From Escherichia phage BF15, in the sequence record MW822007.1: DNA of 64,000 bases, one strand, 5' to 3'. How positions within the stretch are numbered: the stretch's first letter is position 1; each line of letters opens with the position of its first letter. The translations under genes and the position numbers were made by a program. The notes below the pieces were generated by a model. That model worked only from the letters and a program-made list of their open reading frames with translations. It had not been told where the DNA came from and searched no databases. This document shows positions 1 to 64,000 of this stretch, in pieces.

Positions 1-12
1 GTAAACAACTTT

Positions 13-696
13 TTATCGTTTTGTTGGAAGAGATAGAGGATCGCACTCTTCCTCTGACGGAGCATCTTCAAGACCCATAGCATATCGCAAAGCATACTTC
101 ATCATCAGGATGTCTTTCGCACAGTCATGAATAGAATCATGTGCAACGAATCCATCTAAAGTTCCTTTTGGAAGAGGACACGTGGTCATATCACGAACAA
201 GGAGAAGTGCTTCAATTCTGGTACGAATATCACGCTGATTCCAGAATTTACACGGTTCTAACTTAAATGTGTCAAGTTCATTCTCAGAAACGCCATTAAG
301 ACGTTGAATATCGCGAATGAGATCGACTAAAATTGGAAAATCAAACGACATTCCACGGCACCAGCCTTGAGATTTCCAAGGATCGATGTTATGTGCATTG
401 ATGTAATCATTAAATTTTACAATACCATCGATAGTGCTTACATCTTCATCTGACGGTGCAATATTTTTTCGAGCTTCAGGAGACTGATTTTTCCACCATT
501 CGATAGTGCTTTTAGTAAAAAGACGATGTCCTTTTTGACTTTTTAAATCAAATTTGATTTTAATGCCGCGCGAAACTAATTCATCAAACGTTTCAACTAC
601 TTCTGGATTAGGGTCAAAGGCAATAACAGCCAAATCAATAACAGCTGCCTTTTCACCGCTTCCCATTGTTTCAAAATCTATAATAAAATCAAACAT
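13..696 (-). CDS. dexA: exonuclease A (DexA), 3'-5' DNA exonuclease
   Basis: 227 aa ORF; sequence matches T4 DexA as recalled; sits left of dda as in T4. Confidence 0.85.
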   Translation of the reverse strand: MFDFIIDFETMGSGEKAAVIDLAVIAFDPNPEVVETFDELVSRGIKIKFDLKSQKGHRLFTKSTIEWWKNQSPEARKNIAPSDEDVSTIDGIVKFNDYINAHNIDPWKSQGWCRGMSFDFPILVDLIRDIQRLNGVSENELDTFKLEPCKFWNQRDIRTRIEALLLVRDMTTCPLPKGTLDGFVAHDSIHDCAKDILMMKYALRYAMGLEDAPSEEECDPLSLPTKR

Positions 697-971
697 TAAA
701 TTTTCCTTGCTAAATCGCGAATTTGACCTACAGTATAATCTTGGATATAAACTTTATTAATGGGCTCATCAATAAATTTTGCCATAGATTCAATATCTTT
801 TTGTATCTCTTCAAGACTGTATACTATCTTTGAAGCTTTTTCGCGAATAGTAGCATTATCAGGTCCTGGATTTTCCTCAATGACAGCTTTAACATTTGTC
901 ATAAGAGATTTAAACTGATGTAAACTTAATTCAATCATTAATAATCGCCTTATAAAGATGGCTAATTTCAC
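696..971 (-). CDS. hypothetical protein (dexA.1 position)
   Basis: 91 aa ORF, co-directional and abutting dexA; no family recognised. Confidence 0.45.
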   Translation of the reverse strand: MKLAIFIRRLLMIELSLHQFKSLMTNVKAVIEENPGPDNATIREKASKIVYSLEEIQKDIESMAKFIDEPINKVYIQDYTVGQIRDLARKI

Positions 972-1191
972 CTAAAACATAATCACTGATTGTAACAGTT
1001 TTCACTTCACCACAAAAGAATTCTAACGCAATTAAATCTCGTTCAATTTCTTCCAATTGAAGCATTAACTTGCCTGATTCAATTTTCACGTTTTTGCGAT
1101 TTTTACTATAAGCTATTTCATAAATTTCGCTCACTTTATCTTGAAGTAGATAAAACTGGTCTTTAGTTATTTCCACGAATAGCTTCCTCAA
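931..1191 (-). CDS. hypothetical protein (dexA.2 position)
   Basis: 86 aa ORF between dda and dexA; overlaps neighbour by 41 nt in another frame; start may be internal. Confidence 0.4.
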   Translation of the reverse strand: MRKLFVEITKDQFYLLQDKVSEIYEIAYSKNRKNVKIESGKLMLQLEEIERDLIALEFFCGEVKTVTISDYVLGEISHLYKAIIND

Positions 1192-1197
1192 ATTTAA

Positions 1198-2517
1198 TCA
1201 TACATAAAACACATCATAACGACCACGAGTGACACCAACATAAAGAAGCTGCTGTGCTAGTTCAGCATCTGCGTAATGAATACAAGGTGTATAGATGAAA
1301 GCACGATCTACAGACATGCCCTGCGCTTTGTGGAATGTTGATGCGGGAAGTGCTTTCACTTTACTAAACTGTGATTTAGCATCCCAAAAATCGCTCCACG
1401 GAGCCTTTCCGCCTTTATTCCAATTTTTATAAGTTTCTGCAGTTTTACCTAAAAATAAGTTAAACTTATACAGCTCTTCATCAGATGAAATTATTTTAAT
1501 CTTTTCACGATAATATTCATCATCGCCGTAAGTTTCTACTGTTAAATCCCAATGACGAATTAGATATTCTCCAGAAACACCACGAGCTTTAACAAACGTC
1601 GATGTATACTCTGCTTCTATAATACGAACTAATTGTCCGTTATTAAAAATAATTTCTGACACAGGCTTTCCATCAATTTTATATGTTTTAATTAACGGTT
1701 CCTGCATTACAATAATTTCACCGACAATAAAATCTTTATCAGTTTCAAAAATCTTTTTACGAATAATGCTATTTAACTTATCAACAGATTTATTCGTAAA
1801 TGCCATTACACGATTTTCAAACAAATCATCTAGTGATCTGACGATTGAAAAATAATTTACCATAAAATCACGTAAAGCGGTATCACCAGTAAATCCACGT
1901 ACTCCATGCCCGTCAACAATTTTATCATAAATCCACTTACCGTTACGAACATCAGTAGCTACATCAATAATAGGAGCATTACTGCGTTTAACTTCAGTGA
2001 GTTCACACTGATAAAAGTCTTTGTGCGTAAAGAATGGACTGATATAAGCAGTGTTTTCTCCTGGGTCAACAGGTCTAATTTGCTTATTATCGCCTATTCC
2101 AATTATAGTACACCACGGCGGGATAGTTGAAAGCAGAATTTTAAATAGCTTTCTATCATACATTGACACTTCGTCGCAGATTAATACTCTGCATTTAGCC
2201 AAATCCGGTACTTCTTTTTGCTCAAAAAGAACGTTTTCTTCGTATGTTACTGGGTTAATTTTAAGAATACTGTGAATAGTACTCGCTTCTTTCCCTGACA
2301 GTTTTGAAAGAATCTTTTTAGCTGCATGAGTAGGAGCTGCTAAAATAATGCCAGTTTCGCCCGTAGATATTAAGGCTTCAATAATGAACTTAGTAAGAGT
2401 AGTCTTACCAGTACCAGCAGGTCCATTAATAGTTACATGATGTTTCTTTTCTTTAATAGCCCTCATAACGATGTTAAAGGCATTTTTCTGACCTTCGGTC
2501 AAATCATCAAATGTCAT
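1198..2517 (-). CDS. dda: Dda DNA helicase (SF1B)
   Basis: 439 aa; Walker A GPAGTGKT; near-identical to T4 Dda as recalled. Confidence 0.95.
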   Translation of the reverse strand: MTFDDLTEGQKNAFNIVMRAIKEKKHHVTINGPAGTGKTTLTKFIIEALISTGETGIILAAPTHAAKKILSKLSGKEASTIHSILKINPVTYEENVLFEQKEVPDLAKCRVLICDEVSMYDRKLFKILLSTIPPWCTIIGIGDNKQIRPVDPGENTAYISPFFTHKDFYQCELTEVKRSNAPIIDVATDVRNGKWIYDKIVDGHGVRGFTGDTALRDFMVNYFSIVRSLDDLFENRVMAFTNKSVDKLNSIIRKKIFETDKDFIVGEIIVMQEPLIKTYKIDGKPVSEIIFNNGQLVRIIEAEYTSTFVKARGVSGEYLIRHWDLTVETYGDDEYYREKIKIISSDEELYKFNLFLGKTAETYKNWNKGGKAPWSDFWDAKSQFSKVKALPASTFHKAQGMSVDRAFIYTPCIHYADAELAQQLLYVGVTRGRYDVFYV

Positions 2518-2825
2518 CGTAAATTCCCTGCAATTGGTATACTAACAATACGCCCAGTATCTAAAATTCGCCGATATAATCTTTGTGTGTCTACATCAGG
2601 CTTAACGTGTTTAACTTCTATTTTATTAAACCAAAACTTACGTGGAGTCTCAACTAATCTCGGAATTCCCATACCTAAAGCTAGTTGATACTGCTCTTTA
2701 AGAGTTGTAAATACTTTATCAGCAATCTCCCTTTCAAAAAATACAGCAGGGCGATGTTCATCAAGAGGAACAGGCACCGCAAATCCATCTTTATCTCTAT
2801 ACACTATCGCATATACATAAAACAT
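2514..2825 (-). CDS. hypothetical protein (dda.1 position)
   Basis: 103 aa ORF; stop overlaps dda start. Confidence 0.5.
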   Translation of the reverse strand: MFYVYAIVYRDKDGFAVPVPLDEHRPAVFFEREIADKVFTTLKEQYQLALGMGIPRLVETPRKFWFNKIEVKHVKPDVDTQRLYRRILDTGRIVSIPIAGNLR

Positions 2826-2826
2826 A

Positions 2827-3573
2827 TTATCCTCGGATAAGTTTAAAAATTGAACAATTTAGCGGGTATCCTCTTTTCAGTTTAAGTTTATCAATAAAAG
2901 ACAAGTTTTGATACCGCTCTATACCTTGAATAATTTTATCACACATATCATATTGCATTTCTGCTTCTGACAACTTTTTCACAGTTTTCCAATCCGAGCC
3001 TTTAAGAAGAACGTTCAATTTAACAACTTCAGCGCCTTCTGCTATACGAGAACCATCAATACGAGCTTTGAGTGCTATAATCGTTAGCTTAACGTCAGAA
3101 GTTTGTTTTGATTTAGAAAGCTGAGAAATGTGCTCAATTCGGTTTTCACGTTTTTTCTGTATAGCTTTAATTTGATTATAAGTCTTTTTGATTTTAGCCC
3201 ATTTCTTTTCATCTAAATTTAGTTTATGAACTTTTTTCGCAGATGAACGACCAATTCGCAAAGCAAATAAATCACGCTTTTCAATCAACTCTTCTAAAGT
3301 ATAATCAGAACGAAACGTATTATACTTTTTCTTTACTGCAATAACATTCCCTTTAATGTATCCAACGTTATTATCAAAACGTTCTAACGATAATTTCTCT
3401 CCTTCAATACGATTATCAAAAGGTTCTCCTGAGTAAGCGCAAACTTTCTGATCTAAAATGTTCTTAATGTAATTGAAGTCTAAGTTAAAATCTTTAGAAC
3501 GTCTTTTAGCTGATGCCTGAGTATGCTCTAAACGACGTGTAATTTTACGAATTTGATTTTTAGACAGTTTCAT
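2827..3573 (-). CDS. srd: Srd-like protein
   Basis: 248 aa; position and size match T4 srd; ATG at 3573 preceded by early promoter. Confidence 0.65.
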   Translation of the reverse strand: MKLSKNQIRKITRRLEHTQASAKRRSKDFNLDFNYIKNILDQKVCAYSGEPFDNRIEGEKLSLERFDNNVGYIKGNVIAVKKKYNTFRSDYTLEELIEKRDLFALRIGRSSAKKVHKLNLDEKKWAKIKKTYNQIKAIQKKRENRIEHISQLSKSKQTSDVKLTIIALKARIDGSRIAEGAEVVKLNVLLKGSDWKTVKKLSEAEMQYDMCDKIIQGIERYQNLSFIDKLKLKRGYPLNCSIFKLIRG

Positions 3574-3602
3574 ATTTTTCTCACGGACGGTTAACTACTT
3601 AT

Positions 3603-3632
3603 ACTATAACATTTTTACTTTAACTTGTAAAC
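3603..3632 (-). promoter_or_regulatory. T4-type early promoter (upstream of srd)
   Basis: minus strand GTTTAC-N18-TATAGT. Confidence 0.6.
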
Positions 3633-3688
3633 AACTTTATGAAAAATGCTTTAAAACTTTCATGGTATAATGAATCTAAGTCCTTCCA

Positions 3689-4291
3689 TTATAGATTAAA
3701 TCCTTCAAAATCAAGAGTATAGATAGTGTATGTTGAATACTTTTTATACTCGTATCTATCCGCAATTCTAAATACACTTCCAGCTGGTATCATTACTTCT
3801 TGTTCATCTGAAACTAATTCCATATTACGATAGCGATGGCTATCCGGAAACTTAAAACTTGGACTATATTCTTTACAACGTAGAGCTTTTATAGCATACT
3901 CCTGGAAATTAAATACCATAGGAGCTTTGAATTCAAAAATAACTTGTGTATTGTATTCTAATCCAGAAGCAAAATGTAGAGCTATATTTTTATCATATGA
4001 AGCTGATACTACTTTATCAAATGTAATAATATCAATTCCTTGATTTAACACTTGTTTAGTCTCAACTGGAACACCTCTCCAAAGAGGTTTATCGTTTGGA
4101 ACCAAACGAGATTTGATTATTTCATTTAACCAAGAATGATCGTCTGGCTTATTAGTAATACAATGAATTAAAAGTTCAATTTCGGATAAATTAAATCCTT
4201 CAGAAAGTAATTCTTCACGAATAGAAGCACGCACCGATGCATCCATTGATTTGATTTTAAAATCTTTTAATTGCATTGCTGAATATTTCAT
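3689..4291 (-). CDS. modA: ModA ADP-ribosyltransferase
   Basis: 200 aa, size and position as T4 ModA; paralog of the adjacent ORF. Confidence 0.75.
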   Translation of the reverse strand: MKYSAMQLKDFKIKSMDASVRASIREELLSEGFNLSEIELLIHCITNKPDDHSWLNEIIKSRLVPNDKPLWRGVPVETKQVLNQGIDIITFDKVVSASYDKNIALHFASGLEYNTQVIFEFKAPMVFNFQEYAIKALRCKEYSPSFKFPDSHRYRNMELVSDEQEVMIPAGSVFRIADRYEYKKYSTYTIYTLDFEGFNL

Positions 4292-4911
4292 TCAACTACC
4301 TCAATATCATACACTTTAAATGTTCCAAATGAATCGTGTAATTTTTCTTTTGAAATAGAAGTTATTTTATACTTTCCAATTGGAATCATCCATTCTTGTT
4401 CACGCACAATCATCATTAAGTTATCAGTACGTTCTGAATCTAATCCATCAGTATCTTCATATGTATACTTAAACTCAGTGTTAGGAGAAGAAAGTATAAT
4501 ATCGCTGATATGGTCAGAGTAATTAAAAGCTTTATCAGTTTTTAAGCGAAATATTATTTCAGTGGAATATTCAACATAAGAAAAACCACATGCTGTGTGC
4601 AAACTAGTAGTAAATGAATCTACTCTGTTCGTTGAAAACACTTCTCCAACTTGTAAATCTTTAATGAGTTCTTTTGTCGATTTTGATATACCACGATATA
4701 ACTGATAAGGTGATTCAGTTAAATGCTTTTTAATGATTTTATTCAACTGCCGATGAAGAGCTTCATTCTTTTTGGCTTCCATACATTGCCAAAGAACTGA
4801 CTGTTCAAAGTCAGTAAATTTTTCACAGACCTTTTTATACATATCATATTGAAAATCAACGCTTTCAGCTTTTATAGATAACTGTTCAACATCTGCAAGA
4901 TTAATAATCAT
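4288..4911 (-). CDS. modB: ModB ADP-ribosyltransferase
   Basis: ORF-track start 4923 moved to ATG at 4911 (GGAGG 4-5 nt upstream), giving 207 aa as in T4 ModB. Confidence 0.75.
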   Translation of the reverse strand: MIINLADVEQLSIKAESVDFQYDMYKKVCEKFTDFEQSVLWQCMEAKKNEALHRQLNKIIKKHLTESPYQLYRGISKSTKELIKDLQVGEVFSTNRVDSFTTSLHTACGFSYVEYSTEIIFRLKTDKAFNYSDHISDIILSSPNTEFKYTYEDTDGLDSERTDNLMMIVREQEWMIPIGKYKITSISKEKLHDSFGTFKVYDIEVVE

Positions 4912-4937
4912 GATAGCCTCCATATACTTCAGAAGCT

Positions 4938-4967
4938 ATCATATCATTGTTAGGAAGGAAAGTAAAC
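4938..4967 (-). promoter_or_regulatory. T4-type early promoter (upstream of modB)
   Basis: minus strand GTTTAC-N18-TATGAT. Confidence 0.55.
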
Positions 4968-4978
4968 AACTTTTTGAA

Positions 4979-5161
4979 TTATTTTGCCCAGGGAGCCCAG
5001 GGCGGAGGGTCAAGATGGTATGAAGCTAGTTCTTCTAGAAGAGCATCTGGGGCTTCAATTCCATAATTCTGTAATACTATACGGTACTCTTTCTTATAAT
5101 CACTAGAATCATTCTGGATATTCGTAGAATGATTATCTTCTAACATCTCAAATAAATCCAT
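4979..5161 (-). CDS. hypothetical protein
   Basis: 60 aa ORF; Pro/Trp-rich C-terminus; no family recognised. Confidence 0.4.
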   Translation of the reverse strand: MDLFEMLEDNHSTNIQNDSSDYKKEYRIVLQNYGIEAPDALLEELASYHLDPPPWAPWAK

Positions 5162-5169
5162 ATTAATTC

Positions 5170-5640
5170 CTAGCGATAAAAACCAAAATAACGATTAGTT
5201 TCAATAATCTTTCTTTCTTCTTCGGACATTCTCCAGTGTAGTCCAACATCAAAATGAGCCCAGACCATCTTAACAAATGCATTTATATCTTTAATATCTT
5301 CAATAATGAATGTTTTACTTTTAGAAGGTTGACTCGCTAATTTAACTTTATCGTCTTCAAATAGGTAAAAAAGACCATATTCATGAGCTCTTTTATAGCC
5401 TTTGATAGTTAAAGCCTCAGAAGAAGAAAATGGTGAATCAGTATGCTGCAAAATATCTTCAGTATGCTTTATAATTAGAATAACATTTTCTGGATATTTT
5501 CTTTCTTTTATATCTTTAATTAAAAGGCCCGGATTTTCTGCTAAAGGAATAATTAATGAGCAATTTTTGTCAAGCGTATTTACTGATTTACCTTCTTTAG
5601 ACATAAATTCTATTGAATAATGTTTTGCTACTTCAATCAT
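5170..5640 (-). CDS. hypothetical protein
   Basis: 156 aa ORF in modB-soc variable block. Confidence 0.45.
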
Positions 5641-5785
5641 GCGATTTCCTCTTGCCTACTAATGGGCCGTCAGGAATTTTGTTTTCCTGGATATATTTCT
5701 CATTTTCTTCCATCATTTTACTGCCAATTTTAAGAAGCAAATCCAGTGCTTCATTTGCTTTAGCCTTGGCCTCTTCTAACGTCAT
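5633..5785 (-). CDS. hypothetical small protein
   Basis: 50 aa ORF ([12 protein letters not shown]...) read by hand; below ORF-track size cut-off; stop overlaps downstream start. Confidence 0.3.
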
Positions 5786-5793
5786 ATCTCTGT

Positions 5794-5997
5794 TCACGAT
5801 TTATCCCCATAGATGTCTCTCATCAATTTAAGCGCTGAGCGTTCTAATTTCTTTTCTTTCTCAGCACTAATCATTGATTTCATCCATTCTTCTGATTCAT
5901 TCTGTATTTCTTTATTTGCCTGTTCAACCCAACCATCATCAATGTACATTGAGTTTGGTCTACTGAACCATTCAAACATTTTCTTCAGAACTTTCAT
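5794..5997 (-). CDS. hypothetical protein
   Basis: 67 aa ORF. Confidence 0.4.
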
Positions 5998-6469
5998 TTA
6001 TTTTACCTAAAACAACAGTAGGAGCATCATCAAATTTATGAATTTTTAGCAAATTTGGATTTAAACTATTCCATAAAGAGGTAATAAAATATGATAGCGC
6101 ATTTTCTTCCGTAATTATAAATTTATTTCCCTTATCTATTTTCCAGTCATATATTGAATCATATGAATATAATGTCAACGGTTTATTGTTATAATATGCT
6201 TCAGCAACATCAATATAGTTAGATTTAGTAAATGCTTGAATTGACATAAATGGAGAATTTCGTACAGTTTCAATAATTCCGATCTTTTTAAGTTTTATTT
6301 CAACATCTTCTGGAACTGGCATTGAAATAAAATCTTCTACTAGATACATGCTATTATCATATCTTTTATCAATCATTACTGCTACTGTAATTGGAACATC
6401 TTTAGCAAACGACATGCTATTACTGCTAATATACATTTCAAACAAAATCGCTTCCATAATTTTCCTCAA
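5972..6469 (-). CDS. hypothetical protein
   Basis: 165 aa ORF. Confidence 0.45.
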
Positions 6470-6807
6470 TCACAAGATGTAGATGAACAACTAGAATCAC
6501 AAGAACTTCCACACGAATCGCCCGTCCATACATGAACAGGAACATTAGTGTCATATGAATCAGAACTAGACTGTGTATTCTGTGTATTAGATGATGTAGT
6601 AGGTGTTGACCAGCGCCAAGGATTTTTATAATATTCTTGGGCTTCTTCATAAGTCATAGTAACTGCTTCTACTGTTCCATCTCCCATATAAACATATTCA
6701 ACTACAGTTAAAGGAAGGTAGTCGTTTGAAATAGGAACTACACCTTCTCCAGGAGCTGTAGAGAAAAAATCTGTAAAGAAATTTTTAAACCAATTAAAGA
6801 TAAACAT
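6466..6807 (-). CDS. hypothetical protein with Ser/Thr-rich linker and Cys/Ser-rich C-terminus
   Basis: 113 aa; hydrophobic N-terminus; C-terminus [17 protein letters not shown]. Confidence 0.45.
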
Positions 6808-7013
6808 TACAAAAAGCCTCTCTTGAATTCAACTTGCTTCTCGCCATAATCATATCGAATCTCTGCATTAAATTCGACAGAACCATCTGCGTACATCATA
6901 AATGAATGCACAATAACTTCTGTAGACCATGGCTGTAGTTCATATTTCTTCATTACATGCCGTGAAATGATAATATCTAAATCTTCATTTGGTTTAATCC
7001 AGCGATTTAACAT
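6807..7013 (-). CDS. hypothetical protein
   Basis: 68 aa; ATG at 7013 with GAGGAG SD and early promoter upstream. Confidence 0.45.
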   Translation of the reverse strand: MLNRWIKPNEDLDIIISRHVMKKYELQPWSTEVIVHSFMMYADGSVEFNAEIRYDYGEKQVEFKRGFL

Positions 7014-7039
7014 AGTGCTCTCCTCTATAAGATAATTCT

Positions 7040-7069
7040 ATTATACCATACTCATTTTGGAAAGTAAAC
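7040..7069 (-). promoter_or_regulatory. T4-type early promoter
   Basis: minus strand GTTTAC-N18-TATAAT; next to soc terminator. Confidence 0.6.
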
Positions 7070-7077
7070 CGGTAAAA

Positions 7078-7103
7078 TGAAAAAAGGACTCCCGAAGGAG
7101 TCC
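7078..7103 (-). terminator. intrinsic terminator after soc
   Basis: minus-strand hairpin GGACUCC-UUCG-GGAGUCC followed by U run. Confidence 0.65.
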
Positions 7104-7111
7104 TTGAATTA

Positions 7112-7357
7112 TTAACCGCCAGTTACTTTCCACAAATCTTCGTTTGCAGCAATCCATTCAGTACGCTGATTTTCTTCATATACAGTAGTATATGCTGCTT
7201 TTTCTGAAGGGAACGTCTGGTAATGAGCACCAGAAATTTTGTGAACGTCAGAATAAAGAGGGAAAGCTACTGAAATTTCCTTTCCTTCAATTTTCTTATT
7301 TCCATCTAATTTCTGCTCAAATGTTTTGATATTAACATAACCGCGAGTACTAGCCAT
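7112..7357 (-). CDS. soc: small outer capsid protein Soc
   Basis: 81 aa, matches T4 Soc as recalled; late promoter upstream, terminator downstream. Confidence 0.95.
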   Translation of the reverse strand: MASTRGYVNIKTFEQKLDGNKKIEGKEISVAFPLYSDVHKISGAHYQTFPSEKAAYTTVYEENQRTEWIAANEDLWKVTGG

Positions 7358-7387
7358 GTAATTCTCCTTTTATTTAAATTACATGAT

Positions 7388-7395
7388 TATTTATA
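7388..7395 (-). promoter_or_regulatory. late promoter box for soc
   Basis: minus strand TATAAATA about 30 nt upstream of soc ATG. Confidence 0.6.
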
Positions 7396-7425
7396 ATAAA
7401 TTCTCGCGGCTTTTAAGACGAGCTG

Positions 7426-7944
7426 TTAATAACCTCGGTCTTGACGAGCGAAATTTTCAGCATTTTTCAGATAATAAAGTTTAAAGATTTCTTCAGCCGT
7501 AAGACCGAGGCCTTGGAACATGTTCAGAACGAAATGAAGAATATCAATCATTTCGAATTTAATTTCCAACTGGTCTTGTGGAGACAAATCAGTAATCAGA
7601 GTTTCACGTCGTTCACCATGTTGAGCTTTCCAAGGCTTCCATACAGCAGATGCATCTTTTTCACCATTGCTCATACCACCAAGAGAAGTCAGAAGTTCGC
7701 GGAATTCATCATCAATATAATCTTTCTGATTACGCAGCCAATCAACAACTTCACCTGCAGTAGCCAAATCATCAGGATGACGGTTATATTCAGGTTTATC
7801 TTTAGCTAAACGAATCTGCAGAGATTTCTGCATGTCAAGCATTACCTGCAGCGGGTCTTTTTCATCACCGAGAATATCCCAATATTCATTTTGAGCTTTA
7901 TCAGCGCCTTCAATCAGTTGACTACATTCGTTAAAGTAAGCCAT
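7426..7944 (-). CDS. 56: dCTPase/dUTPase gp56
   Basis: matches T4 gp56; start moved from 7959 to ATG 7944 (MAYFNEC...) with SD. Confidence 0.9.
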   Translation of the reverse strand: MAYFNECSQLIEGADKAQNEYWDILGDEKDPLQVMLDMQKSLQIRLAKDKPEYNRHPDDLATAGEVVDWLRNQKDYIDDEFRELLTSLGGMSNGEKDASAVWKPWKAQHGERRETLITDLSPQDQLEIKFEMIDILHFVLNMFQGLGLTAEEIFKLYYLKNAENFARQDRGY

Positions 7945-8004
7945 TATTTTTCCTTTCAATTCATCAATAAGTTAAATAATTATATCATTTGAGTATGTAA
8001 GCAA

Positions 8005-9344
<1,340 letters not shown>

Positions 9345-9369
9345 TATATCATCCTCAGCAATTTATTTT

Positions 9370-9399
9370 ATAATACCATAACAAGCTGAGAAAGTAAAC
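9370..9399 (-). promoter_or_regulatory. T4-type early promoter for nuclease-dam operon
   Basis: minus strand GTTTAC-N18-TATTAT, 26 nt upstream of ATG 9344. Confidence 0.55.
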
Positions 9400-9434
9400 A
9401 AATTTATGATAAATATTAATTTAAAGGAGGACAT

Positions 9435-9635
9435 ATGGTACAAAAATTAATGGCACTTGTAGATGCCATAAAAGGTAATAAAAAACGTATAGCTTTTACT
9501 ATTTCTGCTATGATAGGAATTTTACTTTGGAATTTTGTTTTATCGCCAGTTGCTATTGCTCATGGCGTTAGTATTCCAGTAATTACTCTTGATACATTCG
9601 TAGATTTAGCATTTGCTTTAGTTGGGTTAATTTAA
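9435..9635 (+). CDS. small hydrophobic membrane protein
   Basis: 66 aa, two predicted TM helices; ATG preceded by AGGAGG 4 nt upstream; only plus-strand gene candidate in the window. Confidence 0.4.
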   Translation: MVQKLMALVDAIKGNKKRIAFTISAMIGILLWNFVLSPVAIAHGVSIPVITLDTFVDLAFALVGLI

Positions 9636-10660
9636 ATCTTAGCATATTTAGATAGCCGCATTTTAGCCATCAACCCTTGGGCAATATTATTTTTCATATA
9701 TTCCATAATTTGTTCAGGGGTTGCACCTTCCTTTCTAATCATATCATTAACATCTTTTGATTTCCAGGGAGATTTATCCCAAAACATAACCCTTTCTCCT
9801 GCATCAACTAATTTAGTCATTCGTTTAATAGTATCAGGGTGACGAGGTTCATTATCTAAAACCCATACACGTCTATCTTTAAATGGAACAATTTCTAGGT
9901 CTAATTGACCACCTGTAATAGCTATACCATTTTCAATAAAAAGTGAATCTATAGGTCCTTCTAGAACATATACATCACCATCTTTAACTCGTTCAACTCC
10001 ATAGATTTTTGTTGCCTCAGGATAAGCTTTGATGGTGATATATTTTTGAGGAGCATCTTTCTTTAATGCACGTCCTTGAAAAGACTCGGCTTTTCCATTA
10101 GCATTATAAATTGGAATAACAAGACGAGACTCAGGTATTTCCTTTTTGTATGTTCCTGGTGCTATGCTATTAACTAATTTAGGCCATTCGGTTGTAAACC
10201 AAAGATATTTCCATTTATCCTTTGGAATACAGCGAGCTTTTACATATTTTATAATTGGATGGTCTTCCGCCAGTTTATCTAATCTAACACATGACGGAAG
10301 AGATTTAATTATTTTCGTCTCAGGTTGTTTAGGAAGTTCTTTAGGTTTTTCTACTGGACGACTTTTACCTTTTTCTTTTCTTATTTCAAAGATATACTCA
10401 CGATATAAATCGGGTTCAAACTCCTTTAAATATATTCCGATTGGCGCATGATAGTTACAGTTATAACAATGAATATTTCCTTCATTATTATCACCATAAT
10501 ACCATCCACGGGCTTTATTTTGGTCGGTTTTTGAATCTCCACAAACAGGACATCTAAACCGTAATTTAAAAGTTGAACTATTATTTACTTGTGTGAATTT
10601 AGGTAAATGAGCTAATGCACGATACGCAAACTCATTATCAATCCAAGGTATTGATGACAT
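9632..10660 (-). CDS. 61: DNA primase gp61
   Basis: 342 aa; zinc ribbon CPVCGDS...CYNC; matches T4 gp61. Confidence 0.95.
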   Translation of the reverse strand: MSSIPWIDNEFAYRALAHLPKFTQVNNSSTFKLRFRCPVCGDSKTDQNKARGWYYGDNNEGNIHCYNCNYHAPIGIYLKEFEPDLYREYIFEIRKEKGKSRPVEKPKELPKQPETKIIKSLPSCVRLDKLAEDHPIIKYVKARCIPKDKWKYLWFTTEWPKLVNSIAPGTYKKEIPESRLVIPIYNANGKAESFQGRALKKDAPQKYITIKAYPEATKIYGVERVKDGDVYVLEGPIDSLFIENGIAITGGQLDLEIVPFKDRRVWVLDNEPRHPDTIKRMTKLVDAGERVMFWDKSPWKSKDVNDMIRKEGATPEQIMEYMKNNIAQGLMAKMRLSKYAKI

Positions 10661-10662
10661 TT

Positions 10663-10827
10663 TTACTCTTCTTTTTCTTTAGATTCCTCTTTTTTCTTTT
10701 TAGGAATCTGTTCAGGACCTTTATTTACTACAGCGCCTGATGTTGTTCCAGTAGAGATATTTTCAGGATTACCACCTGAATCTCCAGCGACCATATCTTC
10801 TTTGATAAATTCTTTAAATGTTTTCAT
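10663..10827 (-). CDS. hypothetical small protein (61.1 position)
   Basis: 54 aa ORF (MKTFKEFIKEDMVAGDSGG...) translated codon by codon; Lys/Glu-rich tail. Confidence 0.4.
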   Translation of the reverse strand: MKTFKEFIKEDMVAGDSGGNPENISTGTTSGAVVNKGPEQIPKKKKEESKEKEE

Positions 10828-10828
10828 A

Positions 10829-11185
10829 TTAAACTCTATTCATAAAAGCATTAAAAATTTGGTCATCAATCGACGGAATAGCAACCTTTTCTGCATCATT
10901 TAGCAAATCATTAATTTCATCAGATAGCATAACACATGTACCTTTATTTCCTGTAATTGTTACTGCACAATTACGAACGTTTTCTTTATTAAATTTTAGG
11001 TTAATATTTTCGTAATGAAAATCCTTTAATGCTGAATATATTTTTAAAATGAAATTGTCTTTTACTACAATAAACCCAACCTCACTATTAAAACGTGGTT
11101 CATGGAAACTGTAATAAACCTTTTCATCTATGAAATCATATGAAATTTTTTCCATTTTTAAATATGAAAATTCAGAACTATACAT
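10829..11185 (-). CDS. hypothetical protein (61.2 position)
   Basis: 118 aa ORF. Confidence 0.45.
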   Translation of the reverse strand: MYSSEFSYLKMEKISYDFIDEKVYYSFHEPRFNSEVGFIVVKDNFILKIYSALKDFHYENINLKFNKENVRNCAVTITGNKGTCVMLSDEINDLLNDAEKVAIPSIDDQIFNAFMNRV

Positions 11186-11193
11186 ATTAACCT

Positions 11194-11493
11194 CTAATTA
11201 CTCTCACCTACCACTTCAGCGATGATATTTTTATTATTAAAGTTTTTATCGCAATACAGAACATAATTATACTGCATTACACCACCAGACTTAAGCTGTT
11301 TTTGCACTTCAGCTTTCATTTCAGGACGATCACGCTTAACGATATTCATAATATCTGCTTCAATTTGAGTTTCAACCTCAGTCTGATCTGCAGTCATAGA
11401 CCATTCGCACAAATCTTTATCATAACCTGCCATAGCAGGCTGAGCAGCACAAGAAGCTAAAGCAAAAACTGTAGCAAAGATAAATTTTTTCAT
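11194..11493 (-). CDS. sp: Spackle periplasmic protein (superinfection exclusion)
   Basis: 99 aa with signal peptide; matches T4 Sp as recalled. Confidence 0.85.
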   Translation of the reverse strand: MKKFIFATVFALASCAAQPAMAGYDKDLCEWSMTADQTEVETQIEADIMNIVKRDRPEMKAEVQKQLKSGGVMQYNYVLYCDKNFNNKNIIAEVVGESN

Positions 11494-11521
11494 GATAATC
11501 TCCTCAGTAGTTTATGTTTAT

Positions 11522-11551
11522 ATAGTATCTCAATTTCCAATAAAAGTAAAC
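11522..11551 (-). promoter_or_regulatory. T4-type early promoter (upstream of sp)
   Basis: minus strand GTTTAC-N18-TACTAT. Confidence 0.5.
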
Positions 11552-11553
11552 AG

Positions 11554-11853
11554 TTATTTTAAAACTTTTGCATAATCACATGTTACAAACTGTTTCTCTA
11601 ACTTGACGATCTTACGAAAATACCTTTTACACTGACGAATCTGCCTCTTCGTAGGACGTACAGCAAACTTAATAAATTCCACTCGACCAAATGGAGGACT
11701 TTCTTCTGCTGGAATATCTAACACCAATTCCCACGTATCTGCAATAAGTGCTTTGAATTGCGTATTTTTCCTGACGTTATACGGAGTAGGTTTAAATAAA
11801 ACAATATGCATATTATCCTCGGCAATCCACTTCACATACTTTCTTGTCATCAA
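11554..11853 (-). CDS. hypothetical protein (61.4 position)
   Basis: 99 aa ORF. Confidence 0.45.
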   Translation of the reverse strand: MMTRKYVKWIAEDNMHIVLFKPTPYNVRKNTQFKALIADTWELVLDIPAEESPPFGRVEFIKFAVRPTKRQIRQCKRYFRKIVKLEKQFVTCDYAKVLK

Positions 11854-11995
11854 TGAAAGCTTTAACTAATGCTTTATTAACTTCAGCATATTGAGTAGTA
11901 GCCCATTGAACGTCATCTTTCATCATTGTGATTTCTTTAGTAAACATGCTTTCATTCTTAAACCACCCCATAAAAACTACCTTTACCAATTCCAT
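11813..11995 (-). CDS. dmd: Dmd, antitoxin against RnlA/LsoA
   Basis: 60 aa, size and position of T4 Dmd; early promoter at 12025-12054. Confidence 0.8.
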   Translation of the reverse strand: MELVKVVFMGWFKNESMFTKEITMMKDDVQWATTQYAEVNKALVKAFIDDKKVCEVDCRG

Positions 11996-12024
11996 AACAA
12001 TCTCCTCATTTAACCAACAAGACT

Positions 12025-12054
12025 ACTATACCATAGTCTTGTCAGCTTGTAAAC
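12025..12054 (-). promoter_or_regulatory. T4-type early promoter (upstream of dmd)
   Basis: minus strand GTTTAC-N18-TATAGT inside inverted repeat CAAGACT...AGTCTTG. Confidence 0.6.
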
Positions 12055-13481
12055 TAAAATTTTAATTCATTTGCCAAAGCATCTAACTGTGCTCGAGCTG
12101 ATTCGTTTCTTTGATAGCGATTCTGTTCAGCCTGAATCTGTTGTGAACCTGCTACTTCACTCACTTCAGTTGGAGTAGAATCTTGTTCAATTTCTACCCA
12201 TTTTTGATTTCCTTTTTGAACACCCATCAAAAACTTATTCCACTTATTCTTATCACCATATCGTGATTTGATTTGCTTAATGAGTTGTTGTTCAGCAGCT
12301 GCTAGCTCCTCGGTTTCAATGACCGCAAGCATAAAATCGGCTGTTGCTGGAAGACCGGCAGATTCTGCAATATCGCTCATGTTAACATCAGAAGAGTCCC
12401 AAGCTTGTTTACCAACCTGTGCTGCAGTCCAAAGAACAGTTTCGGTTTCAACAGCAAGAGCGCGCAATTCCTCTGCAATAGCTTTAACAGTTGTATAACT
12501 ATTTTCTGAATAAACTCTAATGCGGCAAGATTTACAAATACCTAGATAGTCGACAATAATGATTGTTGGAACAAAATTCTTCTTGAGCTTCAATTCATTC
12601 AAGAGAGACCTGAATGTGTTAGCATCTGCCCCACCAGTAGGATACTGTTTAACGATTAAACGACCAAGAGTAGATTTCTCACGCCATTTTTCCATTTTTC
12701 CTTTATATTCAGCGTAAGAAATATGCCCATCATCAATGTCATCAAGAGAAACATCAAGCATATTAGCATCAATACGCTTAGCACAGACTTCTTCTGCCAT
12801 TTCCATGGAAATGTAAAGAACATTATGTCCGAGCTGCAAATAATCTGCTGCCAATGAACACAATCCTAATGACTTACCAACGTTAACGCCAGCCATTAAA
12901 ACGTTCAGTGTTCCAGTCTCAGCTCCGCCTTTAGTAATTTTGTTTAGAATTCTGAGTTTAAATGGAACCTTACGAGCTTTATTCATATAAGATAGCCAAC
13001 GCGCTTCATAGTCATCCATCCAATCATGACCAACGTAGCTATCAAATGAAATTGATAATGCTTGGCGCATGATGTCAGGAATAGCACCTACATCTGGCAT
13101 TTTCTTATTTCGTTTTTCCGGAGGAAGCTCAGCATTAGTTTGAATTTCGATTATTTTAGACGTAGCATTAAACATCGCCCTTTGCTGAACATATTTTTCT
13201 GTTTCTTTTACTAACCAGCTGTGGTCTTCCGGAGAATCAGCCAGTTTTGAAATAAGTGTTTTTACACCAGAATATTCTGTTTCAGTAAATGAACTATTTT
13301 CTAATGCAACATTTAACGCATTAATAGATGGAACGCTATGGTACTCATTAACATGAGATTTAATTAATTTGAATGTATTTTTAGCTGGACCACTTTCAAA
13401 ATATTCTGAATCCATATATGGCCAAACTTTTGAAAAATAAGCTTGATCAAATATAAGATGAGAAAGAATAATTTCTACCAC
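12054..13481 (-). CDS. 41: replicative DNA helicase gp41
   Basis: 475 aa; DnaB-family motifs; matches T4 gp41. Confidence 0.95.
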   Translation of the reverse strand: MVEIILSHLIFDQAYFSKVWPYMDSEYFESGPAKNTFKLIKSHVNEYHSVPSINALNVALENSSFTETEYSGVKTLISKLADSPEDHSWLVKETEKYVQQRAMFNATSKIIEIQTNAELPPEKRNKKMPDVGAIPDIMRQALSISFDSYVGHDWMDDYEARWLSYMNKARKVPFKLRILNKITKGGAETGTLNVLMAGVNVGKSLGLCSLAADYLQLGHNVLYISMEMAEEVCAKRIDANMLDVSLDDIDDGHISYAEYKGKMEKWREKSTLGRLIVKQYPTGGADANTFRSLLNELKLKKNFVPTIIIVDYLGICKSCRIRVYSENSYTTVKAIAEELRALAVETETVLWTAAQVGKQAWDSSDVNMSDIAESAGLPATADFMLAVIETEELAAAEQQLIKQIKSRYGDKNKWNKFLMGVQKGNQKWVEIEQDSTPTEVSEVAGSQQIQAEQNRYQRNESARAQLDALANELKF

Positions 13482-13490
13482 ACTTACTCC

Positions 13491-13853
13491 TTAAAAGAAT
13501 TTAAACTTTTTCTTTGACCTTTTATTAAATGCATCTTGTAGTTGCATTGTAATACATTTTTCTACATGAGGAGCTAACTCAGCTTTTCTTTCTTGGTCAA
13601 GAACAGCAAAGTCCATTACGACTTTTCCATCAACCCAATCTAATTTTGTCACATACACAATGTGCGTAGAACCGTCTTCTAGTTTAATGACAATCTCCTG
13701 GATAACATTTTCCATGGCAGATTTAATTATCTTAAGAGATTCATTAAAAAGACGTTCTTTTCTTTCTTCTTCCCCCTCCGAAGAGGGGGATTCGTCGATA
13801 ATTTCTAGATCTAAATCTAAATCATCTTTATTCATTAAATTCTTCCATATCAC
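13491..13853 (-). CDS. 40: gp40 head assembly protein
   Basis: 120 aa between 41 and uvsX as in T4. Confidence 0.6.
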   Translation of the reverse strand: MIWKNLMNKDDLDLDLEIIDESPSSEGEEERKERLFNESLKIIKSAMENVIQEIVIKLEDGSTHIVYVTKLDWVDGKVVMDFAVLDQERKAELAPHVEKCITMQLQDAFNKRSKKKFKFF

Positions 13854-15009
13854 TTAACTGATCTAGGTCAGTTTCTAAATCAGCTGCTGATTTACTTTTA
13901 CTTTCTGGAGATTTAAATTTTTCAACCTTTGAGTTAATCAATTCATCAACTTCAGCTTCAACAATTTCATTACTATCAATAGCACCTAATTGATAAGCAC
14001 GTTTAATAGCATCTCGGAATGGCTGATGCTTAAATAAAGGACCCCAGAATGTAGTGCAGTTGGTATCTTTTGCACGCCAAGATTTTTCTTCGCGAATCAT
14101 CTCGCCAGTTTCTTCGTCAAGAAATTCACGAGCATACCAGCCATTTTTAGGTTTTACAACAAATCCTAATTCTAGAGCCATATCTAACAATCCAGAATAA
14201 GGATCGATACCACCGTCAAATTTAACATCAATAAAGAATTTACTTTTTTCTTTAACGGTACGAGATTTTTCTACATTTAGAACAAATTGATACCCCTGAA
14301 GATCAGAACCATCTTTAATCTGACGCTTACCGATAATGAATACTGTATCAGCCGAATACATTACGCCTGTACCACCTGTCATCACGGTTTTACTAAACAT
14401 TTCAATTGTTTCAATTGTATGGTTAACCGCAACACATGGAATATTTTTAATGCTAAAGTAAGGAGTAACAATACGGAATAATGACTTCAGTGATTTAGCA
14501 CGAGTCATATCTGCCACAGATTTTTCATTCAAGGCATCTTCCGTTTCTTTCTTAGAAGCCATATTACCGATTGAGTCGATGAATACAATAACTTTTTCAC
14601 CGCGCTCGATAGCTTCAAGCTGATTCACCATATCAATTTTCAGTTGTTCAACTGACTGGATTGGTGTATGAATTACTCGTTCCGGGTCAACTCCCATGGA
14701 TCGCAAATAAGCTGGAGTAATACCAAATTCGCTATCATAAAATAGACAAACCGCGTCAGGATATTTGTTCAAATACGCCGCAACCATAGTCAAAGACATA
14801 TTTGATTTAAAGTGTTTAGAAGGACCTGCGAAAATAGTTAAACCAGACTGCATACCGCCATCAATCGCACCAGAAATAGCAATATTAAGCATTGGGATTT
14901 TTGTACGGATTACATCCTTTTCATTAAAGAATTTAGATGTAGTCAGTTCAGCAGTCATTTTAGAAGTGGAAGCTTTAATCAAACGGGATTTTAAATCTGC
15001 AATAGACAT
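13828..15009 (-). CDS. uvsX: UvsX recombinase (RecA-like)
   Basis: 393 aa; strong match to T4 UvsX with a diverged N-terminus. Confidence 0.95.
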   Translation of the reverse strand: MSIADLKSRLIKASTSKMTAELTTSKFFNEKDVIRTKIPMLNIAISGAIDGGMQSGLTIFAGPSKHFKSNMSLTMVAAYLNKYPDAVCLFYDSEFGITPAYLRSMGVDPERVIHTPIQSVEQLKIDMVNQLEAIERGEKVIVFIDSIGNMASKKETEDALNEKSVADMTRAKSLKSLFRIVTPYFSIKNIPCVAVNHTIETIEMFSKTVMTGGTGVMYSADTVFIIGKRQIKDGSDLQGYQFVLNVEKSRTVKEKSKFFIDVKFDGGIDPYSGLLDMALELGFVVKPKNGWYAREFLDEETGEMIREEKSWRAKDTNCTTFWGPLFKHQPFRDAIKRAYQLGAIDSNEIVEAEVDELINSKVEKFKSPESKSKSAADLETDLDQLSDMEEFNE

Positions 15010-15086
15010 TCATTTTTTCCATAGGCATCATTATATTTTCCTCACTGGTTAAAGATAGAGTAATTATAACACAATAAATTTAGGCA

Positions 15087-15929
15087 TTAATTAACTGCTA
15101 TTGGATGAATAGCATTAAACTTATGAAATGCTTCTGATTTTTCTTTACGCGAAACACACATGCGAAGAACCTTTAATGGCTCGTCTTCTTCACCCAACGA
15201 TTTTCTCTTTTCAATATTCGATGTTTTCCAATGAGCTTGCTCTGGAAACTCTCTATTGATTTGCTCAAGCGCTCTATTATGTTTAGAATTACTACGAATT
15301 GAACTACACCCACCGGGAGCGTGTGATTTTCCAGATACAACTAGATATTTGAACAAGGCCAAATGCGGATAACCTTGATTAATTAAATTGAGAAATGCAT
15401 ACATATCTTCGCATAAATCAATTTTTCCATACCCAATTTGTTCTGTCGTAAGTTTTCCGAGGTCATACCATGTATTCGTGAATCCGTATGAATTTTCACG
15501 ATAATTACCCCAAGATGAAGTAATTTTAAAAATAGGTAGACGAGCATGGCCATGATAATACCCACAATCCATGGCATCTTCAACGTATTGAATTAATTCA
15601 TAGAACTGTTCACGAGTTAATTGATTAATTTTATCTACGCGCCGTTTATCGTCTCTCTTTCGTATTGAACTCATACGAATAGTAGTATCATCGTCAATCA
15701 TCCAGATTCGTTGACCTGCATACATATCAGTAATTGCTTTACGAGTACCGGCAATTCCATTAACATCATCAGGAATAGTTACAATTTTAGCTCTAGACCC
15801 ATAGGCATCATAATAAGCTTTTTCTTCATGTTCACGCACTACAATATGGGGTTCATAATCAGTCGGAAACATATCAAGGGCAGAAACTGCCCCGACACGT
15901 TGATAACTTGGAATTACAAATTGAATCAT
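15087..15929 (-). CDS. glycosyltransferase at the beta-gt locus (possibly T2/T6-type beta-alpha glucosyltransferase)
   Basis: 280 aa; DxD-like motif IDDD; unlike T4 beta-gt (351 aa) as recalled. Confidence 0.5.
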   Translation of the reverse strand: MIQFVIPSYQRVGAVSALDMFPTDYEPHIVVREHEEKAYYDAYGSRAKIVTIPDDVNGIAGTRKAITDMYAGQRIWMIDDDTTIRMSSIRKRDDKRRVDKINQLTREQFYELIQYVEDAMDCGYYHGHARLPIFKITSSWGNYRENSYGFTNTWYDLGKLTTEQIGYGKIDLCEDMYAFLNLINQGYPHLALFKYLVVSGKSHAPGGCSSIRSNSKHNRALEQINREFPEQAHWKTSNIEKRKSLGEEDEPLKVLRMCVSRKEKSEAFHKFNAIHPIAVN

Positions 15930-16567
15930 TTAAGTGCCTTACATTTGTCAAAATGGTATCTTGTCATATTTGGCCCACGTCCTTTTAGTCCGCAATGCGG
16001 ACATATTTTTTCTATCAAATTATGAGGTTTTCCTTTACGATTTTTAGACATCGTTTCTTTAATTATTTTAGCTTTTTCTGCGCCAAAAATTTCTTCATAA
16101 GTTTTACCAGAATTTTCCTTTGCTCGATTTATAATTCCATATGCCTGCTCATTTTTACCATACATTGGATTACCTTCGCCTTTCATTCTTTTAGAATGAT
16201 CAGGACGCTTGATTCCACGAAAGGCATTTCCGCACTTATATCTTTCTTCTGGAGATAGTTTTTTACCGTACATTCCATTTAATTTGCCTGGAAAACTTCC
16301 TCCCCATGCTTCATTCTTTAAATTATATGAATCCGGACAATTAGCAGCATCTAAACAAGTTAAAATAATTTCTTCAACCTGTCTAAACATTGGTCCTTCA
16401 TATAATATTTCTTTATTAAAGGATTTTATTCCATATTTCTTTTTAGCATGTTGCCAAACTACACCCGAACCATCATAATTCGGGTTGTGACCATCATGAC
16501 TTCCTATATACCACTTTTTAGTTTTAGGATGTTTATACTTATAAACATGTGGCACATTTACTTCCAT
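15926..16567 (-). CDS. GIY-YIG homing endonuclease (Seg-like)
   Basis: 213 aa; N-terminal KWYIGSHDG...YDGSG GIY-YIG motifs; basic C-terminal region with a Cys pair (CPHCG). Confidence 0.7.
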   Translation of the reverse strand: MEVNVPHVYKYKHPKTKKWYIGSHDGHNPNYDGSGVVWQHAKKKYGIKSFNKEILYEGPMFRQVEEIILTCLDAANCPDSYNLKNEAWGGSFPGKLNGMYGKKLSPEERYKCGNAFRGIKRPDHSKRMKGEGNPMYGKNEQAYGIINRAKENSGKTYEEIFGAEKAKIIKETMSKNRKGKPHNLIEKICPHCGLKGRGPNMTRYHFDKCKALK

Positions 16568-17298
16568 TTTCCAGTATAATCCTTTTTAGCAATATGAGTC
16601 TCACCGGTGTTCCACCAATGGTCAACTAAATAAAACTGATTTTCGTACACATGAAGACTTCCAACGTTCCATATAATAGAACCTGCTTTATATTGCCGCG
16701 ATGGGTCGCCTGCATTCAAATCAGATACTAATTTATCTAGTACGTATTTTTGCCAAGCATAATCATTACGATAGCCTGCCCAGCAATCATTGCTTCTCAT
16801 GCTAACAACCGCATTGACTTTCTTATCACGAATCAGGTACTGTACTGTATTCGTACACATGAAATCTGACATACCATCTTTATTGTAGTCAAACTGCATA
16901 GATGGACGAGTATAAATCATGATACCGCGCCGAGAATCAGGATTTTGACCAAGTTCAGCTAAACACATATCATACTGGGCATAGTTATCTTCTGACCAGA
17001 TGGCCCAACCATAATTTGAGTTAATTTCGCCTTTAGAAGATGCTACCTGCTGCCAAATCTTGGGTGTTTCACCTGGAATATCTTTAACAAACAGACTTTG
17101 AGACTTATACCATTCAAGTTCACGCTGAATGTATTCATCATTAAGAGCGCCAAAAATAAAAGGTTCATCTGCTACAAATGATGCACCAATAATTTCAATA
17201 GTTTTAACACCGGTTTTATCAATTACGAAATCTTTTTCCTTTAATGCAAGACCCAAATCAAGACGGATTTCTTCAACTGTCATATAATCGTTAATCAT
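16558..17298 (-). CDS. 42: dCMP hydroxymethylase gp42
   Basis: 246 aa; matches T4 gp42 as recalled. Confidence 0.95.
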   Translation of the reverse strand: MINDYMTVEEIRLDLGLALKEKDFVIDKTGVKTIEIIGASFVADEPFIFGALNDEYIQRELEWYKSQSLFVKDIPGETPKIWQQVASSKGEINSNYGWAIWSEDNYAQYDMCLAELGQNPDSRRGIMIYTRPSMQFDYNKDGMSDFMCTNTVQYLIRDKKVNAVVSMRSNDCWAGYRNDYAWQKYVLDKLVSDLNAGDPSRQYKAGSIIWNVGSLHVYENQFYLVDHWWNTGETHIAKKDYTGKWK

Positions 17299-17305
17299 TT
17301 AAACC

Positions 17306-17455
17306 TCAATTGATGCATTCATATTTAACTTGTAACAGTAATAAACCCCAACCTATAATAAGTGTCGGAATCATACAAGGAACTGCTACGCTATAGTATA
17401 TACTTATTATAATCATCAAGATTAAAAGCAATACTGCTAAAATTTTGCTTTTCAT
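17306..17455 (-). CDS. hypothetical small membrane protein
   Basis: 49 aa hydrophobic ORF (MKSKILAVLLLILMII...) translated by hand; ATG overlaps imm stop (ATGA). Confidence 0.35.
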   Translation of the reverse strand: MKSKILAVLLLILMIIISIYYSVAVPCMIPTLIIGWGLLLLQVKYECIN

Positions 17456-17703
17456 TCCTTCTCTCTGATGATAATTACTTGATTTTGCTGTACAGATTTT
17501 TTAGTTTCACCTGCAATTGACCAAATAAATGTAATAAACCAACCAATGATTGACCAGTTAAACAGTAAAGATGTGAAAAAGATTCCTACTGTCGATTTTG
17601 ACCCACGCATCAAGGCGATGAACCATGGAAGCATGTATATAATAATAGCCAACACGCCTGAAACTAAAACCATAAAAATTGAACCTGCTACTAAAGTTTC
17701 CAT
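17452..17703 (-). CDS. imm: Imm superinfection immunity membrane protein
   Basis: 83 aa, two TM segments; size and position as T4 Imm. Confidence 0.8.
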   Translation of the reverse strand: METLVAGSIFMVLVSGVLAIIIYMLPWFIALMRGSKSTVGIFFTSLLFNWSIIGWFITFIWSIAGETKKSVQQNQVIIIREKE

Positions 17704-17710
17704 GTTTTCC

Positions 17711-18091
17711 TCACTTAGTCAAATTTTTTACACATGAATTATAAGAATTTACTACATACTCCATCGGAGCATTTTTACCGGTACGCCATTGGTAATTATT
17801 AGCCCAATTAGCCCAAATTTCGGCGCAGTAGTTTTCAATTTTTTCTTCACGTGTAATCACATCTGAATTACGATATGCTTGAGCAGATTCATCTGGACGA
17901 ATAGCTTCGTCAAAATTCGCCTGCATTTGTTCTACTGTCTGTTTTGGAGCTTCTTTATAACACTTAACATTAGGATTATAAAATTTGCTTGAACAGTTTA
18001 CAATTTTTCCTACATCAGATTGATTTACTACCGGTCCTTGAGCTACACAACCAGTAAGACCCAATGCAATAACCAAAATAGCGATTTTCAT
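17711..18091 (-). CDS. predicted lipoprotein
   Basis: ORF-track ORF trimmed to ATG 18091 (GGAG SD); lipobox LTGC; upstream part of track ORF is promoter read-through. Confidence 0.55.
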   Translation of the reverse strand: MKIAILVIALGLTGCVAQGPVVNQSDVGKIVNCSSKFYNPNVKCYKEAPKQTVEQMQANFDEAIRPDESAQAYRNSDVITREEKIENYCAEIWANWANNYQWRTGKNAPMEYVVNSYNSCVKNLTK

Positions 18092-18125
18092 TTCATTCTC
18101 CAAATCCGTATCAGTTGATAGTTGT

Positions 18126-18155
18126 ATAGTACCATGGAAAAACAGGGATGTAAAC
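18126..18155 (-). promoter_or_regulatory. T4-type early promoter (lipoprotein gene)
   Basis: minus strand GTTTAC-N18-TACTAT; member of a conserved promoter-leader repeat family. Confidence 0.6.
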
Positions 18156-18238
18156 CATTTTGTGAAAAAATTTTTAATGAATTCCAGAGGTCGAGAATCA
18201 TCTGTTTTTCCTAAGTATAGATTTATATTACTTGTATG

Positions 18239-18259
18239 AAAAAGGGACCCGGAGGTCCC
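18239..18259 (-). terminator. intrinsic terminator after gene 43
   Basis: hairpin GGGACC-UCCG-GGUCCC plus U run. Confidence 0.6.
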
Positions 18260-18272
18260 TAGATTTATTCTA

Positions 18273-20969
18273 TCAGCCAAACAGGAAGTCTAACGAAGCT
18301 TTTTCTTCATAGTCCATACCCGCTGATTCACACATACCCGCAAGCGGTTTAACAAACGATTTTTGGAACAAAGTTGAGTAGTCAATCCAAGACAGTACAT
18401 CAGAACGAATTTCTTTTGGAAGTTCCGTACCCGACGGCCAAGCAATGCACTTGTCACCAAATGGATTTCCCTCACGTAATGGAAGAACCATTACCTTATT
18501 TCCATCCAAAATTGGAGCTACACCTAAACCGTTAACAGCTCGACGATAAGTTAGCACCCCACGAATGTGGAACGGGCATTTAAATCCTGGCCAACCTTTA
18601 TCATCATATTTCGCTATATCATTCGCAGTTTTTACTTCAGCAATAACTTTATAGTCAAGTTGACGATATTCTTTCTCAAAGTTCTTATAGTATTCTTGGA
18701 CAGACTCTTCACCTTCCTGAAGAATACGACGAATACTTTCTTCGAGAGCTTCTTGTACTGCTTTTGGTGTTGAACTCTGCTGAGTTTCCATACCCATGAT
18801 TTTTAGATGCGGTTCAGCAAATCGTTTATCTTCCATATCATAAACGTTCAGAGCATAACGTTTTTTCGCTTTCCAAAATCCACCAACACCCTTTGAACCA
18901 AGCGGAGGACAAGAAATAGCTTCACGGTCCATATGCATCAGATGCTCGCGGTTATTCATATAATCACATAACTCACGATATGCAACATCAATCATAGGTT
19001 CCATCTTTTTCTTACCGAACTGATTCATGAATTCAACTAAATCATTTTGTTCTTTAAAGCGGTCAAGACCTACTTTTTCAATAACTTTATCTACGCAAAC
19101 ATATACAGAATCAGTATCACCTGCTGCGATGAAATCTTCACCATCAGTTCCACACACTTTATTCAGGTATTCATTAATTTTACGAGCAATCCACTGAATA
19201 CCAACTTGACCAAAAATTGTGATAGCAGTAGCATTTCGCAAATCATAGTAACGGAAATGAATATTACCAAGAGCACCATAAAGACTGTTAATAAGAATTT
19301 TACGGTTCAGCTGATTTGTGTTAGCAAGTGTAGCTGCTTTTTCACATTCTTCGATCAGACTATTAAGAACAGATTCGGTGTAATTCGATAATTCATTTAA
19401 GAAATCATCATTGAACTTAACATATCGTTCAACTTCTGGTTTAGTTGAACAAGACCCTGCGCCTTTCATAATAATCTTTTTAATAGCTTCGGCATTCATT
19501 TCTTCGGCGAACATTTTCTTTTTCCAATCTTTGCGTTGGAAAAATACTTTAGCGATTTCCTTTGGAATGATACCTTCTTGATGCTTATCATACATCCATC
19601 CATTCGGAGAACATGAATACTCATCACTTGGCTTAGGAGCTGTTCCTGCGATATATTCATGAATTGGATGAACTTTGAACTGTCCGCGAATAGTCTCAGG
19701 ACTAATGTTAACCTGACGAATAATGCTAGGATACAGAGACGTCAAGTCAAAACTCATAATGTATCGACGTGCAATCGGTTTAGGTTCAAATACAAATGCA
19801 CCTGGAAAACTTTGTTTAACGTGCGAACCTTGTTGAGGAATAACCTTATGTTCACCTTTCAACGAGTTAAAAATAATAGCATCCCAAGTTTTAATAGGAC
19901 TCATTACGCCAGAAAAAGGCATTTTAGCATAATAAGACATACTTAAAACTAGATCGATAAACCCACGAATTTTATCAATTGCTTGAACTGATTCTACGTC
20001 AATGATGTTATAACTAATGTATCGTTGATGATTAGTTTCACGAAGTTTATTAATAGGACCGTCGTACGGCAATTTACCTTTTTTGGTTTCGTGCTGAGCA
20101 ACTGATTCCAAAGAGAATGATGGCAAATTAGTAAATGCGAATTTCTTGTACAAATCTAAATAATCAAGAATAGATACGCCGTCAATAGAATAAATTTCTT
20201 TGCTACCATACATATTTTGAATTAGTTTAGATTTTACTCGACCGATTGGAGAGAAGCGTTTCATACTGCGTTCACCGAGAACCATTTTAACGCGATTCAT
20301 GATATACGGAACGTCAAATCCCTCAATATTCCAACCGGTAAAAATAGCAGGTCGTTTCTGTTCCCAGAGATTAATATATTCCATGAGCATATCACGCTCA
20401 TTATCGAATGGCATATAAATTACTCGGTCAAGAATTTCTTGAGGAACTTCATCACCACCTTCACAGTCAAGTTTAGCAGCTAACTTTGCATCCCATTTTG
20501 ATACTGAACCGTACATTGAATTCAACAAATCAAAGACGTAAAAACGGTCGTCAATTGAATCATAATGAGTGATAGCATCAATTTCATATTCTGCTTTCAT
20601 TGGGTCAGGAAATTTATCACCAGTAACCTCAATGTCGCAGTTAGCTACACGAACAAATTTTCGGTCATAAACAATTTCTGAACCATACGTATCACTGATA
20701 TAAGCGAGTTTAAAATCGTTCATACCAAGAGCTTCGAGACCGATGTCTTCCATTCGTTTCATCCAATCTCTGGCATCTTTCATTGATGGAAATTTTTGAG
20801 GAGCACAATTTTTACCATAAATGTCTTTGTATTTTGACTCTTCCTTACAATGCCTAAACATAGTCGGAAGATATTCTACTTCACGAGTACGTTCCTTTCC
20901 GTTTTCATCAATATAACGTTCAACAATGTTATTTCCGACTGTTTCAATAGAGATATAAAATTCTTTCAT
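18273..20969 (-). CDS. 43: DNA polymerase gp43 (family B)
   Basis: 898 aa; matches T4 gp43; operator hairpin upstream. Confidence 0.97.
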   Translation of the reverse strand: MKEFYISIETVGNNIVERYIDENGKERTREVEYLPTMFRHCKEESKYKDIYGKNCAPQKFPSMKDARDWMKRMEDIGLEALGMNDFKLAYISDTYGSEIVYDRKFVRVANCDIEVTGDKFPDPMKAEYEIDAITHYDSIDDRFYVFDLLNSMYGSVSKWDAKLAAKLDCEGGDEVPQEILDRVIYMPFDNERDMLMEYINLWEQKRPAIFTGWNIEGFDVPYIMNRVKMVLGERSMKRFSPIGRVKSKLIQNMYGSKEIYSIDGVSILDYLDLYKKFAFTNLPSFSLESVAQHETKKGKLPYDGPINKLRETNHQRYISYNIIDVESVQAIDKIRGFIDLVLSMSYYAKMPFSGVMSPIKTWDAIIFNSLKGEHKVIPQQGSHVKQSFPGAFVFEPKPIARRYIMSFDLTSLYPSIIRQVNISPETIRGQFKVHPIHEYIAGTAPKPSDEYSCSPNGWMYDKHQEGIIPKEIAKVFFQRKDWKKKMFAEEMNAEAIKKIIMKGAGSCSTKPEVERYVKFNDDFLNELSNYTESVLNSLIEECEKAATLANTNQLNRKILINSLYGALGNIHFRYYDLRNATAITIFGQVGIQWIARKINEYLNKVCGTDGEDFIAAGDTDSVYVCVDKVIEKVGLDRFKEQNDLVEFMNQFGKKKMEPMIDVAYRELCDYMNNREHLMHMDREAISCPPLGSKGVGGFWKAKKRYALNVYDMEDKRFAEPHLKIMGMETQQSSTPKAVQEALEESIRRILQEGEESVQEYYKNFEKEYRQLDYKVIAEVKTANDIAKYDDKGWPGFKCPFHIRGVLTYRRAVNGLGVAPILDGNKVMVLPLREGNPFGDKCIAWPSGTELPKEIRSDVLSWIDYSTLFQKSFVKPLAGMCESAGMDYEEKASLDFLFG

Positions 20970-21008
20970 AGATATTCCTTAGTTTATAGCCCGAGTTATT
21001 AGGCTCTT
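20970..21008 (-). promoter_or_regulatory. gene 43 translational operator
   Basis: minus-strand RNA GAGCC-UAAUAACUC-GGGCU hairpin then AAGGA SD and ATG; matches the T4 gp43 operator as recalled. Confidence 0.7.
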
Positions 21009-21024
21009 GATATATTATACTCCA

Positions 21025-21043
21025 AATAAGGGGCCGAAGCCCC
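21025..21043 (-). terminator. stem-loop/terminator between regA and 43
   Basis: GGGGC-UUCG-GCCCC hairpin plus U-rich tail. Confidence 0.55.
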
Positions 21044-21046
21044 TGC

Positions 21047-21415
21047 TTAATTACCAATCGTATATTTAGGAACGAGTTTCCATTCATGTTTTTGCTTAAA
21101 AGAAATAACTCGGAAGTTATTAGTTAAATCTTTCATAAAAGTTCTTTGACCGGGAGCGATTTCAATCAGTCCCCAATCTTCTAACAGCCATGCGATTGAA
21201 TCACGACGAACTTCATCTTCTTCTGTCATTTCAACTTGGCGACCATCCATACGAAGCATTTCTTTAAAATGAACAATATAGTATAGTCCTTTTTTCTGAA
21301 GAATGTGGCAGGACTGATACAGAACTTTATCTTTATTATTAGCAATTCCCATACGAGTCAAAGTTTCTTTTACTTTCAGAAAATCTTCAGGTTTTTTAAG
21401 AGTAATTTCAATCAT
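21047..21415 (-). CDS. regA: RegA translational repressor
   Basis: 122 aa; matches T4 RegA. Confidence 0.9.
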   Translation of the reverse strand: MIEITLKKPEDFLKVKETLTRMGIANNKDKVLYQSCHILQKKGLYYIVHFKEMLRMDGRQVEMTEEDEVRRDSIAWLLEDWGLIEIAPGQRTFMKDLTNNFRVISFKQKHEWKLVPKYTIGN

Positions 21416-21416
21416 T

Positions 21417-21980
21417 TTACCATTCCAATGCTAGTTTTTTGAGTTGTTTCTGTTCTTTTACGTTCTTAGTCACTTCTTTCAAAAAATCATCCGTGACTAA
21501 ACCTTTTAGTTCTTTTAATACTAAAGGAAGTTTTCCATTTTTAGTAAGAATTGATTTATAGTTAATTGCATCATTTGTATTAACTTGATACCGCTTAGCA
21601 AGTAACTTAATAATCAATACTTCGGTAGAATCTTCAACCAGTTTTGCCCATTTACCATATCTTTTACCCCGAGGAACAGCAGCCATCAGATAATTAAAAT
21701 GGGCTTCATCGCTTAAACCTGATCCAATTAAATTCATAGCATATACAGCTGGCATGCATTCAGGAAATTGTGATAATGCATTCTCAACCATGTATTTTGA
21801 ATAATCTTTTTGAGCAATAGAGCATTTAGTTTTATTATTAATAGCTCCAATTATTTCAAAAAATTCATTTTCAGCTTTTTCCTTAAAAGAATCAGCAGCA
21901 GATTGGACAGCTGTCCAATCTTTTGAATACCAAGCAACTTGATGCTCGTTTAATTGAATATCATCTTCAAATAAGCTCAT
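21417..21980 (-). CDS. 62: clamp loader subunit gp62
   Basis: 187 aa; position and size as T4 gp62. Confidence 0.9.
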
Positions 21981-21981
21981 A

Positions 21982-22941
21982 TCACTTCCACTGCATTTCG
22001 CATGCTAATTGAATGAAAAGATATGCTAAATGTAATTCCGTATTAGCCGCAATTCCATGATACTGGTTATTTTCACCAACAATTTCATACATACGAATAA
22101 TACTTTGCGGAGTTACGCGTGTATAAATTTCTTCGGCAAGTTTACCTACGAACCACGAATAATCAGCTGCATATTTTGGTGCTAAAGCTCTGAGCTGTTT
22201 AACATCTTTATTTTTGAGAGATTCAAGAACATCATCAATAGCACCACGATCGTTAGTAACCAGTGATAAAATACCAGCATCCAAAACACCTTTAGATGAA
22301 TAACTATCGAGCTCGCCAATAGTTTTACGAAAATCAGGAAAATTCTTTTTAACCAAAGCTGCTACAACTTTCATATCAGCTATAGCAATTCCTTCACGCT
22401 TGCAGATTTCAGTCAATCGACGAATCATCTGCTTCATCATTTCAATTTTATCTTCATCGGTCGGTTGACCGAATGTAATAACTCGGCAGCGTGACTGAAG
22501 AGGTTTAATAATACCATCAATATTGTTAGCAGTAATAATAATGCTACAGTTTGAACTGTAAGCTTCCATAAAGGAACGAAGATGCCGCTGAGACTCTGCT
22601 AACCCTGAACGGTCAAATTCATCAATAACGATTACTTTTTGACGACCATCAAATGAAGCTGCACTAGCAAAATTAGTCAAAGGACCACGAACGAAATCAA
22701 TTTTACAATCTGACCCATTCACAAACATCATATCAGCATTTACGTCATGACACAATGCTTTTGCTACAGTTGTTTTGCCTGTTCCTGGAGAAGGAGAATG
22801 AAGAATAATATGTGGAATCTTACCTTTACTTGTAATAGATTTAAAGGTTTCTTTATCAAAGGCAGGAAGAATACATTCATCGATAGTAGATGGACGATAT
22901 TTCTGTTCAAGAATGTGTTCTTTTTCATTTACAGTAATCAT
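21982..22941 (-). CDS. 44: clamp loader ATPase gp44
   Basis: Walker A GTGKTT; ORF-track start 22956 is a TTG, moved to ATG 22941 (MITVNEKEH...). Confidence 0.95.
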
Positions 22942-22973
22942 AATTTCCTCATTCAAGTTTTAGTGTAAATTAT

Positions 22974-22988
22974 AAAGGGCCGAAGCCC
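22974..22988 (-). terminator. stem-loop between genes 45 and 44
   Basis: GGGC-UUCG-GCCC hairpin in 45-44 intergenic region. Confidence 0.5.
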
Positions 22989-22992
22989 TCTA

Positions 22993-23679
22993 TTAAAAGT
23001 CGTGGGTAGAATCAGCTTCAAGAGCTACTACATAATTCGCATGTTCACCTTCAAATTTAGCAGCGCCTTGTTTACCTTTTGCCCAGAGCAGAAGTTTATA
23101 ATTTCCTGGTTGCATTTTCATATTTGCCATATTGATAATGAAATTAAATGTATTTTCACCATCATAATCACCAAGAGTCAAAGAATATTTAACACGAGTC
23201 AAAGCAGAATCTTCTACTTTATTAAAACCGTTAATTACGATTTTACCTTCTTTTACCGTGATAGCAATTGTATCAATCTGCAGACCACGAGATACACGCA
23301 ACAGTTGTTGAAGGTCTTCAGCTTTAATTTCAGTAACAACAGATGCTACTGGGAATGGAATTGGTTTATTAGGAGCAACTACTGTACTCGGATCGGCTGC
23401 TGGCCAAAAAATTGTTGAACGGGCATCAGCAATTTTAATATTTCCATCTTCTGACTGGGAAATTTCTGCATCATCATTAACTAGAGACAGAATACCGAGA
23501 AAACCGTTCAAATCGTAAATTGCTACATCAAAATCAATAGTGTCAGAAATATTTGCTTCCGCATAAGTTGTACCATTAACTGCGCGAGTCATAATAAATT
23601 GACCGGATTTAAGCATAATACCAGAGTTAATAGTAGCGAAATTTTTGAGCAGAGCAGTAGTATCTTTAGACAGTTTCAT
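22993..23679 (-). CDS. 45: sliding clamp gp45
   Basis: 228 aa; matches T4 gp45. Confidence 0.95.
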   Translation of the reverse strand: MKLSKDTTALLKNFATINSGIMLKSGQFIMTRAVNGTTYAEANISDTIDFDVAIYDLNGFLGILSLVNDDAEISQSEDGNIKIADARSTIFWPAADPSTVVAPNKPIPFPVASVVTEIKAEDLQQLLRVSRGLQIDTIAITVKEGKIVINGFNKVEDSALTRVKYSLTLGDYDGENTFNFIINMANMKMQPGNYKLLLWAKGKQGAAKFEGEHANYVVALEADSTHDF

Positions 23680-23734
23680 GTAATTTCCTTCAATTCAAAT
23701 GAGATTTAATTTTATAACTAATTTAATAAAGCAA

Positions 23735-24124
23735 TTAACGATTAAAATCGGCAGCAATTGTTTCCGCAACAATTTGAGCCGCAACAATTAGACGTTCATC
23801 TGCATTACCACAATAATCATCTTCAAGGCGTTCACCACATGAAGTCATAATAAATTTAGCACCAGCATTTAAAGATTCTGTCGTATGTTTGCGCATTAGT
23901 TCAATCCATTTATTACTTACTTCACGATCGATAGCTTCATAATACGCATGACGAGCAGGCGCAGATTTAATTTTGTTCTGAATAACTTCCATTGCGTTAT
24001 CAGAAAGAGACAAAACCCATGCTCGACGAATTTTATTTTGGTTTTGCGGATTTGATTCAGAACGCACGTGTTTTGGCTGAATATCTTTTACATCAACAGT
24101 ATAATTCACAGTAATTTTAGTCAT
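23735..24124 (-). CDS. rpbA: RNA polymerase-binding protein RpbA
   Basis: 129 aa; size and position as T4 RpbA. Confidence 0.75.
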
Positions 24125-24133
24125 AATACACCT

Positions 24134-24322
24134 TTAGTCATAATAATCAGTAACAGTCCAAGCTTCATTTCTGTTGGACATTATTTTCGTATATTCTGCT
24201 TTAAATGCATTCTTAAGCATAGATTCAGTAACTATATGCTCTTCATTAGAAAAATTATTTCTCAGAATATATCGTTTTATTTCAGGAATAGTTAATAGAT
24301 GCTGTCCAGTTGAATATTCCAT
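24134..24322 (-). CDS. hypothetical protein (45.2 position)
   Basis: 62 aa ORF. Confidence 0.45.
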   Translation of the reverse strand: MEYSTGQHLLTIPEIKRYILRNNFSNEEHIVTESMLKNAFKAEYTKIMSNRNEAWTVTDYYD

Positions 24323-24377
24323 GTTTTTCCTCCATAGAGATTATACTCTAATAAATTAAAGCATAATCTCTTATAAA

Positions 24378-26060
24378 TTAAACCATTACAGTAAATCGAC
24401 CAACTTTCTTCATTTGAAGATGCTGACCATATTCTTGTGGGTCATGGTCTTTATGCGAAATTATAAAAACATTAGTGTTTTTCATTGAATTTATAATATT
24501 AGCTACACCTTTAATACCTTCGGCATCAAATGACCCATCAAACACTTCATCAAGAATTAATGTACTAATACTAACACCAGATACGATAGAAGCAATATCA
24601 CGCCAAGTAAATAAAAGAGCAATATCAATGCGTGCTTTTTCACCTTCACTAAATGAAGCATAACTAAAATCTTCACGACCACGGGATTTAATTGTCTCAT
24701 TAAATTCTTCATCTAATGTAAACACATAATCCGCTTCCATTATTTTAAGATAATGGTTAATCTGCTTATTAAATAATGGAATGTACTTTTTAATAATAGC
24801 ACCTTTAATACCAGAATCTTTGAGCATATCAGTCAAAATTCCTCTATGGTATTTTTCCATTACTAAATTAGTTTTTGTCTTAACAATTTTATCAAGTTCT
24901 TCTTGAAGCAGTGCTATTTCATCAGCATGGTCAATAAACTCAGATGATGCTTTTTCTATAGCCGCTTTAACTTTTTTAGCTTTATCTACCGTCGTGATTA
25001 GAGATTGCTTTTTATTGCGAATATCATTTGCCAACGTCTGCTGGGTTTTAATATTATCTCGGTATTCATCAACAAGAACTTTTAAATTGTCACGGTGTGT
25101 TGAAAGCTGTTCAAAGGAATGCGTGCATTCAGAAACTTTATCTTTAATTTTAGAAACAACTTTATCACCTGAACTTAATTGTGACAAACAGGTTGGACAT
25201 AATCCACCTTCGTGATACATATTAATGACTTTATTATACGAGTCAATTTTTGATTTAATCAAAACTGCTTCTTGACCGATTTTATTAAATGCATCAGTCG
25301 GGTCTTCATCTAAAACAATATTAACTAATCTTTCATTAGCTTCTTCTATTTCCGATTTTAGCGTTCTAGCTTCCTTTGCCAAATCGTCATACATATTCTG
25401 CAGACGAGTAAGGTTTTCACCAGACAATTTTTTCTGGCGTTCAACGTTATCATTATATATTTTAATTTGTTGGATAATACTATCTTTTTTAACATCAAGC
25501 ACTTGGTTTTGTGAATTTAATTCACGTATTAGTGCTTTATTAAGCTTATCCATTTCAGCTAATGTTCCTACTTCGAGCAGGTCTTCGACAAGTTTTCTTC
25601 TTGCAGGAGTGGATAGGCCCATGAAAGGGGTATATCCAGCCGTGCCGAGTACGACGATCTGTTTGAAACTGGCGTATGACATTCCGATAAGCTGTTCAAA
25701 TTCTGCTTGGAAATCTTTACTGCTGGCAGATTCATTAAGACGTGTACCGTTAACGGTGATTTCGAAAACATTTGGTTTTTGTCCTCTTTTGATATAGTAC
25801 TTTTTCTCATCATATTCCATCCACAGTTCAACTAAAAGCTCTTTCTTATTTGTACTGTTTATTAATTGACCTTTCTTTACATCACGAAATGGCTTGCCAA
25901 AAAGCCCAAATGTGATGGCTTCTAACATAGTAGACTTACCACCGCCATTTCGTCCAGTAATAAGAGTTTTTTGAACCTTATCTAGTTGAATGTCAATAGG
26001 ATTTCCACCTACTGACATTATATTTTGATACCTAACTCGGTTTAGTTTAAAATTCTTCAC
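24378..26060 (-). CDS. 46: recombination endonuclease subunit gp46 (Rad50/SbcC-like)
   Basis: 560 aa; Walker A GRNGGGKST; coiled coil with CPTC zinc hook. Confidence 0.95.
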   Translation of the reverse strand: MKNFKLNRVRYQNIMSVGGNPIDIQLDKVQKTLITGRNGGGKSTMLEAITFGLFGKPFRDVKKGQLINSTNKKELLVELWMEYDEKKYYIKRGQKPNVFEITVNGTRLNESASSKDFQAEFEQLIGMSYASFKQIVVLGTAGYTPFMGLSTPARRKLVEDLLEVGTLAEMDKLNKALIRELNSQNQVLDVKKDSIIQQIKIYNDNVERQKKLSGENLTRLQNMYDDLAKEARTLKSEIEEANERLVNIVLDEDPTDAFNKIGQEAVLIKSKIDSYNKVINMYHEGGLCPTCLSQLSSGDKVVSKIKDKVSECTHSFEQLSTHRDNLKVLVDEYRDNIKTQQTLANDIRNKKQSLITTVDKAKKVKAAIEKASSEFIDHADEIALLQEELDKIVKTKTNLVMEKYHRGILTDMLKDSGIKGAIIKKYIPLFNKQINHYLKIMEADYVFTLDEEFNETIKSRGREDFSYASFSEGEKARIDIALLFTWRDIASIVSGVSISTLILDEVFDGSFDAEGIKGVANIINSMKNTNVFIISHKDHDPQEYGQHLQMKKVGRFTVMV

Positions 26061-26320
26061 AAAAGATTCCTTTTAATGTATCTTTTAGACCATTCTATCA
26101 TATCATCATAATCTAAAAAGTATTCATCAAATTCAACCATGCAAACAACACCTTGTGCTGCTTTTGATGTGATATAAATTATTCCAACATATCTAGAATC
26201 TTCTTCGGTGTAATCAATATTTGCTATGAATTCATCGTTAATGTCAAATGTCGAAAACTTCACAATATGCATCCTTAATACAAGATACAGCCATATCTTG
26301 TAATGATTTAGGTGTGTCAT
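26057..26320 (-). CDS. hypothetical protein (46.1 position)
   Basis: 87 aa ORF; start uncertain; overlaps next ORF in a different frame. Confidence 0.35.
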   Translation of the reverse strand: MTHLNHYKIWLYLVLRMHIVKFSTFDINDEFIANIDYTEEDSRYVGIIYITSKAAQGVVCMVEFDEYFLDYDDMIEWSKRYIKRNLL

Positions 26321-26507
26321 TATCTAAAATGTTGAAGTTAAAAGATACAGCCCAGTCAGTGCAGACCGTAACCTTTTTAATACAATTATCTTCAACCTCT
26401 AGTGGTTCAAACCAATATTCAATAATTTCTTTATGCCCAATATCATCTTTTACTTCGCATTCAAAATGCTGACTCATCATAACATTTTTAAATTCATCAA
26501 AAGTCAT
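26244..26507 (-). CDS. hypothetical protein (46.2 position)
   Basis: 87 aa ORF immediately downstream of gene 47. Confidence 0.4.
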   Translation of the reverse strand: MTFDEFKNVMMSQHFECEVKDDIGHKEIIEYWFEPLEVEDNCIKKVTVCTDWAVSFNFNILDNDTPKSLQDMAVSCIKDAYCEVFDI

Positions 26508-27523
26508 TGTGTTGCCTCTACATATAACTGATTTGCATATTGAATAAGTGCTTCGCGATCAGAATCAGTGATGTCTGGAATTGCATTAATGTATTCTTCC
26601 ATCAACGTCTGAAGAGATTGAACTTCAACTTCTTCACTATCATCTGACTCGACAGAGTTATCAATCTTTGACACAACTCGTAATGAATGCACAACTTTTT
26701 CTAGTTCAGATTCGAACTTCGTTAGATTTTTGTCTACCTCAGTTACTATAACACGTACTGACAGATTTGTAAAATCTTTATAGTCAATTTTTCCCTTAAA
26801 TGGATATTGAATTCGACGATGCCAGGTAGTGTTGTTTGGAATAAATTCCATTCGTTCTGTTTCTGTATCAAACATCCAGAACCCACGAGGGTCATTCTCG
26901 TCACCCGCAGTTAGTGTCCATGGTGTCCCAATATATTTGACGTTAGCAGCCTCAGAGATAGTATGGAAGTGACCAGACCACACTTCTTTGTAAGTCTTAA
27001 GGAAATCAGGTTCAAGACCGTGAGATTTCATTCCTTTATAAAAATAAAATCCATTCAGTTCCCAGTGACCAACACAAAAGGAAGCAGATGAAGTTTTAAT
27101 ATGTTCAAGAATTTCACCGGTATTTTCTTCACACATCCAAGGAATTAAATCAATCAAACATCCGTCAAAATCTACTGTAGTAGGCTTATCATATACTTTA
27201 ACATTAGGATATTTAGCCAAAAGCTCAGTAGAAGCATTTGGAGTTAAAGTATTTTTAAAGTGCATATCATGGTTTCCTACAACAGTATGTAGGGTAATAC
27301 CAGCATCATCAAGCATTTGAACTATTTCACGGGCGAACTCCATAGTTTTATGTGTGATTGCTTTTCGCACATCAAAAATATCGCCGTATTGAATCCATGT
27401 AGTAATTCCGTTTTTCTTGGAATATTCTATCGCCTGCTTAATTCCATCCAACTGGATCGATTGAATCCACTCATCATCGGCTTTAACGCCTAAATGCCAA
27501 TCACCTAAATTTAAAATTTTCAT
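26504..27523 (-). CDS. 47: recombination endonuclease subunit gp47 (Mre11/SbcD-like)
   Basis: 339 aa; phosphoesterase motifs DWHLG, GNHD. Confidence 0.95.
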   Translation of the reverse strand: MKILNLGDWHLGVKADDEWIQSIQLDGIKQAIEYSKKNGITTWIQYGDIFDVRKAITHKTMEFAREIVQMLDDAGITLHTVVGNHDMHFKNTLTPNASTELLAKYPNVKVYDKPTTVDFDGCLIDLIPWMCEENTGEILEHIKTSSASFCVGHWELNGFYFYKGMKSHGLEPDFLKTYKEVWSGHFHTISEAANVKYIGTPWTLTAGDENDPRGFWMFDTETERMEFIPNNTTWHRRIQYPFKGKIDYKDFTNLSVRVIVTEVDKNLTKFESELEKVVHSLRVVSKIDNSVESDDSEEVEVQSLQTLMEEYINAIPDITDSDREALIQYANQLYVEATQ

Positions 27524-27660
27524 ATATCAAGAACCGTCATTGAAATGCAAAATAAAATTATTGAAATAAATCCATCTGGAGTGCTAAAGAACCCAATCCA
27601 ACATGCTCTAGCAAATAGATAAAATGCAAGAAAAAGTATCACATATCCAAGAAATATCAT
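27520..27660 (-). CDS. hypothetical small membrane protein (47.1 position)
   Basis: 46 aa hydrophobic ORF translated by hand; TGA overlaps gene 47 ATG. Confidence 0.3.
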   Translation of the reverse strand: MIFLGYVILFLAFYLFARACWIGFFSTPDGFISIILFCISMTVLDI

Positions 27661-27680
27661 TATATCAAACTCCGTATAAA

Positions 27681-27698
27681 GCTAAAGGGCCGAAGCCC
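27681..27698 (-). terminator. stem-loop/terminator after alpha-gt
   Basis: GGGC-UUCG-GCCC hairpin just after alpha-gt stop, then U run. Confidence 0.55.
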
Positions 27699-27699
27699 T

Positions 27700-28902
27700 T
27701 TATTTTGTAATAATGTCAAACTGTTCTTTAAAGCAGAAGCTTGAATCTTGATGCTGATACAAAAATTCATAAGCTTTTTCACGTTCACGGTCATAAAGAG
27801 CTCGGTCAGATGACAGTTCTTTAATACGCTCAAATGTTGATTCCATGTCATTTTCATCAAACCAAACGATACCGCTATCGTGTGAAATTAATGGAGTATT
27901 ATCAACACGGAATTTTAAATTTTCGCCAGTAGATTTCCAAAATACTGGAATTGTTCCACATGCACCAAGCTCGAGATGAGTGTATTCTAAAGAACGTTGT
28001 AGATATTTTTTATCTAATTTACTCAGCTGATAACCAAATCCGGATTTACTCATGCGTTCAAGCATTTCGCTATTTACATAACGGTCGAGAATTTGCGTTG
28101 GCAAATTAGGAGCAATTTTAATTTGGTCTACTTGATGAAGACGATAATACTCGTATGGAATTCCTTTTTCTTTAATAGGAATGAACGCTGGAGAACGTTC
28201 CAGACCTTCCATAATAGTACTTAGTCCTGCAGGTTTAAGATGTTTTTCGTGAAAATCAAACATCTGATAAAAACCTTTCCATGTAGTAGTACGACCAATC
28301 CAACGATTGATATTCATGTTAATTTCAGAAACATCTTTCCAGTAGGTTGATCGAACCTTCGCAATATCCATAGGAGGCTGAAAGTTATATACGGTCGGTG
28401 CTTCTTCAATATCATCAAACAGAGAAACAGTTTCCGGATACCATTCTTTCATTAAAACTTTATTAAAATCACCATTATCAGAATGGCTAAAAATAACATC
28501 AGCTCGACGAACAGTTTCTTCTAATCCCAAATTTCGACGCAAAGAAAGAGAAGAATGGTCATGCTGATAAACTACAACACGAACCGAAGGTTTAATGTTA
28601 TCAATAATTTTTTTATAGTTATTAATTGTGTCTTCTTCAACTGAAGTAGCAGGAACTGAATTGATAATTAGAATATCACAATCATTTACCAGCTTAAGCG
28701 TTTTATCGTATTCTTTTGCCAATAAAACCGGAATTGAAAATGATTTATAATCATGCGCGCAATTACGGGTAAATGATTTATCTTTAGCATAAACCAAAGT
28801 TACTTCATGACCATTTTTAATAAACCAATCACGCTGCTCAAGAGAAAATTTAGTTACGCCGCAACCTTCAAGACCTCGAGCCATAAAAATACATACTTTC
28901 AT
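27700..28902 (-). CDS. agt: alpha-glucosyltransferase
   Basis: 400 aa; N-terminus ...CIFMARGLEGCGVTKFSLEQRDWF matches T4 alpha-gt as recalled. Confidence 0.9.
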   Translation of the reverse strand: MKVCIFMARGLEGCGVTKFSLEQRDWFIKNGHEVTLVYAKDKSFTRNCAHDYKSFSIPVLLAKEYDKTLKLVNDCDILIINSVPATSVEEDTINNYKKIIDNIKPSVRVVVYQHDHSSLSLRRNLGLEETVRRADVIFSHSDNGDFNKVLMKEWYPETVSLFDDIEEAPTVYNFQPPMDIAKVRSTYWKDVSEINMNINRWIGRTTTWKGFYQMFDFHEKHLKPAGLSTIMEGLERSPAFIPIKEKGIPYEYYRLHQVDQIKIAPNLPTQILDRYVNSEMLERMSKSGFGYQLSKLDKKYLQRSLEYTHLELGACGTIPVFWKSTGENLKFRVDNTPLISHDSGIVWFDENDMESTFERIKELSSDRALYDREREKAYEFLYQHQDSSFCFKEQFDIITK

Positions 28903-28952
28903 TTAATATCCTCATTGTTTTGGTTTATTTTACCAAAAATTTATAAAGCAAT

Positions 28953-28972
28953 ATAGGAGCCGAAGCTCCTAT
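28953..28972 (-). terminator. stem-loop upstream of alpha-gt
   Basis: AUAGGAGC-UUCG-GCUCCUAU hairpin. Confidence 0.45.
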
Positions 28973-29142
28973 CCGCATAATACACCGTACAGAGGCTCAT
29001 TAGAGCTTCTAAATTTTATGCGCTTATATGTTATAGTTCCTTCTGCTTTAGCTTTATCATGAGACTCTTTAAAGCGTCTCATCATTTCTACTTTAGAGGA
29101 ACGAATTTTATTATAATCTATTTCAGAAGTCTGGGTGTTCAT
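28969..29142 (-). CDS. hypothetical small protein
   Basis: 57 aa ORF (MNTQTSEIDYNK...) translated by hand; below track cut-off. Confidence 0.3.
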   Translation of the reverse strand: MNTQTSEIDYNKIRSSKVEMMRRFKESHDKAKAEGTITYKRIKFRSSNEPLYGVLCG

Positions 29143-29145
29143 CTT

Positions 29146-29352
29146 TCACAGTTGCCACCATTTTTTGACTTGGTAAGAATCAACCCACACTTTCATATTA
29201 GGGTCTGCTCTTACAATAGGAGGATTAACTTCTTTAATTGAACTATCATGGTATTCTTTTTCAGAAATTTTCACACAAAGATGACCGTTCAAAGATTCAG
29301 TAAATCCTGCATTAATTTTAAGACGCTTGAATTTTACGTGTGTAAGCATCAA
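29146..29352 (-). CDS. hypothetical protein
   Basis: 68 aa ORF. Confidence 0.4.
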   Translation of the reverse strand: MMLTHVKFKRLKINAGFTESLNGHLCVKISEKEYHDSSIKEVNPPIVRADPNMKVWVDSYQVKKWWQL

Positions 29353-29635
29353 TCATATCCTCAATCTGTGATCTAGTAGTCTTCCAAAGAATACTAATGA
29401 GTTCATCGTTATATGGCTGTTTTAGAATATCCCGACTTTTCTTGATAGCATATTCGTATTGAGCAAAATTATTGTTTTCAGCTGCAATCTGAGCATGTTT
29501 ATAAAGACGGTTCAGTTCGCGTTTATTTTTAGACAATAACTTATTTGCTTTTCTTTCTGCTTCAAGACGGTTCTTTTCTTCAATAGAAGAAATAAGCTTT
29601 TCCACTTCATCATTAATTTCGGGTTTATCAGTCAT
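29318..29635 (-). CDS. hypothetical protein
   Basis: 105 aa ORF, predicted helical. Confidence 0.45.
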   Translation of the reverse strand: MTDKPEINDEVEKLISSIEEKNRLEAERKANKLLSKNKRELNRLYKHAQIAAENNNFAQYEYAIKKSRDILKQPYNDELISILWKTTRSQIEDMIDAYTRKIQAS

Positions 29636-29636
29636 A

Positions 29637-29855
29637 TTATTTCTCTAATATAAAATAAAAATCATCATCTGTTAAATGATACCGATAGTTTAATTCTACA
29701 CCATTAGATTTAAAAGCGGTATCATACGGATTTTCTGGATCAATATCAATGTCAAGAGCTAAAACTTCCCTGAGATACATTTTAAGTAAATAGGGAATAG
29801 CTTCAACTTCAGGTATTTCTTCCAAGAATCCGGAGAGGTTAATCGTTAGCCTCAT
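29637..29855 (-). CDS. hypothetical protein
   Basis: 72 aa ORF. Confidence 0.45.
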
Positions 29856-30396
29856 ATAAAAAATCCAAACTAGGAGAATCGTCTACAACACTTTTCTTTT
29901 CAGCCCCTGGTGTTCTATAGGTTGATTCTTCGTAATGCGTCATTTTATCGTAGATGTCTTGAATAAAAGTTTCATCTACTAACGCAACCATATCGTCGTC
30001 ACGGCTGTCATAGACATTGTGAACGAAGTAACTGTATTTCTTTGCAACTTCCTTACGTTCTTTTTTAATACGTTGGACGAATGCATTAAAACAAGCTTGA
30101 GTTATATATGCATGTGGGTTTTTATATTTCGTTTCGTCAAAATTATGAAGCCCCTTAATAGAAGCTTCTATACCATCTGCAATCATTTCTTGTTTCCAAG
30201 ACTGGGTGTATCCTGAAAAGTTGAAACGTTTAGATAAGCCTTCTGCAATAAGCATAATGGCTAATCCGATGGTATCATTCTGACGAACTACTTTATTTGG
30301 GTCTTTATTATTTGCTAATTCTGTTTTCCAATCAATAATAGCTTGTAAAAGCTCTTTATTGTTTACGTAATTATATTTAGGCTTAGTTTCTGACAT
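29839..30396 (-). CDS. 55: late-transcription sigma factor gp55
   Basis: matches T4 gp55; start moved to ATG 30396 ([10 protein letters not shown]...) with GAGGTG SD, 185 aa. Confidence 0.9.
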
Positions 30397-30474
30397 TTTC
30401 ACCTCTTAGCTCAATTCATAGATCTATTATATCATAATATTTGAAGATCTATCTTAAAGCATAGAGGATATCAG

Positions 30475-30744
30475 TTATCTAAGTAAACAGTATGCTTGGA
30501 ACACTTTCTCCATCATCTTTTTAAATTCATGAATATCTATGTAATGACTAGTTAAATCAGCATGATATAAAAAGTCTAAAAACTTTTCATGTGTGCTAAC
30601 ATATTCGCTTTCATTTAATTCAGAAACATGGCTTTCCCAATATCCAACACCAGTCTTATTTGGGAAAAATGAAATTTTCATATCTTGGTCAACATAGAAA
30701 ATTCCATAATTTTCAATAGTAATAGAAATATTAATAAATTTCAT
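30475..30744 (-). CDS. hypothetical protein (55.x)
   Basis: 89 aa ORF. Confidence 0.4.
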   Translation of the reverse strand: MKFINISITIENYGIFYVDQDMKISFFPNKTGVGYWESHVSELNESEYVSTHEKFLDFLYHADLTSHYIDIHEFKKMMEKVFQAYCLLR

Positions 30745-30956
30745 ACATTCATCAACTTAGCCGCTTCAAGAGCTGCATCTAGTGAATCAAATTGATCGAC
30801 ATATTCAATTAATTCGCCATAATTAGCATATAACCACCATTGGCTAAATTCATACTCAAGGATGAATCCGTTTCCTTCAATTTGAGTTAAACCAATGCCA
30901 TTTGTATTTACTTCATATCCGGCAAGACGTAAATCGTTAATAAGAGCTTCATTCAT
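30741..30956 (-). CDS. hypothetical protein (55.x)
   Basis: 71 aa ORF. Confidence 0.4.
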   Translation of the reverse strand: MNEALINDLRLAGYEVNTNGIGLTQIEGNGFILEYEFSQWWLYANYGELIEYVDQFDSLDAALEAAKLMNV

Positions 30957-30958
30957 AA

Positions 30959-31285
30959 TTATGCCTTAGTAATTTTCAGGTCAGCAAATTTTTTCTTGCG
31001 CTGATTTTTCATACGACGAATAGTTTTATCAGAAATTTCATGCTTTTGATAAGCTTTAGATTCTACGCCAAAAGCTTTAACATCAAATTCTGACAAGATA
31101 TATTGAACTAACAATTCACGGACAGTATTGCGTCCAATTTTCTGATCATTCTGTTTCATCGTCTGATGAAGCTCTTTTTCCCATTTATCCAAAATTTGAG
31201 GAGTTACAATATCGCCTTTTTCTAGCAGAGAAACTACTTTATCATATGCGTAAGAATTGATGGCGTTTTTAATTTGAATAGTCAT
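30959..31285 (-). CDS. hypothetical protein (55.x)
   Basis: 108 aa ORF. Confidence 0.45.
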   Translation of the reverse strand: MTIQIKNAINSYAYDKVVSLLEKGDIVTPQILDKWEKELHQTMKQNDQKIGRNTVRELLVQYILSEFDVKAFGVESKAYQKHEISDKTIRRMKNQRKKKFADLKITKA

Positions 31286-31320
31286 ACATTATCCTCAATT
31301 GCGTTAAAATTTTATTATCC

Positions 31321-31337
31321 AAAAAGGGCCGAAGCCC
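31321..31337 (-). terminator. stem-loop/terminator
   Basis: GGGC-UUCG-GCCC hairpin plus U run. Confidence 0.5.
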
Positions 31338-31538
31338 TTAGCTAAACTTTTTGGCACCCTTCCAGCCTTCGTACATCATTGCGGCTGATATTAATATTGC
31401 TCCTGAGCAACTTGAATATTTGTGATTCCAAAACCAGTTTAGAAAAACTTCGTCATCAATACCTTGTGCTATCATATTTTCAAAGAACTGACGACGAGCT
31501 TCAGCAATTCGTTGCGATAATTTAGATTCAGGATTCAT
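31338..31538 (-). CDS. hypothetical protein
   Basis: 66 aa ORF; ATG at 31538. Confidence 0.4.
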   Translation of the reverse strand: MNPESKLSQRIAEARRQFFENMIAQGIDDEVFLNWFWNHKYSSCSGAILISAAMMYEGWKGAKKFS

Positions 31539-31670
31539 TTAAATTTTCCAATTACCGTTTTCATCAATGAATTTAATCCAGTCATTTACTGACCACTTGG
31601 TCGTATCGCCTTTTGGAGCAACATTTAAAGTGTATAGCCCTTGCTTAAAAAGCATTCGTTTGATATTCAT
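31539..31670 (-). CDS. hypothetical small protein
   Basis: track ORF trimmed to internal ATG 31670 with GAGGA SD, 43 aa. Confidence 0.35.
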   Translation of the reverse strand: MNIKRMLFKQGLYTLNVAPKGDTTKWSVNDWIKFIDENGNWKI

Positions 31671-31677
31671 ATTTTCC

Positions 31678-31971
31678 TCAGCTATAACGATAACACTCGT
31701 TTGATTTACGTTTAGCAACTCGTTGAGAAGTATTATAATCAAAATCATCGTCAATGTAAACTGATTTTTTCAACTTTCTTACTTCACCACGTAATTGGCG
31801 ATTTAGCTCATCTTTAACTTCTGAATCAATACCTTTCATTCTACGCCATTTATCTGAGCGAAAAATGTTTTCAACCATATCTTTATGACTTACCCCATCA
31901 GGAGCTTTACGCTTTCCGAAATAGTCATAATCACGAACTTTCAAGTCTTTACGACGATACGTTTTACCCAT
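31678..31971 (-). CDS. hypothetical basic protein
   Basis: track ORF trimmed to ATG 31971 (MGKTYRRKD...); Arg/Lys-rich. Confidence 0.4.
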   Translation of the reverse strand: MGKTYRRKDLKVRDYDYFGKRKAPDGVSHKDMVENIFRSDKWRRMKGIDSEVKDELNRQLRGEVRKLKKSVYIDDDFDYNTSQRVAKRKSNECYRYS

Positions 31972-32170
31972 GGAGTTTAATTTCCTTAGCAACTGAACTA
32001 AATACAGCACGATCACAAATCATACGTTTGTTCCATTTAATCACAGTATAATGAACATCTAAATCATCGACTGCTGTAACAATAACGATATGTCCGTTAA
32101 CACGATAATACTGATCAATTTTAATCTCTTTATCAACCATATCAATTCCTCAAAGGTAATTCATATGTTA

Positions 32171-32200
32171 ATAATACCACAGTTTGAACTTGTTGTAAAC
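32171..32200 (-). promoter_or_regulatory. T4-type early promoter
   Basis: minus strand GTTTAC-N18-TATTAT; next to terminator 32274-32293. Confidence 0.5.
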
Positions 32201-32273
32201 AACTTTATGAAAATTATTTTAGGGAATGATAAGAAGTGAATGATAGTTAGAATGGTAATATACAGAATGTGAG

Positions 32274-32293
32274 AAAGAAAGGCCCAGAGGGCC
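32274..32293 (-). terminator. intrinsic terminator after nrdH
   Basis: GGCCC-UCUG-GGCC hairpin plus U run. Confidence 0.55.
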
Positions 32294-32297
32294 TGTC

Positions 32298-32606
32298 TTA
32301 GTCTTCTATGATATCTCTATCATATCCAAGTGAAATGAGAGTTTCTTTGAAGTGTTTAATGTTCTTTTGTCTAGAATCATTAATGAAAATGACTGGATAA
32401 CGAATGTTAAGAGATGTGAATCCAGCGCGTTTAGCAAGAGATACAATCAGTGGACGATCATACTCAATCTTACCATTATTTGTAAGAACTTTATAGAAAG
32501 TAAAAGGAGCATTGAGCTCCTTTAGAAGTTTTGTAACTGATTGACATCCAGGACAACGACCTACTTCATCTGGAATTCCATAGACTTCAATCTTGTTTTG
32601 TTTCAC
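32298..32606 (-). CDS. nrdH: glutaredoxin-like protein NrdH
   Basis: 102 aa; CPGC redox motif; adjacent to nrdG/nrdD. Confidence 0.65.
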   Translation of the reverse strand: MKQNKIEVYGIPDEVGRCPGCQSVTKLLKELNAPFTFYKVLTNNGKIEYDRPLIVSLAKRAGFTSLNIRYPVIFINDSRQKNIKHFKETLISLGYDRDIIED

Positions 32607-32608
32607 AA

Positions 32609-32821
32609 CTATTCCTTACTAAGAGCAGCATTCAGCTTGTTAGTAATTTTATCCAGACGCTCATTGAACTCACTAGAAGATAAGCCCTTTTCTGGAGAAA
32701 TCAAACTAATCACGAAAAATATAGCAATAAAAGGAATAAGGAAAATAGCTCCAACTGCCATAAACAGAAAGAATGTTACAGTTGTAAGAAAATCAGCTAA
32801 ACCTTTACGAAATTTATACAT
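32609..32821 (-). CDS. hypothetical membrane protein
   Basis: 70 aa with one TM segment. Confidence 0.4.
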   Translation of the reverse strand: MYKFRKGLADFLTTVTFFLFMAVGAIFLIPFIAIFFVISLISPEKGLSSSEFNERLDKITNKLNAALSKE

Positions 32822-32945
32822 TTACATTTACCTTTACCTTTAATTGATTAACCAAGCATTGATAAGCACTAAACTATACTGCGAATAAAATTCTGGACCA
32901 AAATGAAAAATCATATCATTTATAGTATCCATAATATAATTCAAT

Positions 32946-33416
32946 TTAATCATGTTTCCACACCCCATCGATATTTGACCAAAGTCGCTGATTATCTGAT
33001 CCTCGCCACAGCTTTTTAGTCGGAAGATTTTTCTCATACTTCCCATCAATAATAACATCAACATATTTAAGCATTTCTAGTTGTTTAATATCTTCAAACT
33101 TATATCCTGTCCACAACCAAATGCTTTTATTGGGATAAAGATTTTTTACTGTTTGAACAATGCAATGAATCACGTCTCTGTTATCAGGATAAAGAGGGTC
33201 ACCTCCGGTTATAGTTAATCCTTCTATATAATCATTATTCAAACATTCAATCAATTGTTCTAGTGTTTCACCAGTGAATGGAATACCATTTCTAGCATTC
33301 CATGTTGATTTATTATAACACCCTTCGCATTTATGCAAACAACCTGTAACGAAAAGAACGGTCCTGCATCCAGGACCATTCACAAAGCAGCACGGGTATA
33401 TTCTGTCATAATTCAT
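32946..33416 (-). CDS. nrdG: anaerobic RNR activating protein NrdG (radical SAM)
   Basis: 156 aa; Cys cluster CLHKCEGC. Confidence 0.9.
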   Translation of the reverse strand: MNYDRIYPCCFVNGPGCRTVLFVTGCLHKCEGCYNKSTWNARNGIPFTGETLEQLIECLNNDYIEGLTITGGDPLYPDNRDVIHCIVQTVKNLYPNKSIWLWTGYKFEDIKQLEMLKYVDVIIDGKYEKNLPTKKLWRGSDNQRLWSNIDGVWKHD

Positions 33417-34092
33417 TTATATATTTCCAATTATAGCCTTCAACACTTTTACGTTCGCCATTTAAACATTTTAAAATATTTCCTTTGCTAGAAATATTAA
33501 AATATTTTGCTGCGTCTGGTATATAATTAAATGTTTTTAAAAGAACACCATCTTTATATGCGCCAAATAAATTAAGAGTATATTTTTCTCGAAGACGTTG
33601 ATGTTTCCTTTTCATAACCTCAGGATTTGCATACGCCAACCTCAATGAATTTCTATGTTTTTCTTTTACTTCAGGTTTTTGCATTGCTAACTTAGTTAGC
33701 CTGGAAATTTTATTTCTAACTTCGTCAGTTTTCATTGCATTTGACAAATTTAATAAAGTTTTATTTCTAACTTCAGGTTTTTGCATTGCTAACTTAGTTA
33801 GTTCTCTATGTCTTTTTCTAAAATCGTCATCCTTCCATATATTTTTCGATAATTTTGACATAGAGCGGTGAAATAATTCCTTTTCACTGGAATACAATTT
33901 AAGAATTTCATCCAATTCATCTGTATTAAATCTATCGGTATTCGAGTTTATCATTCTATGAAAGGCATAACACATTTTACTATTACTTGTTTTAGCTAAA
34001 TAGTAATGAGCTAACGCGTGGTCATAATATGACAAATTAACAATATTCCATTTATCTGTTTTATATTCAGGAAATATAGATTTGGGAAGCAC
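33406..34092 (-). CDS. Mob-like homing endonuclease remnant (NUMOD3 repeats, NUMOD1-like HTH)
   Basis: 228 aa; repeated LTKLAMQKPEV motifs; C-terminal HTH; catalytic motif not evident. Confidence 0.5.
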   Translation of the reverse strand: MLPKSIFPEYKTDKWNIVNLSYYDHALAHYYLAKTSNSKMCYAFHRMINSNTDRFNTDELDEILKLYSSEKELFHRSMSKLSKNIWKDDDFRKRHRELTKLAMQKPEVRNKTLLNLSNAMKTDEVRNKISRLTKLAMQKPEVKEKHRNSLRLAYANPEVMKRKHQRLREKYTLNLFGAYKDGVLLKTFNYIPDAAKYFNISSKGNILKCLNGERKSVEGYNWKYINEL

Positions 34093-34242
34093 GTGATGTG
34101 CTTCCGTTTTTCCTTTTATTTTAGGATTATTATAATTTTTTTGTTATCAAATCAACATATGACAATAGTAAATCATTATTTTCTTCAAATATTAAAGATA
34201 ATTTATCATTAACAAAATCGCAAGGATAAAATCTATCATAAT

Positions 34243-36060
34243 TCATTGGTGTTTAACCCTATGCATGATTTCTTTATTTTTACCGAGATTAAATCCGCGT
34301 TCGTTCGGATTTCCCAAATAACCACATGTTCTTCTTATGGTATTCATCTTTTTAGGATCAGTTTCTCCACAAATAGAACAAACAAATCCGTTTTCAGTAG
34401 GAGTCATTTCATGGGTACTTCCGCATGTAAAACATTTATCTACTGGCATATTAACACCAAAATAATCTAAATGTTGTGCAGCATAATCCCACACGGCCTC
34501 AAGACCTTTCAAGTTATTTTTCATATCAGGAAGTTCAACATAAGAAATGTGACCACCTGTCGCAATGAAATGATACGGCGCTTCACGAGAAATCTTTTCA
34601 AACGGAGTAATATTTTCTTCTACTGAAACATGGAAACTGTTAGTGTACCAACCTTTATCGGTAACATCTTTTACGCTTCCATATTTTTCCGTATCGAGTT
34701 TACAGAAGCGATAACAAAGGTTTTCAGCAGGAGTCGAATATAAACTAAAAGCAAATCCAGTTCTTTCAGTCCACTGTTTAAGATGAGCATTCATTTTAGT
34801 TAAAATTTCCTGTCCAATATCACGACCGACAAGAATATTCAATTCGTGAATACCAATGTATCCTAAAGACACTGAACTTCTACCGTTTTTAAATAACTCA
34901 ATTATGTCGTCATCAGGTTTAAGACGAACCCCGAATGCACCTTCTTGGTAAAGAATAGGAGCAACAGTCGCTTTAACTCCTTTTAAGGAACTAATTCTAC
35001 ACATCAAAGCTTCAAAACATAAATCCATTCGTTCATTAAATAGCTCAACAAATTTCTGTTCATTGAACTGTGTTCCAATATAAGAATCTAACGCGATGCG
35101 AGGAAGATTCAGTGTTACAACACCAAGATTATTACGTCCATCAAGAATTTCATTACCAGTCGAATCTTTCCATACGCTCAAGAAACTGCGGCAACCCATT
35201 GGAGAAACAGGAACAGATGAACCAGTGATAGCTTTATTGTTCTTAGCCGAAATGATGTCAGGATACATCCTTTTGCTTGCACACTCTAGAGCAAGCTGCT
35301 TAATATCATAGTTCGGATCGTCTTTATAAAGATTAACACCCTCTTCAACGAACATAACAAGCTTAGGGAAAATAGGAGTTATTCCATCACGACCAAGACC
35401 TTTAATACGATTTTTCAGAATTGCTTTCTGAATCATTCGTTCAGTCCAGTCAGTTCCCGTACCAAATGTAATTGTTACAAAAGGTGTTTGCCCGTTTGAA
35501 CTAAAGAGAGTATTTACTTCATATTCATAAGCTTGGAATGCATCGTATACGTCTTTTTCTGTTTTAGATTGAGCATAATTCAACGCATCAGCGATTTGCC
35601 ATTTTTCTGCATCCTCAATATGTTTTGCATAGGTGCGTTTAACATAAGGAGAAAGTACTTTATCTACATTCGCAAAAGTCGTTCCGCCGTATTGGTGAGA
35701 AGCAACCTGTGCAGTAATTTGTGCCATAATTGCAGTAGCAACGCCAATTGATTTAGGAGTTTCAATCTGCGCATTACCGAGCTTAAATCCGTTCTCAAGC
35801 ATTCCTTTTAAATCTACTAAACAGCAATTAGTAAATGGAAGAGCAGGGGAATAATCAATATCATGGAAATGAATAATTCCGCTTTCATGCGCTTTCATAA
35901 TAAAAGACGGGACCATATTTTTGGCAATGTGTTTAGACACAATACCAGCCATAAGGTCCCGTTGAGTTGGAAAAACACGAGAATCTTTATTAGCATTCTC
36001 GTTTAAAAGGTCTTTATCAGTTTTATGAATCAATCCTTCAATTTCTTTTTCAATTGTCAT
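34243..36060 (-). CDS. nrdD: anaerobic ribonucleoside-triphosphate reductase NrdD
   Basis: 605 aa contiguous ORF; C-terminal glycyl radical motif RTCGYLG; no intron. Confidence 0.95.
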   Translation of the reverse strand: MTIEKEIEGLIHKTDKDLLNENANKDSRVFPTQRDLMAGIVSKHIAKNMVPSFIMKAHESGIIHFHDIDYSPALPFTNCCLVDLKGMLENGFKLGNAQIETPKSIGVATAIMAQITAQVASHQYGGTTFANVDKVLSPYVKRTYAKHIEDAEKWQIADALNYAQSKTEKDVYDAFQAYEYEVNTLFSSNGQTPFVTITFGTGTDWTERMIQKAILKNRIKGLGRDGITPIFPKLVMFVEEGVNLYKDDPNYDIKQLALECASKRMYPDIISAKNNKAITGSSVPVSPMGCRSFLSVWKDSTGNEILDGRNNLGVVTLNLPRIALDSYIGTQFNEQKFVELFNERMDLCFEALMCRISSLKGVKATVAPILYQEGAFGVRLKPDDDIIELFKNGRSSVSLGYIGIHELNILVGRDIGQEILTKMNAHLKQWTERTGFAFSLYSTPAENLCYRFCKLDTEKYGSVKDVTDKGWYTNSFHVSVEENITPFEKISREAPYHFIATGGHISYVELPDMKNNLKGLEAVWDYAAQHLDYFGVNMPVDKCFTCGSTHEMTPTENGFVCSICGETDPKKMNTIRRTCGYLGNPNERGFNLGKNKEIMHRVKHQ

Positions 36061-36530
36061 TTTAAACTCTTTCTAAGCTGCTTCTTAAATGAAGCTATTA
36101 ATTGTGTTTTGGTGTCAGATTCATTATATTCAAATCCTCTTTGAAGCATCTCAGCCATCATTTCCTCTTTTCCTAAACGAGAAAATTCCTTTGATTTATC
36201 TCCAACGAAGTTAGGGTGAATATTATTTTGGGTGTAATCGGATTTTAAATAAGTAAGTAAATTTTCTAACCATTCAAGATAATCAACACCTTGTCCCTTT
36301 AAGCCAGAACGATTAAATTTGTGCTTCATTTGACCTTCTGCGGCATTGCATAGATTACAAAGCAATCCACGTACCTTTCCTGCTTTTGGTCCATTTAATT
36401 CATGATCATGGTCGAGGTGATTAGCTTGAACATCAGGATTTAGTTCTCGTTGGCAAATTAAGCATTTACCGTTTTGTGCATCATAAAATTTTTGTTTTTC
36501 TTCTTTATATAATTTGCCAGTCAATAACAT
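36057..36530 (-). CDS. 49: endonuclease VII (gp49)
   Basis: 157 aa; matches T4 Endo VII as recalled. Confidence 0.9.
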   Translation of the reverse strand: MLLTGKLYKEEKQKFYDAQNGKCLICQRELNPDVQANHLDHDHELNGPKAGKVRGLLCNLCNAAEGQMKHKFNRSGLKGQGVDYLEWLENLLTYLKSDYTQNNIHPNFVGDKSKEFSRLGKEEMMAEMLQRGFEYNESDTKTQLIASFKKQLRKSLK

Positions 36531-36571
36531 AATAAACCCTTACCTTAAATAGATAAGGGTATTTATTATTT

Positions 36572-37057
36572 TCAAGTATTGTAAAACATTTGATGCAATC
36601 GCTTATATTGCCGAATCATTTGGTCAGAAAAAGAAATTTGAGTTTCAAGCCATTCAATGTATTCTGCGGCAGCTTGCATCAGGTTACCTTCATAGCCATC
36701 GTTATTTTCTTGCGCAGCTAATTTAGCTAATGCGTATGAAATACGTTCACCTTGAAAATCGGCTTTAGGCTTCTGAACAACTTGATTAGTTCGCTCTACA
36801 ACTTCTTCAATTTCGCCATTTTCGACTGATTCAGTATTCCACAAACACCAATACGTAATTGGCTTATCGTAGATGTTAATAATCTTTCCGTCGGAAAGTT
36901 CAATTTCAATAATTCCAGTATCAGGCTCTATATCATCTTCACATTCTTTTGCAAGTTCACGAACTTTAAAGACAGTACCTGCACTAAGTTCCGGCCAGTA
37001 ATTACATAGCCCTGTATCAGCACGATTAATTCTAAACCACTTATCTACTGTAATCAT
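36572..37057 (-). CDS. pin: Pin-like protein (inhibitor of host Lon protease)
   Basis: 161 aa; size and position as T4 pin. Confidence 0.5.
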   Translation of the reverse strand: MITVDKWFRINRADTGLCNYWPELSAGTVFKVRELAKECEDDIEPDTGIIEIELSDGKIINIYDKPITYWCLWNTESVENGEIEEVVERTNQVVQKPKADFQGERISYALAKLAAQENNDGYEGNLMQAAAEYIEWLETQISFSDQMIRQYKRLHQMFYNT

Positions 37058-37179
37058 GTCCCATCTCCATATTAATTAAGTCATTTATCGTTGGTTCATT
37101 ATATACTGTTTCTTCATCAGTGTAAACCGGTTCTTCCGGCTCTGGCTCTACAGTTTCCCATCTAGCCGCCCACCAGGGT

Positions 37180-37374
37180 TTAACCCCGAAGCTTATTAAG
37201 TTCTTCATAATCAATCCAGGATTCTAATCCTGATGGCAAATCAGATTCAATTTCCCAAAGAAGTTCTTCAATTTTATGAAGACGATCTAATTCTTCAACA
37301 GGAATAGTAACCATTGATGGAGCTCTTGCTGCACTAATATCGTATATCATATTTACCCCAGTTTGACCATGCAA
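37180..37374 (-). CDS. hypothetical protein
   Basis: 64 aa ORF. Confidence 0.35.
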   Translation of the reverse strand: MHGQTGVNMIYDISAARAPSMVTIPVEELDRLHKIEELLWEIESDLPSGLESWIDYEELNKLRG

Positions 37375-37568
37375 TCACCGTATTTCCACTTAGAAATAGA
37401 CTTTTCACCATTAGAATAATAAACTTCGAGTTTAGCACGATTATTTTTAATTTGAATAACCTTGGCTGTCATCAAAGTTCCATACCCATAGTAAACTGCA
37501 ACTTCATCACCTACATATATCGCGCTTCCACGATAATCATGGATATAATCAGTTCCTTCGAGCATCAT
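37353..37568 (-). CDS. hypothetical protein
   Basis: 71 aa ORF. Confidence 0.4.
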   Translation of the reverse strand: MMLEGTDYIHDYRGSAIYVGDEVAVYYGYGTLMTAKVIQIKNNRAKLEVYYSNGEKSISKWKYGDCMVKLG

Positions 37569-37828
37569 TTAAAGTATTCCCGCAATTGGTCAAAGCCGCC
37601 AATATGACTTCCATCAGGAGCAAATACCTGAGGCATTGTCAAGCCGATTTGAGTATCACGACCTAGTTTAGTCAGAAGCTCAGCAATTTTCTCATCATCA
37701 AAAACACCTTTTTCCGGCATAATGTTGATAAATTCAAACGGCTGTTTCTTCACGGTCAAAAGACGTTTTGCATTATCACAATACACGCATTTATGAATGT
37801 TGCTATCATAACCATATACTTTAAACAT
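37565..37828 (-). CDS. nrdC: thioredoxin/glutaredoxin NrdC
   Basis: 87 aa; CVYC active site; matches T4 NrdC. Confidence 0.85.
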   Translation of the reverse strand: MFKVYGYDSNIHKCVYCDNAKRLLTVKKQPFEFINIMPEKGVFDDEKIAELLTKLGRDTQIGLTMPQVFAPDGSHIGGFDQLREYFK

Positions 37829-37829
37829 A

Positions 37830-38072
37830 TTATTCCTTAATTCCTAGTACTTGTTTAAAAGTCTCGTCGTAATCAAGACTTTGGCCCGTTTGTTCTTTAT
37901 GTTTGTATATAATATCACTTACTTCTGATAGCATATTTTTATATGAACGAGTTAAAGCAGATTTAAGCACGCTGTATCTATCAGGAAATTTACCGTGTTC
38001 ATTATAATAAGCTATTGCTAATTCACGGACTGTCTTTTCAGCAGCCTCCATATATTCTTTACGCTTGGTCAT
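37830..38072 (-). CDS. hypothetical protein
   Basis: track ORF trimmed to internal ATG ([13 protein letters not shown]...), about 80 aa. Confidence 0.4.
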
Positions 38073-38376
38073 TTTCTTCTCGGTCAAATCGGTGTTTACA
38101 ATGGCGACATTTATAACGAAGATTACTAGTCTGCCAATGGACCAATTGCACCTGTTCAGTTCCACATTCAGGGCAATTAGGAACGTTTTTAGAAGCGCGT
38201 TCGCGGCGTTCAACCATAACCATAATGGCATCCCAAGCAGGAGGTTTAAAGTCTAAATCGTCACAACCATGAATCTTTCCACGCATTTCCAAATCGTCTT
38301 CTTCACCAGCCATAATAATTTTAATTAGACTAGAATTACTTGAAGCTGCAATGTCTTCTAATAGACGCTTTTTCAT
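38059..38376 (-). CDS. hypothetical zinc-ribbon protein
   Basis: 105 aa; CPEC...CRHC pairs. Confidence 0.45.
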
Positions 38377-39299
38377 TTCAATACCTCAATAGCATTACGT
38401 AAACCATTTGCTTTTGCATTAAGAGCTTTTAACAATTTGGTGTGTTCTGCAATTTGGGCTTCAACTTCAATCAAACGAGCATTGAGATATTCGCGTTCTT
38501 CTTTCATAGTATCATTCCCATGATTGGATTTTGGCGTAGGTTTAAATTCACTAGGGTCCTTTAATTTAATAACAAATTTAGTTTCAAACAGTGAAAGACC
38601 ATAATTCTTATTATCATCAAAGGATTTGACTACATCCATATCAGATAATAACACGCGCAAATTATAAGCCAAAGAACTAATAGTTTCATTGTGTTTATTA
38701 GCTTCGCGTGGTTTCATATACGGAAGATTTTTATATATTTCATGCGGAGCACAAATGATAATTGACAATTCAAATTGTCCATTCTGGGACGATGGAGTGA
38801 ATTTAGCCGTAACCCAGTCTTTTACATTCACATTAATAGTACGGTTATCACCATGACAAAACAGTCTACGAGAATGCTTAAAAAGCATATTCACGTTATT
38901 ATTGAATTCGTGTGAAAATTCACTAGCAAATTTTTCTTTACTATCTTTAGAAAACCATTCTTCTAAATAAGTTCTTTTCACGTCGTTAATAATATTAAAT
39001 GTAACAACATTAGCATTTGATACATTAGTCTCAATGTAGCTTGGATACATAAATTTTTTAACATTATTAACAGCTATCACAGAAGATAGTAATCGGGAAC
39101 GTTTGAACCACTCGAGCAAAGAACCAAGAGAATGTGAATACGCATTTTGTGTATCTTTACAAATATGGTTTTCCCATCCAATATAGTCTAAAAAATCACG
39201 AAGAATATTATTGATTACTGCTCTGTGTCCTATCTGATAATTACGATGTTTAGTAATAAGACTGTCAAAATAATCAATATAATGTTTACGTGTTTTCAT
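38373..39299 (-). CDS. hypothetical protein, paralog family member A (C-terminal coiled coil)
   Basis: 308 aa; starts MKTR like member C; heptad-like C-terminus. Confidence 0.5.
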   Translation of the reverse strand: MKTRKHYIDYFDSLITKHRNYQIGHRAVINNILRDFLDYIGWENHICKDTQNAYSHSLGSLLEWFKRSRLLSSVIAVNNVKKFMYPSYIETNVSNANVVTFNIINDVKRTYLEEWFSKDSKEKFASEFSHEFNNNVNMLFKHSRRLFCHGDNRTINVNVKDWVTAKFTPSSQNGQFELSIIICAPHEIYKNLPYMKPREANKHNETISSLAYNLRVLLSDMDVVKSFDDNKNYGLSLFETKFVIKLKDPSEFKPTPKSNHGNDTMKEEREYLNARLIEVEAQIAEHTKLLKALNAKANGLRNAIEVLK

Positions 39300-39351
39300 G
39301 TTCTTCTCACTTGGTTAATGATTTATACTCCGAGCCATCCTTGGCTTTAAA

Positions 39352-40383
39352 TTACTTAATTAACTGTAAAGCTTGTTCCAGACGATCAAGACGATTAACA
39401 GATTCTTCCCAAATCTTTTTAGCCTGCTCATATTCTTTCTGCGCTTTATTAGAAATTTCTAGAACTTCCTTATAAGATTTTTCTAATGCAATAACTTCTG
39501 GACGAATTTCTATCGGTTCAGGTGAATCATCAAGACATTCCATTAGTTCCTCAAGGGTAGTTTCTTCTTTAGGAGTATTCACAATTTCATCACATTTTTG
39601 TTGATAAATTTCTTTATCAGTAGGTGAGTACGCGCACTTTACTTCACGAAGACTAATTACAATTTTATATCCTTCCCAACCGCATATATTCTTAAAAGGA
39701 TATGTATGAATATTTTCTACTGTTTCCATACAAAGTAATGCGGTCTCTAATTGACGAGTTATAGTGCTAGCAATTGAGAAAAATTTATTAATATTCTTTT
39801 GGTTAGTTTCTGGTGTAAAAAATCCATAATTCACAAAAATAGCTACTTTATTTTTATCAAGTTCATATTCTTTTATGATAATCATATCAGAAGCCAAAGG
39901 ATGAATTTGACGATAATCGCCATAACATAATTTAGAAGCTGATTTTAGAATTTGCTTCTTAAAAAGTCTGAAATTACTAATCCAACGACGAGTAAAAATA
40001 TTCTCAGGGTCTTCTTTGACATTAAGATGATAAGAATTAACATCACCGAACCAATTATATCCTACTACATCTTTGGTTCGTTTAATTTCTTTCCCAAAAT
40101 TACCAAGAATATCCCGATTAACCAAATATGAAAGAAGACGAGACTCTTTAAAGGTTTTCTTGATAACATCTTTATCTACACGGCTAGAAATTTTACGAAT
40201 TTCATGAATAAATTTAGTAGAAGAAACAATACTTGCATCAACACTATTGAGCCATTGATTGATAATAGAAAGAACACTATTTTGGCCAAACATCGGTATA
40301 GCTTTATCATCAATAACGCTATTGAATGATTTGATATATTCGTTACGAGTCATATTAATCTCCTCAGTAGAAAGTAAGAACAT
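39352..40383 (-). CDS. hypothetical protein, paralog family member B
   Basis: 343 aa; shares ...FRLFKKQILKSASKL-type block with C and D; coiled-coil tail. Confidence 0.5.
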   Translation of the reverse strand: MFLLSTEEINMTRNEYIKSFNSVIDDKAIPMFGQNSVLSIINQWLNSVDASIVSSTKFIHEIRKISSRVDKDVIKKTFKESRLLSYLVNRDILGNFGKEIKRTKDVVGYNWFGDVNSYHLNVKEDPENIFTRRWISNFRLFKKQILKSASKLCYGDYRQIHPLASDMIIIKEYELDKNKVAIFVNYGFFTPETNQKNINKFFSIASTITRQLETALLCMETVENIHTYPFKNICGWEGYKIVISLREVKCAYSPTDKEIYQQKCDEIVNTPKEETTLEELMECLDDSPEPIEIRPEVIALEKSYKEVLEISNKAQKEYEQAKKIWEESVNRLDRLEQALQLIK

Positions 40384-40410
40384 TATACCACATCCTTGTG
40401 ACGAAGTAAA

Positions 40411-41439
40411 CTAGTTTAGTGCATTTAGTGCATTGTTCAGTTTAGAACGTTGCTTTGTCAGATTTTGAACCCTTGACTGAGCTTGTTCTAACGCCTTTTC
40501 AGCTTCTAGCACTTCATTGGTCGCTTTAACGAGTTCATCATCTACTGCCTTAAGGGACTTCTCAATCGCATCCGCGTGCCATTTTTCAACAGGTTTAAGA
40601 CTCGGATTTTCAATAGGAAGAAAATTCACTTTATTGAATTTCCATGCATCCTTATTACCTGAACTATACATCCAAAATTTAGGATCGTTTGATAAGTAAT
40701 TGGATAAATTTAAATTTAAGTTATCTTGTACTTCTTGCTTTTTCTCTTGTGTAACTTCGTCCTTTCTCAAAAAATCATATTTAAATGAAACGATCATATC
40801 AAGTTCATATGATGTTGTATCTAACTTAAATCGTTCAAAACGAGGTAAAATCTTAGATTGAACAGCAGCAACAACATCCATATACTTAAATGCTTCTGTT
40901 AGCTGTGACTTAAGACATTCACAAATTGAAAGAGAATTTTTTGTATTAGGTTTAAAGCTAATTCGTGCAGTTCTATTATTTTCTTTTAACGGTCTTACTT
41001 CCATCTGAAGAGTATAACCATCAAATTTCAGATTCTTTAAGTTAATATCAGAACCTTTTAATCGACTAGCAGTAGACAAAATTTGCTTTAATTGTCTACG
41101 GAACAGAGCAATAAATCTCCATTCAATACGATAATGATTTGGATTGAAAAATCCAGATGATAAATCGACCTTACTTTGACCAACGCCTTGAACAAATAGA
41201 GGATTTTTATAATCAATAGTTTTACAGAAATCGGTGAGCTGTTCACGAGCAGTCATTTGAGTAATATACCCTGCTTTACTAAAATTACGCACCCATTCAC
41301 TGCTATTCGTATACTTAAAGTGATGAATAACACGATTAACTTTATCGGGGTCTAAATTATTTTCACACAAAAATGTCATAACATCACGAGTATAGCTGGC
41401 ATTACGAACCATATCTTCAATTTGAGAACGAGTTTTCAT
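40411..41439 (-). CDS. hypothetical protein, paralog family member C
   Basis: 342 aa; block ...FRRQLKQILSTASRL; coiled-coil tail. Confidence 0.5.
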   Translation of the reverse strand: MKTRSQIEDMVRNASYTRDVMTFLCENNLDPDKVNRVIHHFKYTNSSEWVRNFSKAGYITQMTAREQLTDFCKTIDYKNPLFVQGVGQSKVDLSSGFFNPNHYRIEWRFIALFRRQLKQILSTASRLKGSDINLKNLKFDGYTLQMEVRPLKENNRTARISFKPNTKNSLSICECLKSQLTEAFKYMDVVAAVQSKILPRFERFKLDTTSYELDMIVSFKYDFLRKDEVTQEKKQEVQDNLNLNLSNYLSNDPKFWMYSSGNKDAWKFNKVNFLPIENPSLKPVEKWHADAIEKSLKAVDDELVKATNEVLEAEKALEQAQSRVQNLTKQRSKLNNALNALN

Positions 41440-41447
41440 GGTGTTCC

Positions 41448-42353
41448 TTAAGATTTAAGTAAATCAACAATTTTAATTAATTTTTCACGTTCAGATTTAG
41501 CTTTACTACTCAGTCCAGATAGTCTGAAAATTTCATCGTCATATTGTTGAATAGAAATATTCAGCTCTTCAATCTGTTTATTAAAATAATCAATTTGTTC
41601 AGAATGTTTTTCGTTACTACGAACTGGCACAGGTTTTGTAGGCAATTTAGTTGAACTGGATTCATCCGGGCGATAAATTAAAATACAATTTGAACCAATT
41701 GGGCATTTAGCACCAGACACATATTCTAGTGTTCCAGCTTCTTTTAAAACTTCAAAAGCTAAACAGAGATGATGACCCATATTGACATAATCTGTAGAGT
41801 GAGCTCTGACGTAATAATCATCTCCACGAGTACTAAATTTAAAGCATTTAAGGTCTTCTGTATTATTGGTCTTAAAAATCATTTGTTTATCTAGACCTTT
41901 AGCTAATCGAGCGCCCAATGCTAATAATCGTCGTTGATTTTCCCACAAATCCGCAATCATTTGATCGAATGATAATTTCGGCATTAGTCGACCATAAAGG
42001 TCATATCCTTTATTATAATTACGAAGGATTTCACTCGCATTAATACGAGACAATGCTCCAATTTTATTAAGGGCTTTCATAATGCGATTAGATAAACTCA
42101 TTCCAGATCCGCTTGTTCGCTGTAAATGTTTTTCTAATCCAAAGCCAATATCAACTTTAAACTTATCTAAAATTTCGGCATGAACATCTCTGTCAATAAC
42201 ATTCAAATCCAAAGTTGGGTTAAATCTATGAAAAAATTTATCTGGCTCTCCACGACGAAATACAGTCCATTCATTCATCATTTTTTTATTAACTAAAGAT
42301 TTAATTACTGCATTGACATTATTAATTACTACTGACATATTTTCCTCACTCAA
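41448..42353 (-). CDS. hypothetical protein, paralog family member D
   Basis: 301 aa; block ...QRRLLALGARLAKG; coiled-coil tail. Confidence 0.5.
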   Translation of the reverse strand: MSEENMSVVINNVNAVIKSLVNKKMMNEWTVFRRGEPDKFFHRFNPTLDLNVIDRDVHAEILDKFKVDIGFGLEKHLQRTSGSGMSLSNRIMKALNKIGALSRINASEILRNYNKGYDLYGRLMPKLSFDQMIADLWENQRRLLALGARLAKGLDKQMIFKTNNTEDLKCFKFSTRGDDYYVRAHSTDYVNMGHHLCLAFEVLKEAGTLEYVSGAKCPIGSNCILIYRPDESSSTKLPTKPVPVRSNEKHSEQIDYFNKQIEELNISIQQYDDEIFRLSGLSSKAKSEREKLIKIVDLLKS

Positions 42354-42747
42354 TTTTACTAATTACGTGGAATAAGATTGAACAGACTATATAAGTACCA
42401 CATATAGATTGAACTAATGCCATTCCAAAGAACCAAACAATATTATCAAACCATGTCTGTTTTACGTCGAAAGGACGTAAACTTACAGTAATATTATCAC
42501 CTTTTTCTATTGAAGAATACATCTCTGGGGAAATATATTCACTAAATCTATAACCGTCTTTGAGTTCATATACGGCAATAAACGATAAACTAGACCCCTT
42601 TCCTTGTGTTCCTGTAATAGTATTAACTACAGTAACATCATAATCTTTATAATGCATATAATCATTAATTGCGTAATAACCATATGCAACTACTACACAT
42701 AAACAACATATCAATAAATTCAATCTTTTAATTATCAACCGTTTCAT
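42346..42747 (-). CDS. hypothetical membrane protein
   Basis: 133 aa; N- and C-terminal TM segments. Confidence 0.45.
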   Translation of the reverse strand: MKRLIIKRLNLLICCLCVVVAYGYYAINDYMHYKDYDVTVVNTITGTQGKGSSLSFIAVYELKDGYRFSEYISPEMYSSIEKGDNITVSLRPFDVKQTWFDNIVWFFGMALVQSICGTYIVCSILFHVISKIE

Positions 42748-42802
42748 AATAATCTCAATTAAAAGGGCTTAGAACCATTATACCATCCTTGGTATAAAGC
42801 GG

Positions 42803-43330
42803 TTATGCGAGTACCGTCTTTAACCGTTCTTCAAACTTCCGAAGAGTATTTTGGCGTTCAGCTCTTTGCTTTTTGTAAGTTTCAATACGCTCTGAAATGA
42901 GAGTGTATCGTTCATTTACTGATTCTTTCATAAAATCAGGAATTTCACGAGAAGCTTTAATCTCGTCAAATTTATCAATAACAGCTTGCTCTTCAGCAAT
43001 TAAGTTATCATACATCAAAATATCTTTCTTGATGAACTCAATATCTTCTTGAGTTACACGAGATAATTTAGATGCTTTATCCTTTTTGTACTGTTCATTA
43101 GTATCACGAGACCAGTGTAATGTACGATTTTTATTCGTATTTTTGTAAATTTCTACAATACCAATCTCATCGATAATAACGATCCAATTCCAACGAGATT
43201 TGTAAATTTGCCCTCCGTCAACCGTGATTTCACCTCCGATTGAGATGTCATTAAAGAACTTGCTTTGCGCTTCAGATTTAAATTTACCATCATTGTAATT
43301 TACCAAGTTGAAAATATCTTTAGCGTTCAT
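42803..43330 (-). CDS. hypothetical protein
   Basis: track ORF trimmed to ATG 43330 (MNAKDIF...) with GGAGG SD; track N-terminus is promoter read-through. Confidence 0.45.
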   Translation of the reverse strand: MNAKDIFNLVNYNDGKFKSEAQSKFFNDISIGGEITVDGGQIYKSRWNWIVIIDEIGIVEIYKNTNKNRTLHWSRDTNEQYKKDKASKLSRVTQEDIEFIKKDILMYDNLIAEEQAVIDKFDEIKASREIPDFMKESVNERYTLISERIETYKKQRAERQNTLRKFEERLKTVLA

Positions 43331-43358
43331 TTTGTGTTCCTCCGTAGTTGATAGTTGT

Positions 43359-43388
43359 ATAGTACCACAGAGGAACGGTCTTGTAAAC
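43359..43388 (-). promoter_or_regulatory. T4-type early promoter
   Basis: minus strand GTTTAC-N18-TACTAT; conserved promoter-leader repeat. Confidence 0.55.
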
Positions 43389-43390
43389 AA

Positions 43391-43705
43391 CTAAAAGAAA
43401 CTTCTTTCACAATTTTTTCCACTGAACCAAGCGCTCACTGCTTTCTTAGTCTCAGGAGCAGTATTATCCATAAACCATTCAAAAGCAGCCTTTTTATGAT
43501 TCTGGAGGGCTTCTCGGGCTTTAATCTGCTCACGGTCTATTAACACTAACATATGAGCCTTTCTTGTCACCATGGGCTTCTTATGATTTTTTGAATACTC
43601 CCAATCATTTGTCCATCGCATCGTTGTTGCGAATTGAAGTACAGCTTCTTTAATTTTAGTTTCGTAAATTTCACGAGCCTTTGAGTATAACATCACTACC
43701 TCCAT
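43391..43705 (-). CDS. hypothetical protein
   Basis: 104 aa ORF; 3' end runs into promoter region. Confidence 0.4.
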   Translation of the reverse strand: MEVVMLYSKAREIYETKIKEAVLQFATTMRWTNDWEYSKNHKKPMVTRKAHMLVLIDREQIKAREALQNHKKAAFEWFMDNTAPETKKAVSAWFSGKNCERSFF

Positions 43706-43775
43706 TTACCAGTTTAATTCTAGTCATCTTTTTGATGGCAGTCCATATAATCTATTTCTGAACTGCCTTTTTGTC

Positions 43776-44495
43776 TTAGGATTCTTCTAAATGTCTTTTC
43801 TGAAAAGTTGATACCATACTACGATACGGTTCATTTGGATATCCGTGTTTTATAGCTTCCTTTGTAAATTTTCTCCATCCACATTTAGTTTCTTTCCAAA
43901 GCTCGAATAATTCATCTTCATACTGCCATATAGTTAAATGAGAACGCTTTGCAGCTTTAATTCCATTAATATGCTTTTCTTTTACTGCAGGATTGCTTAG
44001 TTTCTTTTTAATAATATTACTAACTTTTCTAACAAAAACCGGGTCCTTATATCGTTGCGAAGTTTTTATTGAAGTGTTTAATTTAGCTTCCGGCGTGGAT
44101 GTGACCTCTTTCATCTTTTTCTTCATATGCTGTATATGATTAGGATTTTTCCATAAATTTATAGAATGCTTTTTGCATTTTATCCTAGTTTCATCTGCAA
44201 CCTTTCCTCCTTCACCCCCGTATGACAGGTTAACACAGTTTTTTCCATATTTCAATTTACCTGCCATGATATATAATATTTCAGCTTGTACCATTTTATC
44301 ATAATTATCAAAAACTTCTAAAACCGTTTTTGACAATATGTGGTCATTTGACACTTTTACACGTTCTATATAATTTCCACTACCAACATACGAATCATTG
44401 ATATTATTAGTTATATGTCGACCATAATAATATTTCTTAACGCCAGTCTTTAAATTTAATATTTCAGTTTTATAGATAGTAAAATATTTTTTCAT
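43776..44495 (-). CDS. GIY-YIG homing endonuclease (Seg-like)
   Basis: 239 aa; YYYGRH...YVGSG motifs; NUMOD-like basic repeats. Confidence 0.65.
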   Translation of the reverse strand: MKKYFTIYKTEILNLKTGVKKYYYGRHITNNINDSYVGSGNYIERVKVSNDHILSKTVLEVFDNYDKMVQAEILYIMAGKLKYGKNCVNLSYGGEGGKVADETRIKCKKHSINLWKNPNHIQHMKKKMKEVTSTPEAKLNTSIKTSQRYKDPVFVRKVSNIIKKKLSNPAVKEKHINGIKAAKRSHLTIWQYEDELFELWKETKCGWRKFTKEAIKHGYPNEPYRSMVSTFQKRHLEES

Positions 44496-45460
44496 TTTAA
44501 CAATACCGTTTCAGCGATTTCTTCCCAATAGTTTTTGTCGGTCATAATAAAGTCAGCAAGATAAAGAGCAGTACGCAGTGAAACATTACGTAAACGGTTA
44601 ACATTGACTTTCATCCATGATAATGCTTTATAAGTTTCTTCATCAGAAAGACCGCGTTTTTGCATCATGTCAGTTGAAAGAATAACATCTTCAACCCTGA
44701 CCATAATTTCTTCATTAGTGTGAACACCCAAATCTAAATAAACTGAGCGGGACACTAATGCTTGTAAATGTGGAGCAAGTTTAGTACCACGGTCTAATTC
44801 GCGGTCAATATCAACGTTTGTGATAAAAACAATCGTTCCTTTAAATTCAAACTCACGGTCAATGCCTTTTTCTTCTAAGTAAGAAGATGCAGTGCTCCAG
44901 CAGACTTTACGGGTCTCTCCAGTGTCCAGAGCAGCTTTCAGAAGATTAAGAATGTCCATATCAGAGAAAACATCCACATCATCAATCAAAAGGACAGAAT
45001 TCTCTTCACGATTATTCCAAAGCTGCTCATAAAGACCGATACCAGAGATTTTACCATTAATGCTTTTATATTCAATGTATCCAATATCATTTGCTTTATT
45101 TAAAGCTTTATCTAAAGAATACGTTTTACCAATACCCGCCGCACCAGAGATAATTAATGAACGAATATTTCCATTAATAATACCATTCGTCATCATTCCC
45201 ATAACATTAAATCTTTTATTAATGCGGGTTTTCATATCTTCATATGATTCTTTAACTTCTTCAACTTTTACACCATCATATGAAATATCTGATTTGTAAA
45301 CCCAAACACCGCGACGTTTACCGTCAATTTCAACAAAAACTTTACCATCTCCTTGTGCATCTACCGGAGCATTATCTGGGAACCATTCGCCTAAGAGCTC
45401 AAAAGTTCCAGAGATTTCTTTACCGAAGTAGATACCCTTATTGATAGTTACAGTTTTCAT
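44492..45460 (-). CDS. P-loop ATPase (AAA-like)
   Basis: track ORF trimmed to ATG 45460 (MKTVTINKG...) with GGAG SD; Walker A GAAGIGKT, Walker B LLIDDVD. Confidence 0.55.
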   Translation of the reverse strand: MKTVTINKGIYFGKEISGTFELLGEWFPDNAPVDAQGDGKVFVEIDGKRRGVWVYKSDISYDGVKVEEVKESYEDMKTRINKRFNVMGMMTNGIINGNIRSLIISGAAGIGKTYSLDKALNKANDIGYIEYKSINGKISGIGLYEQLWNNREENSVLLIDDVDVFSDMDILNLLKAALDTGETRKVCWSTASSYLEEKGIDREFEFKGTIVFITNVDIDRELDRGTKLAPHLQALVSRSVYLDLGVHTNEEIMVRVEDVILSTDMMQKRGLSDEETYKALSWMKVNVNRLRNVSLRTALYLADFIMTDKNYWEEIAETVLLK

Positions 45461-45497
45461 TTTATTCTCCAAATCCGTATCAGTAGTTGATAGTTGT

Positions 45498-45527
45498 ATA
45501 GTACCATAAAGCTTTATGCTTGTAAAC
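45498..45527 (-). promoter_or_regulatory. T4-type early promoter (ATPase gene)
   Basis: minus strand GTTTAC-N18-TACTAT; leader near-identical to copy at 18092-18155. Confidence 0.6.
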
Positions 45528-45552
45528 CGTTCTGTGAAAAAATTTTTGAAAT

Positions 45553-45576
45553 AAAAAAGGGAGCCCGAAGGCTCCC
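45553..45576 (-). terminator. intrinsic terminator after nucleotidyltransferase-like gene
   Basis: GGGAGCC-UUCG-GGCUCCC hairpin plus U run. Confidence 0.65.
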
Positions 45577-45578
45577 TA

Positions 45579-46592
45579 TCATTTATAATAACTTCGGTGG
45601 TTTTCAAGATAAACCCTCTCAAGGAAGTCATCCCAGAAACTCATGTCTACTTTTTGCTGCATACCGTTCTTAGAAGCTTTAATGGATGCTGCTTCTACTT
45701 GATCGACAACATCTTCCAAAAACTCTTGAACAGTTTTAAATGGATGTTTACCCAACTTCACGTCGAGAATAAATGGAGCGTCTTGAAGTGGATAAATCAA
45801 GTCGCCAGTTTTGTAAATTTCCAATAGTTGAAGTCCACCACGACAAGCATGACTCAGAGCTTTCCAGTCAATACCTTCGTTGGCTTCGGCCTTACGAGCG
45901 CGTTCACCGTATTCAGCATCAAGTTTATTCAAAGACTGCTTAAGCTCAATAAGAGAAAGCGTTGTCTGATATTTACGACCCAACACAGTATAGAACGTTT
46001 GCGGGCCTGTTTTCTCATGATTATGGAACACCCATTCACAGAATTCGTTTTCTGGAAGACGATGCTTAATATCTTCAACTTTAGTGCGACGCTGCTTAAT
46101 GGAACCATCTTCTTGGTAATCAACCCACTGGTCAGGGATTTGATTAACTACTTTCAATACATCACGCAATGCAGCCAAACGAGAACCCTTGACACCGTAT
46201 TTAGAAGCTTGCTTGCGGACATATCCTAAATAGGATTTCATGTTAGTCGTATAGAACCGAGAACGATTGTCTTGGATAAATTTCCATACATCAGGTAAAT
46301 CAGATTTAACCACTAGTTCAGGTGGAGTGTGAAGCATATCCAATGCTACAGTTTCACCATCTGCTGCTAATTTAAAGAAATACTTAAGACTGTATAGTTC
46401 ATGGTCAATATCATCTTTAGTGTTTTTAGATGATGTGTTGTTAGTGTTTTTACTCATATGCTCTTTAACATTTCCGATAAGAATATCGCGAGCAGGAGGA
46501 ACAAAGATTTCTTTAAAATCCACATCAGATTCTGGAGTAGAAGTTCCATAAAGATGACTACCAAAATAGCTTTTCATTACTGTTTTCATCAT
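45579..46592 (-). CDS. putative nucleotidyltransferase-fold protein
   Basis: 337 aa; N-terminal GS-x10-DVD motif typical of Pol-beta-type nucleotidyltransferases. Confidence 0.5.
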   Translation of the reverse strand: MMKTVMKSYFGSHLYGTSTPESDVDFKEIFVPPARDILIGNVKEHMSKNTNNTSSKNTKDDIDHELYSLKYFFKLAADGETVALDMLHTPPELVVKSDLPDVWKFIQDNRSRFYTTNMKSYLGYVRKQASKYGVKGSRLAALRDVLKVVNQIPDQWVDYQEDGSIKQRRTKVEDIKHRLPENEFCEWVFHNHEKTGPQTFYTVLGRKYQTTLSLIELKQSLNKLDAEYGERARKAEANEGIDWKALSHACRGGLQLLEIYKTGDLIYPLQDAPFILDVKLGKHPFKTVQEFLEDVVDQVEAASIKASKNGMQQKVDMSFWDDFLERVYLENHRSYYK

Positions 46593-47050
46593 TCAGCCTT
46601 ATATTCAATAACAGGACATACTTTAGCTTTACGAGCTTTTAAAAATTCGACGATAATAGACTTCTTGGGTTGAATAGGAGGTAAACCTTTATACGCCCTA
46701 TCAATATTTTCTACATGTAAAGCATAATCCTTTTTCCATTTATAATCTTTATATTTTTCATGCAGTTGTGCAGGAATAACAAATGAACCAATAATAAGTA
46801 AAACAAGCAAAATGGCAAGTATAAATGCTGATGGAATAAGAGTCCATAAACTACTAAAAATAAGCCAACGTTGTAAACTTTCTGCGCAGATAATAGTTAG
46901 ACCTGCGAGTATAGTACATCCGAAAAAAGAAACGAAAAATGTAGGAATAACAATAGACCAAAAATACGCGCATAGTGTCTTAGGTCGTTTCCATTCATCA
47001 TTAAACATTTTGAATAATTTATAGTGCCAAGAGCTTTCATTAATAATCAT
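46589..47050 (-). CDS. hypothetical membrane protein
   Basis: 153 aa; at least two TM segments. Confidence 0.45.
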   Translation of the reverse strand: MIINESSWHYKLFKMFNDEWKRPKTLCAYFWSIVIPTFFVSFFGCTILAGLTIICAESLQRWLIFSSLWTLIPSAFILAILLVLLIIGSFVIPAQLHEKYKDYKWKKDYALHVENIDRAYKGLPPIQPKKSIIVEFLKARKAKVCPVIEYKAE

Positions 47051-47052
47051 AA

Positions 47053-47574
47053 TTATCCTTTCATTGAAGGTGTAACGGTTGTTAAATACTTAATCATAGC
47101 TTCAGCTTCTGATTTTGATAATGAAATTTCTCCATTGTTTTGACGAATAGAAATAAAATCCGGATGACGGTCACCGCCCGCTTTCAAAACACACATATAG
47201 GTATCAGTTTCATCTTCAATATTTGAAATAATTGAAGCAGTTCCGCATGAATGCGGTTTTTGATAAATCAATACGGCTTTTCTTCCACCGTTTGACTGTT
47301 CATAAACTTTTAACACATCAAACAAATCACTTCTTTTATCAATAGCTAAGATGTTGTTTTCATCTTCAATGTTAAATCCTTCGGATACTTCATAAAGCGT
47401 CACCCATAAATCACCTATATCGATAGTAGCATTTTCCTTTCCATGACTTTCAAGAGTATGACAAATTTTCTTGATTTCGTCATAACTCATTTTAATAATA
47501 TCATCTCCTTGAATAAGGAAGATGTCATTTTTAAATTCAACACGAATTAAACCACTTTCACTTGAAATAAACAT
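47053..47574 (-). CDS. hypothetical protein (paralog pair, member 1)
   Basis: 173 aa; C-terminus similar to neighbour. Confidence 0.45.
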   Translation of the reverse strand: MFISSESGLIRVEFKNDIFLIQGDDIIKMSYDEIKKICHTLESHGKENATIDIGDLWVTLYEVSEGFNIEDENNILAIDKRSDLFDVLKVYEQSNGGRKAVLIYQKPHSCGTASIISNIEDETDTYMCVLKAGGDRHPDFISIRQNNGEISLSKSEAEAMIKYLTTVTPSMKG

Positions 47575-47580
47575 ATTTCC

Positions 47581-48138
47581 TCACTTTGAAATCATAGTTG
47601 GAATGACAGAATCAAGATAAGTCTTTAGCGCAATAGCTTCGTCTTTGGTAAATGTGACAATATGTGATCGAAAATCGTCAATTTGGCGAATAGTTAAGAC
47701 ATCTCCCTCTTCATAACATTTTGATACATTTAAAAGAGTTTCATCATTCTGATTGCAAGCGTTAGTAATAATAGCATTGCAATTTTTGAGCCATTTTAAA
47801 CTATGTTTTCTTTCATTAGAATAATAAAAATATTTAATCTTAGCTATAAAACTATCCCAATGGATAACTGATAAACACATTGACTCACTGTTAATATTAA
47901 ATCCTGGGCATGAAGAATAAAAATGAATTTTGTGCTCATCATTGATGCTTACTATTTTATCAGTATAAGGATATTCAATTTGGGTTAAATGAATGATTTC
48001 ACTAGGCGTAAAATATAGCATATCGTCTTCTTGCGTCAAACGATACATGTTATTTACTTTTTCTATAGCCAATTCACCAAAAAGCGGACTAACTTCTAAT
48101 ACTAATCGTTTCATATTGATTCTCTTCGACTCACTCAC
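47581..48138 (-). CDS. hypothetical protein (paralog pair, member 2)
   Basis: 185 aa; C-terminus ...EAIALKTYLDSVIPTM resembles neighbour. Confidence 0.45.
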   Translation of the reverse strand: MSESKRINMKRLVLEVSPLFGELAIEKVNNMYRLTQEDDMLYFTPSEIIHLTQIEYPYTDKIVSINDEHKIHFYSSCPGFNINSESMCLSVIHWDSFIAKIKYFYYSNERKHSLKWLKNCNAIITNACNQNDETLLNVSKCYEEGDVLTIRQIDDFRSHIVTFTKDEAIALKTYLDSVIPTMISK

Positions 48139-48273
48139 AATTACATACTCCTTTGAATAATATCAATAATGTTGTTCACCAGATTATAAGTAAACATTGG
48201 GTAATTATATTGAATCATCACATACACAACAAACAAAACTTTCATTCTCTTCTCCTTGGCAGTTGACAAGATT

Positions 48274-48303
48274 ACTATACCATAACCTTGCCAACTTGTA
48301 AAC
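48274..48303 (-). promoter_or_regulatory. T4-type early promoter
   Basis: minus strand GTTTAC-N18-TATAGT flanked by inverted repeat TTGGCA...TGCCAA. Confidence 0.5.
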
Positions 48304-48468
48304 CATTAAATGACGTTTTCAATAAAATTCTGAAGCTTTGTGTGAGCATCAACCATGATTTTCATTTCTTCCTTTGCGAAAGCTGTACCTCTTTCCCGAG
48401 AAGAACACTCATAGTCAGAAACTGCATTAGCATATTCTTCAATTAGCTTCATTAAAAACATCTGCTTT

Positions 48469-48663
48469 TCAGTTTTCATTATTCCACCTAATCATTTCAA
48501 GATATTGAACTAACTTAGCTTTGGATTTATCCAAATCCTTTTTAGCTGCTGCTATACCTTCGTATGAATATCCTTCACAGTGCTCAACTGCTAATTGATA
48601 TGAATCTATTTCAACATCACGTGCTAATTTAATGATTTTTTCAAACTGTTCTTGTGTCAGCAT
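48469..48663 (-). CDS. hypothetical protein
   Basis: 64 aa ORF. Confidence 0.35.
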   Translation of the reverse strand: MLTQEQFEKIIKLARDVEIDSYQLAVEHCEGYSYEGIAAAKKDLDKSKAKLVQYLEMIRWNNEN

Positions 48664-48665
48664 AC

Positions 48666-48905
48666 TTAAACTCTCGTATTGTGATCGATAATTTCATCAA
48701 GAAACATATCTAAAGCTTCTACGGCATTATCAACTTTAGCTTCAAATTCTTCAATACCTTTATTTGCAATACCTGACGAAAACCAACCAAAGTCACTAAG
48801 TTCCCCATCTGCTTTGCGAATTAAAGCTACCAATTCTTTAATTTTATCTGCTTGTTCTATACTAATCATTATTCCACCACATATGAAAGAGAGAATATTG
48901 CGCAC
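48666..48905 (-). CDS. hypothetical protein
   Basis: 79 aa ORF. Confidence 0.35.
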
Positions 48906-49057
48906 GCCATATGAGTTGCAGCTTCATCACACATATCATAACGTTTCTTAAGAAGTTCTACAAGTTCTTCACTAGTAACTTCATCCATGTCGACGAAAAA
49001 ATCACCATTAATGATGACGTAGATATTTCCTTCTTGATTAAGCGCTTCAATTTTCAT
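48869..49057 (-). CDS. hypothetical protein
   Basis: track ORF trimmed to ATG 49057 with GAGGAG SD. Confidence 0.35.
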
Positions 49058-49085
49058 GATGTTCTCCTCTTTATCCGATGGTTGT

Positions 49086-49115
49086 ATAGTATCACAGCTC
49101 AAATGGAAAGTAAAC
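49086..49115 (-). promoter_or_regulatory. T4-type early promoter
   Basis: minus strand GTTTAC-N18-TACTAT; next to terminator 49125-49148. Confidence 0.55.
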
Positions 49116-49124
49116 CGGTAAAAT

Positions 49125-49148
49125 GAAAAAAGTCTCCCGAAGGAGACT
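49125..49148 (-). terminator. intrinsic terminator after rI.-1
   Basis: AGUCUCC-UUCG-GGAGACU hairpin plus U run. Confidence 0.65.
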
Positions 49149-49152
49149 AATG

Positions 49153-49539
49153 TTATTCGAGGGAAAGAAGATATTTACTTTGATAAAACATTCCAGTAAT
49201 ATCATCTATCGTGCTTTGAATGGCTGGAGGCATTTCTTTGTAAATGCTGTTAGATTGGTCTAGTATACGATCAATCATTTTAATTGTGTCGGTAGGAAGT
49301 TTACTAGCATCTGGAATTGAAGGTGTGTATTTTCTACCAGAATACCCCAAATACTGCTCACCAAATTTATCAATCAAATCTGGCAACTCAGAGAAAATAA
49401 AATCGTATGCCTTGTGTCTAGCATAACTTTTAGTTTCAAAATGCGCAGAATGAAAATAAGCTTGTGCAGCCATTAATAAACCTAAGTATTCATCTGCCTT
49501 TGAAGGTTTTCCACTTTGTGAAAAGTCGCTGAATTTCAT
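49153..49539 (-). CDS. hypothetical protein (rI.-1 position)
   Basis: 128 aa; terminator hairpin immediately downstream. Confidence 0.5.
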
Positions 49540-49829
49540 TCAGTCTCCAATTTAATGTTCATAATTCTAGCGTATGATTGTGCCATCTCCGCGCCTCGTT
49601 CTATACATTCAAAATCGGAAGAGCACGGGTCATTTTTATAGGTCGTTCGCATAAAACTATAGAACTGTTCAGATGATTCTACGCTTTTATTTTCAAAAAG
49701 CATATAAACATGTCTAATACCAGATTCCATAAATTTATCAAAATGAGGATCGACATTCGCTTCAATCGGCGGAGATAAAACAAACGTTAATCCTAGCATG
49801 GCAAATAGTGCCGTTGCTTTTAAGGCCAT
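49536..49829 (-). CDS. rI: lysis inhibition regulator RI
   Basis: 97 aa; signal-anchor plus periplasmic domain; matches T4 RI as recalled. Confidence 0.9.
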   Translation of the reverse strand: MALKATALFAMLGLTFVLSPPIEANVDPHFDKFMESGIRHVYMLFENKSVESSEQFYSFMRTTYKNDPCSSDFECIERGAEMAQSYARIMNIKLETE

Positions 49830-49841
49830 AAAGGCCTCCTA

Positions 49842-50054
49842 TCATTTTTGTCCTGTATTTACTTTATGCCGATGCACGGCCTTAACTTTATCAAGGTATT
49901 TTTCAAAATTTCGCAATCTAGTATAGTCTGCCGGAGATTGGTTGAGTGATACTTCTCGACGCAAAGCTGAAATGATATTTCCAACTTCCCTACGAATTTC
50001 ATCTAATTGAAGCACAGTAAGATTGCGAAGTTGCTTTTCAGTTAATTGTAGCAT
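49842..50054 (-). CDS. hypothetical protein (rI.1 position)
   Basis: 70 aa ORF. Confidence 0.45.
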
Positions 50055-50096
50055 ATATACCCCTTTAGTTAGATAAACCTATTTATAACTTTTGCA

Positions 50097-50678
50097 CTAA
50101 CCGAGCTTTTTAGTTAATTCATTCCAATGTTTTCTACACAAAGAAACATAAATTTCATCACCAATACAGATTTGATTACCTTCTTTAACTGGTGTTCCAT
50201 CTTCCATTAATCGAGCTGTCATAATCGCTTTTTTACCGCAATGACAAACTGCTTTTAGTTCAATAAGTTTATCTGCAATCGCCAAAAGTTCTTTAGAACC
50301 TTCAAATAATTTTCCGGCGAAATCAGTCCTTAATCCATAAGCCATAACAGGAACATTATATGTATCAACAATTCGACTTAATTGATGCACCTGTTCAGTT
50401 TTTAAAAATTGGGCTTCATCTACAAATACGCAATGAATATCTTTTTGTGCTTCAGCCCATTTATAGAACTCGAAAATATCCATATCATCTGTAATAATAT
50501 TCGCTTCCTGCTTAATTCCAATGCGAGAAACGACTTCACAGACAGAATCGCGAGTATCAATAGCAGGCTTAAGAACTAATACACTCATTCCACGTTCTTT
50601 ATAATTATGTGCAGCAGTCAAAAGAGAAGCAGATTTTCCAGCATTCATTGCCGCATAAGTAAAAATTAAACTCGCCAT
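50097..50678 (-). CDS. tk: thymidine kinase
   Basis: 193 aa; P-loop NAGKS; C-terminal zinc-binding Cys pairs. Confidence 0.9.
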   Translation of the reverse strand: MASLIFTYAAMNAGKSASLLTAAHNYKERGMSVLVLKPAIDTRDSVCEVVSRIGIKQEANIITDDMDIFEFYKWAEAQKDIHCVFVDEAQFLKTEQVHQLSRIVDTYNVPVMAYGLRTDFAGKLFEGSKELLAIADKLIELKAVCHCGKKAIMTARLMEDGTPVKEGNQICIGDEIYVSLCRKHWNELTKKLG

Positions 50679-50679
50679 T

Positions 50680-50868
50680 TTAATCCTTAGTTAAATTTTC
50701 TAAATATGTTTTTAAATCATTTTCAGCTTTATCGATAGATTTTACTAATTCGTAATATGTTTCGGCATCTCCATATTCAGAAGATATTTCAAAAGACAAA
50801 TCCTTTTCTAAACTAATAATTTCACCAACTAAAAATAATATTTCGTTCTTTTGTTCGCGAGTAATCAT
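50680..50868 (-). CDS. hypothetical protein (tk.x, small acidic paralog)
   Basis: 62 aa; resembles next ORF. Confidence 0.4.
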   Translation of the reverse strand: MITREQKNEILFLVGEIISLEKDLSFEISSEYGDAETYYELVKSIDKAENDLKTYLENLTKD

Positions 50869-51056
50869 AAGGAATTTATATAATTAATAAGTTCTTGTTC
50901 TTTATTATCGAATTCTTTAGAAAGTTCTTCGTACTCGTTTGCACTAAAAGGACCGCATTCATTACAAACTTTTTCCAATTCACTATTTTTATCCATAACT
51001 TCGTGGATAAGAGAAAAGAGTTTGTCTTTTTGTTCTTTACTTAAACTCATAACCAT
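50865..51056 (-). CDS. hypothetical protein (tk.x, small acidic paralog)
   Basis: 63 aa. Confidence 0.4.
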   Translation of the reverse strand: MVMSLSKEQKDKLFSLIHEVMDKNSELEKVCNECGPFSANEYEELSKEFDNKEQELINYINSL

Positions 51057-51274
51057 GTCACCTTTAAGCAGTATTCTTCTACATGCTGTTTACGACCTTT
51101 CTTATCAATAAAGGTATATTCAACGAATGTTCCAATGTAGTCTTTATCGACATCATGTGGACTATTAATTGGACATTTAGTACGGCAAATGCGTTCCCAT
51201 TGACGAATAATTACTGCCTTATTCTTTGGGTCATACGGATGTGGATAATGTATATTCATAATAATGGTTCCCAA
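51047..51274 (-). CDS. hypothetical protein (tk.x)
   Basis: 75 aa ORF. Confidence 0.4.
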   Translation of the reverse strand: MGTIIMNIHYPHPYDPKNKAVIIRQWERICRTKCPINSPHDVDKDYIGTFVEYTFIDKKGRKQHVEEYCLKVTWL

Positions 51275-51723
51275 TCAACAATCACAATTTCTAATTTAGA
51301 GGAATATGTATCTAAAATCCCCTCAATAATATCCCAGTTCCCTTTACCTATGCCTGCACCAATCCTAGGCATATAGATTGTAGGTTTAATTAGTTTATTT
51401 TCACCAAACTCATTTAATTCTAACATACAATTCATTAAAGCGGAATACTCAAAATTTGGCCCTGGTTGAAATTGAGTATAAAGATTAAAGCAGCAAGCTT
51501 TATGAGTCCTAAAGTATTTTTCATAGACTGAATAAGAACCAAGTTTAGTTACATCACCCCATTCAGTCTGTAATTTATCAGCTTCCAAAATTTTAGGGAA
51601 AGCTTTGGTTAATTGACCTGCGACTCCAGCTTTCATCATGTGAAAACAATTACATCCATGCGCAATATTTTTACCTTCAGCGAAAAGGGCGACAATATCG
51701 CCCTTGATATATTTTACAATCAT
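51256..51723 (-). CDS. putative macro-domain protein (ADP-ribose binding/hydrolase fold)
   Basis: 155 aa; GDIV-x9-IAHGCNC and MKAGVAG blocks resemble macro-domain GDIT...VNAAN and GGGVAGA motifs; later PRIGAGIGKG glycine loop. Confidence 0.5.
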   Translation of the reverse strand: MIVKYIKGDIVALFAEGKNIAHGCNCFHMMKAGVAGQLTKAFPKILEADKLQTEWGDVTKLGSYSVYEKYFRTHKACCFNLYTQFQPGPNFEYSALMNCMLELNEFGENKLIKPTIYMPRIGAGIGKGNWDIIEGILDTYSSKLEIVIVDWEPLL

Positions 51724-52067
51724 CTAGTACTCAATCCTCTATTATAAGAATCTACCAAACGGTCAACCATTGAATGACAAGCGGCTTTATCTTTCTCCTC
51801 CGCAACTGAACATTCTAAGGTATTCCACTTTTTAGCATATCGTTTTAATAATGTATCGTTTTTGTATCTGCTTGATTTATCTCTTTCTCCGTCTTTATAT
51901 GCATATATTAATTTCTGTGCAAATTCAGCTTGGCATGCTTTATTTTTCCCACAATAATCTGCCGCAGTGCGGTTTACATATTCTCTAATTTCAGTATATG
52001 ATGTATCTGCTGACGCAGAAGCAGAAAATGAAATTAATCCTATACATAAAACCAAAATTTTAGTCAT
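51720..52067 (-). CDS. secreted hypothetical protein (vs position)
   Basis: 115 aa with signal peptide. Confidence 0.4.
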   Translation of the reverse strand: MTKILVLCIGLISFSASASADTSYTEIREYVNRTAADYCGKNKACQAEFAQKLIYAYKDGERDKSSRYKNDTLLKRYAKKWNTLECSVAEEKDKAACHSMVDRLVDSYNRGLSTR

Positions 52068-52605
52068 TTACTATTTCCAAAAGTTTATTATTTTTAAGGT
52101 AATTAGCCTTTTCTAGGACTTCAGAAGCATATTTAGAACCAGCTTTAACATTCCATCCCGAATTATAAGAGGATATTGCTTTTCTTATATCACCCTTATG
52201 TATATTTAACCAATAAGAAAGTTCAATGTACGCCCAGGAAGCTGAATTGGATCGTTTATTCAACATTCTTTTTATTTCAGCATCGGTCATATTATAACCA
52301 AGTTCCTTAACTCTTGCTCGCATAGTAGGCAAATAATTTTGGAACATTCCGTAGGCGTGATGCTTTGGTTTAGATTTTAAATTAACTCCGCCAGAGCTTT
52401 CTTGCCATAAAATAGCAGCCATTATATGACCTAATCCGCTCTTGTGGATATTTTTGTGTGTTTTATATTTTCCATCCTTAGAAAACTGTTCCCCGAATTG
52501 ATACGCGTAACGCATGTTATCGAGTTGGACATTACTGAAAGTATGCTCGGAGCTATGTGCCATCATTGAAATGGCCAATAGACCAGCGAGTAGTGCTTTT
52601 CTCAT
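52060..52605 (-). CDS. lytic transglycosylase-like protein (SLT domain)
   Basis: 181 aa; signal peptide; WQESSGG catalytic-Glu motif. Confidence 0.6.
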   Translation of the reverse strand: MRKALLAGLLAISMMAHSSEHTFSNVQLDNMRYAYQFGEQFSKDGKYKTHKNIHKSGLGHIMAAILWQESSGGVNLKSKPKHHAYGMFQNYLPTMRARVKELGYNMTDAEIKRMLNKRSNSASWAYIELSYWLNIHKGDIRKAISSYNSGWNVKAGSKYASEVLEKANYLKNNKLLEIVND

Positions 52606-52612
52606 GCTTACC

Positions 52613-53074
52613 TCATTGAGTTTTAATTACTGCTTTAGAAGCCTTTCCTGGTAAACGACGACTGTTAATAATTGCCATCCTGCATTGAAGCGACGGGTCT
52701 TTGAACTTCGCATTAGGTTTACAAACTGTAAATCCAAGCCAAAGATTTCCATCTGTGATTTCTAAACGTCCAGGACGATATTCAACCCCATCAATAAAAT
52801 CCTCGTCAATGTCAGGACGCGGAGGCATACTCAGGAATTCATTAACTTCTAAAACATGGTCTTTTATTTTATGGAATAATTCAAAAACGTATGTCTCATC
52901 AATCTCCCGTTGAATTGCGCGATCAAGAAGATGTTGAGAATATTTTAGATGAAACGATGAGACCCCTGCTGCTTTTGATGCCTCACGAATCTCATTGTTA
53001 ATTTGACGAAACTCCGACTCAAAGTGACGACGAAGCTTATTTCGACGGATAAAAACTTCTGTGTTGATAGTCAT
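52613..53074 (-). CDS. regB: RegB endoribonuclease
   Basis: 153 aa; matches T4 RegB; early promoter at 53102-53131. Confidence 0.9.
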   Translation of the reverse strand: MTINTEVFIRRNKLRRHFESEFRQINNEIREASKAAGVSSFHLKYSQHLLDRAIQREIDETYVFELFHKIKDHVLEVNEFLSMPPRPDIDEDFIDGVEYRPGRLEITDGNLWLGFTVCKPNAKFKDPSLQCRMAIINSRRLPGKASKAVIKTQ

Positions 53075-53101
53075 GTTATTCTCCTCTTAACTGATAGAAA
53101 A

Positions 53102-53131
53102 ATTATACCACAGTCAAGAGGAAAAGTAAAC
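53102..53131 (-). promoter_or_regulatory. T4-type early promoter (regB)
   Basis: minus strand GTTTAC-N18-TATAAT, 28 nt upstream of regB ATG. Confidence 0.65.
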
Positions 53132-53133
53132 AG

Positions 53134-53454
53134 TTATTCTTTAAATCTAATCAATTTATTCATAGACTTTGAAACTTCTGCACGAACCTCATGTAGATTT
53201 TTGAGCTGTTCAAGACGCTGCGTATAGTAAGCAATTTCATCTTCTTCGAGACAGTCCTGTGAATCTTCTTTAAGATAACGTGCATAGTCCTGAAAAGCGT
53301 TACGAACTACTTCCTGGAAGTCATCAAGACTTTGAATTTTCTTAGGAGCAGCAGATACACGACGAGGGGCAGTATAATACTCATAACCAAACCCTGCGCT
53401 TAATTGAGCCATTAGTATTTTTCCTCTGGTTGGAACACTGCACGACAAGCCCAC
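53134..53454 (-). CDS. hypothetical protein (vs.3 position)
   Basis: 106 aa ORF. Confidence 0.4.
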
Positions 53455-53714
53455 ATACTGGCTTCTTTGAGTTTCGTTTTAGCAATAGTTAACTGATCGA
53501 GGCTTTCGGCGTAATTCTTCGCGAGTTCATCATCTTCACAGCTATCAAATGCTTCCCAAAATTCATCGTATAAAGCATCAAAGATAAGTCCTAAACGAAC
53601 TTCAGCGTCTTTAATAGCATTTACTTTACCGATTTTTTCGTCGGTATGTGGCTTATAACCTTTAATATCTTCAATCATATTTGACTTCCTCACCAGTACA
53701 TAAATCGTATTCAA
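53412..53714 (-). CDS. hypothetical protein (vs.4 position)
   Basis: 100 aa ORF, second gene right of regB; start may be internal. Confidence 0.4.
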
Positions 53715-53892
53715 CTAAACGAATAGGTTCATGAATGCCATATCCCTGAACAGAAATTTCTGTAGTAGGATAAATTCCATTAATATCACCCATGTTCCAT
53801 GCTTCGTTAAATTGCTGTTCGCCTGAATTACTAAACCATTCGGCGAAAGCATTTAGCACATCTTCAGAACCTTCAATAATTATCTTTGCCAT
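53671..53892 (-). CDS. hypothetical protein (vs.5 position)
   Basis: 73 aa ORF. Confidence 0.4.
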   Translation of the reverse strand: MAKIIIEGSEDVLNAFAEWFSNSGEQQFNEAWNMGDINGIYPTTEISVQGYGIHEPIRLVEYDLCTGEEVKYD

Positions 53893-54254
53893 TACAAACT
53901 CTCGGTAAAGGTACGAGCGATAACGTCGCGCTGCTGTTCCGGAGTCAGAGAGTTAAAGCGAACTGCATAACCGGATACACGGATGGTCAGCTGCGGATAT
54001 TTTTCCGGATGCTTAACTGCATCTTCCAGAGTTTCACGACGCAGCACGTTTACGTTCAGGTGTTGACCACCTTCAATTTTAACTGTAGGCTGTTGCTCAA
54101 TTTCAATTTCACGGGCATGCAAACCGTAGAAAATTTCTGGGTCTACAAAAGAGTCCTCTTTAAAGGTTTTAGAGACAATAATTCGTGCTTGAATACCATC
54201 TTCAAAATAAATAGTACCTTTATGTGTGCCTTCAAGAATTTGATATGCTTTCAT
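53892..54254 (-). CDS. GrcA/YfiD-like autonomous glycyl radical cofactor
   Basis: 120 aa; C-terminal ~60 aa ([60 protein letters not shown]) match E. coli GrcA as recalled; 3' half visibly GC-rich. Confidence 0.8.
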
Positions 54255-54261
54255 ATAAACC

Positions 54262-54642
54262 TCAATTAGAAAATAAATTTATCCAAGATTGTTCTTTAAT
54301 TAAAAATGGCTCAGAATCATATGCCATTAAACTCTGTGTGATTAGTCCTTTAAAAGGCCCATCAATAAATTCCATGGTAAAATATGGAATTTTATTCATT
54401 AGCCGTGCATTAGGAGCAGTACATAAAACTCTGCATCCTTTGAATACACCTTTTTGTAATTTGTATTGCTTGGGATAAAATTCGCTCAAAATGTTGTTAT
54501 TTGCCAAAATTTCAAAATGATTTACCAATTTATTTTTAATAGTTTTTGGCGAAAAATAGAGATATTCGAAAAGCTGAGTGTCTGTCATCATTGCATTCCG
54601 ATTACGAAAAACTGTGGACGAGTAATACCACCAATACAACAT
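54262..54642 (-). CDS. hypothetical protein (vs.7 position)
   Basis: 126 aa ORF. Confidence 0.4.
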
Positions 54643-55127
54643 TTAATATTACAGCAGCAGTGTACAGTGTCAATATGGACACTATAAATCTTATCCATAT
54701 CAGGAGATTTGACAGGCTCGTCAATTATATACAAAATTCGCGAAAGCGATAAACCTCTGAACTTGCTTCCTTTATTACCAATAAAACTGCGTACAGAATC
54801 AGTAAATAAACGAAAACGTATATCATCATTAGAATAACGCGAAAATTCCTTTTTAATGTTATTTGCAGAAATTTTAGCGTAAGCTGAAGTATTAGAAAGA
54901 ACAATAACTGTTCCGCCATCATACAACCAATTAGCAGCAAAGTTAGTCACAGCAATTGATTTACCGGATTGACGCCCACCATCTAGTCGAAGTGTGCAAT
55001 ACTGTTTAAGTAAGTCTTCAAATGGCGGGATATATTCGTTTTTACAAATTTCTTCTACTCTAGCATCAGAATGGTGTGTAAAAGCATTCATCAGGGATAG
55101 ATAAGGTCCAGTTAAAAATGTTCTCAT
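54588..55127 (-). CDS. small P-loop NTPase-like protein
   Basis: 179 aa; Walker A GGRQSGKS, Walker B-like ILYIIDEP; ATG at 55127. Confidence 0.45.
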   Translation of the reverse strand: MRTFLTGPYLSLMNAFTHHSDARVEEICKNEYIPPFEDLLKQYCTLRLDGGRQSGKSIAVTNFAANWLYDGGTVIVLSNTSAYAKISANNIKKEFSRYSNDDIRFRLFTDSVRSFIGNKGSKFRGLSLSRILYIIDEPVKSPDMDKIYSVHIDTVHCCCNIKCCIGGITRPQFFVIGMQ

Positions 55128-55208
55128 TTAGTTTCTCTTTTAGGTTGGGCCATTCCGTGGCGCATGAATTGTCCATTTCTGTATTTACCCCTCCAAGTAA
55201 TTATGAAT

Positions 55209-55238
55209 ATACTATCACAATTCTAGGAGAAAGTAAAC
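55209..55238 (-). promoter_or_regulatory. T4-type early promoter (P-loop gene)
   Basis: minus strand GTTTAC with TAGTAT-like -10. Confidence 0.45.
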
Positions 55239-55240
55239 TG

Positions 55241-55543
55241 TTATTTACCTTTAATTACTTTAGCTGCTTCGATAGCCGCTTGCTGAAGGTCATCCATAGA
55301 CATACCGAATTTAGAAGCAAAGTTATCAATTTTCTTTTCGACAGCATTCAAAGGCTTGGCCTGTTTACCTTCATTAGCGCCAGGAAGAGCGAGAATACGC
55401 TCTTTGTCAATATAAAGGCTTACAAGTTTCTTACGGTCTTTATCGGACAAATCATGAAATGAATGGGCCTTTTTATTTATAGCGGCTTCTAATTTACCTG
55501 CACTCACTCGCGCTTCAGTAATAAATTCTTGATATGTTTTCAT
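55241..55543 (-). CDS. ipII: internal protein IPII
   Basis: 100 aa; capsid-targeting leader MKTYQEFITEA; size as T4 IPII. Confidence 0.75.
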   Translation of the reverse strand: MKTYQEFITEARVSAGKLEAAINKKAHSFHDLSDKDRKKLVSLYIDKERILALPGANEGKQAKPLNAVEKKIDNFASKFGMSMDDLQQAAIEAAKVIKGK

Positions 55544-55584
55544 ATGTTTCCTTTAAATGTAAATAGGTCTGAGTATTATCTTTA

Positions 55585-56163
55585 TTAGGAATTACGGGCT
55601 GCATTAGCAACGGCGTAAGCGTACTGGACATTAGCGTCTTTAAACGTACCTTTAGAGGTATCTATTTCTGCCTTAAAGCCGCCTTTAGCCATAACATCGG
55701 CAAATTCTTTACGGAAAGCCATTGCATCAAGACCTTTCCATGATGATTTATGCTTGGCAAATTCAAGACCAGCGTAGTTGACAGCCTTAGCTAATTTATT
55801 ATCAATAACCCATTTACCGGCTTTAGGCACAAACTTCGGGCCTTTTTGTTTAGAGAACAGTTTTAAATTCCAGCGACGAAGGTCACTGTCGGCTTTAACA
55901 AAAGCTGCGTCTAAGTTACTAGCAACAACATCTTCAATATGAGCAAATTTAAGTCCGTCAACTTCAATATTTAGATCGTTACGCCAGCGAAGTCCTTCCC
56001 AAGCGAAGGCTTTAAAGTCGGAAGCCTTTGTAGCTAAGTACCGTTCAATAGGAGCTGTTTTAGGGTCAAAGCCGTTTCCCGATCGGTAGGTCCACTCATC
56101 TTTATTAATGCCTTTGGCCTTTACTATAGAAGCTTCGGCAATAAATTCTTGATAGGTTTTCAT
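55585..56163 (-). CDS. ipIII: internal protein IPIII
   Basis: 192 aa; leader MKTYQEFIAEA; size as T4 IPIII. Confidence 0.75.
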   Translation of the reverse strand: MKTYQEFIAEASIVKAKGINKDEWTYRSGNGFDPKTAPIERYLATKASDFKAFAWEGLRWRNDLNIEVDGLKFAHIEDVVASNLDAAFVKADSDLRRWNLKLFSKQKGPKFVPKAGKWVIDNKLAKAVNYAGLEFAKHKSSWKGLDAMAFRKEFADVMAKGGFKAEIDTSKGTFKDANVQYAYAVANAARNS

Positions 56164-56224
56164 GTGTTTCCTTGTTTGTTTTGATAGAGTAATTATACCA
56201 TATTAATACTTAAGCGTAAACCGT

Positions 56225-56485
56225 TTAAGCTTTACCGCCAGAAATAATTCCGAAGTTGTTAAAATCATATCCAATATCGTCAACATCTACTTTAGGACTT
56301 GCTACAACATAAGCAATTTCACTACGTTTTGCACAGGTGTTGATTTCTTTACCATCGCCACCTAAGAAAGAATACCCATTACGTTTTAATGAGCCAAAGT
56401 CTTCCGCATCACCAATGAAAGCTTTAACTTTAAATTTAGAACCTTTGGCATCTGCTTCAACGATAAATTCTTGATACATTTTCAT
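56225..56485 (-). CDS. additional internal-protein-like ORF
   Basis: 86 aa; leader MKMYQEFIVEA; own early promoter at 56623-56652. Confidence 0.55.
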   Translation of the reverse strand: MKMYQEFIVEADAKGSKFKVKAFIGDAEDFGSLKRNGYSFLGGDGKEINTCAKRSEIAYVVASPKVDVDDIGYDFNNFGIISGGKA

Positions 56486-56622
56486 TTTTCCTTAGTAAAT
56501 TGATTTACCAAAGTATTTGTACCAAGTCGGACGTTGATCAATTTTTTCATCTAAGCGTGCTTGATTTATCGCAATGGACGCTTCGGACGGGTCATAATTT
56601 CCTCCAAGTAGTTGATGAATGT

Positions 56623-56652
56623 ATAGTATCAAAACCCTTGGAGGAAGTAAAC
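56623..56652 (-). promoter_or_regulatory. T4-type early promoter (extra ip-like gene)
   Basis: minus strand GTTTAC-N18-TACTAT. Confidence 0.55.
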
Positions 56653-56654
56653 AA

Positions 56655-57895
<1,241 letters not shown>

Positions 57896-57914
<19 letters not shown>

Positions 57915-58384
57915 TCAGTGATAAAGCTATTTAAATTTTGGGTATATTTCTTTTCATCATAAATCTTTTGCTGTCTGCGTAAACGCCATGGCATTTCAAT
58001 GAACATACGCCATATTCCTGATAATACTGCTGCTGTAAAAATATTAACAAGTATAGTTAAAAGAATCCAATCTCCTATTCTGTCCATTGGATTTTTTATA
58101 AAAAAGTAAAATACGAATGATGATATAGGAAGACTAATGATATACCACAGAAGAACCTTTTTATCTGTGAACCAATCAGCGTTCGTTAACTTAGCGCGAC
58201 CATTATGAATACACACGAATTTATCGTCTGTTATAGTAGATGGCTTAACTGGTTGATATCCCATTCTAAACTCCCTAATCAACAAATTTTTCATATCTTC
58301 GGAACAGCCATTCCAGTCAACTCTATCAACTGAAATGCCATCGTCCCCATCATCTAAATCATACCAACGAGTTTTTAAAATCAT
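57896..58384 (-). CDS. hypothetical membrane protein (e.x)
   Basis: 162 aa; TM segments. Confidence 0.4.
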
Positions 58385-58743
58385 TTGATTTTCCTACAAT
58401 CACTCACAAACTCTTCCATTGATTCTTTTTCAATATAAGACATGTAGTTGTTATATTCTTTTAATTGTATTTTGTAATCCTTTTTTCTTTGCCAATTTAT
58501 TTTAAAATTATCATAATGAAAAAATAGCATGGTACCAAAGAATGAAAATAATGAAATCGCTATAGTATAACGAAGTTCGCTCCAAACCTCTGTTATAATT
58601 GCTGAACTATCGACGTTTAAAATAAAACAGTCAATCATTAGTCCAATAAGACTACCCGCAAGAGCTGCAAATACTGATACGGCAAGAATTAATAGTGCCT
58701 CAGGAAACGAATATTTGACTTTATTTAGTTTTGGCTTTTGCAT
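58381..58743 (-). CDS. hypothetical membrane protein (e.x)
   Basis: 120 aa; TM segments. Confidence 0.4.
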   Translation of the reverse strand: MQKPKLNKVKYSFPEALLILAVSVFAALAGSLIGLMIDCFILNVDSSAIITEVWSELRYTIAISLFSFFGTMLFFHYDNFKINWQRKKDYKIQLKEYNNYMSYIEKESMEEFVSDCRKIK

Positions 58744-59138
58744 CGTGATTCCTTAACAAATTTCATAATTTCGTTAAATTCATACATATCTAGTTTAAGC
58801 TGGTGTTCCTTTTTAATCTTTTTACACTGAGCTTTCCATTCACGTACGCGTTTACGATAATGTCTTCCTTGATACCAGTATCCTACCCAATTTACAGGTA
58901 CCAATAAAAATGGAACTACTAATGGAAGAATTAACGTTGCTCCAAATATTACGCCAGATTCAATATCTGTCATAACGTCTATAACCATTCCAGCAATCAG
59001 TAGAATTACAAATGATACAGCTACCACAGGACCCATTAATACATCGGTAGAAATTATCTGGCGCTTTAGTTCATACTTCAAAGGTTTACTTGGAAGGTAT
59101 AGTGATGGCTTTGACATATTCTCTACATTCCTTAACAA
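58725..59138 (-). CDS. hypothetical membrane protein (e.x)
   Basis: 137 aa; TM segments. Confidence 0.4.
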   Translation of the reverse strand: MLRNVENMSKPSLYLPSKPLKYELKRQIISTDVLMGPVVAVSFVILLIAGMVIDVMTDIESGVIFGATLILPLVVPFLLVPVNWVGYWYQGRHYRKRVREWKAQCKKIKKEHQLKLDMYEFNEIMKFVKESRCKSQN

Positions 59139-59694
59139 ATTTTTCTAGTAATAAATCGCTTTCAAAATTAGGATTTTTCACGAATTTATCAAAAAGATCA
59201 TCAATAATAGTCAAAATATTCTTTTTACTAAGAATACGCTTATTTTCATATTCCGTTTCAGAGTCAACTATAAGAGTAAAGAAATATTTCTTTCCCTGAA
59301 ATTTTACCGTAGTATCAATATAAAATAAATTTGACTTTTGTAAATTACGTTTAAACCATGCGTCACTTAAACTATAAATGCCAAGATAATCATAATCGTC
59401 GTTTAAATAACAAACTGTCCATTCAGGAGAAATGAAATCAGTAAATTCAACATCAAAATCACATGTCAATGAATGAATTGATTCAATACTGTTAATAAGT
59501 ATTCCAGGACGTATTAAAGACTTTTTACCTCTATAAAATCTTCCAGAAAGACTTTCGTCAGTTTCATACGAAGACCCCCAATAGTAATTACGTCCTTCTG
59601 CCATACGTTTAAGAGCATTCAGTAATTGGTCTGGAACATCAACCTGTCTTTGGAACTCTTCAAACATTGAATTGAAATCATTTTGCATTCTCAT
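59086..59694 (-). CDS. hypothetical protein (e.x)
   Basis: 202 aa ORF; start uncertain. Confidence 0.45.
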   Translation of the reverse strand: MRMQNDFNSMFEEFQRQVDVPDQLLNALKRMAEGRNYYWGSSYETDESLSGRFYRGKKSLIRPGILINSIESIHSLTCDFDVEFTDFISPEWTVCYLNDDYDYLGIYSLSDAWFKRNLQKSNLFYIDTTVKFQGKKYFFTLIVDSETEYENKRILSKKNILTIIDDLFDKFVKNPNFESDLLLEKFVKECREYVKAITIPSK

Positions 59695-59711
59695 TCCTAT
59701 TTACTCCAAGT

Positions 59712-59729
59712 AATAGGGGCCGAAGCCCC
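59712..59729 (-). terminator. stem-loop/terminator
   Basis: GGGGC-UUCG-GCCCC hairpin. Confidence 0.5.
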
Positions 59730-59735
59730 TTATCA

Positions 59736-60329
59736 TTATTTCAGAGAATTGATGTATTCCTGAACATCGGCAGAGGTAGTTTCAACCCCGGAAATATTAC
59801 CGTTAAAGGTTTCAACTCGAGCAAGAGTATCTTCAATATCAACCTTAGTTAGCGCTGCGATTTCAACTACATCATCAGCAGTACTAATTCCAAGGGCATT
59901 TGCCGCACGAGTTTCACGGATATATTCCAATTTAACTGCAAGTTCTTGGCGAGCATCATCTAACTCAACTACTTTCTTGGCGATTTCAATTCGCATTTCA
60001 GCATAACCATCAGCTTTAGTAGTCAACTGCTCAGCTGTTCGACGATATAGTAAACCGAGTTTAGCATGCATTGTTACATCTTGACCTTCGGAAAGAAGTC
60101 TGCGAATTTCACGCTCTTTTGATTCGGCTTGTCGATTCTTTTCGATAACAAGTTCACGAATACGTTTTTCTTCATTAATAGATTTAACAGAAGCAGTTTT
60201 TAGGTCTTTAATTTTATCAAGTAATTTTGCTGCTGCAGCAGTATACTGTTCTTCAACAGATAAATTTTTAGCCATAGCAGAACCAAGTTTAGTGCGAATA
60301 AACTCAACAATTTTCTTCAGTGTGTTCAT
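59736..60329 (-). CDS. hypothetical alpha-helical protein
   Basis: 197 aa; long predicted helices; terminator downstream. Confidence 0.45.
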
Positions 60330-60385
60330 AGTATTTCCTTAGGTTGATACAATTAGATAATATCACGTTTTAATAAATTGTAAAC

Positions 60386-60721
60386 TTATTCTTCGTCTAG
60401 CTCATCGATAAAGACGTCAATGGCCTCGATAACGGCATCATTGATAGCCAATAAAGTAAAATCATCGTCAGTGTCTTTAGAAGATTCTAAAGCATTGATA
60501 TATGCTTTGTTAGCAAGTTCCCAAGCCTTTTTAAAATAAGGAGCTTCATCATCAGGGCCAACGAAACGTACACCTTCAAAGATACGGTTAGCATAATCCA
60601 ATACCCACTGTACAGGCATGCTTTGAGAACGTTCGTTAAACTCTTTAAATTCCTTAGATTCAAAAAGCTCTTCGGGATAATAATTTCGATTACAAAAAGC
60701 TTTACTAAAGTTACGTTTCAT
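60386..60721 (-). CDS. hypothetical protein (e.x)
   Basis: 111 aa acidic ORF. Confidence 0.4.
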   Translation of the reverse strand: MKRNFSKAFCNRNYYPEELFESKEFKEFNERSQSMPVQWVLDYANRIFEGVRFVGPDDEAPYFKKAWELANKAYINALESSKDTDDDFTLLAINDAVIEAIDVFIDELDEE

Positions 60722-60776
60722 AATGTTCTCCTCAAATTATGGGCTCATAATATCTCAATCATGAGCCCATGTAAAC

Positions 60777-61052
60777 TTATTTCATATTATTGAAATATTC
60801 TTCTGCGATTTCGTCGTTATCGTGGTAAACTTTAGAAGACAGTTTAACATAACCTTCAGCAGTGAACATGTTAATCACAACCTTTACAGTATACCACTGA
60901 CCATCTTCATTACCCATTACTGCGTAAGTTTCAAACATCGGATGGTCAGGACCGATAACTTTAATATCATTCACCGTACGACCGAAATCTTCTGAAACAC
61001 ATTTCAGAAAGAAGTTGAACAGTTCGCCGTAATTATCCATTTCGTTCTCCAA
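60777..61052 (-). CDS. hypothetical protein (e.x)
   Basis: track start is TTG; internal ATG at 61040; early promoter upstream. Confidence 0.4.
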   Translation of the reverse strand: MENEMDNYGELFNFFLKCVSEDFGRTVNDIKVIGPDHPMFETYAVMGNEDGQWYTVKVVINMFTAEGYVKLSSKVYHDNDEIAEEYFNNMK

Positions 61053-61083
61053 GTTGTTTTCTGTATCAGTAGTTGATATTGAT

Positions 61084-61113
61084 ATAGTACCATGGAAGAA
61101 CAGGGATGTAAAC
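61084..61113 (-). promoter_or_regulatory. T4-type early promoter
   Basis: minus strand GTTTAC-N18-TACTAT; conserved promoter-leader repeat. Confidence 0.55.
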
Positions 61114-61247
61114 CATTTTGTGAAAAAATTTTTTTAAAAGTTTTAGGGAATTCTAGGGCAGGGAGGGGCAATTAAAGGATAGGATAATATATTATAAAGG
61201 GTAGAAACTAAATGATGCCTAGAGAGGTCCAAAAAGGCCTAGATACT

Positions 61248-61274
61248 AAAAAGCCCCAACCTTTCGGCTGGGGC
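61248..61274 (-). terminator. terminator at end of tRNA/stable-RNA operon
   Basis: GCCCC...GGGGC hairpin plus U run just downstream of stable-RNA region. Confidence 0.55.
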
Positions 61275-61590
61275 TAAGCCTTGCGGCAACCTTGTCGGGG
61301 TTCCACCTGCTAAGGCAAGTGTTTGTACGAAACGCCGGGATTCGAACCCGGTTATTGAGCAGTTGACGCTACTCAATATTTTTAAAAGGCCATATCTCGA
61401 CCATATCCGAACGTTCCGTCAAAAACGCTACTCGGCTTATGGCAAAGATATTTCCTCGAATCGATAATTCGGTGCGCCGTTTCTGCTGTGATATAAGGGG
61501 GCATTAACAAAACATAAAGATTTATTAATGCCAGTCCTTAAACAGGGAACATCAGTCCGACGACTTGCCGGTAGCGACCCGGCTTCTTGT
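61275..61590 (-). ncRNA. stable RNA region downstream of tRNA-Arg (T4 species 1/2 RNA-like)
   Basis: no ORF; tRNA-like T-arm GGGTTCGAATCCCGG and hairpins; position as T4 rnaC/rnaD; boundaries approximate. Confidence 0.45.
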
Positions 61591-61591
61591 T

Positions 61592-61668
<77 letters not shown>

Positions 61669-61671
61669 TAA

Positions 61672-62337
61672 TTAAAATTTCATTTTTCGACCTTTAAACC
61701 ATCCTTCTGGAATTGGATCAGTTTTCTTAATACGTTTAGAAACTTTTTCATCTAATGAATGAATCCACATCATACCAAATTGGGAATTCTTTTCACCTTG
61801 TTGGTGTTTATTTCTGGCGTGAGATTCTTTCATTTTATTAATAGTTTCAGGAGTATGAGTCTTACCCAAGAAAGATTTAGTATTTAAAAATTTCTCTCTA
61901 TACTTAGGATTATCCCAAAGCTGTTTAAACCTTTCTGAACCCATTTTACGATATTTTTCTTTAAGGTCTGGGTCGTTCTCAAATCTGGTTTTAAAAGCGG
62001 CAGCTCCTTTTAAGGAAGCTTCTTTCTTTTTATCCAAATATTCTTTAGTGTTTAAATGGTCCCAACCACCTTCACCACCTAATTTCAAATTATAAACATC
62101 AGGGCGCTTTAAAAACTCTTCAGTCACAATATTCTTTTCTGACTCAAACATAGAGGTTTTATCGTCAAAGAACTCTAATATTTCTTTAGAAAAATTTTCT
62201 ATACCATACTTATCTTGGGCTCTTTTTAATAATTTACCAGAACCCATATATCCATCATCTAAATTTTCGGTAGAATGAGCGCCTATATAGATTTTATTAT
62301 TAATTTTATTTGTTATTTTATAAATGTAATGGAACAT
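61672..62337 (-). CDS. segB: GIY-YIG homing endonuclease SegB
   Basis: 221 aa; KIYIGAHS...YMGSG; inside tRNA cluster as T4 segB. Confidence 0.75.
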   Translation of the reverse strand: MFHYIYKITNKINNKIYIGAHSTENLDDGYMGSGKLLKRAQDKYGIENFSKEILEFFDDKTSMFESEKNIVTEEFLKRPDVYNLKLGGEGGWDHLNTKEYLDKKKEASLKGAAAFKTRFENDPDLKEKYRKMGSERFKQLWDNPKYREKFLNTKSFLGKTHTPETINKMKESHARNKHQQGEKNSQFGMMWIHSLDEKVSKRIKKTDPIPEGWFKGRKMKF

Positions 62338-62378
62338 AAATATCTCCTATTTCTAAGAGTATTTATGTTCTCAAAATA

Positions 62379-62450
62379 TGGCCCTGGGTGGAATTGAACC
62401 ACCATCTGGCGATTATGAGTCGCTTGCTTGAACCTTCCAGCTACAGGGCC
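62379..62450 (-). tRNA. tRNA-Ile (anticodon CAU; could be Met)
   Basis: anticodon loop CUCAUAA; T-arm GGTGGTTCAATTCCACC. Confidence 0.75.
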
Positions 62451-62456
62451 TTGATA

Positions 62457-62529
62457 TGCTGATTGACGGAATCGAACCGCCGACGTCCTCATTACAAGTG
62501 AGTTGCTCTACCTACTGAGCTAAATCAGC
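62457..62529 (-). tRNA. tRNA-Thr (anticodon UGU)
   Basis: D-arm GCTCAGTAGGTAGAGC; anticodon loop CUUGUAA. Confidence 0.8.
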
Positions 62530-62536
62530 GAAATTA

Positions 62537-62623
62537 CGGAGGCGATAGGATTTGAACCTATGAGTCGCCGGAGCGACTGCCGGTTTTCAAGACCGGTGCA
62601 TTAAACCACTCTGCCACGCCTCC
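62537..62623 (-). tRNA. tRNA-Ser (anticodon UGA)
   Basis: long variable arm; anticodon loop CUUGAAA. Confidence 0.8.
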
Positions 62624-62625
62624 AG

Positions 62626-62699
62626 TCTCCATACAAGGATTTGAACCTTGGACCTCCTGATCCCAAATCAGGCGCTCTACCAAACTGAGCTACACGGAG
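62626..62699 (-). tRNA. tRNA-Pro (anticodon UGG)
   Basis: anticodon loop UUUGGGA; 2 nt from tRNA-Ser (Pro-Ser dimer as in T4). Confidence 0.8.
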
Positions 62700-62711
62700 T
62701 AAATTAAATTT

Positions 62712-62783
<72 letters not shown>

Positions 62784-62789
62784 AAACTT

Positions 62790-62876
62790 TGGTACGAGAA
62801 GTGGGACTCGAACCCACAAGGAAATCATTCCGCAGCATTTTAAGTGCTGTGCCTTTACCAATTTGACCATTCTCGC
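62790..62876 (-). tRNA. tRNA-Leu (anticodon UAA), CCA encoded
   Basis: long variable arm; anticodon loop CUUAAAA. Confidence 0.8.
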
Positions 62877-62877
62877 G

Positions 62878-62950
62878 CTGGGAATAAAGGACTCGAACCT
62901 TTGCATCCTGGAATCAAAATCCAGTGCCTTACCAACTTGGCTAATTCCCA
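62878..62950 (-). tRNA. tRNA-Gln (anticodon UUG)
   Basis: anticodon loop UUUUGAU; T-loop TTCGAGT. Confidence 0.8.
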
Positions 62951-63047
62951 ATTATTAACAAAGGCTCTCAAACAAGAACCCTTGATGATAGAGGGTATTA
63001 ATCAGTGCGGTATGAGTTAATAATAACAAATAATTCTTAAAGCATAT

Positions 63048-63335
63048 TTACCATTTATGATGATACATATTTACGATGCATTCAAGATCCAAAGGATTCT
63101 TGAAAATATCATATTCAAGAGGACCTTTTTCTGTTTCAATAAAGAAATCAAAATTTACTGTGTTAAATTTACGGTCTTCCTTCGCTAATTTAACTTGAGA
63201 AGATGAACGGTCAATGTAAACTTTTTCAACTTCAAAACATGTTAAAATGCCATAATCATTAATCAAGGCTTTAGCCGCATCTTGATCATATTTATATCCA
63301 TTTTCAACGGACGATACTTTAGCATAAAGAATCAT
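63048..63335 (-). CDS. hypothetical protein (tRNA-adjacent)
   Basis: 95 aa ORF. Confidence 0.4.
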   Translation of the reverse strand: MILYAKVSSVENGYKYDQDAAKALINDYGILTCFEVEKVYIDRSSSQVKLAKEDRKFNTVNFDFFIETEKGPLEYDIFKNPLDLECIVNMYHHKW

Positions 63336-63337
63336 TA

Positions 63338-63721
63338 TCAGCCTTCATCAACAATAGTATGAGTATGGGCATTTACAATTTGCCACCAGTCAAAACGATT
63401 AGAACCATACATCGGTTTATTTTCATTTTCTTTGATAATATCACGAAGTTCATCTTCAGTAGCGGCTTTCGCGATTAAATCAGAATATCCACCACGAGGA
63501 TAATAATTATCACCCGCAAAAAGTAAAAAGTTCGGTTTAATATTATTGAACTCTTCAAGAGTAATAACTGTTCCTGATGGTAGTTGAACAATCTCTACAT
63601 ATTTATATCCTAATTTTTGAGCAGCATCTACTGCTTCAAGCAAAGTATCATGAGCCCATCCTATTTGACAATTCGGCTTTTTAGATGGATTAGCCTGATA
63701 ATCTGCGTACACTTTATACAT
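63338..63721 (-). CDS. hypothetical protein
   Basis: track ORF trimmed to ATG 63721 (MYKVYADYQ...). Confidence 0.4.
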   Translation of the reverse strand: MYKVYADYQANPSKKPNCQIGWAHDTLLEAVDAAQKLGYKYVEIVQLPSGTVITLEEFNNIKPNFLLFAGDNYYPRGGYSDLIAKAATEDELRDIIKENENKPMYGSNRFDWWQIVNAHTHTIVDEG

Positions 63722-63722
63722 T

Positions 63723-63908
63723 CTATTCACCTTTAGAAATTTTATCCATAACGATAGCAATTAAACCAATTAAAAATGCTACTACAAGTGAAAAAACATT
63801 TTCTGCTGTAGTCAATAATCCGCATATAAATCCAACAAACATTGAAAAACTAAAAGCGGAAGCAGAAATTGCAATAGCAACATTTCGAATTAATTCACAA
63901 CGTTTCAT
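63723..63908 (-). CDS. hypothetical small membrane protein
   Basis: 61 aa hydrophobic; early promoter at 63937-63966. Confidence 0.35.
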   Translation of the reverse strand: MKRCELIRNVAIAISASAFSFSMFVGFICGLLTTAENVFSLVVAFLIGLIAIVMDKISKGE

Positions 63909-63936
63909 TTTATTCTCCTCAGTAGTTGATAGGGTA

Positions 63937-63966
63937 ATAGTATCACTACCCTATCTAAAAGTAAAC
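63937..63966 (-). promoter_or_regulatory. T4-type early promoter
   Basis: minus strand GTTTAC-N18-TACTAT. Confidence 0.5.
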
Positions 63967-64000
63967 TGTTTTTATAAACTATTTTATTCCGCGTGATGCA

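Follow-up and report, generated by a model that had tools for sequence, protein, structure and literature searches.

Four tandem genes of a T4-like phage are old paralogs and include the orthologue of the anti-Dsr1 gene nrdC.5

Results

Four consecutive genes of Escherichia phage BF15 are old and heavily diverged paralogs, and we propose here that they form one superfamily on the basis of profile comparisons and predicted structures. The window that we analyzed, 64,000 nucleotides of record MW822007.1, is from a T4-like phage, and the four genes are the orthologues of T4 nrdC.3, nrdC.4, nrdC.5, and nrdC.6. The initial annotation of this array recognized neither these identities, nor that nrdC.5 is a published counter-defense gene, nor that the laboratory phage can do without the block nrdC.1-6. 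Because nrdC.5 is known to disarm Dsr1, the other three genes are good candidates for immune evasion.

Gene identities and starts

The listing of open reading frames (ORFs) places all four on the minus strand, just as initially annotated: 38373-39299 (308 amino acids), 39352-40383 (343), 40411-41439 (342), and 41448-42353 (301). The lengths of 308 and 342 amino acids stand, while correcting the starts shortens the other two proteins to 333 and 296 amino acids. The true start of nrdC.4 is the ATG at 40353, with a GAGGAG ribosome-binding site and the N-terminus MTRNEY; the upstream ATG at 40383 falls within the -10 box of a candidate promoter, GTTTACTT-N-TGgTATAAT. Similarly, nrdC.6 starts at the ATG at 42338, with a GAGGAA ribosome-binding site. 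Three of the four proteins begin with MKTR or MTR, as had been described for the family, and nrdC.6 begins with MSVV. In order of position, the genes and the candidate promoter are:

38373..39299, minus strand: nrdC.3 orthologue (paralog A), 308 amino acids, last gene of the array; 90.6% identity to T4 NrdC.3
39352..40353, minus strand: nrdC.4 orthologue (paralog B), 333 amino acids; 98.5% identity to T4 NrdC.4; the ORF listing reaches 40383
40382..40410, minus strand: candidate early-type sigma-70 promoter in the gap between nrdC.5 and nrdC.4; TTTACT-17-TATAAT with an extended -10 TG, matching the consensus at 10 of 12 positions
40411..41439, minus strand: nrdC.5 orthologue (paralog C), 342 amino acids; 98.5% identity to T4 NrdC.5
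41448..42338, minus strand: nrdC.6 orthologue (paralog D), 296 amino acids, first gene of the array; the ORF listing reaches the TTG at 42353

The order of transcription is nrdC.6, nrdC.5, nrdC.4, nrdC.3. With the corrected starts, the intergenic gaps are 52, 57, and 8 nucleotides, and the consensus scan puts the putative early-type promoter ahead of nrdC.4.

Evidence that the four genes are paralogs

The resemblance among the four ORFs is nearly invisible to BLASTP and clear in profile comparisons. The proteins are less than 25% identical to one another, and BLASTP was not significant for five of the six pairs (the best pair was nrdC.3 with nrdC.4, E = 0.013). Only T3, R4, and F71 are invariant across nrdC.3, nrdC.4, and nrdC.5. 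Nevertheless, hhalign aligned nrdC.3 with nrdC.4 over 211 columns (98% probability, E = 2.7e-14) and nrdC.4 with nrdC.5 over 243 columns (93% probability, E = 3.2e-7), and Marfa gp80 is matched by the separate HMMs for nrdC.3, nrdC.4, and nrdC.5 (7.5e-4, 5.7e-10, and 7.2e-11). A search for repeats at the DNA level found none that joins the four genes, so the duplications must be old.

The membership of nrdC.6 depends on a merged profile and on the predicted structures. Direct comparison by hhalign gave P = 0.008 for nrdC.5 with nrdC.6 and was not significant for nrdC.3 or nrdC.4 with nrdC.6. A merged profile of nrdC.3, nrdC.4, and nrdC.5 matched residues 5-146 of nrdC.6 over 137 columns, with 90-94% probability and E = 2e-6 to 2e-7. 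The score for this comparison was 51.6, as compared to 19.1 for reversed nrdC.6, at most 17.0 for 30 column shuffles, and at most 32.0 for 30 block shuffles. The unrelated neighbors nrdC.8, nrdC.10, and nrdC.11 scored 13-17.5.

A conserved internal block had also been claimed, and in the hhalign output these segments do align column for column:

38838..38894, minus strand: shared internal helix block of nrdC.3, VNMLFKHSRRLFCHGDNRT, residues 136-154
39907..39972, minus strand: shared internal helix block of nrdC.4, FRLFKKQILKSASKLCYGDYRQ, residues 128-149
41038..41103, minus strand: shared internal helix block of nrdC.5, FRRQLKQILSTASRLKGSDINL, residues 113-134
41880..41939, minus strand: shared internal helix block of nrdC.6, NQRRLLALGARLAKGLDKQM, residues 134-153

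If the four genes were unrelated and resembled each other by chance, because of low-complexity coiled-coil tails, then this would fit the lack of significance for five of the six BLASTP pairs and the weak results when just the tails were compared. But where the alignments are significant, they cover the N-terminal and central regions instead of the tails, and they exceed the reversed, shuffled, and unrelated controls. Also, a single protein from Marfa is matched by three of the family HMMs, and the predicted layouts agree. Chance resemblance is already refuted for nrdC.3, nrdC.4, and nrdC.5, and for the array as a whole we consider it very improbable.

Predicted structures and C-terminal tails

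AlphaFold2 models of nrdC.5 and nrdC.6 have a common layout, in which a helical N-terminal domain and a hairpin-helix-hairpin are followed by a disordered linker and, at the C-terminus, a long helix. The secondary-structure elements are in identical order in the two models, whose pLDDT is moderate (77 and 69), and the alignment for nrdC.5 was padded with nrdC.4 and nrdC.3 sequences. In Foldseek, the nrdC.6 and nrdC.5 models both match A0A2Z4QAR2 from Klebsiella phage Mineola (2.3e-4 and 1.8e-6, respectively). Mineola_080, a protein of matching length, belongs by its sequence to the nrdC.3/nrdC.4/nrdC.5 group (1.1e-8 with the nrdC.5 HMM). Judging from the models, all four proteins probably have a globular head (the helical N-terminal domain and then the hairpin-helix-hairpin), a flexible tether of about 15-55 residues that is rich in prolines and charges, and, at the C-terminus, an amphipathic helix that is about 45-56 residues long. 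The helices are:

38376..38501, minus strand: C-terminal amphipathic helix of nrdC.3, residues 267-308; heptad score 0.72; 100% conserved between two allele types
39355..39501, minus strand: C-terminal helix of nrdC.4, residues 285-333, ending in ...RLEQALQLIK; heptad signal below that of nrdC.5
40414..40584, minus strand: C-terminal 56-residue helix of nrdC.5, residues 286-342, about seven heptads, ending in ...KLNNALNALN; AlphaFold2 helix at 286-341
41451..41606, minus strand: C-terminal helices of nrdC.6, residues 245-296, ending in ...KLIKIVDLLKS; AlphaFold2 helices at 246-272 and 278-295

These helices are similar and all end in ...R..L..A(I/L)..LK. The heptad pattern of the tails continues through four or more heptads of predicted helix and is strongest in nrdC.5, whose heptad score is 0.90 and whose helix has block-mean pLDDT of about 70-91 (82-91 along most of its length). 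So the heptad-like tails that had been described are strong in nrdC.5 and nrdC.3. They are weaker in nrdC.4 and nrdC.6 (heptad scores of about 0.6), and the tail of nrdC.6 is predicted to be two helices. Because profile comparisons of the tails by themselves were not clearly above the reversed-sequence controls, the tails need not share an origin.

Family databases and misleading labels

The initial annotation stated that no known domain was recognizable. This remains correct for characterized domains, but Pfam does contain families for these proteins. The nrdC.5 orthologue matches all of DUF7235 (PF23882; profile positions 1-307 of 307) with E = 2e-125 and 418.7 bits, where the cutoff is 30. 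In the same Pfam scan, the other three had no match to PF23882 at E <= 1, and it appears from sequence comparisons that nrdC.3, nrdC.4, and nrdC.6 are related to DUF7235 at the superfamily level only. The orthologues of nrdC.3 and nrdC.4 are members of PF26897/phrog_1435, so the databases already pool these two genes: they match phrog_1435 at 4.5e-101 and 1.2e-167, respectively, and PF26897 ("Phage_T4_Y04OP") is precomputed on close homologues of nrdC.4 and on the nrdC.3 part of the fusion protein P0056. The nrdC.6 orthologue is a member of PF26899/phrog_2257 (1.1e-151 for phrog_2257), and nrdC.6 homologues of 96-98% identity carry PF26899 ("Phage_T4_Y05B"). PF26897 and PF26899 are families of unknown function with no characterized domain. 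The PHROGs scan and the recorded Pfam matches separate nrdC.5 and nrdC.6 from nrdC.3 and nrdC.4, while our profile and structure comparisons unite all four.

Our searches with the four proteins turned up no fold that is already known, no motif of an enzyme, and no relative in cellular organisms. There were only 18 matches among 1.84 billion representative proteins. In PADLOC, the four proteins matched no model of a known defense-system protein, apart from a 13-bit coiled-coil match to BrxC.

Many GenBank records label these genes as "thioredoxin," and their location is between nrdC and the nucleotidyltransferase gene nrdC.11, so one might suppose that they serve in nucleotide metabolism or redox chemistry. 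We find this scarcely credible. The genes are non-essential, and the label itself has carried over from the name of the locus, nrdC.x. Further, the four proteins have no Pfam match to thioredoxin or glutaredoxin at E <= 1, their translations contain no CxxC, and their predicted fold (helical plus hairpin-helix-hairpin) is unrelated.

Distribution and selection

The family is confined to T4-like phages (Straboviridae). As suggested initially, these are diverged paralogs within a variable accessory region, and their copy number varies among related phages: there are one to four copies across the T4-like genera, with a three-copy variant within Tequatrovirus. Of the 506 phage records that match the array, 461 retain 80% or more of its 4 kb. 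Dhakavirus, Gaprivervirus, and Mosigvirus have orthologues of nrdC.6, of nrdC.5, and of nrdC.4 or nrdC.3 as intact ORFs, at 22-50% identity.

There are also signs of loss, and the three uncharacterized paralogs might be redundant or decaying copies that are retained through linkage to nrdC.5. In the T4 reference record, a 1-nucleotide frameshift removes the tail of nrdC.6 with no obvious harm in the laboratory; nrdC.4 is absent from Shigella phage SP21535; in a Tequatrovirus contig from a metagenome, nrdC.5 is broken and a fusion of nrdC.5 and nrdC.3 is present; and the entire block can be deleted. On the other hand, among close relatives, gene-wide dN/dS is 0.05-0.38 (at dS of 0.1-0.8) for all four genes, so purifying selection maintains them and they are not decaying. 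Given this, the retention of the array in most records, and the intact orthologues in the three other genera, we think that redundancy or decay is quite improbable.

The same data do not demonstrate that the copies diverged under selection, as had been suggested: we saw no signal of positive selection in gene-wide dN/dS among close relatives. The sole sign of diversification is that nrdC.3 has mosaic alleles, with identical or conserved ends and a center that is 30-60% identical.

Discussion

The idea that the array encodes anti-defense functions holds for nrdC.5: a deletion mutant plates again on MG1655 with dsr1 from ECOR17, which encodes the SIR2 defense protein Dsr1, when T4 nrdC.5 is supplied in trans (PMC9391042; Srikant, Guegler, and Laub, eLife 2022). 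For nrdC.3, nrdC.4, and nrdC.6, paralogy suggests it; our literature searches turned up nothing that ties any of these three to a defense system. The eLife study described nrdC.5 as an early gene. The block nrdC.1-6 can be deleted from T4 and is dispensable on laboratory hosts (PMC9825161). Also, the nearby T4 gene 49.2 is an inhibitor of OLD (PMC13096335), so this region already houses counter-defense genes.

Perhaps only nrdC.5 acts in counter-defense, and the others serve host takeover (for example, by binding and redirecting housekeeping proteins), competition between phages, or superinfection exclusion. Many of T4's early accessory genes are host-takeover and exclusion factors. The silence of the literature about the other three genes is compatible with this, and because the paralogs are less than 25% identical, their targets could be unrelated. 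But all four share a predicted layout, and the three are cotranscribed with a gene whose action against Dsr1 is proven, which argues for related roles. Furthermore, their presence and copy number differ by host-range group, even within a genus, a pattern more usual for accessory functions tied to particular hosts than for general takeover, and laboratory hosts support the phage without the block. We think that a takeover or exclusion role for the other three is rather unlikely.

Instead, we believe it is probable that the array arose by an ancient tandem expansion of one T4-like gene family and that its members act early as non-enzymatic inhibitors by binding immune proteins of the host. That just three residues are invariant across nrdC.3, nrdC.4, and nrdC.5 and that so few matches exist among the representative proteins fit a non-enzymatic family of one lineage, and the candidate early-type promoter and the description of nrdC.5 as an early gene fit early expression. 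The inhibitor role rests on the experiment with the T4 counterpart for nrdC.5, and sequence relationships suggest it for nrdC.3, nrdC.4, and nrdC.6. The proteins would be made early in infection, and the head would bind a host immune protein. For nrdC.5, the target is most plausibly Dsr1, whose sensor recognizes the phage's major capsid protein (PMC13581612); nrdC.5 might block either the capsid-sensing domain or the NADase, ahead of the late synthesis of the capsid protein. Oligomers formed through the C-terminal helix may allow multiple heads to bind an oligomeric target with avidity. Each of the other three paralogs would act on a target of its own, which could be another defense protein or another Dsr1-type variant, and the divergent center of nrdC.3 may mark the surface that determines specificity.

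More speculatively, these could be modular antagonists (head, tether, and coil) in which each head blocks a different pattern-recognition sensor: Dsr1 for nrdC.5 and further sensors of conserved phage proteins for the rest. Their C-terminal helices would form homo- or hetero-oligomers and hence a multi-headed anti-immunity complex. We doubt that this is the case, but if it were, the composition of the complex would shift by gene gain, gene loss, and the swapping of alleles.

Comparison with known systems

The closest known system is T4 NrdC.5 itself. The third ORF is its orthologue, with 98.5% identity over 342 amino acids and, just as in T4, nrdC.6 and nrdC.4 on its two sides, whereas the other three ORFs are less than 25% identical to it and fall into other Pfam and PHROG families.

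By function alone, nrdC.5 may be likened to DSAD1, an inhibitor of the SIR2 protein DSR2 from SPbeta-type phages (PMC10973363, PMC11087589). DSAD1 is also a small non-enzymatic phage protein that neutralizes a defense-associated sirtuin, but it is from Bacillus siphophages, and its target DSR2 senses the tail tube. None of our searches brought up homology to DSAD1.

Similarly, dmd-tifA-adfA (the "anti-TA island") and gp49.2 of T4 are early, dispensable accessory genes that are clustered in variable regions, and each neutralizes one host defense. In T4, gp49.2 is about 1 kb from the nrdC.3-nrdC.6 array, while homologues of 49.2 and 49.3 are absent from the 64,000-nucleotide window. The genes of these clusters encode unrelated small proteins that are not paralogs of each other, whereas nrdC.3-nrdC.6 are one family in four tandem copies. 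The three paralogs of nrdC.5 are new candidates for immune-evasion factors of an already known kind.

Four genes and their starts

An ORF listing returns four consecutive ORFs with exactly the lengths and coordinates that the initial annotation had reported:

38373-42353, minus strand: ORFs of 308, 343, 342, and 301 aa, which the T4 annotation names nrdC.3, nrdC.4, nrdC.5, and nrdC.6

The order of transcription is nrdC.6, nrdC.5, nrdC.4, nrdC.3. These 4 kb of DNA are 95.7% identical to phage T4, and 506 phage records match them, nearly all from Tequatrovirus. The proteins are 90.6% (nrdC.3), 98.5% (nrdC.4), 98.5% (nrdC.5), and 97.7% (nrdC.6) identical to those of T4.

We corrected two starts. 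nrdC.4 begins at ATG 40353 (333 aa, ribosome-binding site GAGGAG); the ATG upstream at 40383 lies within the -10 box of an early-type promoter that matches the consensus (GTTTACTT...TGgTATAAT). nrdC.6 begins at ATG 42338 (296 aa), with a GAGGAA site. The translation start regions of nrdC.3 (39288-39306) and nrdC.5 (41428-41446) are 84% identical over 19 nt, comprising the ribosome-binding site and ATGAAAAC-CGT, which encodes MKTR. The N-terminus M(K)TR-x-(E/H)Y is kept even in very distant members of the family.

One family of paralogs

BLASTP among the four proteins is too weak to decide whether they are related (the best pair is nrdC.3/nrdC.4, E = 0.013), and a DNA-level search found no repeat linking the four genes, only short matches at chance level besides the 19-nt similarity of the nrdC.3 and nrdC.5 starts. 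On these results alone the resemblance might be due to chance, which we consider highly improbable in view of the profile comparisons. We built family alignments from database homologs plus eight related phage loci and compared them with hhalign.

Table. hhalign comparisons (probability, E value, aligned columns)
nrdC.3 versus nrdC.4: 98%, 2.7e-14, 211
nrdC.4 versus nrdC.5: 93%, 3.2e-7, 243
Merged nrdC.3+4 versus nrdC.5: 95%, 2.7e-8, 254
Merged nrdC.3+4+5 versus nrdC.6: 90-94%, 2e-6 to 2e-7, 137

The merged-profile alignment covers residues 5-146 of nrdC.6, which is its N-terminal half, and the tail (the C-terminal helix) lies outside it. This link scores 51.6. Reversed nrdC.6 scores 19.1, the maxima of 30 column shuffles and 30 block shuffles are 17.0 and 32.0, and the unrelated neighbors nrdC.8, nrdC.10, and nrdC.11 score 13-17.5. 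Compared with single families, nrdC.6 reaches P = 0.008 to nrdC.5 and is not significant to nrdC.3 or nrdC.4. Because these single-family comparisons are weak, the membership of nrdC.6 rests on the merged profile and on structure. In addition, the HMMs of nrdC.3 (7.5e-4), nrdC.4 (5.7e-10), and nrdC.5 (7.2e-11) each independently match the same single protein of Klebsiella phage Marfa. The conserved internal block that had been quoted from the sequence is aligned column for column in the hhalign output. Our results show that the four genes are paralogs, and we found no further members of the family elsewhere within the 64-kb window.

Predicted structures and tails

We modeled nrdC.6 (pLDDT 77, pTM 0.65) and nrdC.5 (pLDDT 69, pTM 0.56) with AlphaFold2, padding the input alignment of nrdC.5 with sequences of nrdC.4 and nrdC.3. 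In both models a helical N-domain is followed by two beta hairpins with a helix between them, then by a linker and a C-terminal helix. The common predicted layout is a globular head, a tether, and a helix. The linker is of low confidence (residues 229-285 in nrdC.5 and 228-243 in nrdC.6), and the C-terminal helix is single in nrdC.5 (286-341) and in two parts in nrdC.6 (246-272 and 278-295).

When compared with viral models by Foldseek, the nrdC.6 model matches its own orthologs and then uncharacterized proteins, 304-335 aa long, in other T4-like genera. The nrdC.5 model has matches in Erwinia phage Cronus and Klebsiella phage Mineola. The same Mineola protein is matched by both models (2.3e-4 for nrdC.6 and 1.8e-6 for nrdC.5); Mineola_080, which is of matching length, is a family member by sequence (nrdC.5 HMM, 1.1e-8). 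The nrdC.5 model also has weak matches to tail-completion and tail-terminator proteins (E 0.015-0.07).

All four tails are amphipathic and share a similar ending, ...R..L..A(I/L)..LK; the heptad pattern is clear for nrdC.5 and nrdC.3. Tail-only profile comparisons were not clearly above reversed controls. As a whole, the initial observation of four diverged paralogs with putative C-terminal coiled coils is confirmed.

Known families and relatives

Pfam gives DUF7235 for nrdC.5 and nothing else. By precomputed annotation, nrdC.3 and nrdC.4 belong to PF26897 ("Phage_T4_Y04OP") and nrdC.6 belongs to PF26899 ("Phage_T4_Y05B"); PHROGs joins nrdC.3 with nrdC.4 only. PDB sequence profiles, NCBIfam, and PADLOC returned nothing meaningful. 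In an exhaustive HMMER search, the merged nrdC.3+4+5 profile matched 18 proteins among 1.84 billion representatives, and those of the 18 that we examined are phage homologs, fragments, or chimeras. The family is restricted to T4-like phages.

Many deposited T4-like genomes in GenBank label nrdC.3 to nrdC.6 and neighboring genes as "thioredoxin." This widespread mislabel, which we correct here, is an error propagated from the locus name nrdC.x. nrdC.3, nrdC.4, and nrdC.5 have just three invariant residues in common, which argues against an enzyme. A metabolic role, as the label would suggest, is so improbable that we set it aside.

A separate observation concerns P0237, a 173-aa protein on the 803-nt metagenomic contig L016 (120-641), in which an unrelated N-terminus of 118 aa is joined to the exact nrdC.5 tail. 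Either a genuine domain swap or a chimeric assembly could explain it; because nothing in the phage collection matches its N-terminus, it may be an artefact of assembly.

Copy number, alleles, and selection

The order nrdC.6-nrdC.5-nrdC.4/nrdC.3 and the position beside nrdC.2 are conserved across T4-like phages, and copy number varies.

Table. Family members by genus
Tequatrovirus (typical): 4 copies
Dhakavirus, Gaprivervirus: 3 copies (nrdC.6-, nrdC.5-, and nrdC.4-like)
Mosigvirus: 2-3 copies
Marfavirus, Jiaodavirus: 1 copy
Tegunavirus: very divergent relatives, dispersed

The array is plastic within Tequatrovirus as well. Shigella phage SP21535 (L012 1501-2457) is a three-copy variant in which nrdC.4 was deleted when it recombined with nrdC.3 at their similar 5' ends; the hybrid protein starts MFLLSTEEINMTR|KHYIDYF. 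A metagenomic Tequatrovirus contig (L013 4570-5900) has a degenerate array in which nrdC.4 is absent and a truncated nrdC.5 of 115 aa is followed by P0056 (299 aa), the middle of nrdC.5 fused to the C-terminal half of nrdC.3. nrdC.3 has distinct allele types, with 90-100% identity in the first ~70 and last ~40 residues and 30-60% in the center (dS 0.77), and these conserved ends around a divergent center indicate cassette exchange.

Table. Gene-wide dN/dS
nrdC.3: 0.23 versus T4, 0.38 versus RB7
nrdC.4: 0.09 versus T4, 0.25 versus RB7
nrdC.5: 0.05 versus T4, 0.13 versus RB7
nrdC.6: 0.10 versus RB7, the sole comparison possible

By gene-wide dN/dS, all four genes are under purifying selection. 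In the T4 reference (L001 9134-9290, versus 41448-41600 in the window), nrdC.6 has a 1-nt deletion (GAGCTG-ATATT versus GAGCTGAATATT), and the resulting frameshift costs the protein its C-terminal helix and shortens it to 275 aa; the gene is intact in the window and in RB7. The deletion reflects either a mutation in the laboratory strain or an error in sequencing. The three uncharacterized paralogs might be redundant or decaying copies, as arrays like that of L013 could suggest; given the purifying selection, we think that this is quite unlikely.

Neighboring genes

34243-36060, minus strand: nrdD, a single uninterrupted ORF of 605 aa
37041-37568: two small ORFs (64 and 71 aa) between 49.1 and nrdC
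42803-43330, minus strand: nrdC.8, 175 aa, with a long charged helix at its end
43776-44495, minus strand: ORF of 239 aa between nrdC.9 and nrdC.10, absent from T4
44492-45631, minus strand: nrdC.10 ortholog

T6 gene 49.2 is an OLD inhibitor and in T4 lies ~1 kb from the array (PMC13096335). The window has no homologs of gp49.2, which is the OLD inhibitor already published, or of gp49.3 from T4; the two small ORFs at 37041-37568 stand there instead. We rejected nrdC.8 as a fifth member: its profile similarity to the four paralogs is not significant (hhalign P is at least 0.03 with three of the families; with nrdC.6, a tail-only alignment of 12 columns gives 0.005). The 239-aa ORF shares 98% identity with the "site-specific intron-like DNA endonuclease" of RB7, has no Pfam match at 1e-3, and has a relative with 29% identity at ~61882-62295. 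Since nrdD is uninterrupted, the group I intron with I-TevII that divides nrdD in T4 is absent from this phage. The nrdC.10 ortholog, a further uncharacterized accessory gene adjoining the array, has weak P-loop matches (AAA_14, 1e-4; nSTAND3, 5e-4).

A family of counter-defense candidates

ECOR17 was resistant to an evolved T4 clone that carried compensatory deletions, and infection was regained when the host SIR2 gene dsr1 was disrupted; on MG1655 with dsr1, plating was rescued by expression of T4 nrdC.5 in trans (Srikant, Guegler and Laub, eLife 2022, PMC9391042). It was shown by others that T4 nrdC.5 neutralizes Dsr1. The Dsr1 sensor, which Avs7 also has, is reported to recognize the phage major capsid protein (Nature 2026, PMC13581612). 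In a genome-reduction study, viable T4 mutants had lost large fragments, with nrdC.1-6 among them (PMC9825161). Our literature searches, which included alternative spellings and Pfam accession numbers, found no publication on nrdC.3, nrdC.4, or nrdC.6 and no further work on these genes under DUF7235.

We suggest that the four proteins are early, non-enzymatic binding proteins. nrdC.5 may occupy Dsr1 ahead of the appearance of the late capsid protein, and the predicted C-terminal helix may oligomerize the protein and so provide avidity for an oligomeric target. nrdC.3, nrdC.4, and nrdC.6 would have other immune targets, with the variable center of nrdC.3 as a putative specificity surface. Alternatively, these three might have other host-takeover or exclusion roles, with nrdC.5 alone acting in counter-defense; a role is known for nrdC.5 only, and all four share ancestry and probably a layout. 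We give this alternative a small but real chance. We favor counter-defense, and nrdC.3, nrdC.4, and nrdC.6 are candidates because they are paralogs of nrdC.5, probably have the layout predicted for it, and evolve under purifying selection.

The initial interpretation, repeated duplication and divergence under selection as expected of host-range, anti-defense, or exclusion determinants, is partly supported: the genes are paralogs and one is a published counter-defense gene, but gene-wide dN/dS gives purifying selection and no signal of positive selection.

About 3 kb of "hypothetical" T4 sequence becomes three specific candidates for counter-defense screens. Specificity may sit in the divergent center of the nrdC.3 alleles, and the C-terminal helix is a separately testable part. 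If this is a tandem expansion of an anti-defense gene, it would illustrate clearly how phages diversify a single inhibitor scaffold to counter several immune proteins of the host. These are long-annotated T4 ORFs, one with a published counter-defense role and two already grouped in databases; what is new here is that all four are linked as one family, together with the candidates that result.

Follow-up and report, generated by a model that had tools for sequence, protein, structure and literature searches.

Tk.4 of Escherichia phage BF15: a stand-alone macrodomain with a predicted glutamine-type active site and a probable role against DarTG2

In a 64,000-nucleotide stretch of Escherichia phage BF15 (hereafter the window), the minus-strand open reading frame (ORF) 51256..51723 is the orthologue of T4 tk.4/adfM. 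It encodes a stand-alone macrodomain that most probably (roughly 80%) guards phage DNA from DarTG2, most likely by hydrolysis with a Gln-type active site. Both the macro domain and the anti-DarTG2 role of tk.4 are already known from the work of others; tk.4 orthologues were recognised as matching A1pp/macro as early as 2006 (PMC1524935). The fold, class, orthology and active-site residues described below were established in this analysis, and the knockout phenotype and the enzymology of SCO6735, DarG and PhiKZ AdfM are taken from published work.

The gene starts with ATG and encodes 155 aa comprising a single macro domain and no extra domain, as indicated by the ORF list, identity to T4T, Pfam, PHROG and an AlphaFold2 model. 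Positions 50000-53200 of the window were 98.3-98.7% identical by megablast to phage T2, vB_Eco_F26, SH7 and others, and the source of the window is a Tequatrovirus. In the T2 record (LC348380), the counterpart gene tk.4 is also on the minus strand and flanked by vs and tk.3, within a minus-strand string that the T2 annotation gives as regB - vs.1 - vs - tk.4 - tk.3 - ... - tk. Reading the window sequence, we found that the vs stop codon (TGA) and the tk.4 start codon (ATG) overlap as ATGA at 51720..51723 (minus), and that a second ATGA, at 51256..51259 (minus), joins the end of tk.4 (TGA) to the annotated beginning of tk.3 (ATG); both 4-base overlaps are present in the T2 and T4T annotations. 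The protein is identical to T4T Tk.4 at 151 of 155 residues (97%), with equal length and full 155/155 coverage, and the T4T record is annotated "contains A1pp phosphatase motif". High identity, conserved synteny and the 4-base overlaps thus identify the ORF, at the level of sequence, as the orthologue of T4 tk.4 (AdfM).

Two plus-strand ORFs at 51083..51376 and 51613..51747 were set aside as mechanical ORFs; T2 and T4T annotate nothing on that strand in this interval. A scan of 50000..55500 for sigma-70 promoters and terminators returned 20 promoter-like sites, compared with 20.8 expected from shuffles. The megablast match to T2 fell into two pieces, covering 3574 bases in T2 and 3201 in the query. 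Between tk.2 and tk.3, T2 and several of its relatives have two additional small ORFs, T2_114 and T2_115 (LC348380 4048-4430, segment L001; window equivalent about 51047-51056), which have no counterpart in the window or in T4T.

The initial annotation had called a macro domain from four motifs of this 155 aa ORF (GDIV, IAHGCNC, MKAGVAG and PRIGAGIGKG). All four are present, and the call is borne out by sequence, Pfam profile and predicted fold. The Pfam Macro model (PF01661) matched Tk.4 with an E-value of 2.4e-5 and 24.7 bits, above the gathering score of 22, over residues 22-132 (2-113 of the 118 profile positions), and PHROG 335 matched at 1.5e-63. A single-sequence search of the PDB with Tk.4 retrieved Bt_1257 (3e-8), Poa1p (6e-5) and TARG1 (2e-3). 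We collected 102 Tk.4 homologues, 68 of which were aligned and served as the basis for the conservation counts and the AlphaFold2 model. Searching with the family profile strengthened these matches and extended them to further macrodomains (Bt_1257, 8e-21; TARG1, 2e-17; SCO6735, 3e-16; Poa1p, 7e-15; DarG, 2e-14), with nsp3 Mac1 at 3e-3.

The AlphaFold2 model built from the 68-sequence alignment had a mean pLDDT of 95.3 and a pTM of 0.90. It adopts the three-layer alpha/beta/alpha arrangement of the macro fold, and macro-domain structures accounted for all of the top fold matches in Foldseek, including TARG1 (1e-9) and DarG of Thermus aquaticus (Taq DarG; 2.7e-7). The nearest neighbours were TARG1, DarG, Poa1p, SCO6735/Bt_1257 and ALC1, and not MacroD, PARG or viral Mac1. 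Because both the family profile and Foldseek favour TARG1/DarG/SCO6735-type structures, we assign Tk.4 to the ALC1-like (TARG1/DarG/SCO6735) class of macrodomains.

The motifs expected of an ADP-ribose pocket can be placed along the protein. Near the N terminus, G8-D9-I10-V11 aligns with the "GDL" motif of TARG1. It is followed by H22-G23-C24-N25-C26 (51646..51660, minus; within I20-A-H-G-C-N-C26), located by alignment to TARG1, DarG and Bt_1257, and by the diphosphate-binding loop 1, M30-K31-A32-G33-V34-A35 (51619..51636, minus; originally quoted through G36). A strand and loop, N80-L-Y-T83-Q84-F-Q-P-G88, lie at 51460..51486 (minus), and loop 2, P119-R-I-G-A-G-I-G126-K-G-N-W130, at 51334..51369 (minus), aligned with TARG1 "PRIGCGLDRLQW". 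Loop 1 (xGxG[IV]A) and loop 2 (PxIGxG) are conserved and together make up a predicted ADP-ribose-binding signature. The 68 diverse homologues show no variation at G23, N25, G33, A35, G62, Q84, P119 or G122; H22, C24 and C26, and I121, G124, G128 and W130 of loop 2, are conserved in at least 90% of sequences, and M30 is kept in 63 of 68.

The active site is where Tk.4 departs from DarG. Residue Q84 (codon 51472..51474, minus) falls at the position of the catalytic Lys, TARG1 Lys84 and DarG Lys80, in three independent alignments: one with PhiKZ gp104 (hhalign), one with TARG1 and Bt_1257 (hmmsearch) and one with TARG1, two DarGs, Bt_1257 and gp104 (MAFFT). Alignment with TARG1 places G126 at the site of Asp125. 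Gln also occupies the Q84 site in Bt_1257 by alignment, and the same NMIGQ motif is found in the SCO6735 sequence. The counterparts of N25 are SCO6735 Asn27, the conserved Asn of DarG and N23 of PhiKZ AdfM, and SCO6735 and PhiKZ AdfM are both impaired when that Asn is mutated (PMC9411070; PMC13309987). The Gln-type subclass is defined by Gln in place of Lys together with a positioning Asn (PMC9411070), and both residues are present in Tk.4 and in 68/68 family sequences. Because the invariant Q84 sits at the DarG/TARG1 Lys site, as in SCO6735 and Bt_1257, Tk.4 is best read as a Gln-type relative and not as a copy of DarG. The available portions of the T4 AdfM literature make no mention of Gln at the Lys position. 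Catalytic-dead controls for T4-type AdfM would accordingly be Q84A and N25A, not a Lys mutant. Two extra features of the Gln-type subclass, a mobile loop longer by about 5 residues and the backbone carbonyl of Val/Ile25, are lacking in Tk.4.

The allele of this phage differs from those of T4 and T2 by four substitutions, T29M, G31K, S32A and Y77C, of which the first three lie in the phosphate-binding loop 1. G31 of T4 and T2 aligns with a Gly common to TARG1, DarG, Bt_1257 and Poa1p. Yet no more than 49 of the 68 sequences have Gly at this position. Lys31 recurs in five distant family members that keep every other motif, and residues other than Gly and Lys are likewise seen there in distant motif-intact members; a cluster of near-identical proteins (122 member sequences) also carries K31. 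Based on this variation among motif-intact relatives and on the 122-member K31 cluster, we rejected the idea that G31K marks an inactivated allele, and the K31 protein is probably active. A bolder reading is that the Tk.4 family constitutes a phage-specific third active-site type (Gln84, Asn25 and Gly23 with a short mobile loop), whose chemistry or substrate range is unlike that of DarG or SCO6735, extending for example to RNA-base ADP-ribosylation or to marks of undescribed defence ADP-ribosyltransferases (ARTs), with G31K as an adaptive specificity variant. We consider this unlikely.

The function of tk.4 has been approached genetically in T4. In a 2025 study from the Laub laboratory, loss of adfN from T2 or T4, or of adfA together with adfN from T4, left the phages resistant to DarTG2, and a further anti-DarTG2 factor was predicted from that resistance (PMC11825919). 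In the HIDEN-SEQ preprint of 2025, tk.4 is the sole T4 gene conditionally essential against DarTG2, and its insertions are depleted specifically in the DarTG2 host. When tk.4 is cleanly knocked out, T4 becomes sensitive to DarTG2; the gene was renamed adfM (anti-DarT factor macrodomain), and its predicted fold was likened to the macrodomain of M. tuberculosis DarG (10.1101/2025.11.20.689424). The initial annotation had proposed counter-defence against DarT-type toxins, which agrees with these genetics on the 97%-identical T4 orthologue; since the knockout and depletion results in the preprint make the same case, the idea was correct and had already been published. Searchable papers yielded no biochemical assay of T4 Tk.4, the T4 evidence being genetic and from the preprint. 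For other members of the class, enzymology is at hand. PhiKZ gp104 removes ADP-ribose in vitro from DarT2-modified DNA (Cell Rep 2026, PMC13309987), and SCO6735 strips thymidine-linked ADP-ribose from DNA and rescues E. coli from DarT, its Q85A mutant being inactive and N27S nearly so (PMC9411070). The authors of the latter study proposed that catalysis is water-mediated, with the Gln holding the distal ribose in position, and tied Val25 and the longer mobile loop to mechanism and processivity (PMC9411070).

We therefore propose the following mechanism. Host DarT2 places ADP-ribose on thymidine N3 in single-stranded DNA and thereby blocks replication. Tk.4, produced from the regB-vs.1-vs-tk.4-tk.3-...-tk string, would most likely hydrolyse the ADP-ribose-thymidine bond and free ADP-ribose, using an active site in which the invariant Q84 stands beside the invariant N25, as in SCO6735, and replaces the catalytic Lys. 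Replicating phage DNA would in this way be protected from the DarTG2 toxin-antitoxin defence, with Tk.4 itself presumably acting as the hydrolase. This supports the view that T-even phages possess layered enzymatic countermeasures to DNA ADP-ribosylating defences: AdfA, AdfN/30.3 against marks on guanine, and Tk.4/AdfM against those on thymine.

Protection could in principle be achieved mainly without catalysis, if Tk.4 bound and inhibited DarT2 or masked its product. The loss of the DarG/TARG1 catalytic Lys fits such a mode of action, as does the finding that the dead mutants SCO6735 Q85A, DarG K80A and TARG1 K84A inhibit DarT in vitro by interaction (PMC9411070). However, the whole ADP-ribose pocket (G23, N25, G33, A35, Q84, P119 and G122) is strictly conserved, which would be superfluous for pure toxin binding, and the 155 aa of Tk.4 consist of the macro domain only, with the C-terminal DarT-binding domain of DarG missing. 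Moreover, the Gln-type SCO6735 is a highly active hydrolase (PMC9411070). We regard a non-catalytic role as quite improbable.

Tk.4 might instead be a metabolite enzyme that acts, like Poa1p and OARD1, as an ADP-ribose-1''-phosphate phosphatase or an O-acetyl-ADP-ribose deacetylase. Such activities are common in vitro as side reactions of the ALC1-like class and are compatible with a role on DNA. The "phosphatase" label in the records goes back to the old A1pp domain name and not to any assay, Poa1p carries Ser instead of Gln at the site of Q84, and DarTG2 sensitivity is the only phenotype of tk.4 given in the available sources. Taken together, a dedicated metabolite function is very improbable.

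A substrate range broader than thymine-linked ADP-ribose was also weighed, in which Tk.4 additionally removes ADP-ribose from uracil in RNA, or reverses further base-linked marks of host toxins. TARG1, DarG and the Gln-type SCO6735 can each strip uracil N3 of its ADP-ribose in single-stranded RNA (PMC13036486), and the Tk.4 family is very widespread, including phages of hosts beyond those tested for DarTG2. Set against this, no bacterial uracil-ADP-ribosylating defence was found in the literature examined, CmdT targets adenine in a reaction described as irreversible (PMC13036486), and nothing within the window bears on the question. A broader range is accordingly improbable, and protection of DNA from DarTG2 remains our preferred reading.

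The initial annotation had pointed to modA and modB in the same window and suggested that the macrodomain might erase the phage's own ADP-ribosylation. Both genes are present, modA at 3689..4291 and modB at 4288..4923, and PHROG 832 ("RNA polymerase ADP-ribosylase") matches the former at 4e-33 and the latter at 4e-42; a Pfam search of ModA and ModB gave no match, and their identification rests on PHROGs. The proposal that Tk.4 erases ADP-ribosylation or RNAylation of host proteins by Alt, ModA or ModB draws on this co-occurrence and on the fact that T-even phages ADP-ribosylate host proteins. Alt, ModA and ModB, however, modify arginine, and macrodomains of the TARG1/DarG class are not known to act on this linkage. 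The documented substrates of that class are Glu/Asp esters and thymine or uracil N3 (PMC9411070, PMC13036486), which counts against an eraser of the phage's own marks, as does the specificity of tk.4 insertion depletion for the DarTG2 host in the available preprint text (10.1101/2025.11.20.689424).

Gene positions and phage distributions point the same way. The modA and modB genes lie 47 kb from tk.4, without linkage. Tk.4 homologues occurred in 2798 of 50,697 phage records (about 5%) spanning many phage families, with phages of Pseudomonas, Vibrio, Acinetobacter and Aeromonas among them as well as non-T4-like genomes of 83-160 kb, whereas ModB homologues were found in 1013 records, nearly all of them enterobacterial T4-likes. 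From 2798 versus 1013 records, it follows that most macrodomain-bearing phages have no detectable Mod enzyme. The link to ModA and ModB thus finds no support in gene distance or phage distribution, and we judge an own-mark eraser highly unlikely.

We also sought bacterial family members beside darT. Both homologues labelled as bacterial metagenome-assembled genomes (MAGs) that were examined (P0055 and P0068) lie on T4-like phage contigs, which carry Rnl1, a Dda-like helicase, PNKP and dCMP deaminase. As sampled, the Tk.4 family is phage-borne, and no toxin-linked relative or ancestor was found on the two MAG contigs examined. The MAG labels of these homologues (Bacilli and Culicoidibacterales; segments L003 1927-2397 and L004 6001-6480) indicate that MAG bins appear to include phage contigs.

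Several other genes of the window deserve mention. Two Mrh-like paralogues (PHROG 1234) lie close together on the minus strand at 5170..5640 and 5972..6469, matching Pfam T4_MRH at 3.6e-36 and 9.4e-42, respectively. A 186-aa ORF at 8784..9344 (minus) has a stop codon that overlaps the start codon of dam (8005..8784) by a single base, 8784. The ORF matches PHROG 8706, a group of unknown function, at 5.7e-116 and, weakly and below threshold, the Pfam DpnII restriction endonuclease model (E-value 0.0045, 16.8 bits compared with a gathering score of 23) as well as RE_BanI, and contains a 19-residue stretch resembling a PD-(D/E)XK motif. This ORF may be a candidate GATC-type nuclease-like gene adjoining the phage Dam methylase.

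Among named macrodomains, T4 Tk.4/AdfM (10.1101/2025.11.20.689424) is the closest counterpart, resembling the window gene in length, in its position between vs and tk.3 and in its overlapping start and stop codons. The human TARG1/OARD1 has a Lys84/Asp125 dyad, in place of which Tk.4 has Q84 and G126, and yeast Poa1p has Ser at the Gln84 position. SCO6735 (PDB 5E3B) and Bt_1257 (2FG1/2AFC) are Gln-type ALC1-like proteins with about 24-28% identity to Tk.4. They differ from it in the longer mobile loop (in Bt_1257, an insertion after the Gln), which is absent from Tk.4 and its family, and in Val25 of SCO6735, where Tk.4 has the invariant Gly23. They also differ in origin, SCO6735 being a chromosomal gene of the bacterium Streptomyces coelicolor and Bt_1257 coming from Bacteroides, whereas Tk.4 is encoded by a lytic phage.

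DarG (T. aquaticus 5M31/5M3E; M. tuberculosis 5M3I) combines Lys80 with a C-terminal DarT-binding domain and a neighbouring darT gene. Tk.4, unlike DarG, has Gln84 and lacks a second domain; the neighbours of its gene are vs, vs.1, regB and tk.3-tk, with no darT or other toxin gene beside it. The NCBIfam DarG model (NF048014) gave 24.4 bits against a cutoff of 250 and aligned only over model positions 2-146 of 338, and the PADLOC DarG model aligned only over positions 2-145 of 329, so that in both models the match is confined to the macro half. With an equivalog score far under the cutoff, no equivalent of the catalytic Lys (Taq DarG K80) and no adjacent darT, Tk.4 is not a member of the DarG family.

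PhiKZ gp104 (PMC13309987) is, like Tk.4, a phage-encoded stand-alone macrodomain with an anti-DarTG2 role, and the name AdfM was given independently to these two proteins. They share about 20% identity. PhiKZ gp104 is strongly DarG-like (9e-25 to M. tuberculosis DarG) and keeps the catalytic Lys in "FPTK", whereas Tk.4 is of the Gln type. Because T4 AdfM is Gln-type and PhiKZ AdfM Lys-type and DarG-like, two branches of one macrodomain class have been recruited separately by phages for the same job.

Follow-up and report, generated by a model that had tools for sequence, protein, structure and literature searches.

Gene vs.6 of Escherichia phage BF15, a T4-type glycyl-radical cofactor gene, probably carries a radical domain overwritten by host grcA

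The E. coli protein YfiD (GrcA) and the phage T4 protein Y06I are the only two validated spare-part proteins (PMC8683613), and Y06I is activated by the PFL activase and restores PFL cleaved by oxygen (Wagner et al. 2001, as cited in PMC8683613). Residues 61-127 of YfiD share the fold of PFL residues 693-759, while residues 1-60 are disordered and contribute to the binding of cleaved PFL and to efficient installation of the radical (PMC8683613). Y06I is the name used in UniProt and the literature for the product of gene vs.6. A comparative study of T4-type genomes found vs.6 conserved in 6/6 genomes and makes no mention of YfiD or of a mosaic (PMC1524935). The gene and its biochemical activity are already known, and intragenic recombination between host and phage is a known kind of event as well, established for the cyanophage auxiliary metabolic genes psbA and psbD, which have patchy %G+C and have swapped segments with the host (Sullivan et al. 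2006, PMC1484495). The mosaic in vs.6 that we describe here is an instance of this kind of event. In the searchable literature, to which Wagner et al. 2001 and the 2003 T4 genome review do not belong, we found no description of a nucleotide-level host patch in vs.6.

The DNA analysed is a 64,000-nt stretch of the genome of Escherichia phage BF15 (MW822007.1), called the window below, in which the gene, its catalytic codon and its downstream neighbour lie as follows:

53892..54254, minus strand: vs.6 (Y06I), coding sequence of a GrcA-like phage autonomous glycyl-radical cofactor, 120 aa, ATG to TAA (list of open reading frames).
53970..53972, minus strand: Gly95 codon, RVSGY motif; this residue bears the radical and corresponds to GrcA G102 and PflB G734 (translation; alignment to 6OWR and PflB 697-759).
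53671..53892, minus strand: vs.5, the downstream gene, 73 aa (list of open reading frames; phrog_1986, E 7e-44; T4-type synteny).

The vs.5 ATG overlaps the stop codon of vs.6 in the sequence TAATG. The only Pfam domain in the vs.6 protein is Gly_radical at residues 60-101 (67 bits, cut-off 22.2), and the RVSGYAV motif occupies residues 92-98; the residue equivalent to Gly95 is the radical site of PFL as given in PMC8683613. Among solved structures the top match is 6OWR, which is E. coli YfiD (E 9e-42), followed by PflB 697-759, and the protein aligns over its full length, residues 1-120, to positions 1-121 of 121 of phrog_1209 (E 5.7e-63), a family labelled 'unknown function' in the database. 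With the NCBIfam equivalog model TIGR04365 (spare_glycyl) it scores 154.9 bits over model positions 25-126 of 126, which is under the cut-off of 170 because its N-terminus is divergent. The architecture and motifs are those of the GrcA family, i.e., a small standalone glycyl-radical protein with the RVSGY loop and a PflB-like C-terminus. The gene is 98-100% identical to genes annotated vs.6 or GrcA in 744 phage records, with DNA identities in Tequatrovirus of 99.7% for Yersinia phage PST and 98.1% for T4 strain 147, and homologues in phage records are annotated either as 'vs.6 hypothetical protein' or as 'autonomous glycyl radical cofactor GrcA'. Its neighbours are those found in T4, with vs, vs.1, regB and vs.3-vs.5 downstream and vs.7, vs.8 and ipIII upstream; the order vs.5/vs.6/vs.7 matches T4, G8 and Mosigvirus, and the flanking genes match phrog_1986 and phrog_2049. 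The match to the T4-type gene together with the T4 neighbours therefore identifies the gene as vs.6 of a T4-type phage (Tequatrovirus). An Rfam search of positions 52000-64000 returned tRNAs only, with no match at vs.6, and promoter and terminator scans around the gene gave counts at the shuffled expectation (12 vs 12.0; 2 vs 2.2), which carry no information on expression.

Compared with T4 Y06I, BF15 vs.6 is the same gene at 98% DNA identity in the same slot between vs.5 and vs.7, and the two proteins (Y06I taken from T4 strain 147) are one residue apart, Q54P in the N-terminal half, with no functional difference apparent. It resembles E. coli GrcA/YfiD (6OWR) in being a standalone protein of ~14 kDa with the RVSGY loop, identical C-terminal 60 residues and 171/172 shared nucleotides. 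Unlike GrcA, it has an N-terminal half that is only ~31% identical over 48 columns and 7 residues shorter, and its gene is carried by a lytic phage, with phage signals for its expression. Like the C-terminal domain of PflB (693-759), it copies the piece that the spare part replaces, with 49/63 residues identical between vs.6 residues 58-120 and PflB 697-759 (E 5e-26).

The two halves of the gene differ sharply, and the segments into which we divide it are these:

53905..54076, minus strand: host-derived patch, 172 nt, encoding residues 60-116, the structured glycyl-radical domain (blastn, pairwise alignment, GC, diagnostic sites, triplet test).
54077..54254, minus strand: phage-type 5' half, residues 1-59/60, AT-rich and homologous, though diverged, to the disordered N-terminal part of GrcA (GC, identity, profile-profile match).
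54054..54076, minus strand: 5' junction, start of the conserved E-G-G-Q-H-L-N-V block (TTGAAGGTGGTCAACACCTGAAC; multi-genome alignment).
53892..53904, minus strand: last 13 nt of vs.6, with the phage-typical states GAG AGT (4/5 of the differences from E. coli grcA, all synonymous).

A first-pass annotation of this DNA, made from the sequence alone, had reported that the C-terminal ~60 residues match GrcA including RVSGYAV, that the 3' half is GC-richer and that the boundary lies at about 54077. These observations were confirmed throughout, the boundary to the base. Residues 61-120 of vs.6 are identical to residues 68-127 of E. coli GrcA, RVSGYAV included, and nucleotides 179-363 of the gene (53892-54076) matched grcA at 97.3% identity by blastn in 5,426/5,426 complete E. 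coli genomes, among which no match was found 5' of nucleotide 179. Within the core, 53905-54076, identity to E. coli grcA is 171/172 with a perfect run of 140 nt, and all five differences in the 3' half are synonymous, four of them in the last 13 nt. As patch donor, pflB was ruled out, the top E. coli match always being grcA (97% at the DNA level), and this sets the patch apart from the PflB C-terminal domain that it resembles in sequence. In a sliding-window scan the GC content is 0.50 in the 3' 180 nt vs 0.34 in the 5' 183 nt, the latter equal to the level of the window (mean 0.342, sd 0.045 in 180-nt windows). A value of 0.50 is attained by just 0.3% of the 180-nt windows, and the other places that reach it are the tRNA cluster at 62379-62720 and the segment 61193-61447 beside tRNA-Arg. 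When positions 4001-64000 were compared with the 5,426 E. coli genomes by megablast, the vs.6 patch was the sole match. Such unusual composition is all that speaks for an assembly chimera or contaminating host DNA, and we give this explanation no credence, since IMG/VR contigs and 744 independently sequenced phage records that hold vs.6 at 80-100% coverage show the same mosaic.

The C-terminal 60 residues are near-invariant across Enterobacterales, Pasteurellaceae and many phages, therefore an identical amino-acid sequence does not by itself demonstrate transfer. The same near-invariance is what could be said for an absence of any transfer, with protein constraint and common codon preference making the phage and host 3' halves alike. 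The synonymous sites leave this explanation a vanishingly small probability. The Slopekvirus gene 150040 and the Pseudotevenvirus gene EC-F1 encode the same 60 residues, yet their DNA is 83% identical to E. coli, and bacterial genera with the identical peptide reach 85-92%. The synonymous distance (dS) of the 3' half to E. coli is 0.12 for BF15 vs.6 and 0.07 for T4, vs 1.25 for the unconverted Karamvirus-like gene L103 and 1.74 for 150040. Convergence through codon bias was thus ruled out by the dS of phage and bacterial genes that encode the same peptide, and the 171/172 identity of the core and the E. coli-specific synonymous states at 17/19 diagnostic sites in vs.6 (19/19 in T4) likewise stand against it. 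These 19 sites are the fixed differences between E. coli and four Klebsiella grcA genes, the Klebsiella DNA used being of K. variicola type plus two metagenome contigs.

Among 81 bacterial grcA genes, the vs.6 3' half is 96-98% identical to E. coli and ~91% to the next closest bacterial genus. Together with the synonymous distances this points to Escherichia as the donor and to a transfer that was recent on the scale of enterobacterial genera, and the recent host acquisition proposed by the first-pass annotation, set against these values (96-98% vs ~91%, dS 0.07-0.12), holds. Sequence identity alone does not give the direction, and the E. coli grcA 3' half could in principle have come from a T4-like phage. 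This is extremely improbable, as the E. coli 3' half lies at graded synonymous distances from its bacterial relatives (dS 0.02 to cryptic Escherichia, 0.40 to Citrobacter, 0.61 to Klebsiella and 0.96 to Salmonella), has host-like GC against a phage genome average of 0.34, occurs in every E. coli genome inside a uniformly host-like gene, and is absent as E. coli sequence from phage lineages outside Tequatrovirus and Mosigvirus. From the graded bacterial distances, the host composition and the lack of E. coli sequence in phages outside these two genera, we conclude that the patch moved from host to phage.

The first-pass annotation had further proposed that the host segment was fused to a phage-like N-terminus, and this part did not stand. 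A de novo chimera, in which illegitimate recombination had captured a piece of host grcA and placed it in frame with an unrelated phage ORF, would account for the sharp break in composition and identity at 54076/54077 and for the absence of grcA DNA similarity upstream. In a codon-aligned comparison the 5' half shares 43% of its nucleotides with E. coli grcA and 73% with the Karamvirus-like gene. When N-terminal profiles built from 9 phage and 13 bacterial GrcA sequences were compared, however, hhalign returned a probability of 92.4% (E 5.3e-7; 48 columns, 31% identity), and the phmmer alignment of vs.6 to YfiD reaches back to residue 22. On this profile evidence the N-terminal half of vs.6 is a distant homologue of the GrcA N-terminal region. 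Moreover, a full-length gene with a non-host 3' half is present in Karamvirus-like phages (L103-L107), Slopekvirus, Pseudotevenvirus, Krischvirus, Aeromonas T4-likes, T5-like Demerecviridae and jumbo Eneladusvirus, in the T4-like genera in the same syntenic slot. These other phage grcA-like genes share the two-part architecture and the C-terminal motif and often have an MKAYQ-type start, and their 3' halves are not host-like; with every bacterial grcA in the sample they share only 70-84% identity, the Karamvirus-type sequence being ~79% identical to E. coli grcA, and no segment of at least 40 nt at ≥96% identity to a sampled bacterial grcA was found in these lineages. Three findings argue against a chimera, which we consider highly unlikely: the 120-aa architecture recurs with a non-host 3' half in seven or more other phage lineages, the N-terminal half is homologous to that of GrcA, and the 3' end of the patch falls within vs.6. 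The GrcA-like N-terminus and the full-length genes elsewhere indicate that part of an existing phage gene was replaced rather than a fusion created. At the sites informative for the triplet of vs.6, L103 and E. coli, the 5' part sides with the phage gene over E. coli by 61:6 and the 3' part by 2:34 (Fisher p=1e-18).

The junctions fit replacement. The E-G-G-Q-H-L-N-V block is conserved in all aligned phage and bacterial genes, and the sequence directly upstream of it is unalignable; at this block the phage and host genes seem to retain enough nucleotide identity for recombination. At the other end, the last 13 nt of vs.6 show states typical of phage genes, the codons GAG AGT being common to the Slopekvirus and Pseudotevenvirus genes, which suits the end of a conversion tract. 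The four terminal differences could instead be later mutations that were selected as the ribosome-binding site of vs.5: GAG AGT puts GAGAG 6 nt before the start codon of vs.5, and the annotation of phage Miller has a ribosome-binding site at the corresponding position. With conversion as the cause, both patch ends lie inside the homologous block, as homology-driven conversion predicts. As one component of a joint reading that we hold to be very probable in its entirety, the host patch would be the product of gene conversion within a phage gene older than the patch itself, with the conserved E-G-G-Q-H-L-N-V block as its boundary.

That reading can be set out as a sequence of events. T4-like phages would long have possessed a full-length, diverged grcA homologue, and in the ancestral lineage of Tequatrovirus and Mosigvirus ~172 nt of its 3' half would have been overwritten by E. 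coli grcA through homologous (homeologous) recombination or gene conversion with host DNA. The patch would end within the sole stretch in which phage and host can be aligned at the DNA level, from the E-G-G-Q-H-L-N-V block to just before the stop codon. The outcome would be a PflB-docking radical domain identical to the host spare part, joined to a disordered N-terminal region that stays phage-specific. It resembles the cyanophage psbA and psbD genes in its discrete segment of host composition, its near-identity to a host allele and its discordant history; unlike them, it concerns a phage of an enterobacterial host, and the patch is one structural domain, 99% host-like, with a donor named to genus.

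The host patch corresponds to GrcA residues 67/68 to ~123, essentially the structured domain of YfiD, and by analogy with T4 Y06I the BF15 protein is in all probability, as part of the same joint reading, a phage-encoded PFL spare part. The host PFL activase (PflA) would install the radical on Gly95, and the C-terminal domain of vs.6 would dock into host PFL that lacks its oxygen-cut C-terminus and restore catalysis, as published for T4 Y06I and E. coli YfiD. The benefit to the phage may be that PFL stays active in microaerobic hosts after host transcription is shut off. Active PFL would sustain acetyl-CoA and ATP as well as formate, which would be the reductant of the phage NrdD. The class III ribonucleotide reductase NrdD takes formate, a product of PFL, as reductant, thus keeping PFL alive would feed the anaerobic dNTP synthesis of the phage; this link through PFL upkeep is plausible. 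Taken as a whole, the explanation that vs.6 is a T4-type GrcA cofactor serving PFL rescue, with its 3' half overwritten by E. coli grcA, is one in which we have high confidence.

As possible targets of repair, the first-pass annotation had named both host PflB and the phage NrdD. The former agrees with the activity reported for T4 Y06I (Wagner et al. 2001, as cited in PMC8683613), and the latter found no support, so that the interpretation given there is upheld in part. The idea that vs.6 is a spare part for NrdD rather than PflB has some appeal, as NrdD is likewise a glycyl-radical enzyme cleaved by oxygen, nrdD and nrdG lie within the same window, and a role of vs.6 in nucleotide metabolism was the speculation of Nolan et al. 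2006 (PMC1524935). The reported closeness of the two genes is correct as to the window and loose as to distance: nrdD (605 aa, C-terminus ..RRTCGYLGNPNERGF..) is at 34243-36060, 17.8 kb from vs.6, a gap of ~40 genes if counted on the G8 annotation, and this separation tells against NrdD as the target. A spare part must also duplicate the C-terminal domain of its target, and vs.6 duplicates PflB 697-759 (49/63 identical) and matches host GrcA. BLASTP of vs.6 against BF15 NrdD gave a best E of 3.9 with no alignment at the RTCGYLG region, i.e., no similarity to the NrdD C-terminus. Since the activity published for the T4 protein is on PFL, as far as PMC8683613 relays it, we regard NrdD as a very improbable target and PflB as the probable partner of vs.6.

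The halves of vs.6 carry discordant histories across T4-like phages. BF15 vs.6 and the gene of Mosigvirus HX01 differ at 20/183 positions in the 5' half and 6/180 in the 3' half; for HX01 and O157tp6 the counts are 1/183 and 7/180, and for the Jiaodavirus phages KP179 and PKO111 they are 8/183 and 20/180. In the last two pairs, both of close relatives, the 3' half is the more divergent one although it is the constrained one. Between Tequatrovirus and Mosigvirus, the dS of 0.15 in the patch vs 0.42 in the 5' half hints at later or repeated events, or at spread from phage to phage. The genes of Jiaodavirus, a phage of Klebsiella, reach a GC content of 0.54 in the 3' half vs 0.35 in the 5' half and encode LLDAVEH, a protein variant characteristic of Klebsiella GrcA, and in KP179 a 95-nt stretch has 3 mismatches to Klebsiella grcA. 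Scored at the 19 diagnostic sites as Klebsiella/E. coli/other, KP179 gives 14/3/2 and PKO111 15/1/3, whereas the E. coli phages of Tequatrovirus and Mosigvirus have the E. coli state at 17-19 of the 19. Klebsiella pneumoniae grcA was not among the best 80 loci of the scan of genome contigs for grcA, and the Klebsiella genes used were retrieved through homologous proteins and the contigs that encode them. A Klebsiella-type patch at the same place suggests that replacement recurs and tracks the host. We consider it likely that there were at least two independent host-to-phage replacements, each from the host genus of the phage and at the same junction. The radical domain may thus be repeatedly overwritten by the grcA allele of the current host, and the tract may be bounded by DNA homology to the structured domain in such a way that docking stays matched to host PflB and PflA. 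That this recurrence reflects adaptive host-matching rather than neutral, homology-driven conversion is a doubtful proposition. No host-like stretches were seen in T5-like phages of E. coli and Salmonella, therefore the process is lineage-specific or rare.

Gene vs.6 offers an unusually clean case of a phage gene overwritten in part by DNA from the host chromosome, and it does so in the best-studied family of lytic phages. The patch is the sole E. coli-like DNA found in 60 kb and is precise to the structural domain, and a version apparently derived from Klebsiella is carried by Klebsiella phages; a domain-precise patch that seems to match the host genus is a real evolutionary detail of moderate interest. 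If the pattern is confirmed on the ~1,600 phage grcA genes, it would mean that strictly lytic phages, which degrade host DNA, still sample that DNA by homologous recombination, that conserved protein motifs serve as recombination anchors, and that auxiliary metabolic genes can stay matched to host partner enzymes, as has been proposed for cyanophage psbA. The vs.6 3' half may also prove useful in practice, as an indicator of the genus that a T4-like phage has recently had as host. Two metagenomic phage contigs of ~150 kb (L117 and L118) contain 59-86-nt Haemophilus-like stretches, a weaker hint of a third case of replacement.

The 3' half of the grcA-like genes of two Jiaodavirus phages is GC-rich (0.54) and of Klebsiella type, with the Klebsiella state at 14-15 of the 19 diagnostic sites, i.e., the fixed differences between E. 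coli and Klebsiella grcA.

L006, 401-763: grcA-like gene of Klebsiella phage KP179 (Jiaodavirus)
L007, 401-763: grcA-like gene of phage PKO111 (Jiaodavirus)

The match between Klebsiella grcA and the KP179 gene extends over 95 nt with 3 mismatches, and the KP179 and PKO111 genes differ from each other more in the 3' half (20/180 positions) than in the 5' half (8/183). The grcA-like genes on two metagenomic phage contigs contain stretches that resemble a different bacterial genus.

L117 and L118, about 401-790: grcA-like genes on two IMG/VR contigs (91 kb and 152 kb)

Stretches of 86 nt and 59 nt in these genes match Haemophilus grcA (loci L074 and L076) with an identity of 96% or more, and about 55 nt match without a break. 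They may represent a third host-derived patch.

Two further sequences are of bacterial type. The protein cluster P0054 (900 member sequences from Logan assemblies) is a GrcA of E. coli type whose final 17 residues are of the type found in pyruvate formate-lyase, PflB (..NSLTKEQQQDVITRTFTQSM); either it arose in bacteria by conversion between grcA and pflB, or it is a chimera produced during assembly. The full-length, bacterial-type, Yersinia-like grcA (MITGIQITKASNEALLN...) on the 19-kb IMG/VR contig L125, which carries a viral label, probably belongs to host sequence flanking a called prophage rather than to a phage.

The 3' end of the GrcA-like gene vs.6 was compared with E. coli grcA at its junction with the downstream gene vs.5.

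53890-53904: overlap of the vs.6 stop and vs.5 start (TAATG), with GAGAG

The start codon of vs.5 overlaps the stop of vs.6, and the four synonymous differences from E. coli grcA in the final 13 nt of vs.6 create the GAGAG located six bases 5' of the vs.5 ATG. The same GAGAG-producing state is common to the Slopekvirus and Pseudotevenvirus genes, which suggests that vs.5 is translationally coupled at this junction.

Elsewhere in the window, a GC-rich stretch adjoins tRNA-Arg (61592-61668).

61193-61447: GC-rich stretch, GC reaching 0.50 in 180-nt windows (mean of the whole window, 0.34)

Within it, ARAGORN called no tRNA and no Rfam family reached the gathering score; it may correspond to the small stable RNAs of T4.

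The nrdD gene of phage G8 is annotated as two pieces flanking a homing-endonuclease gene, whereas that of the window is unbroken.

34243-36060, minus strand: nrdD, single uninterrupted ORF, 605 aa
33406-34092, minus strand: 228-aa ORF with GTG start, directly downstream of nrdD
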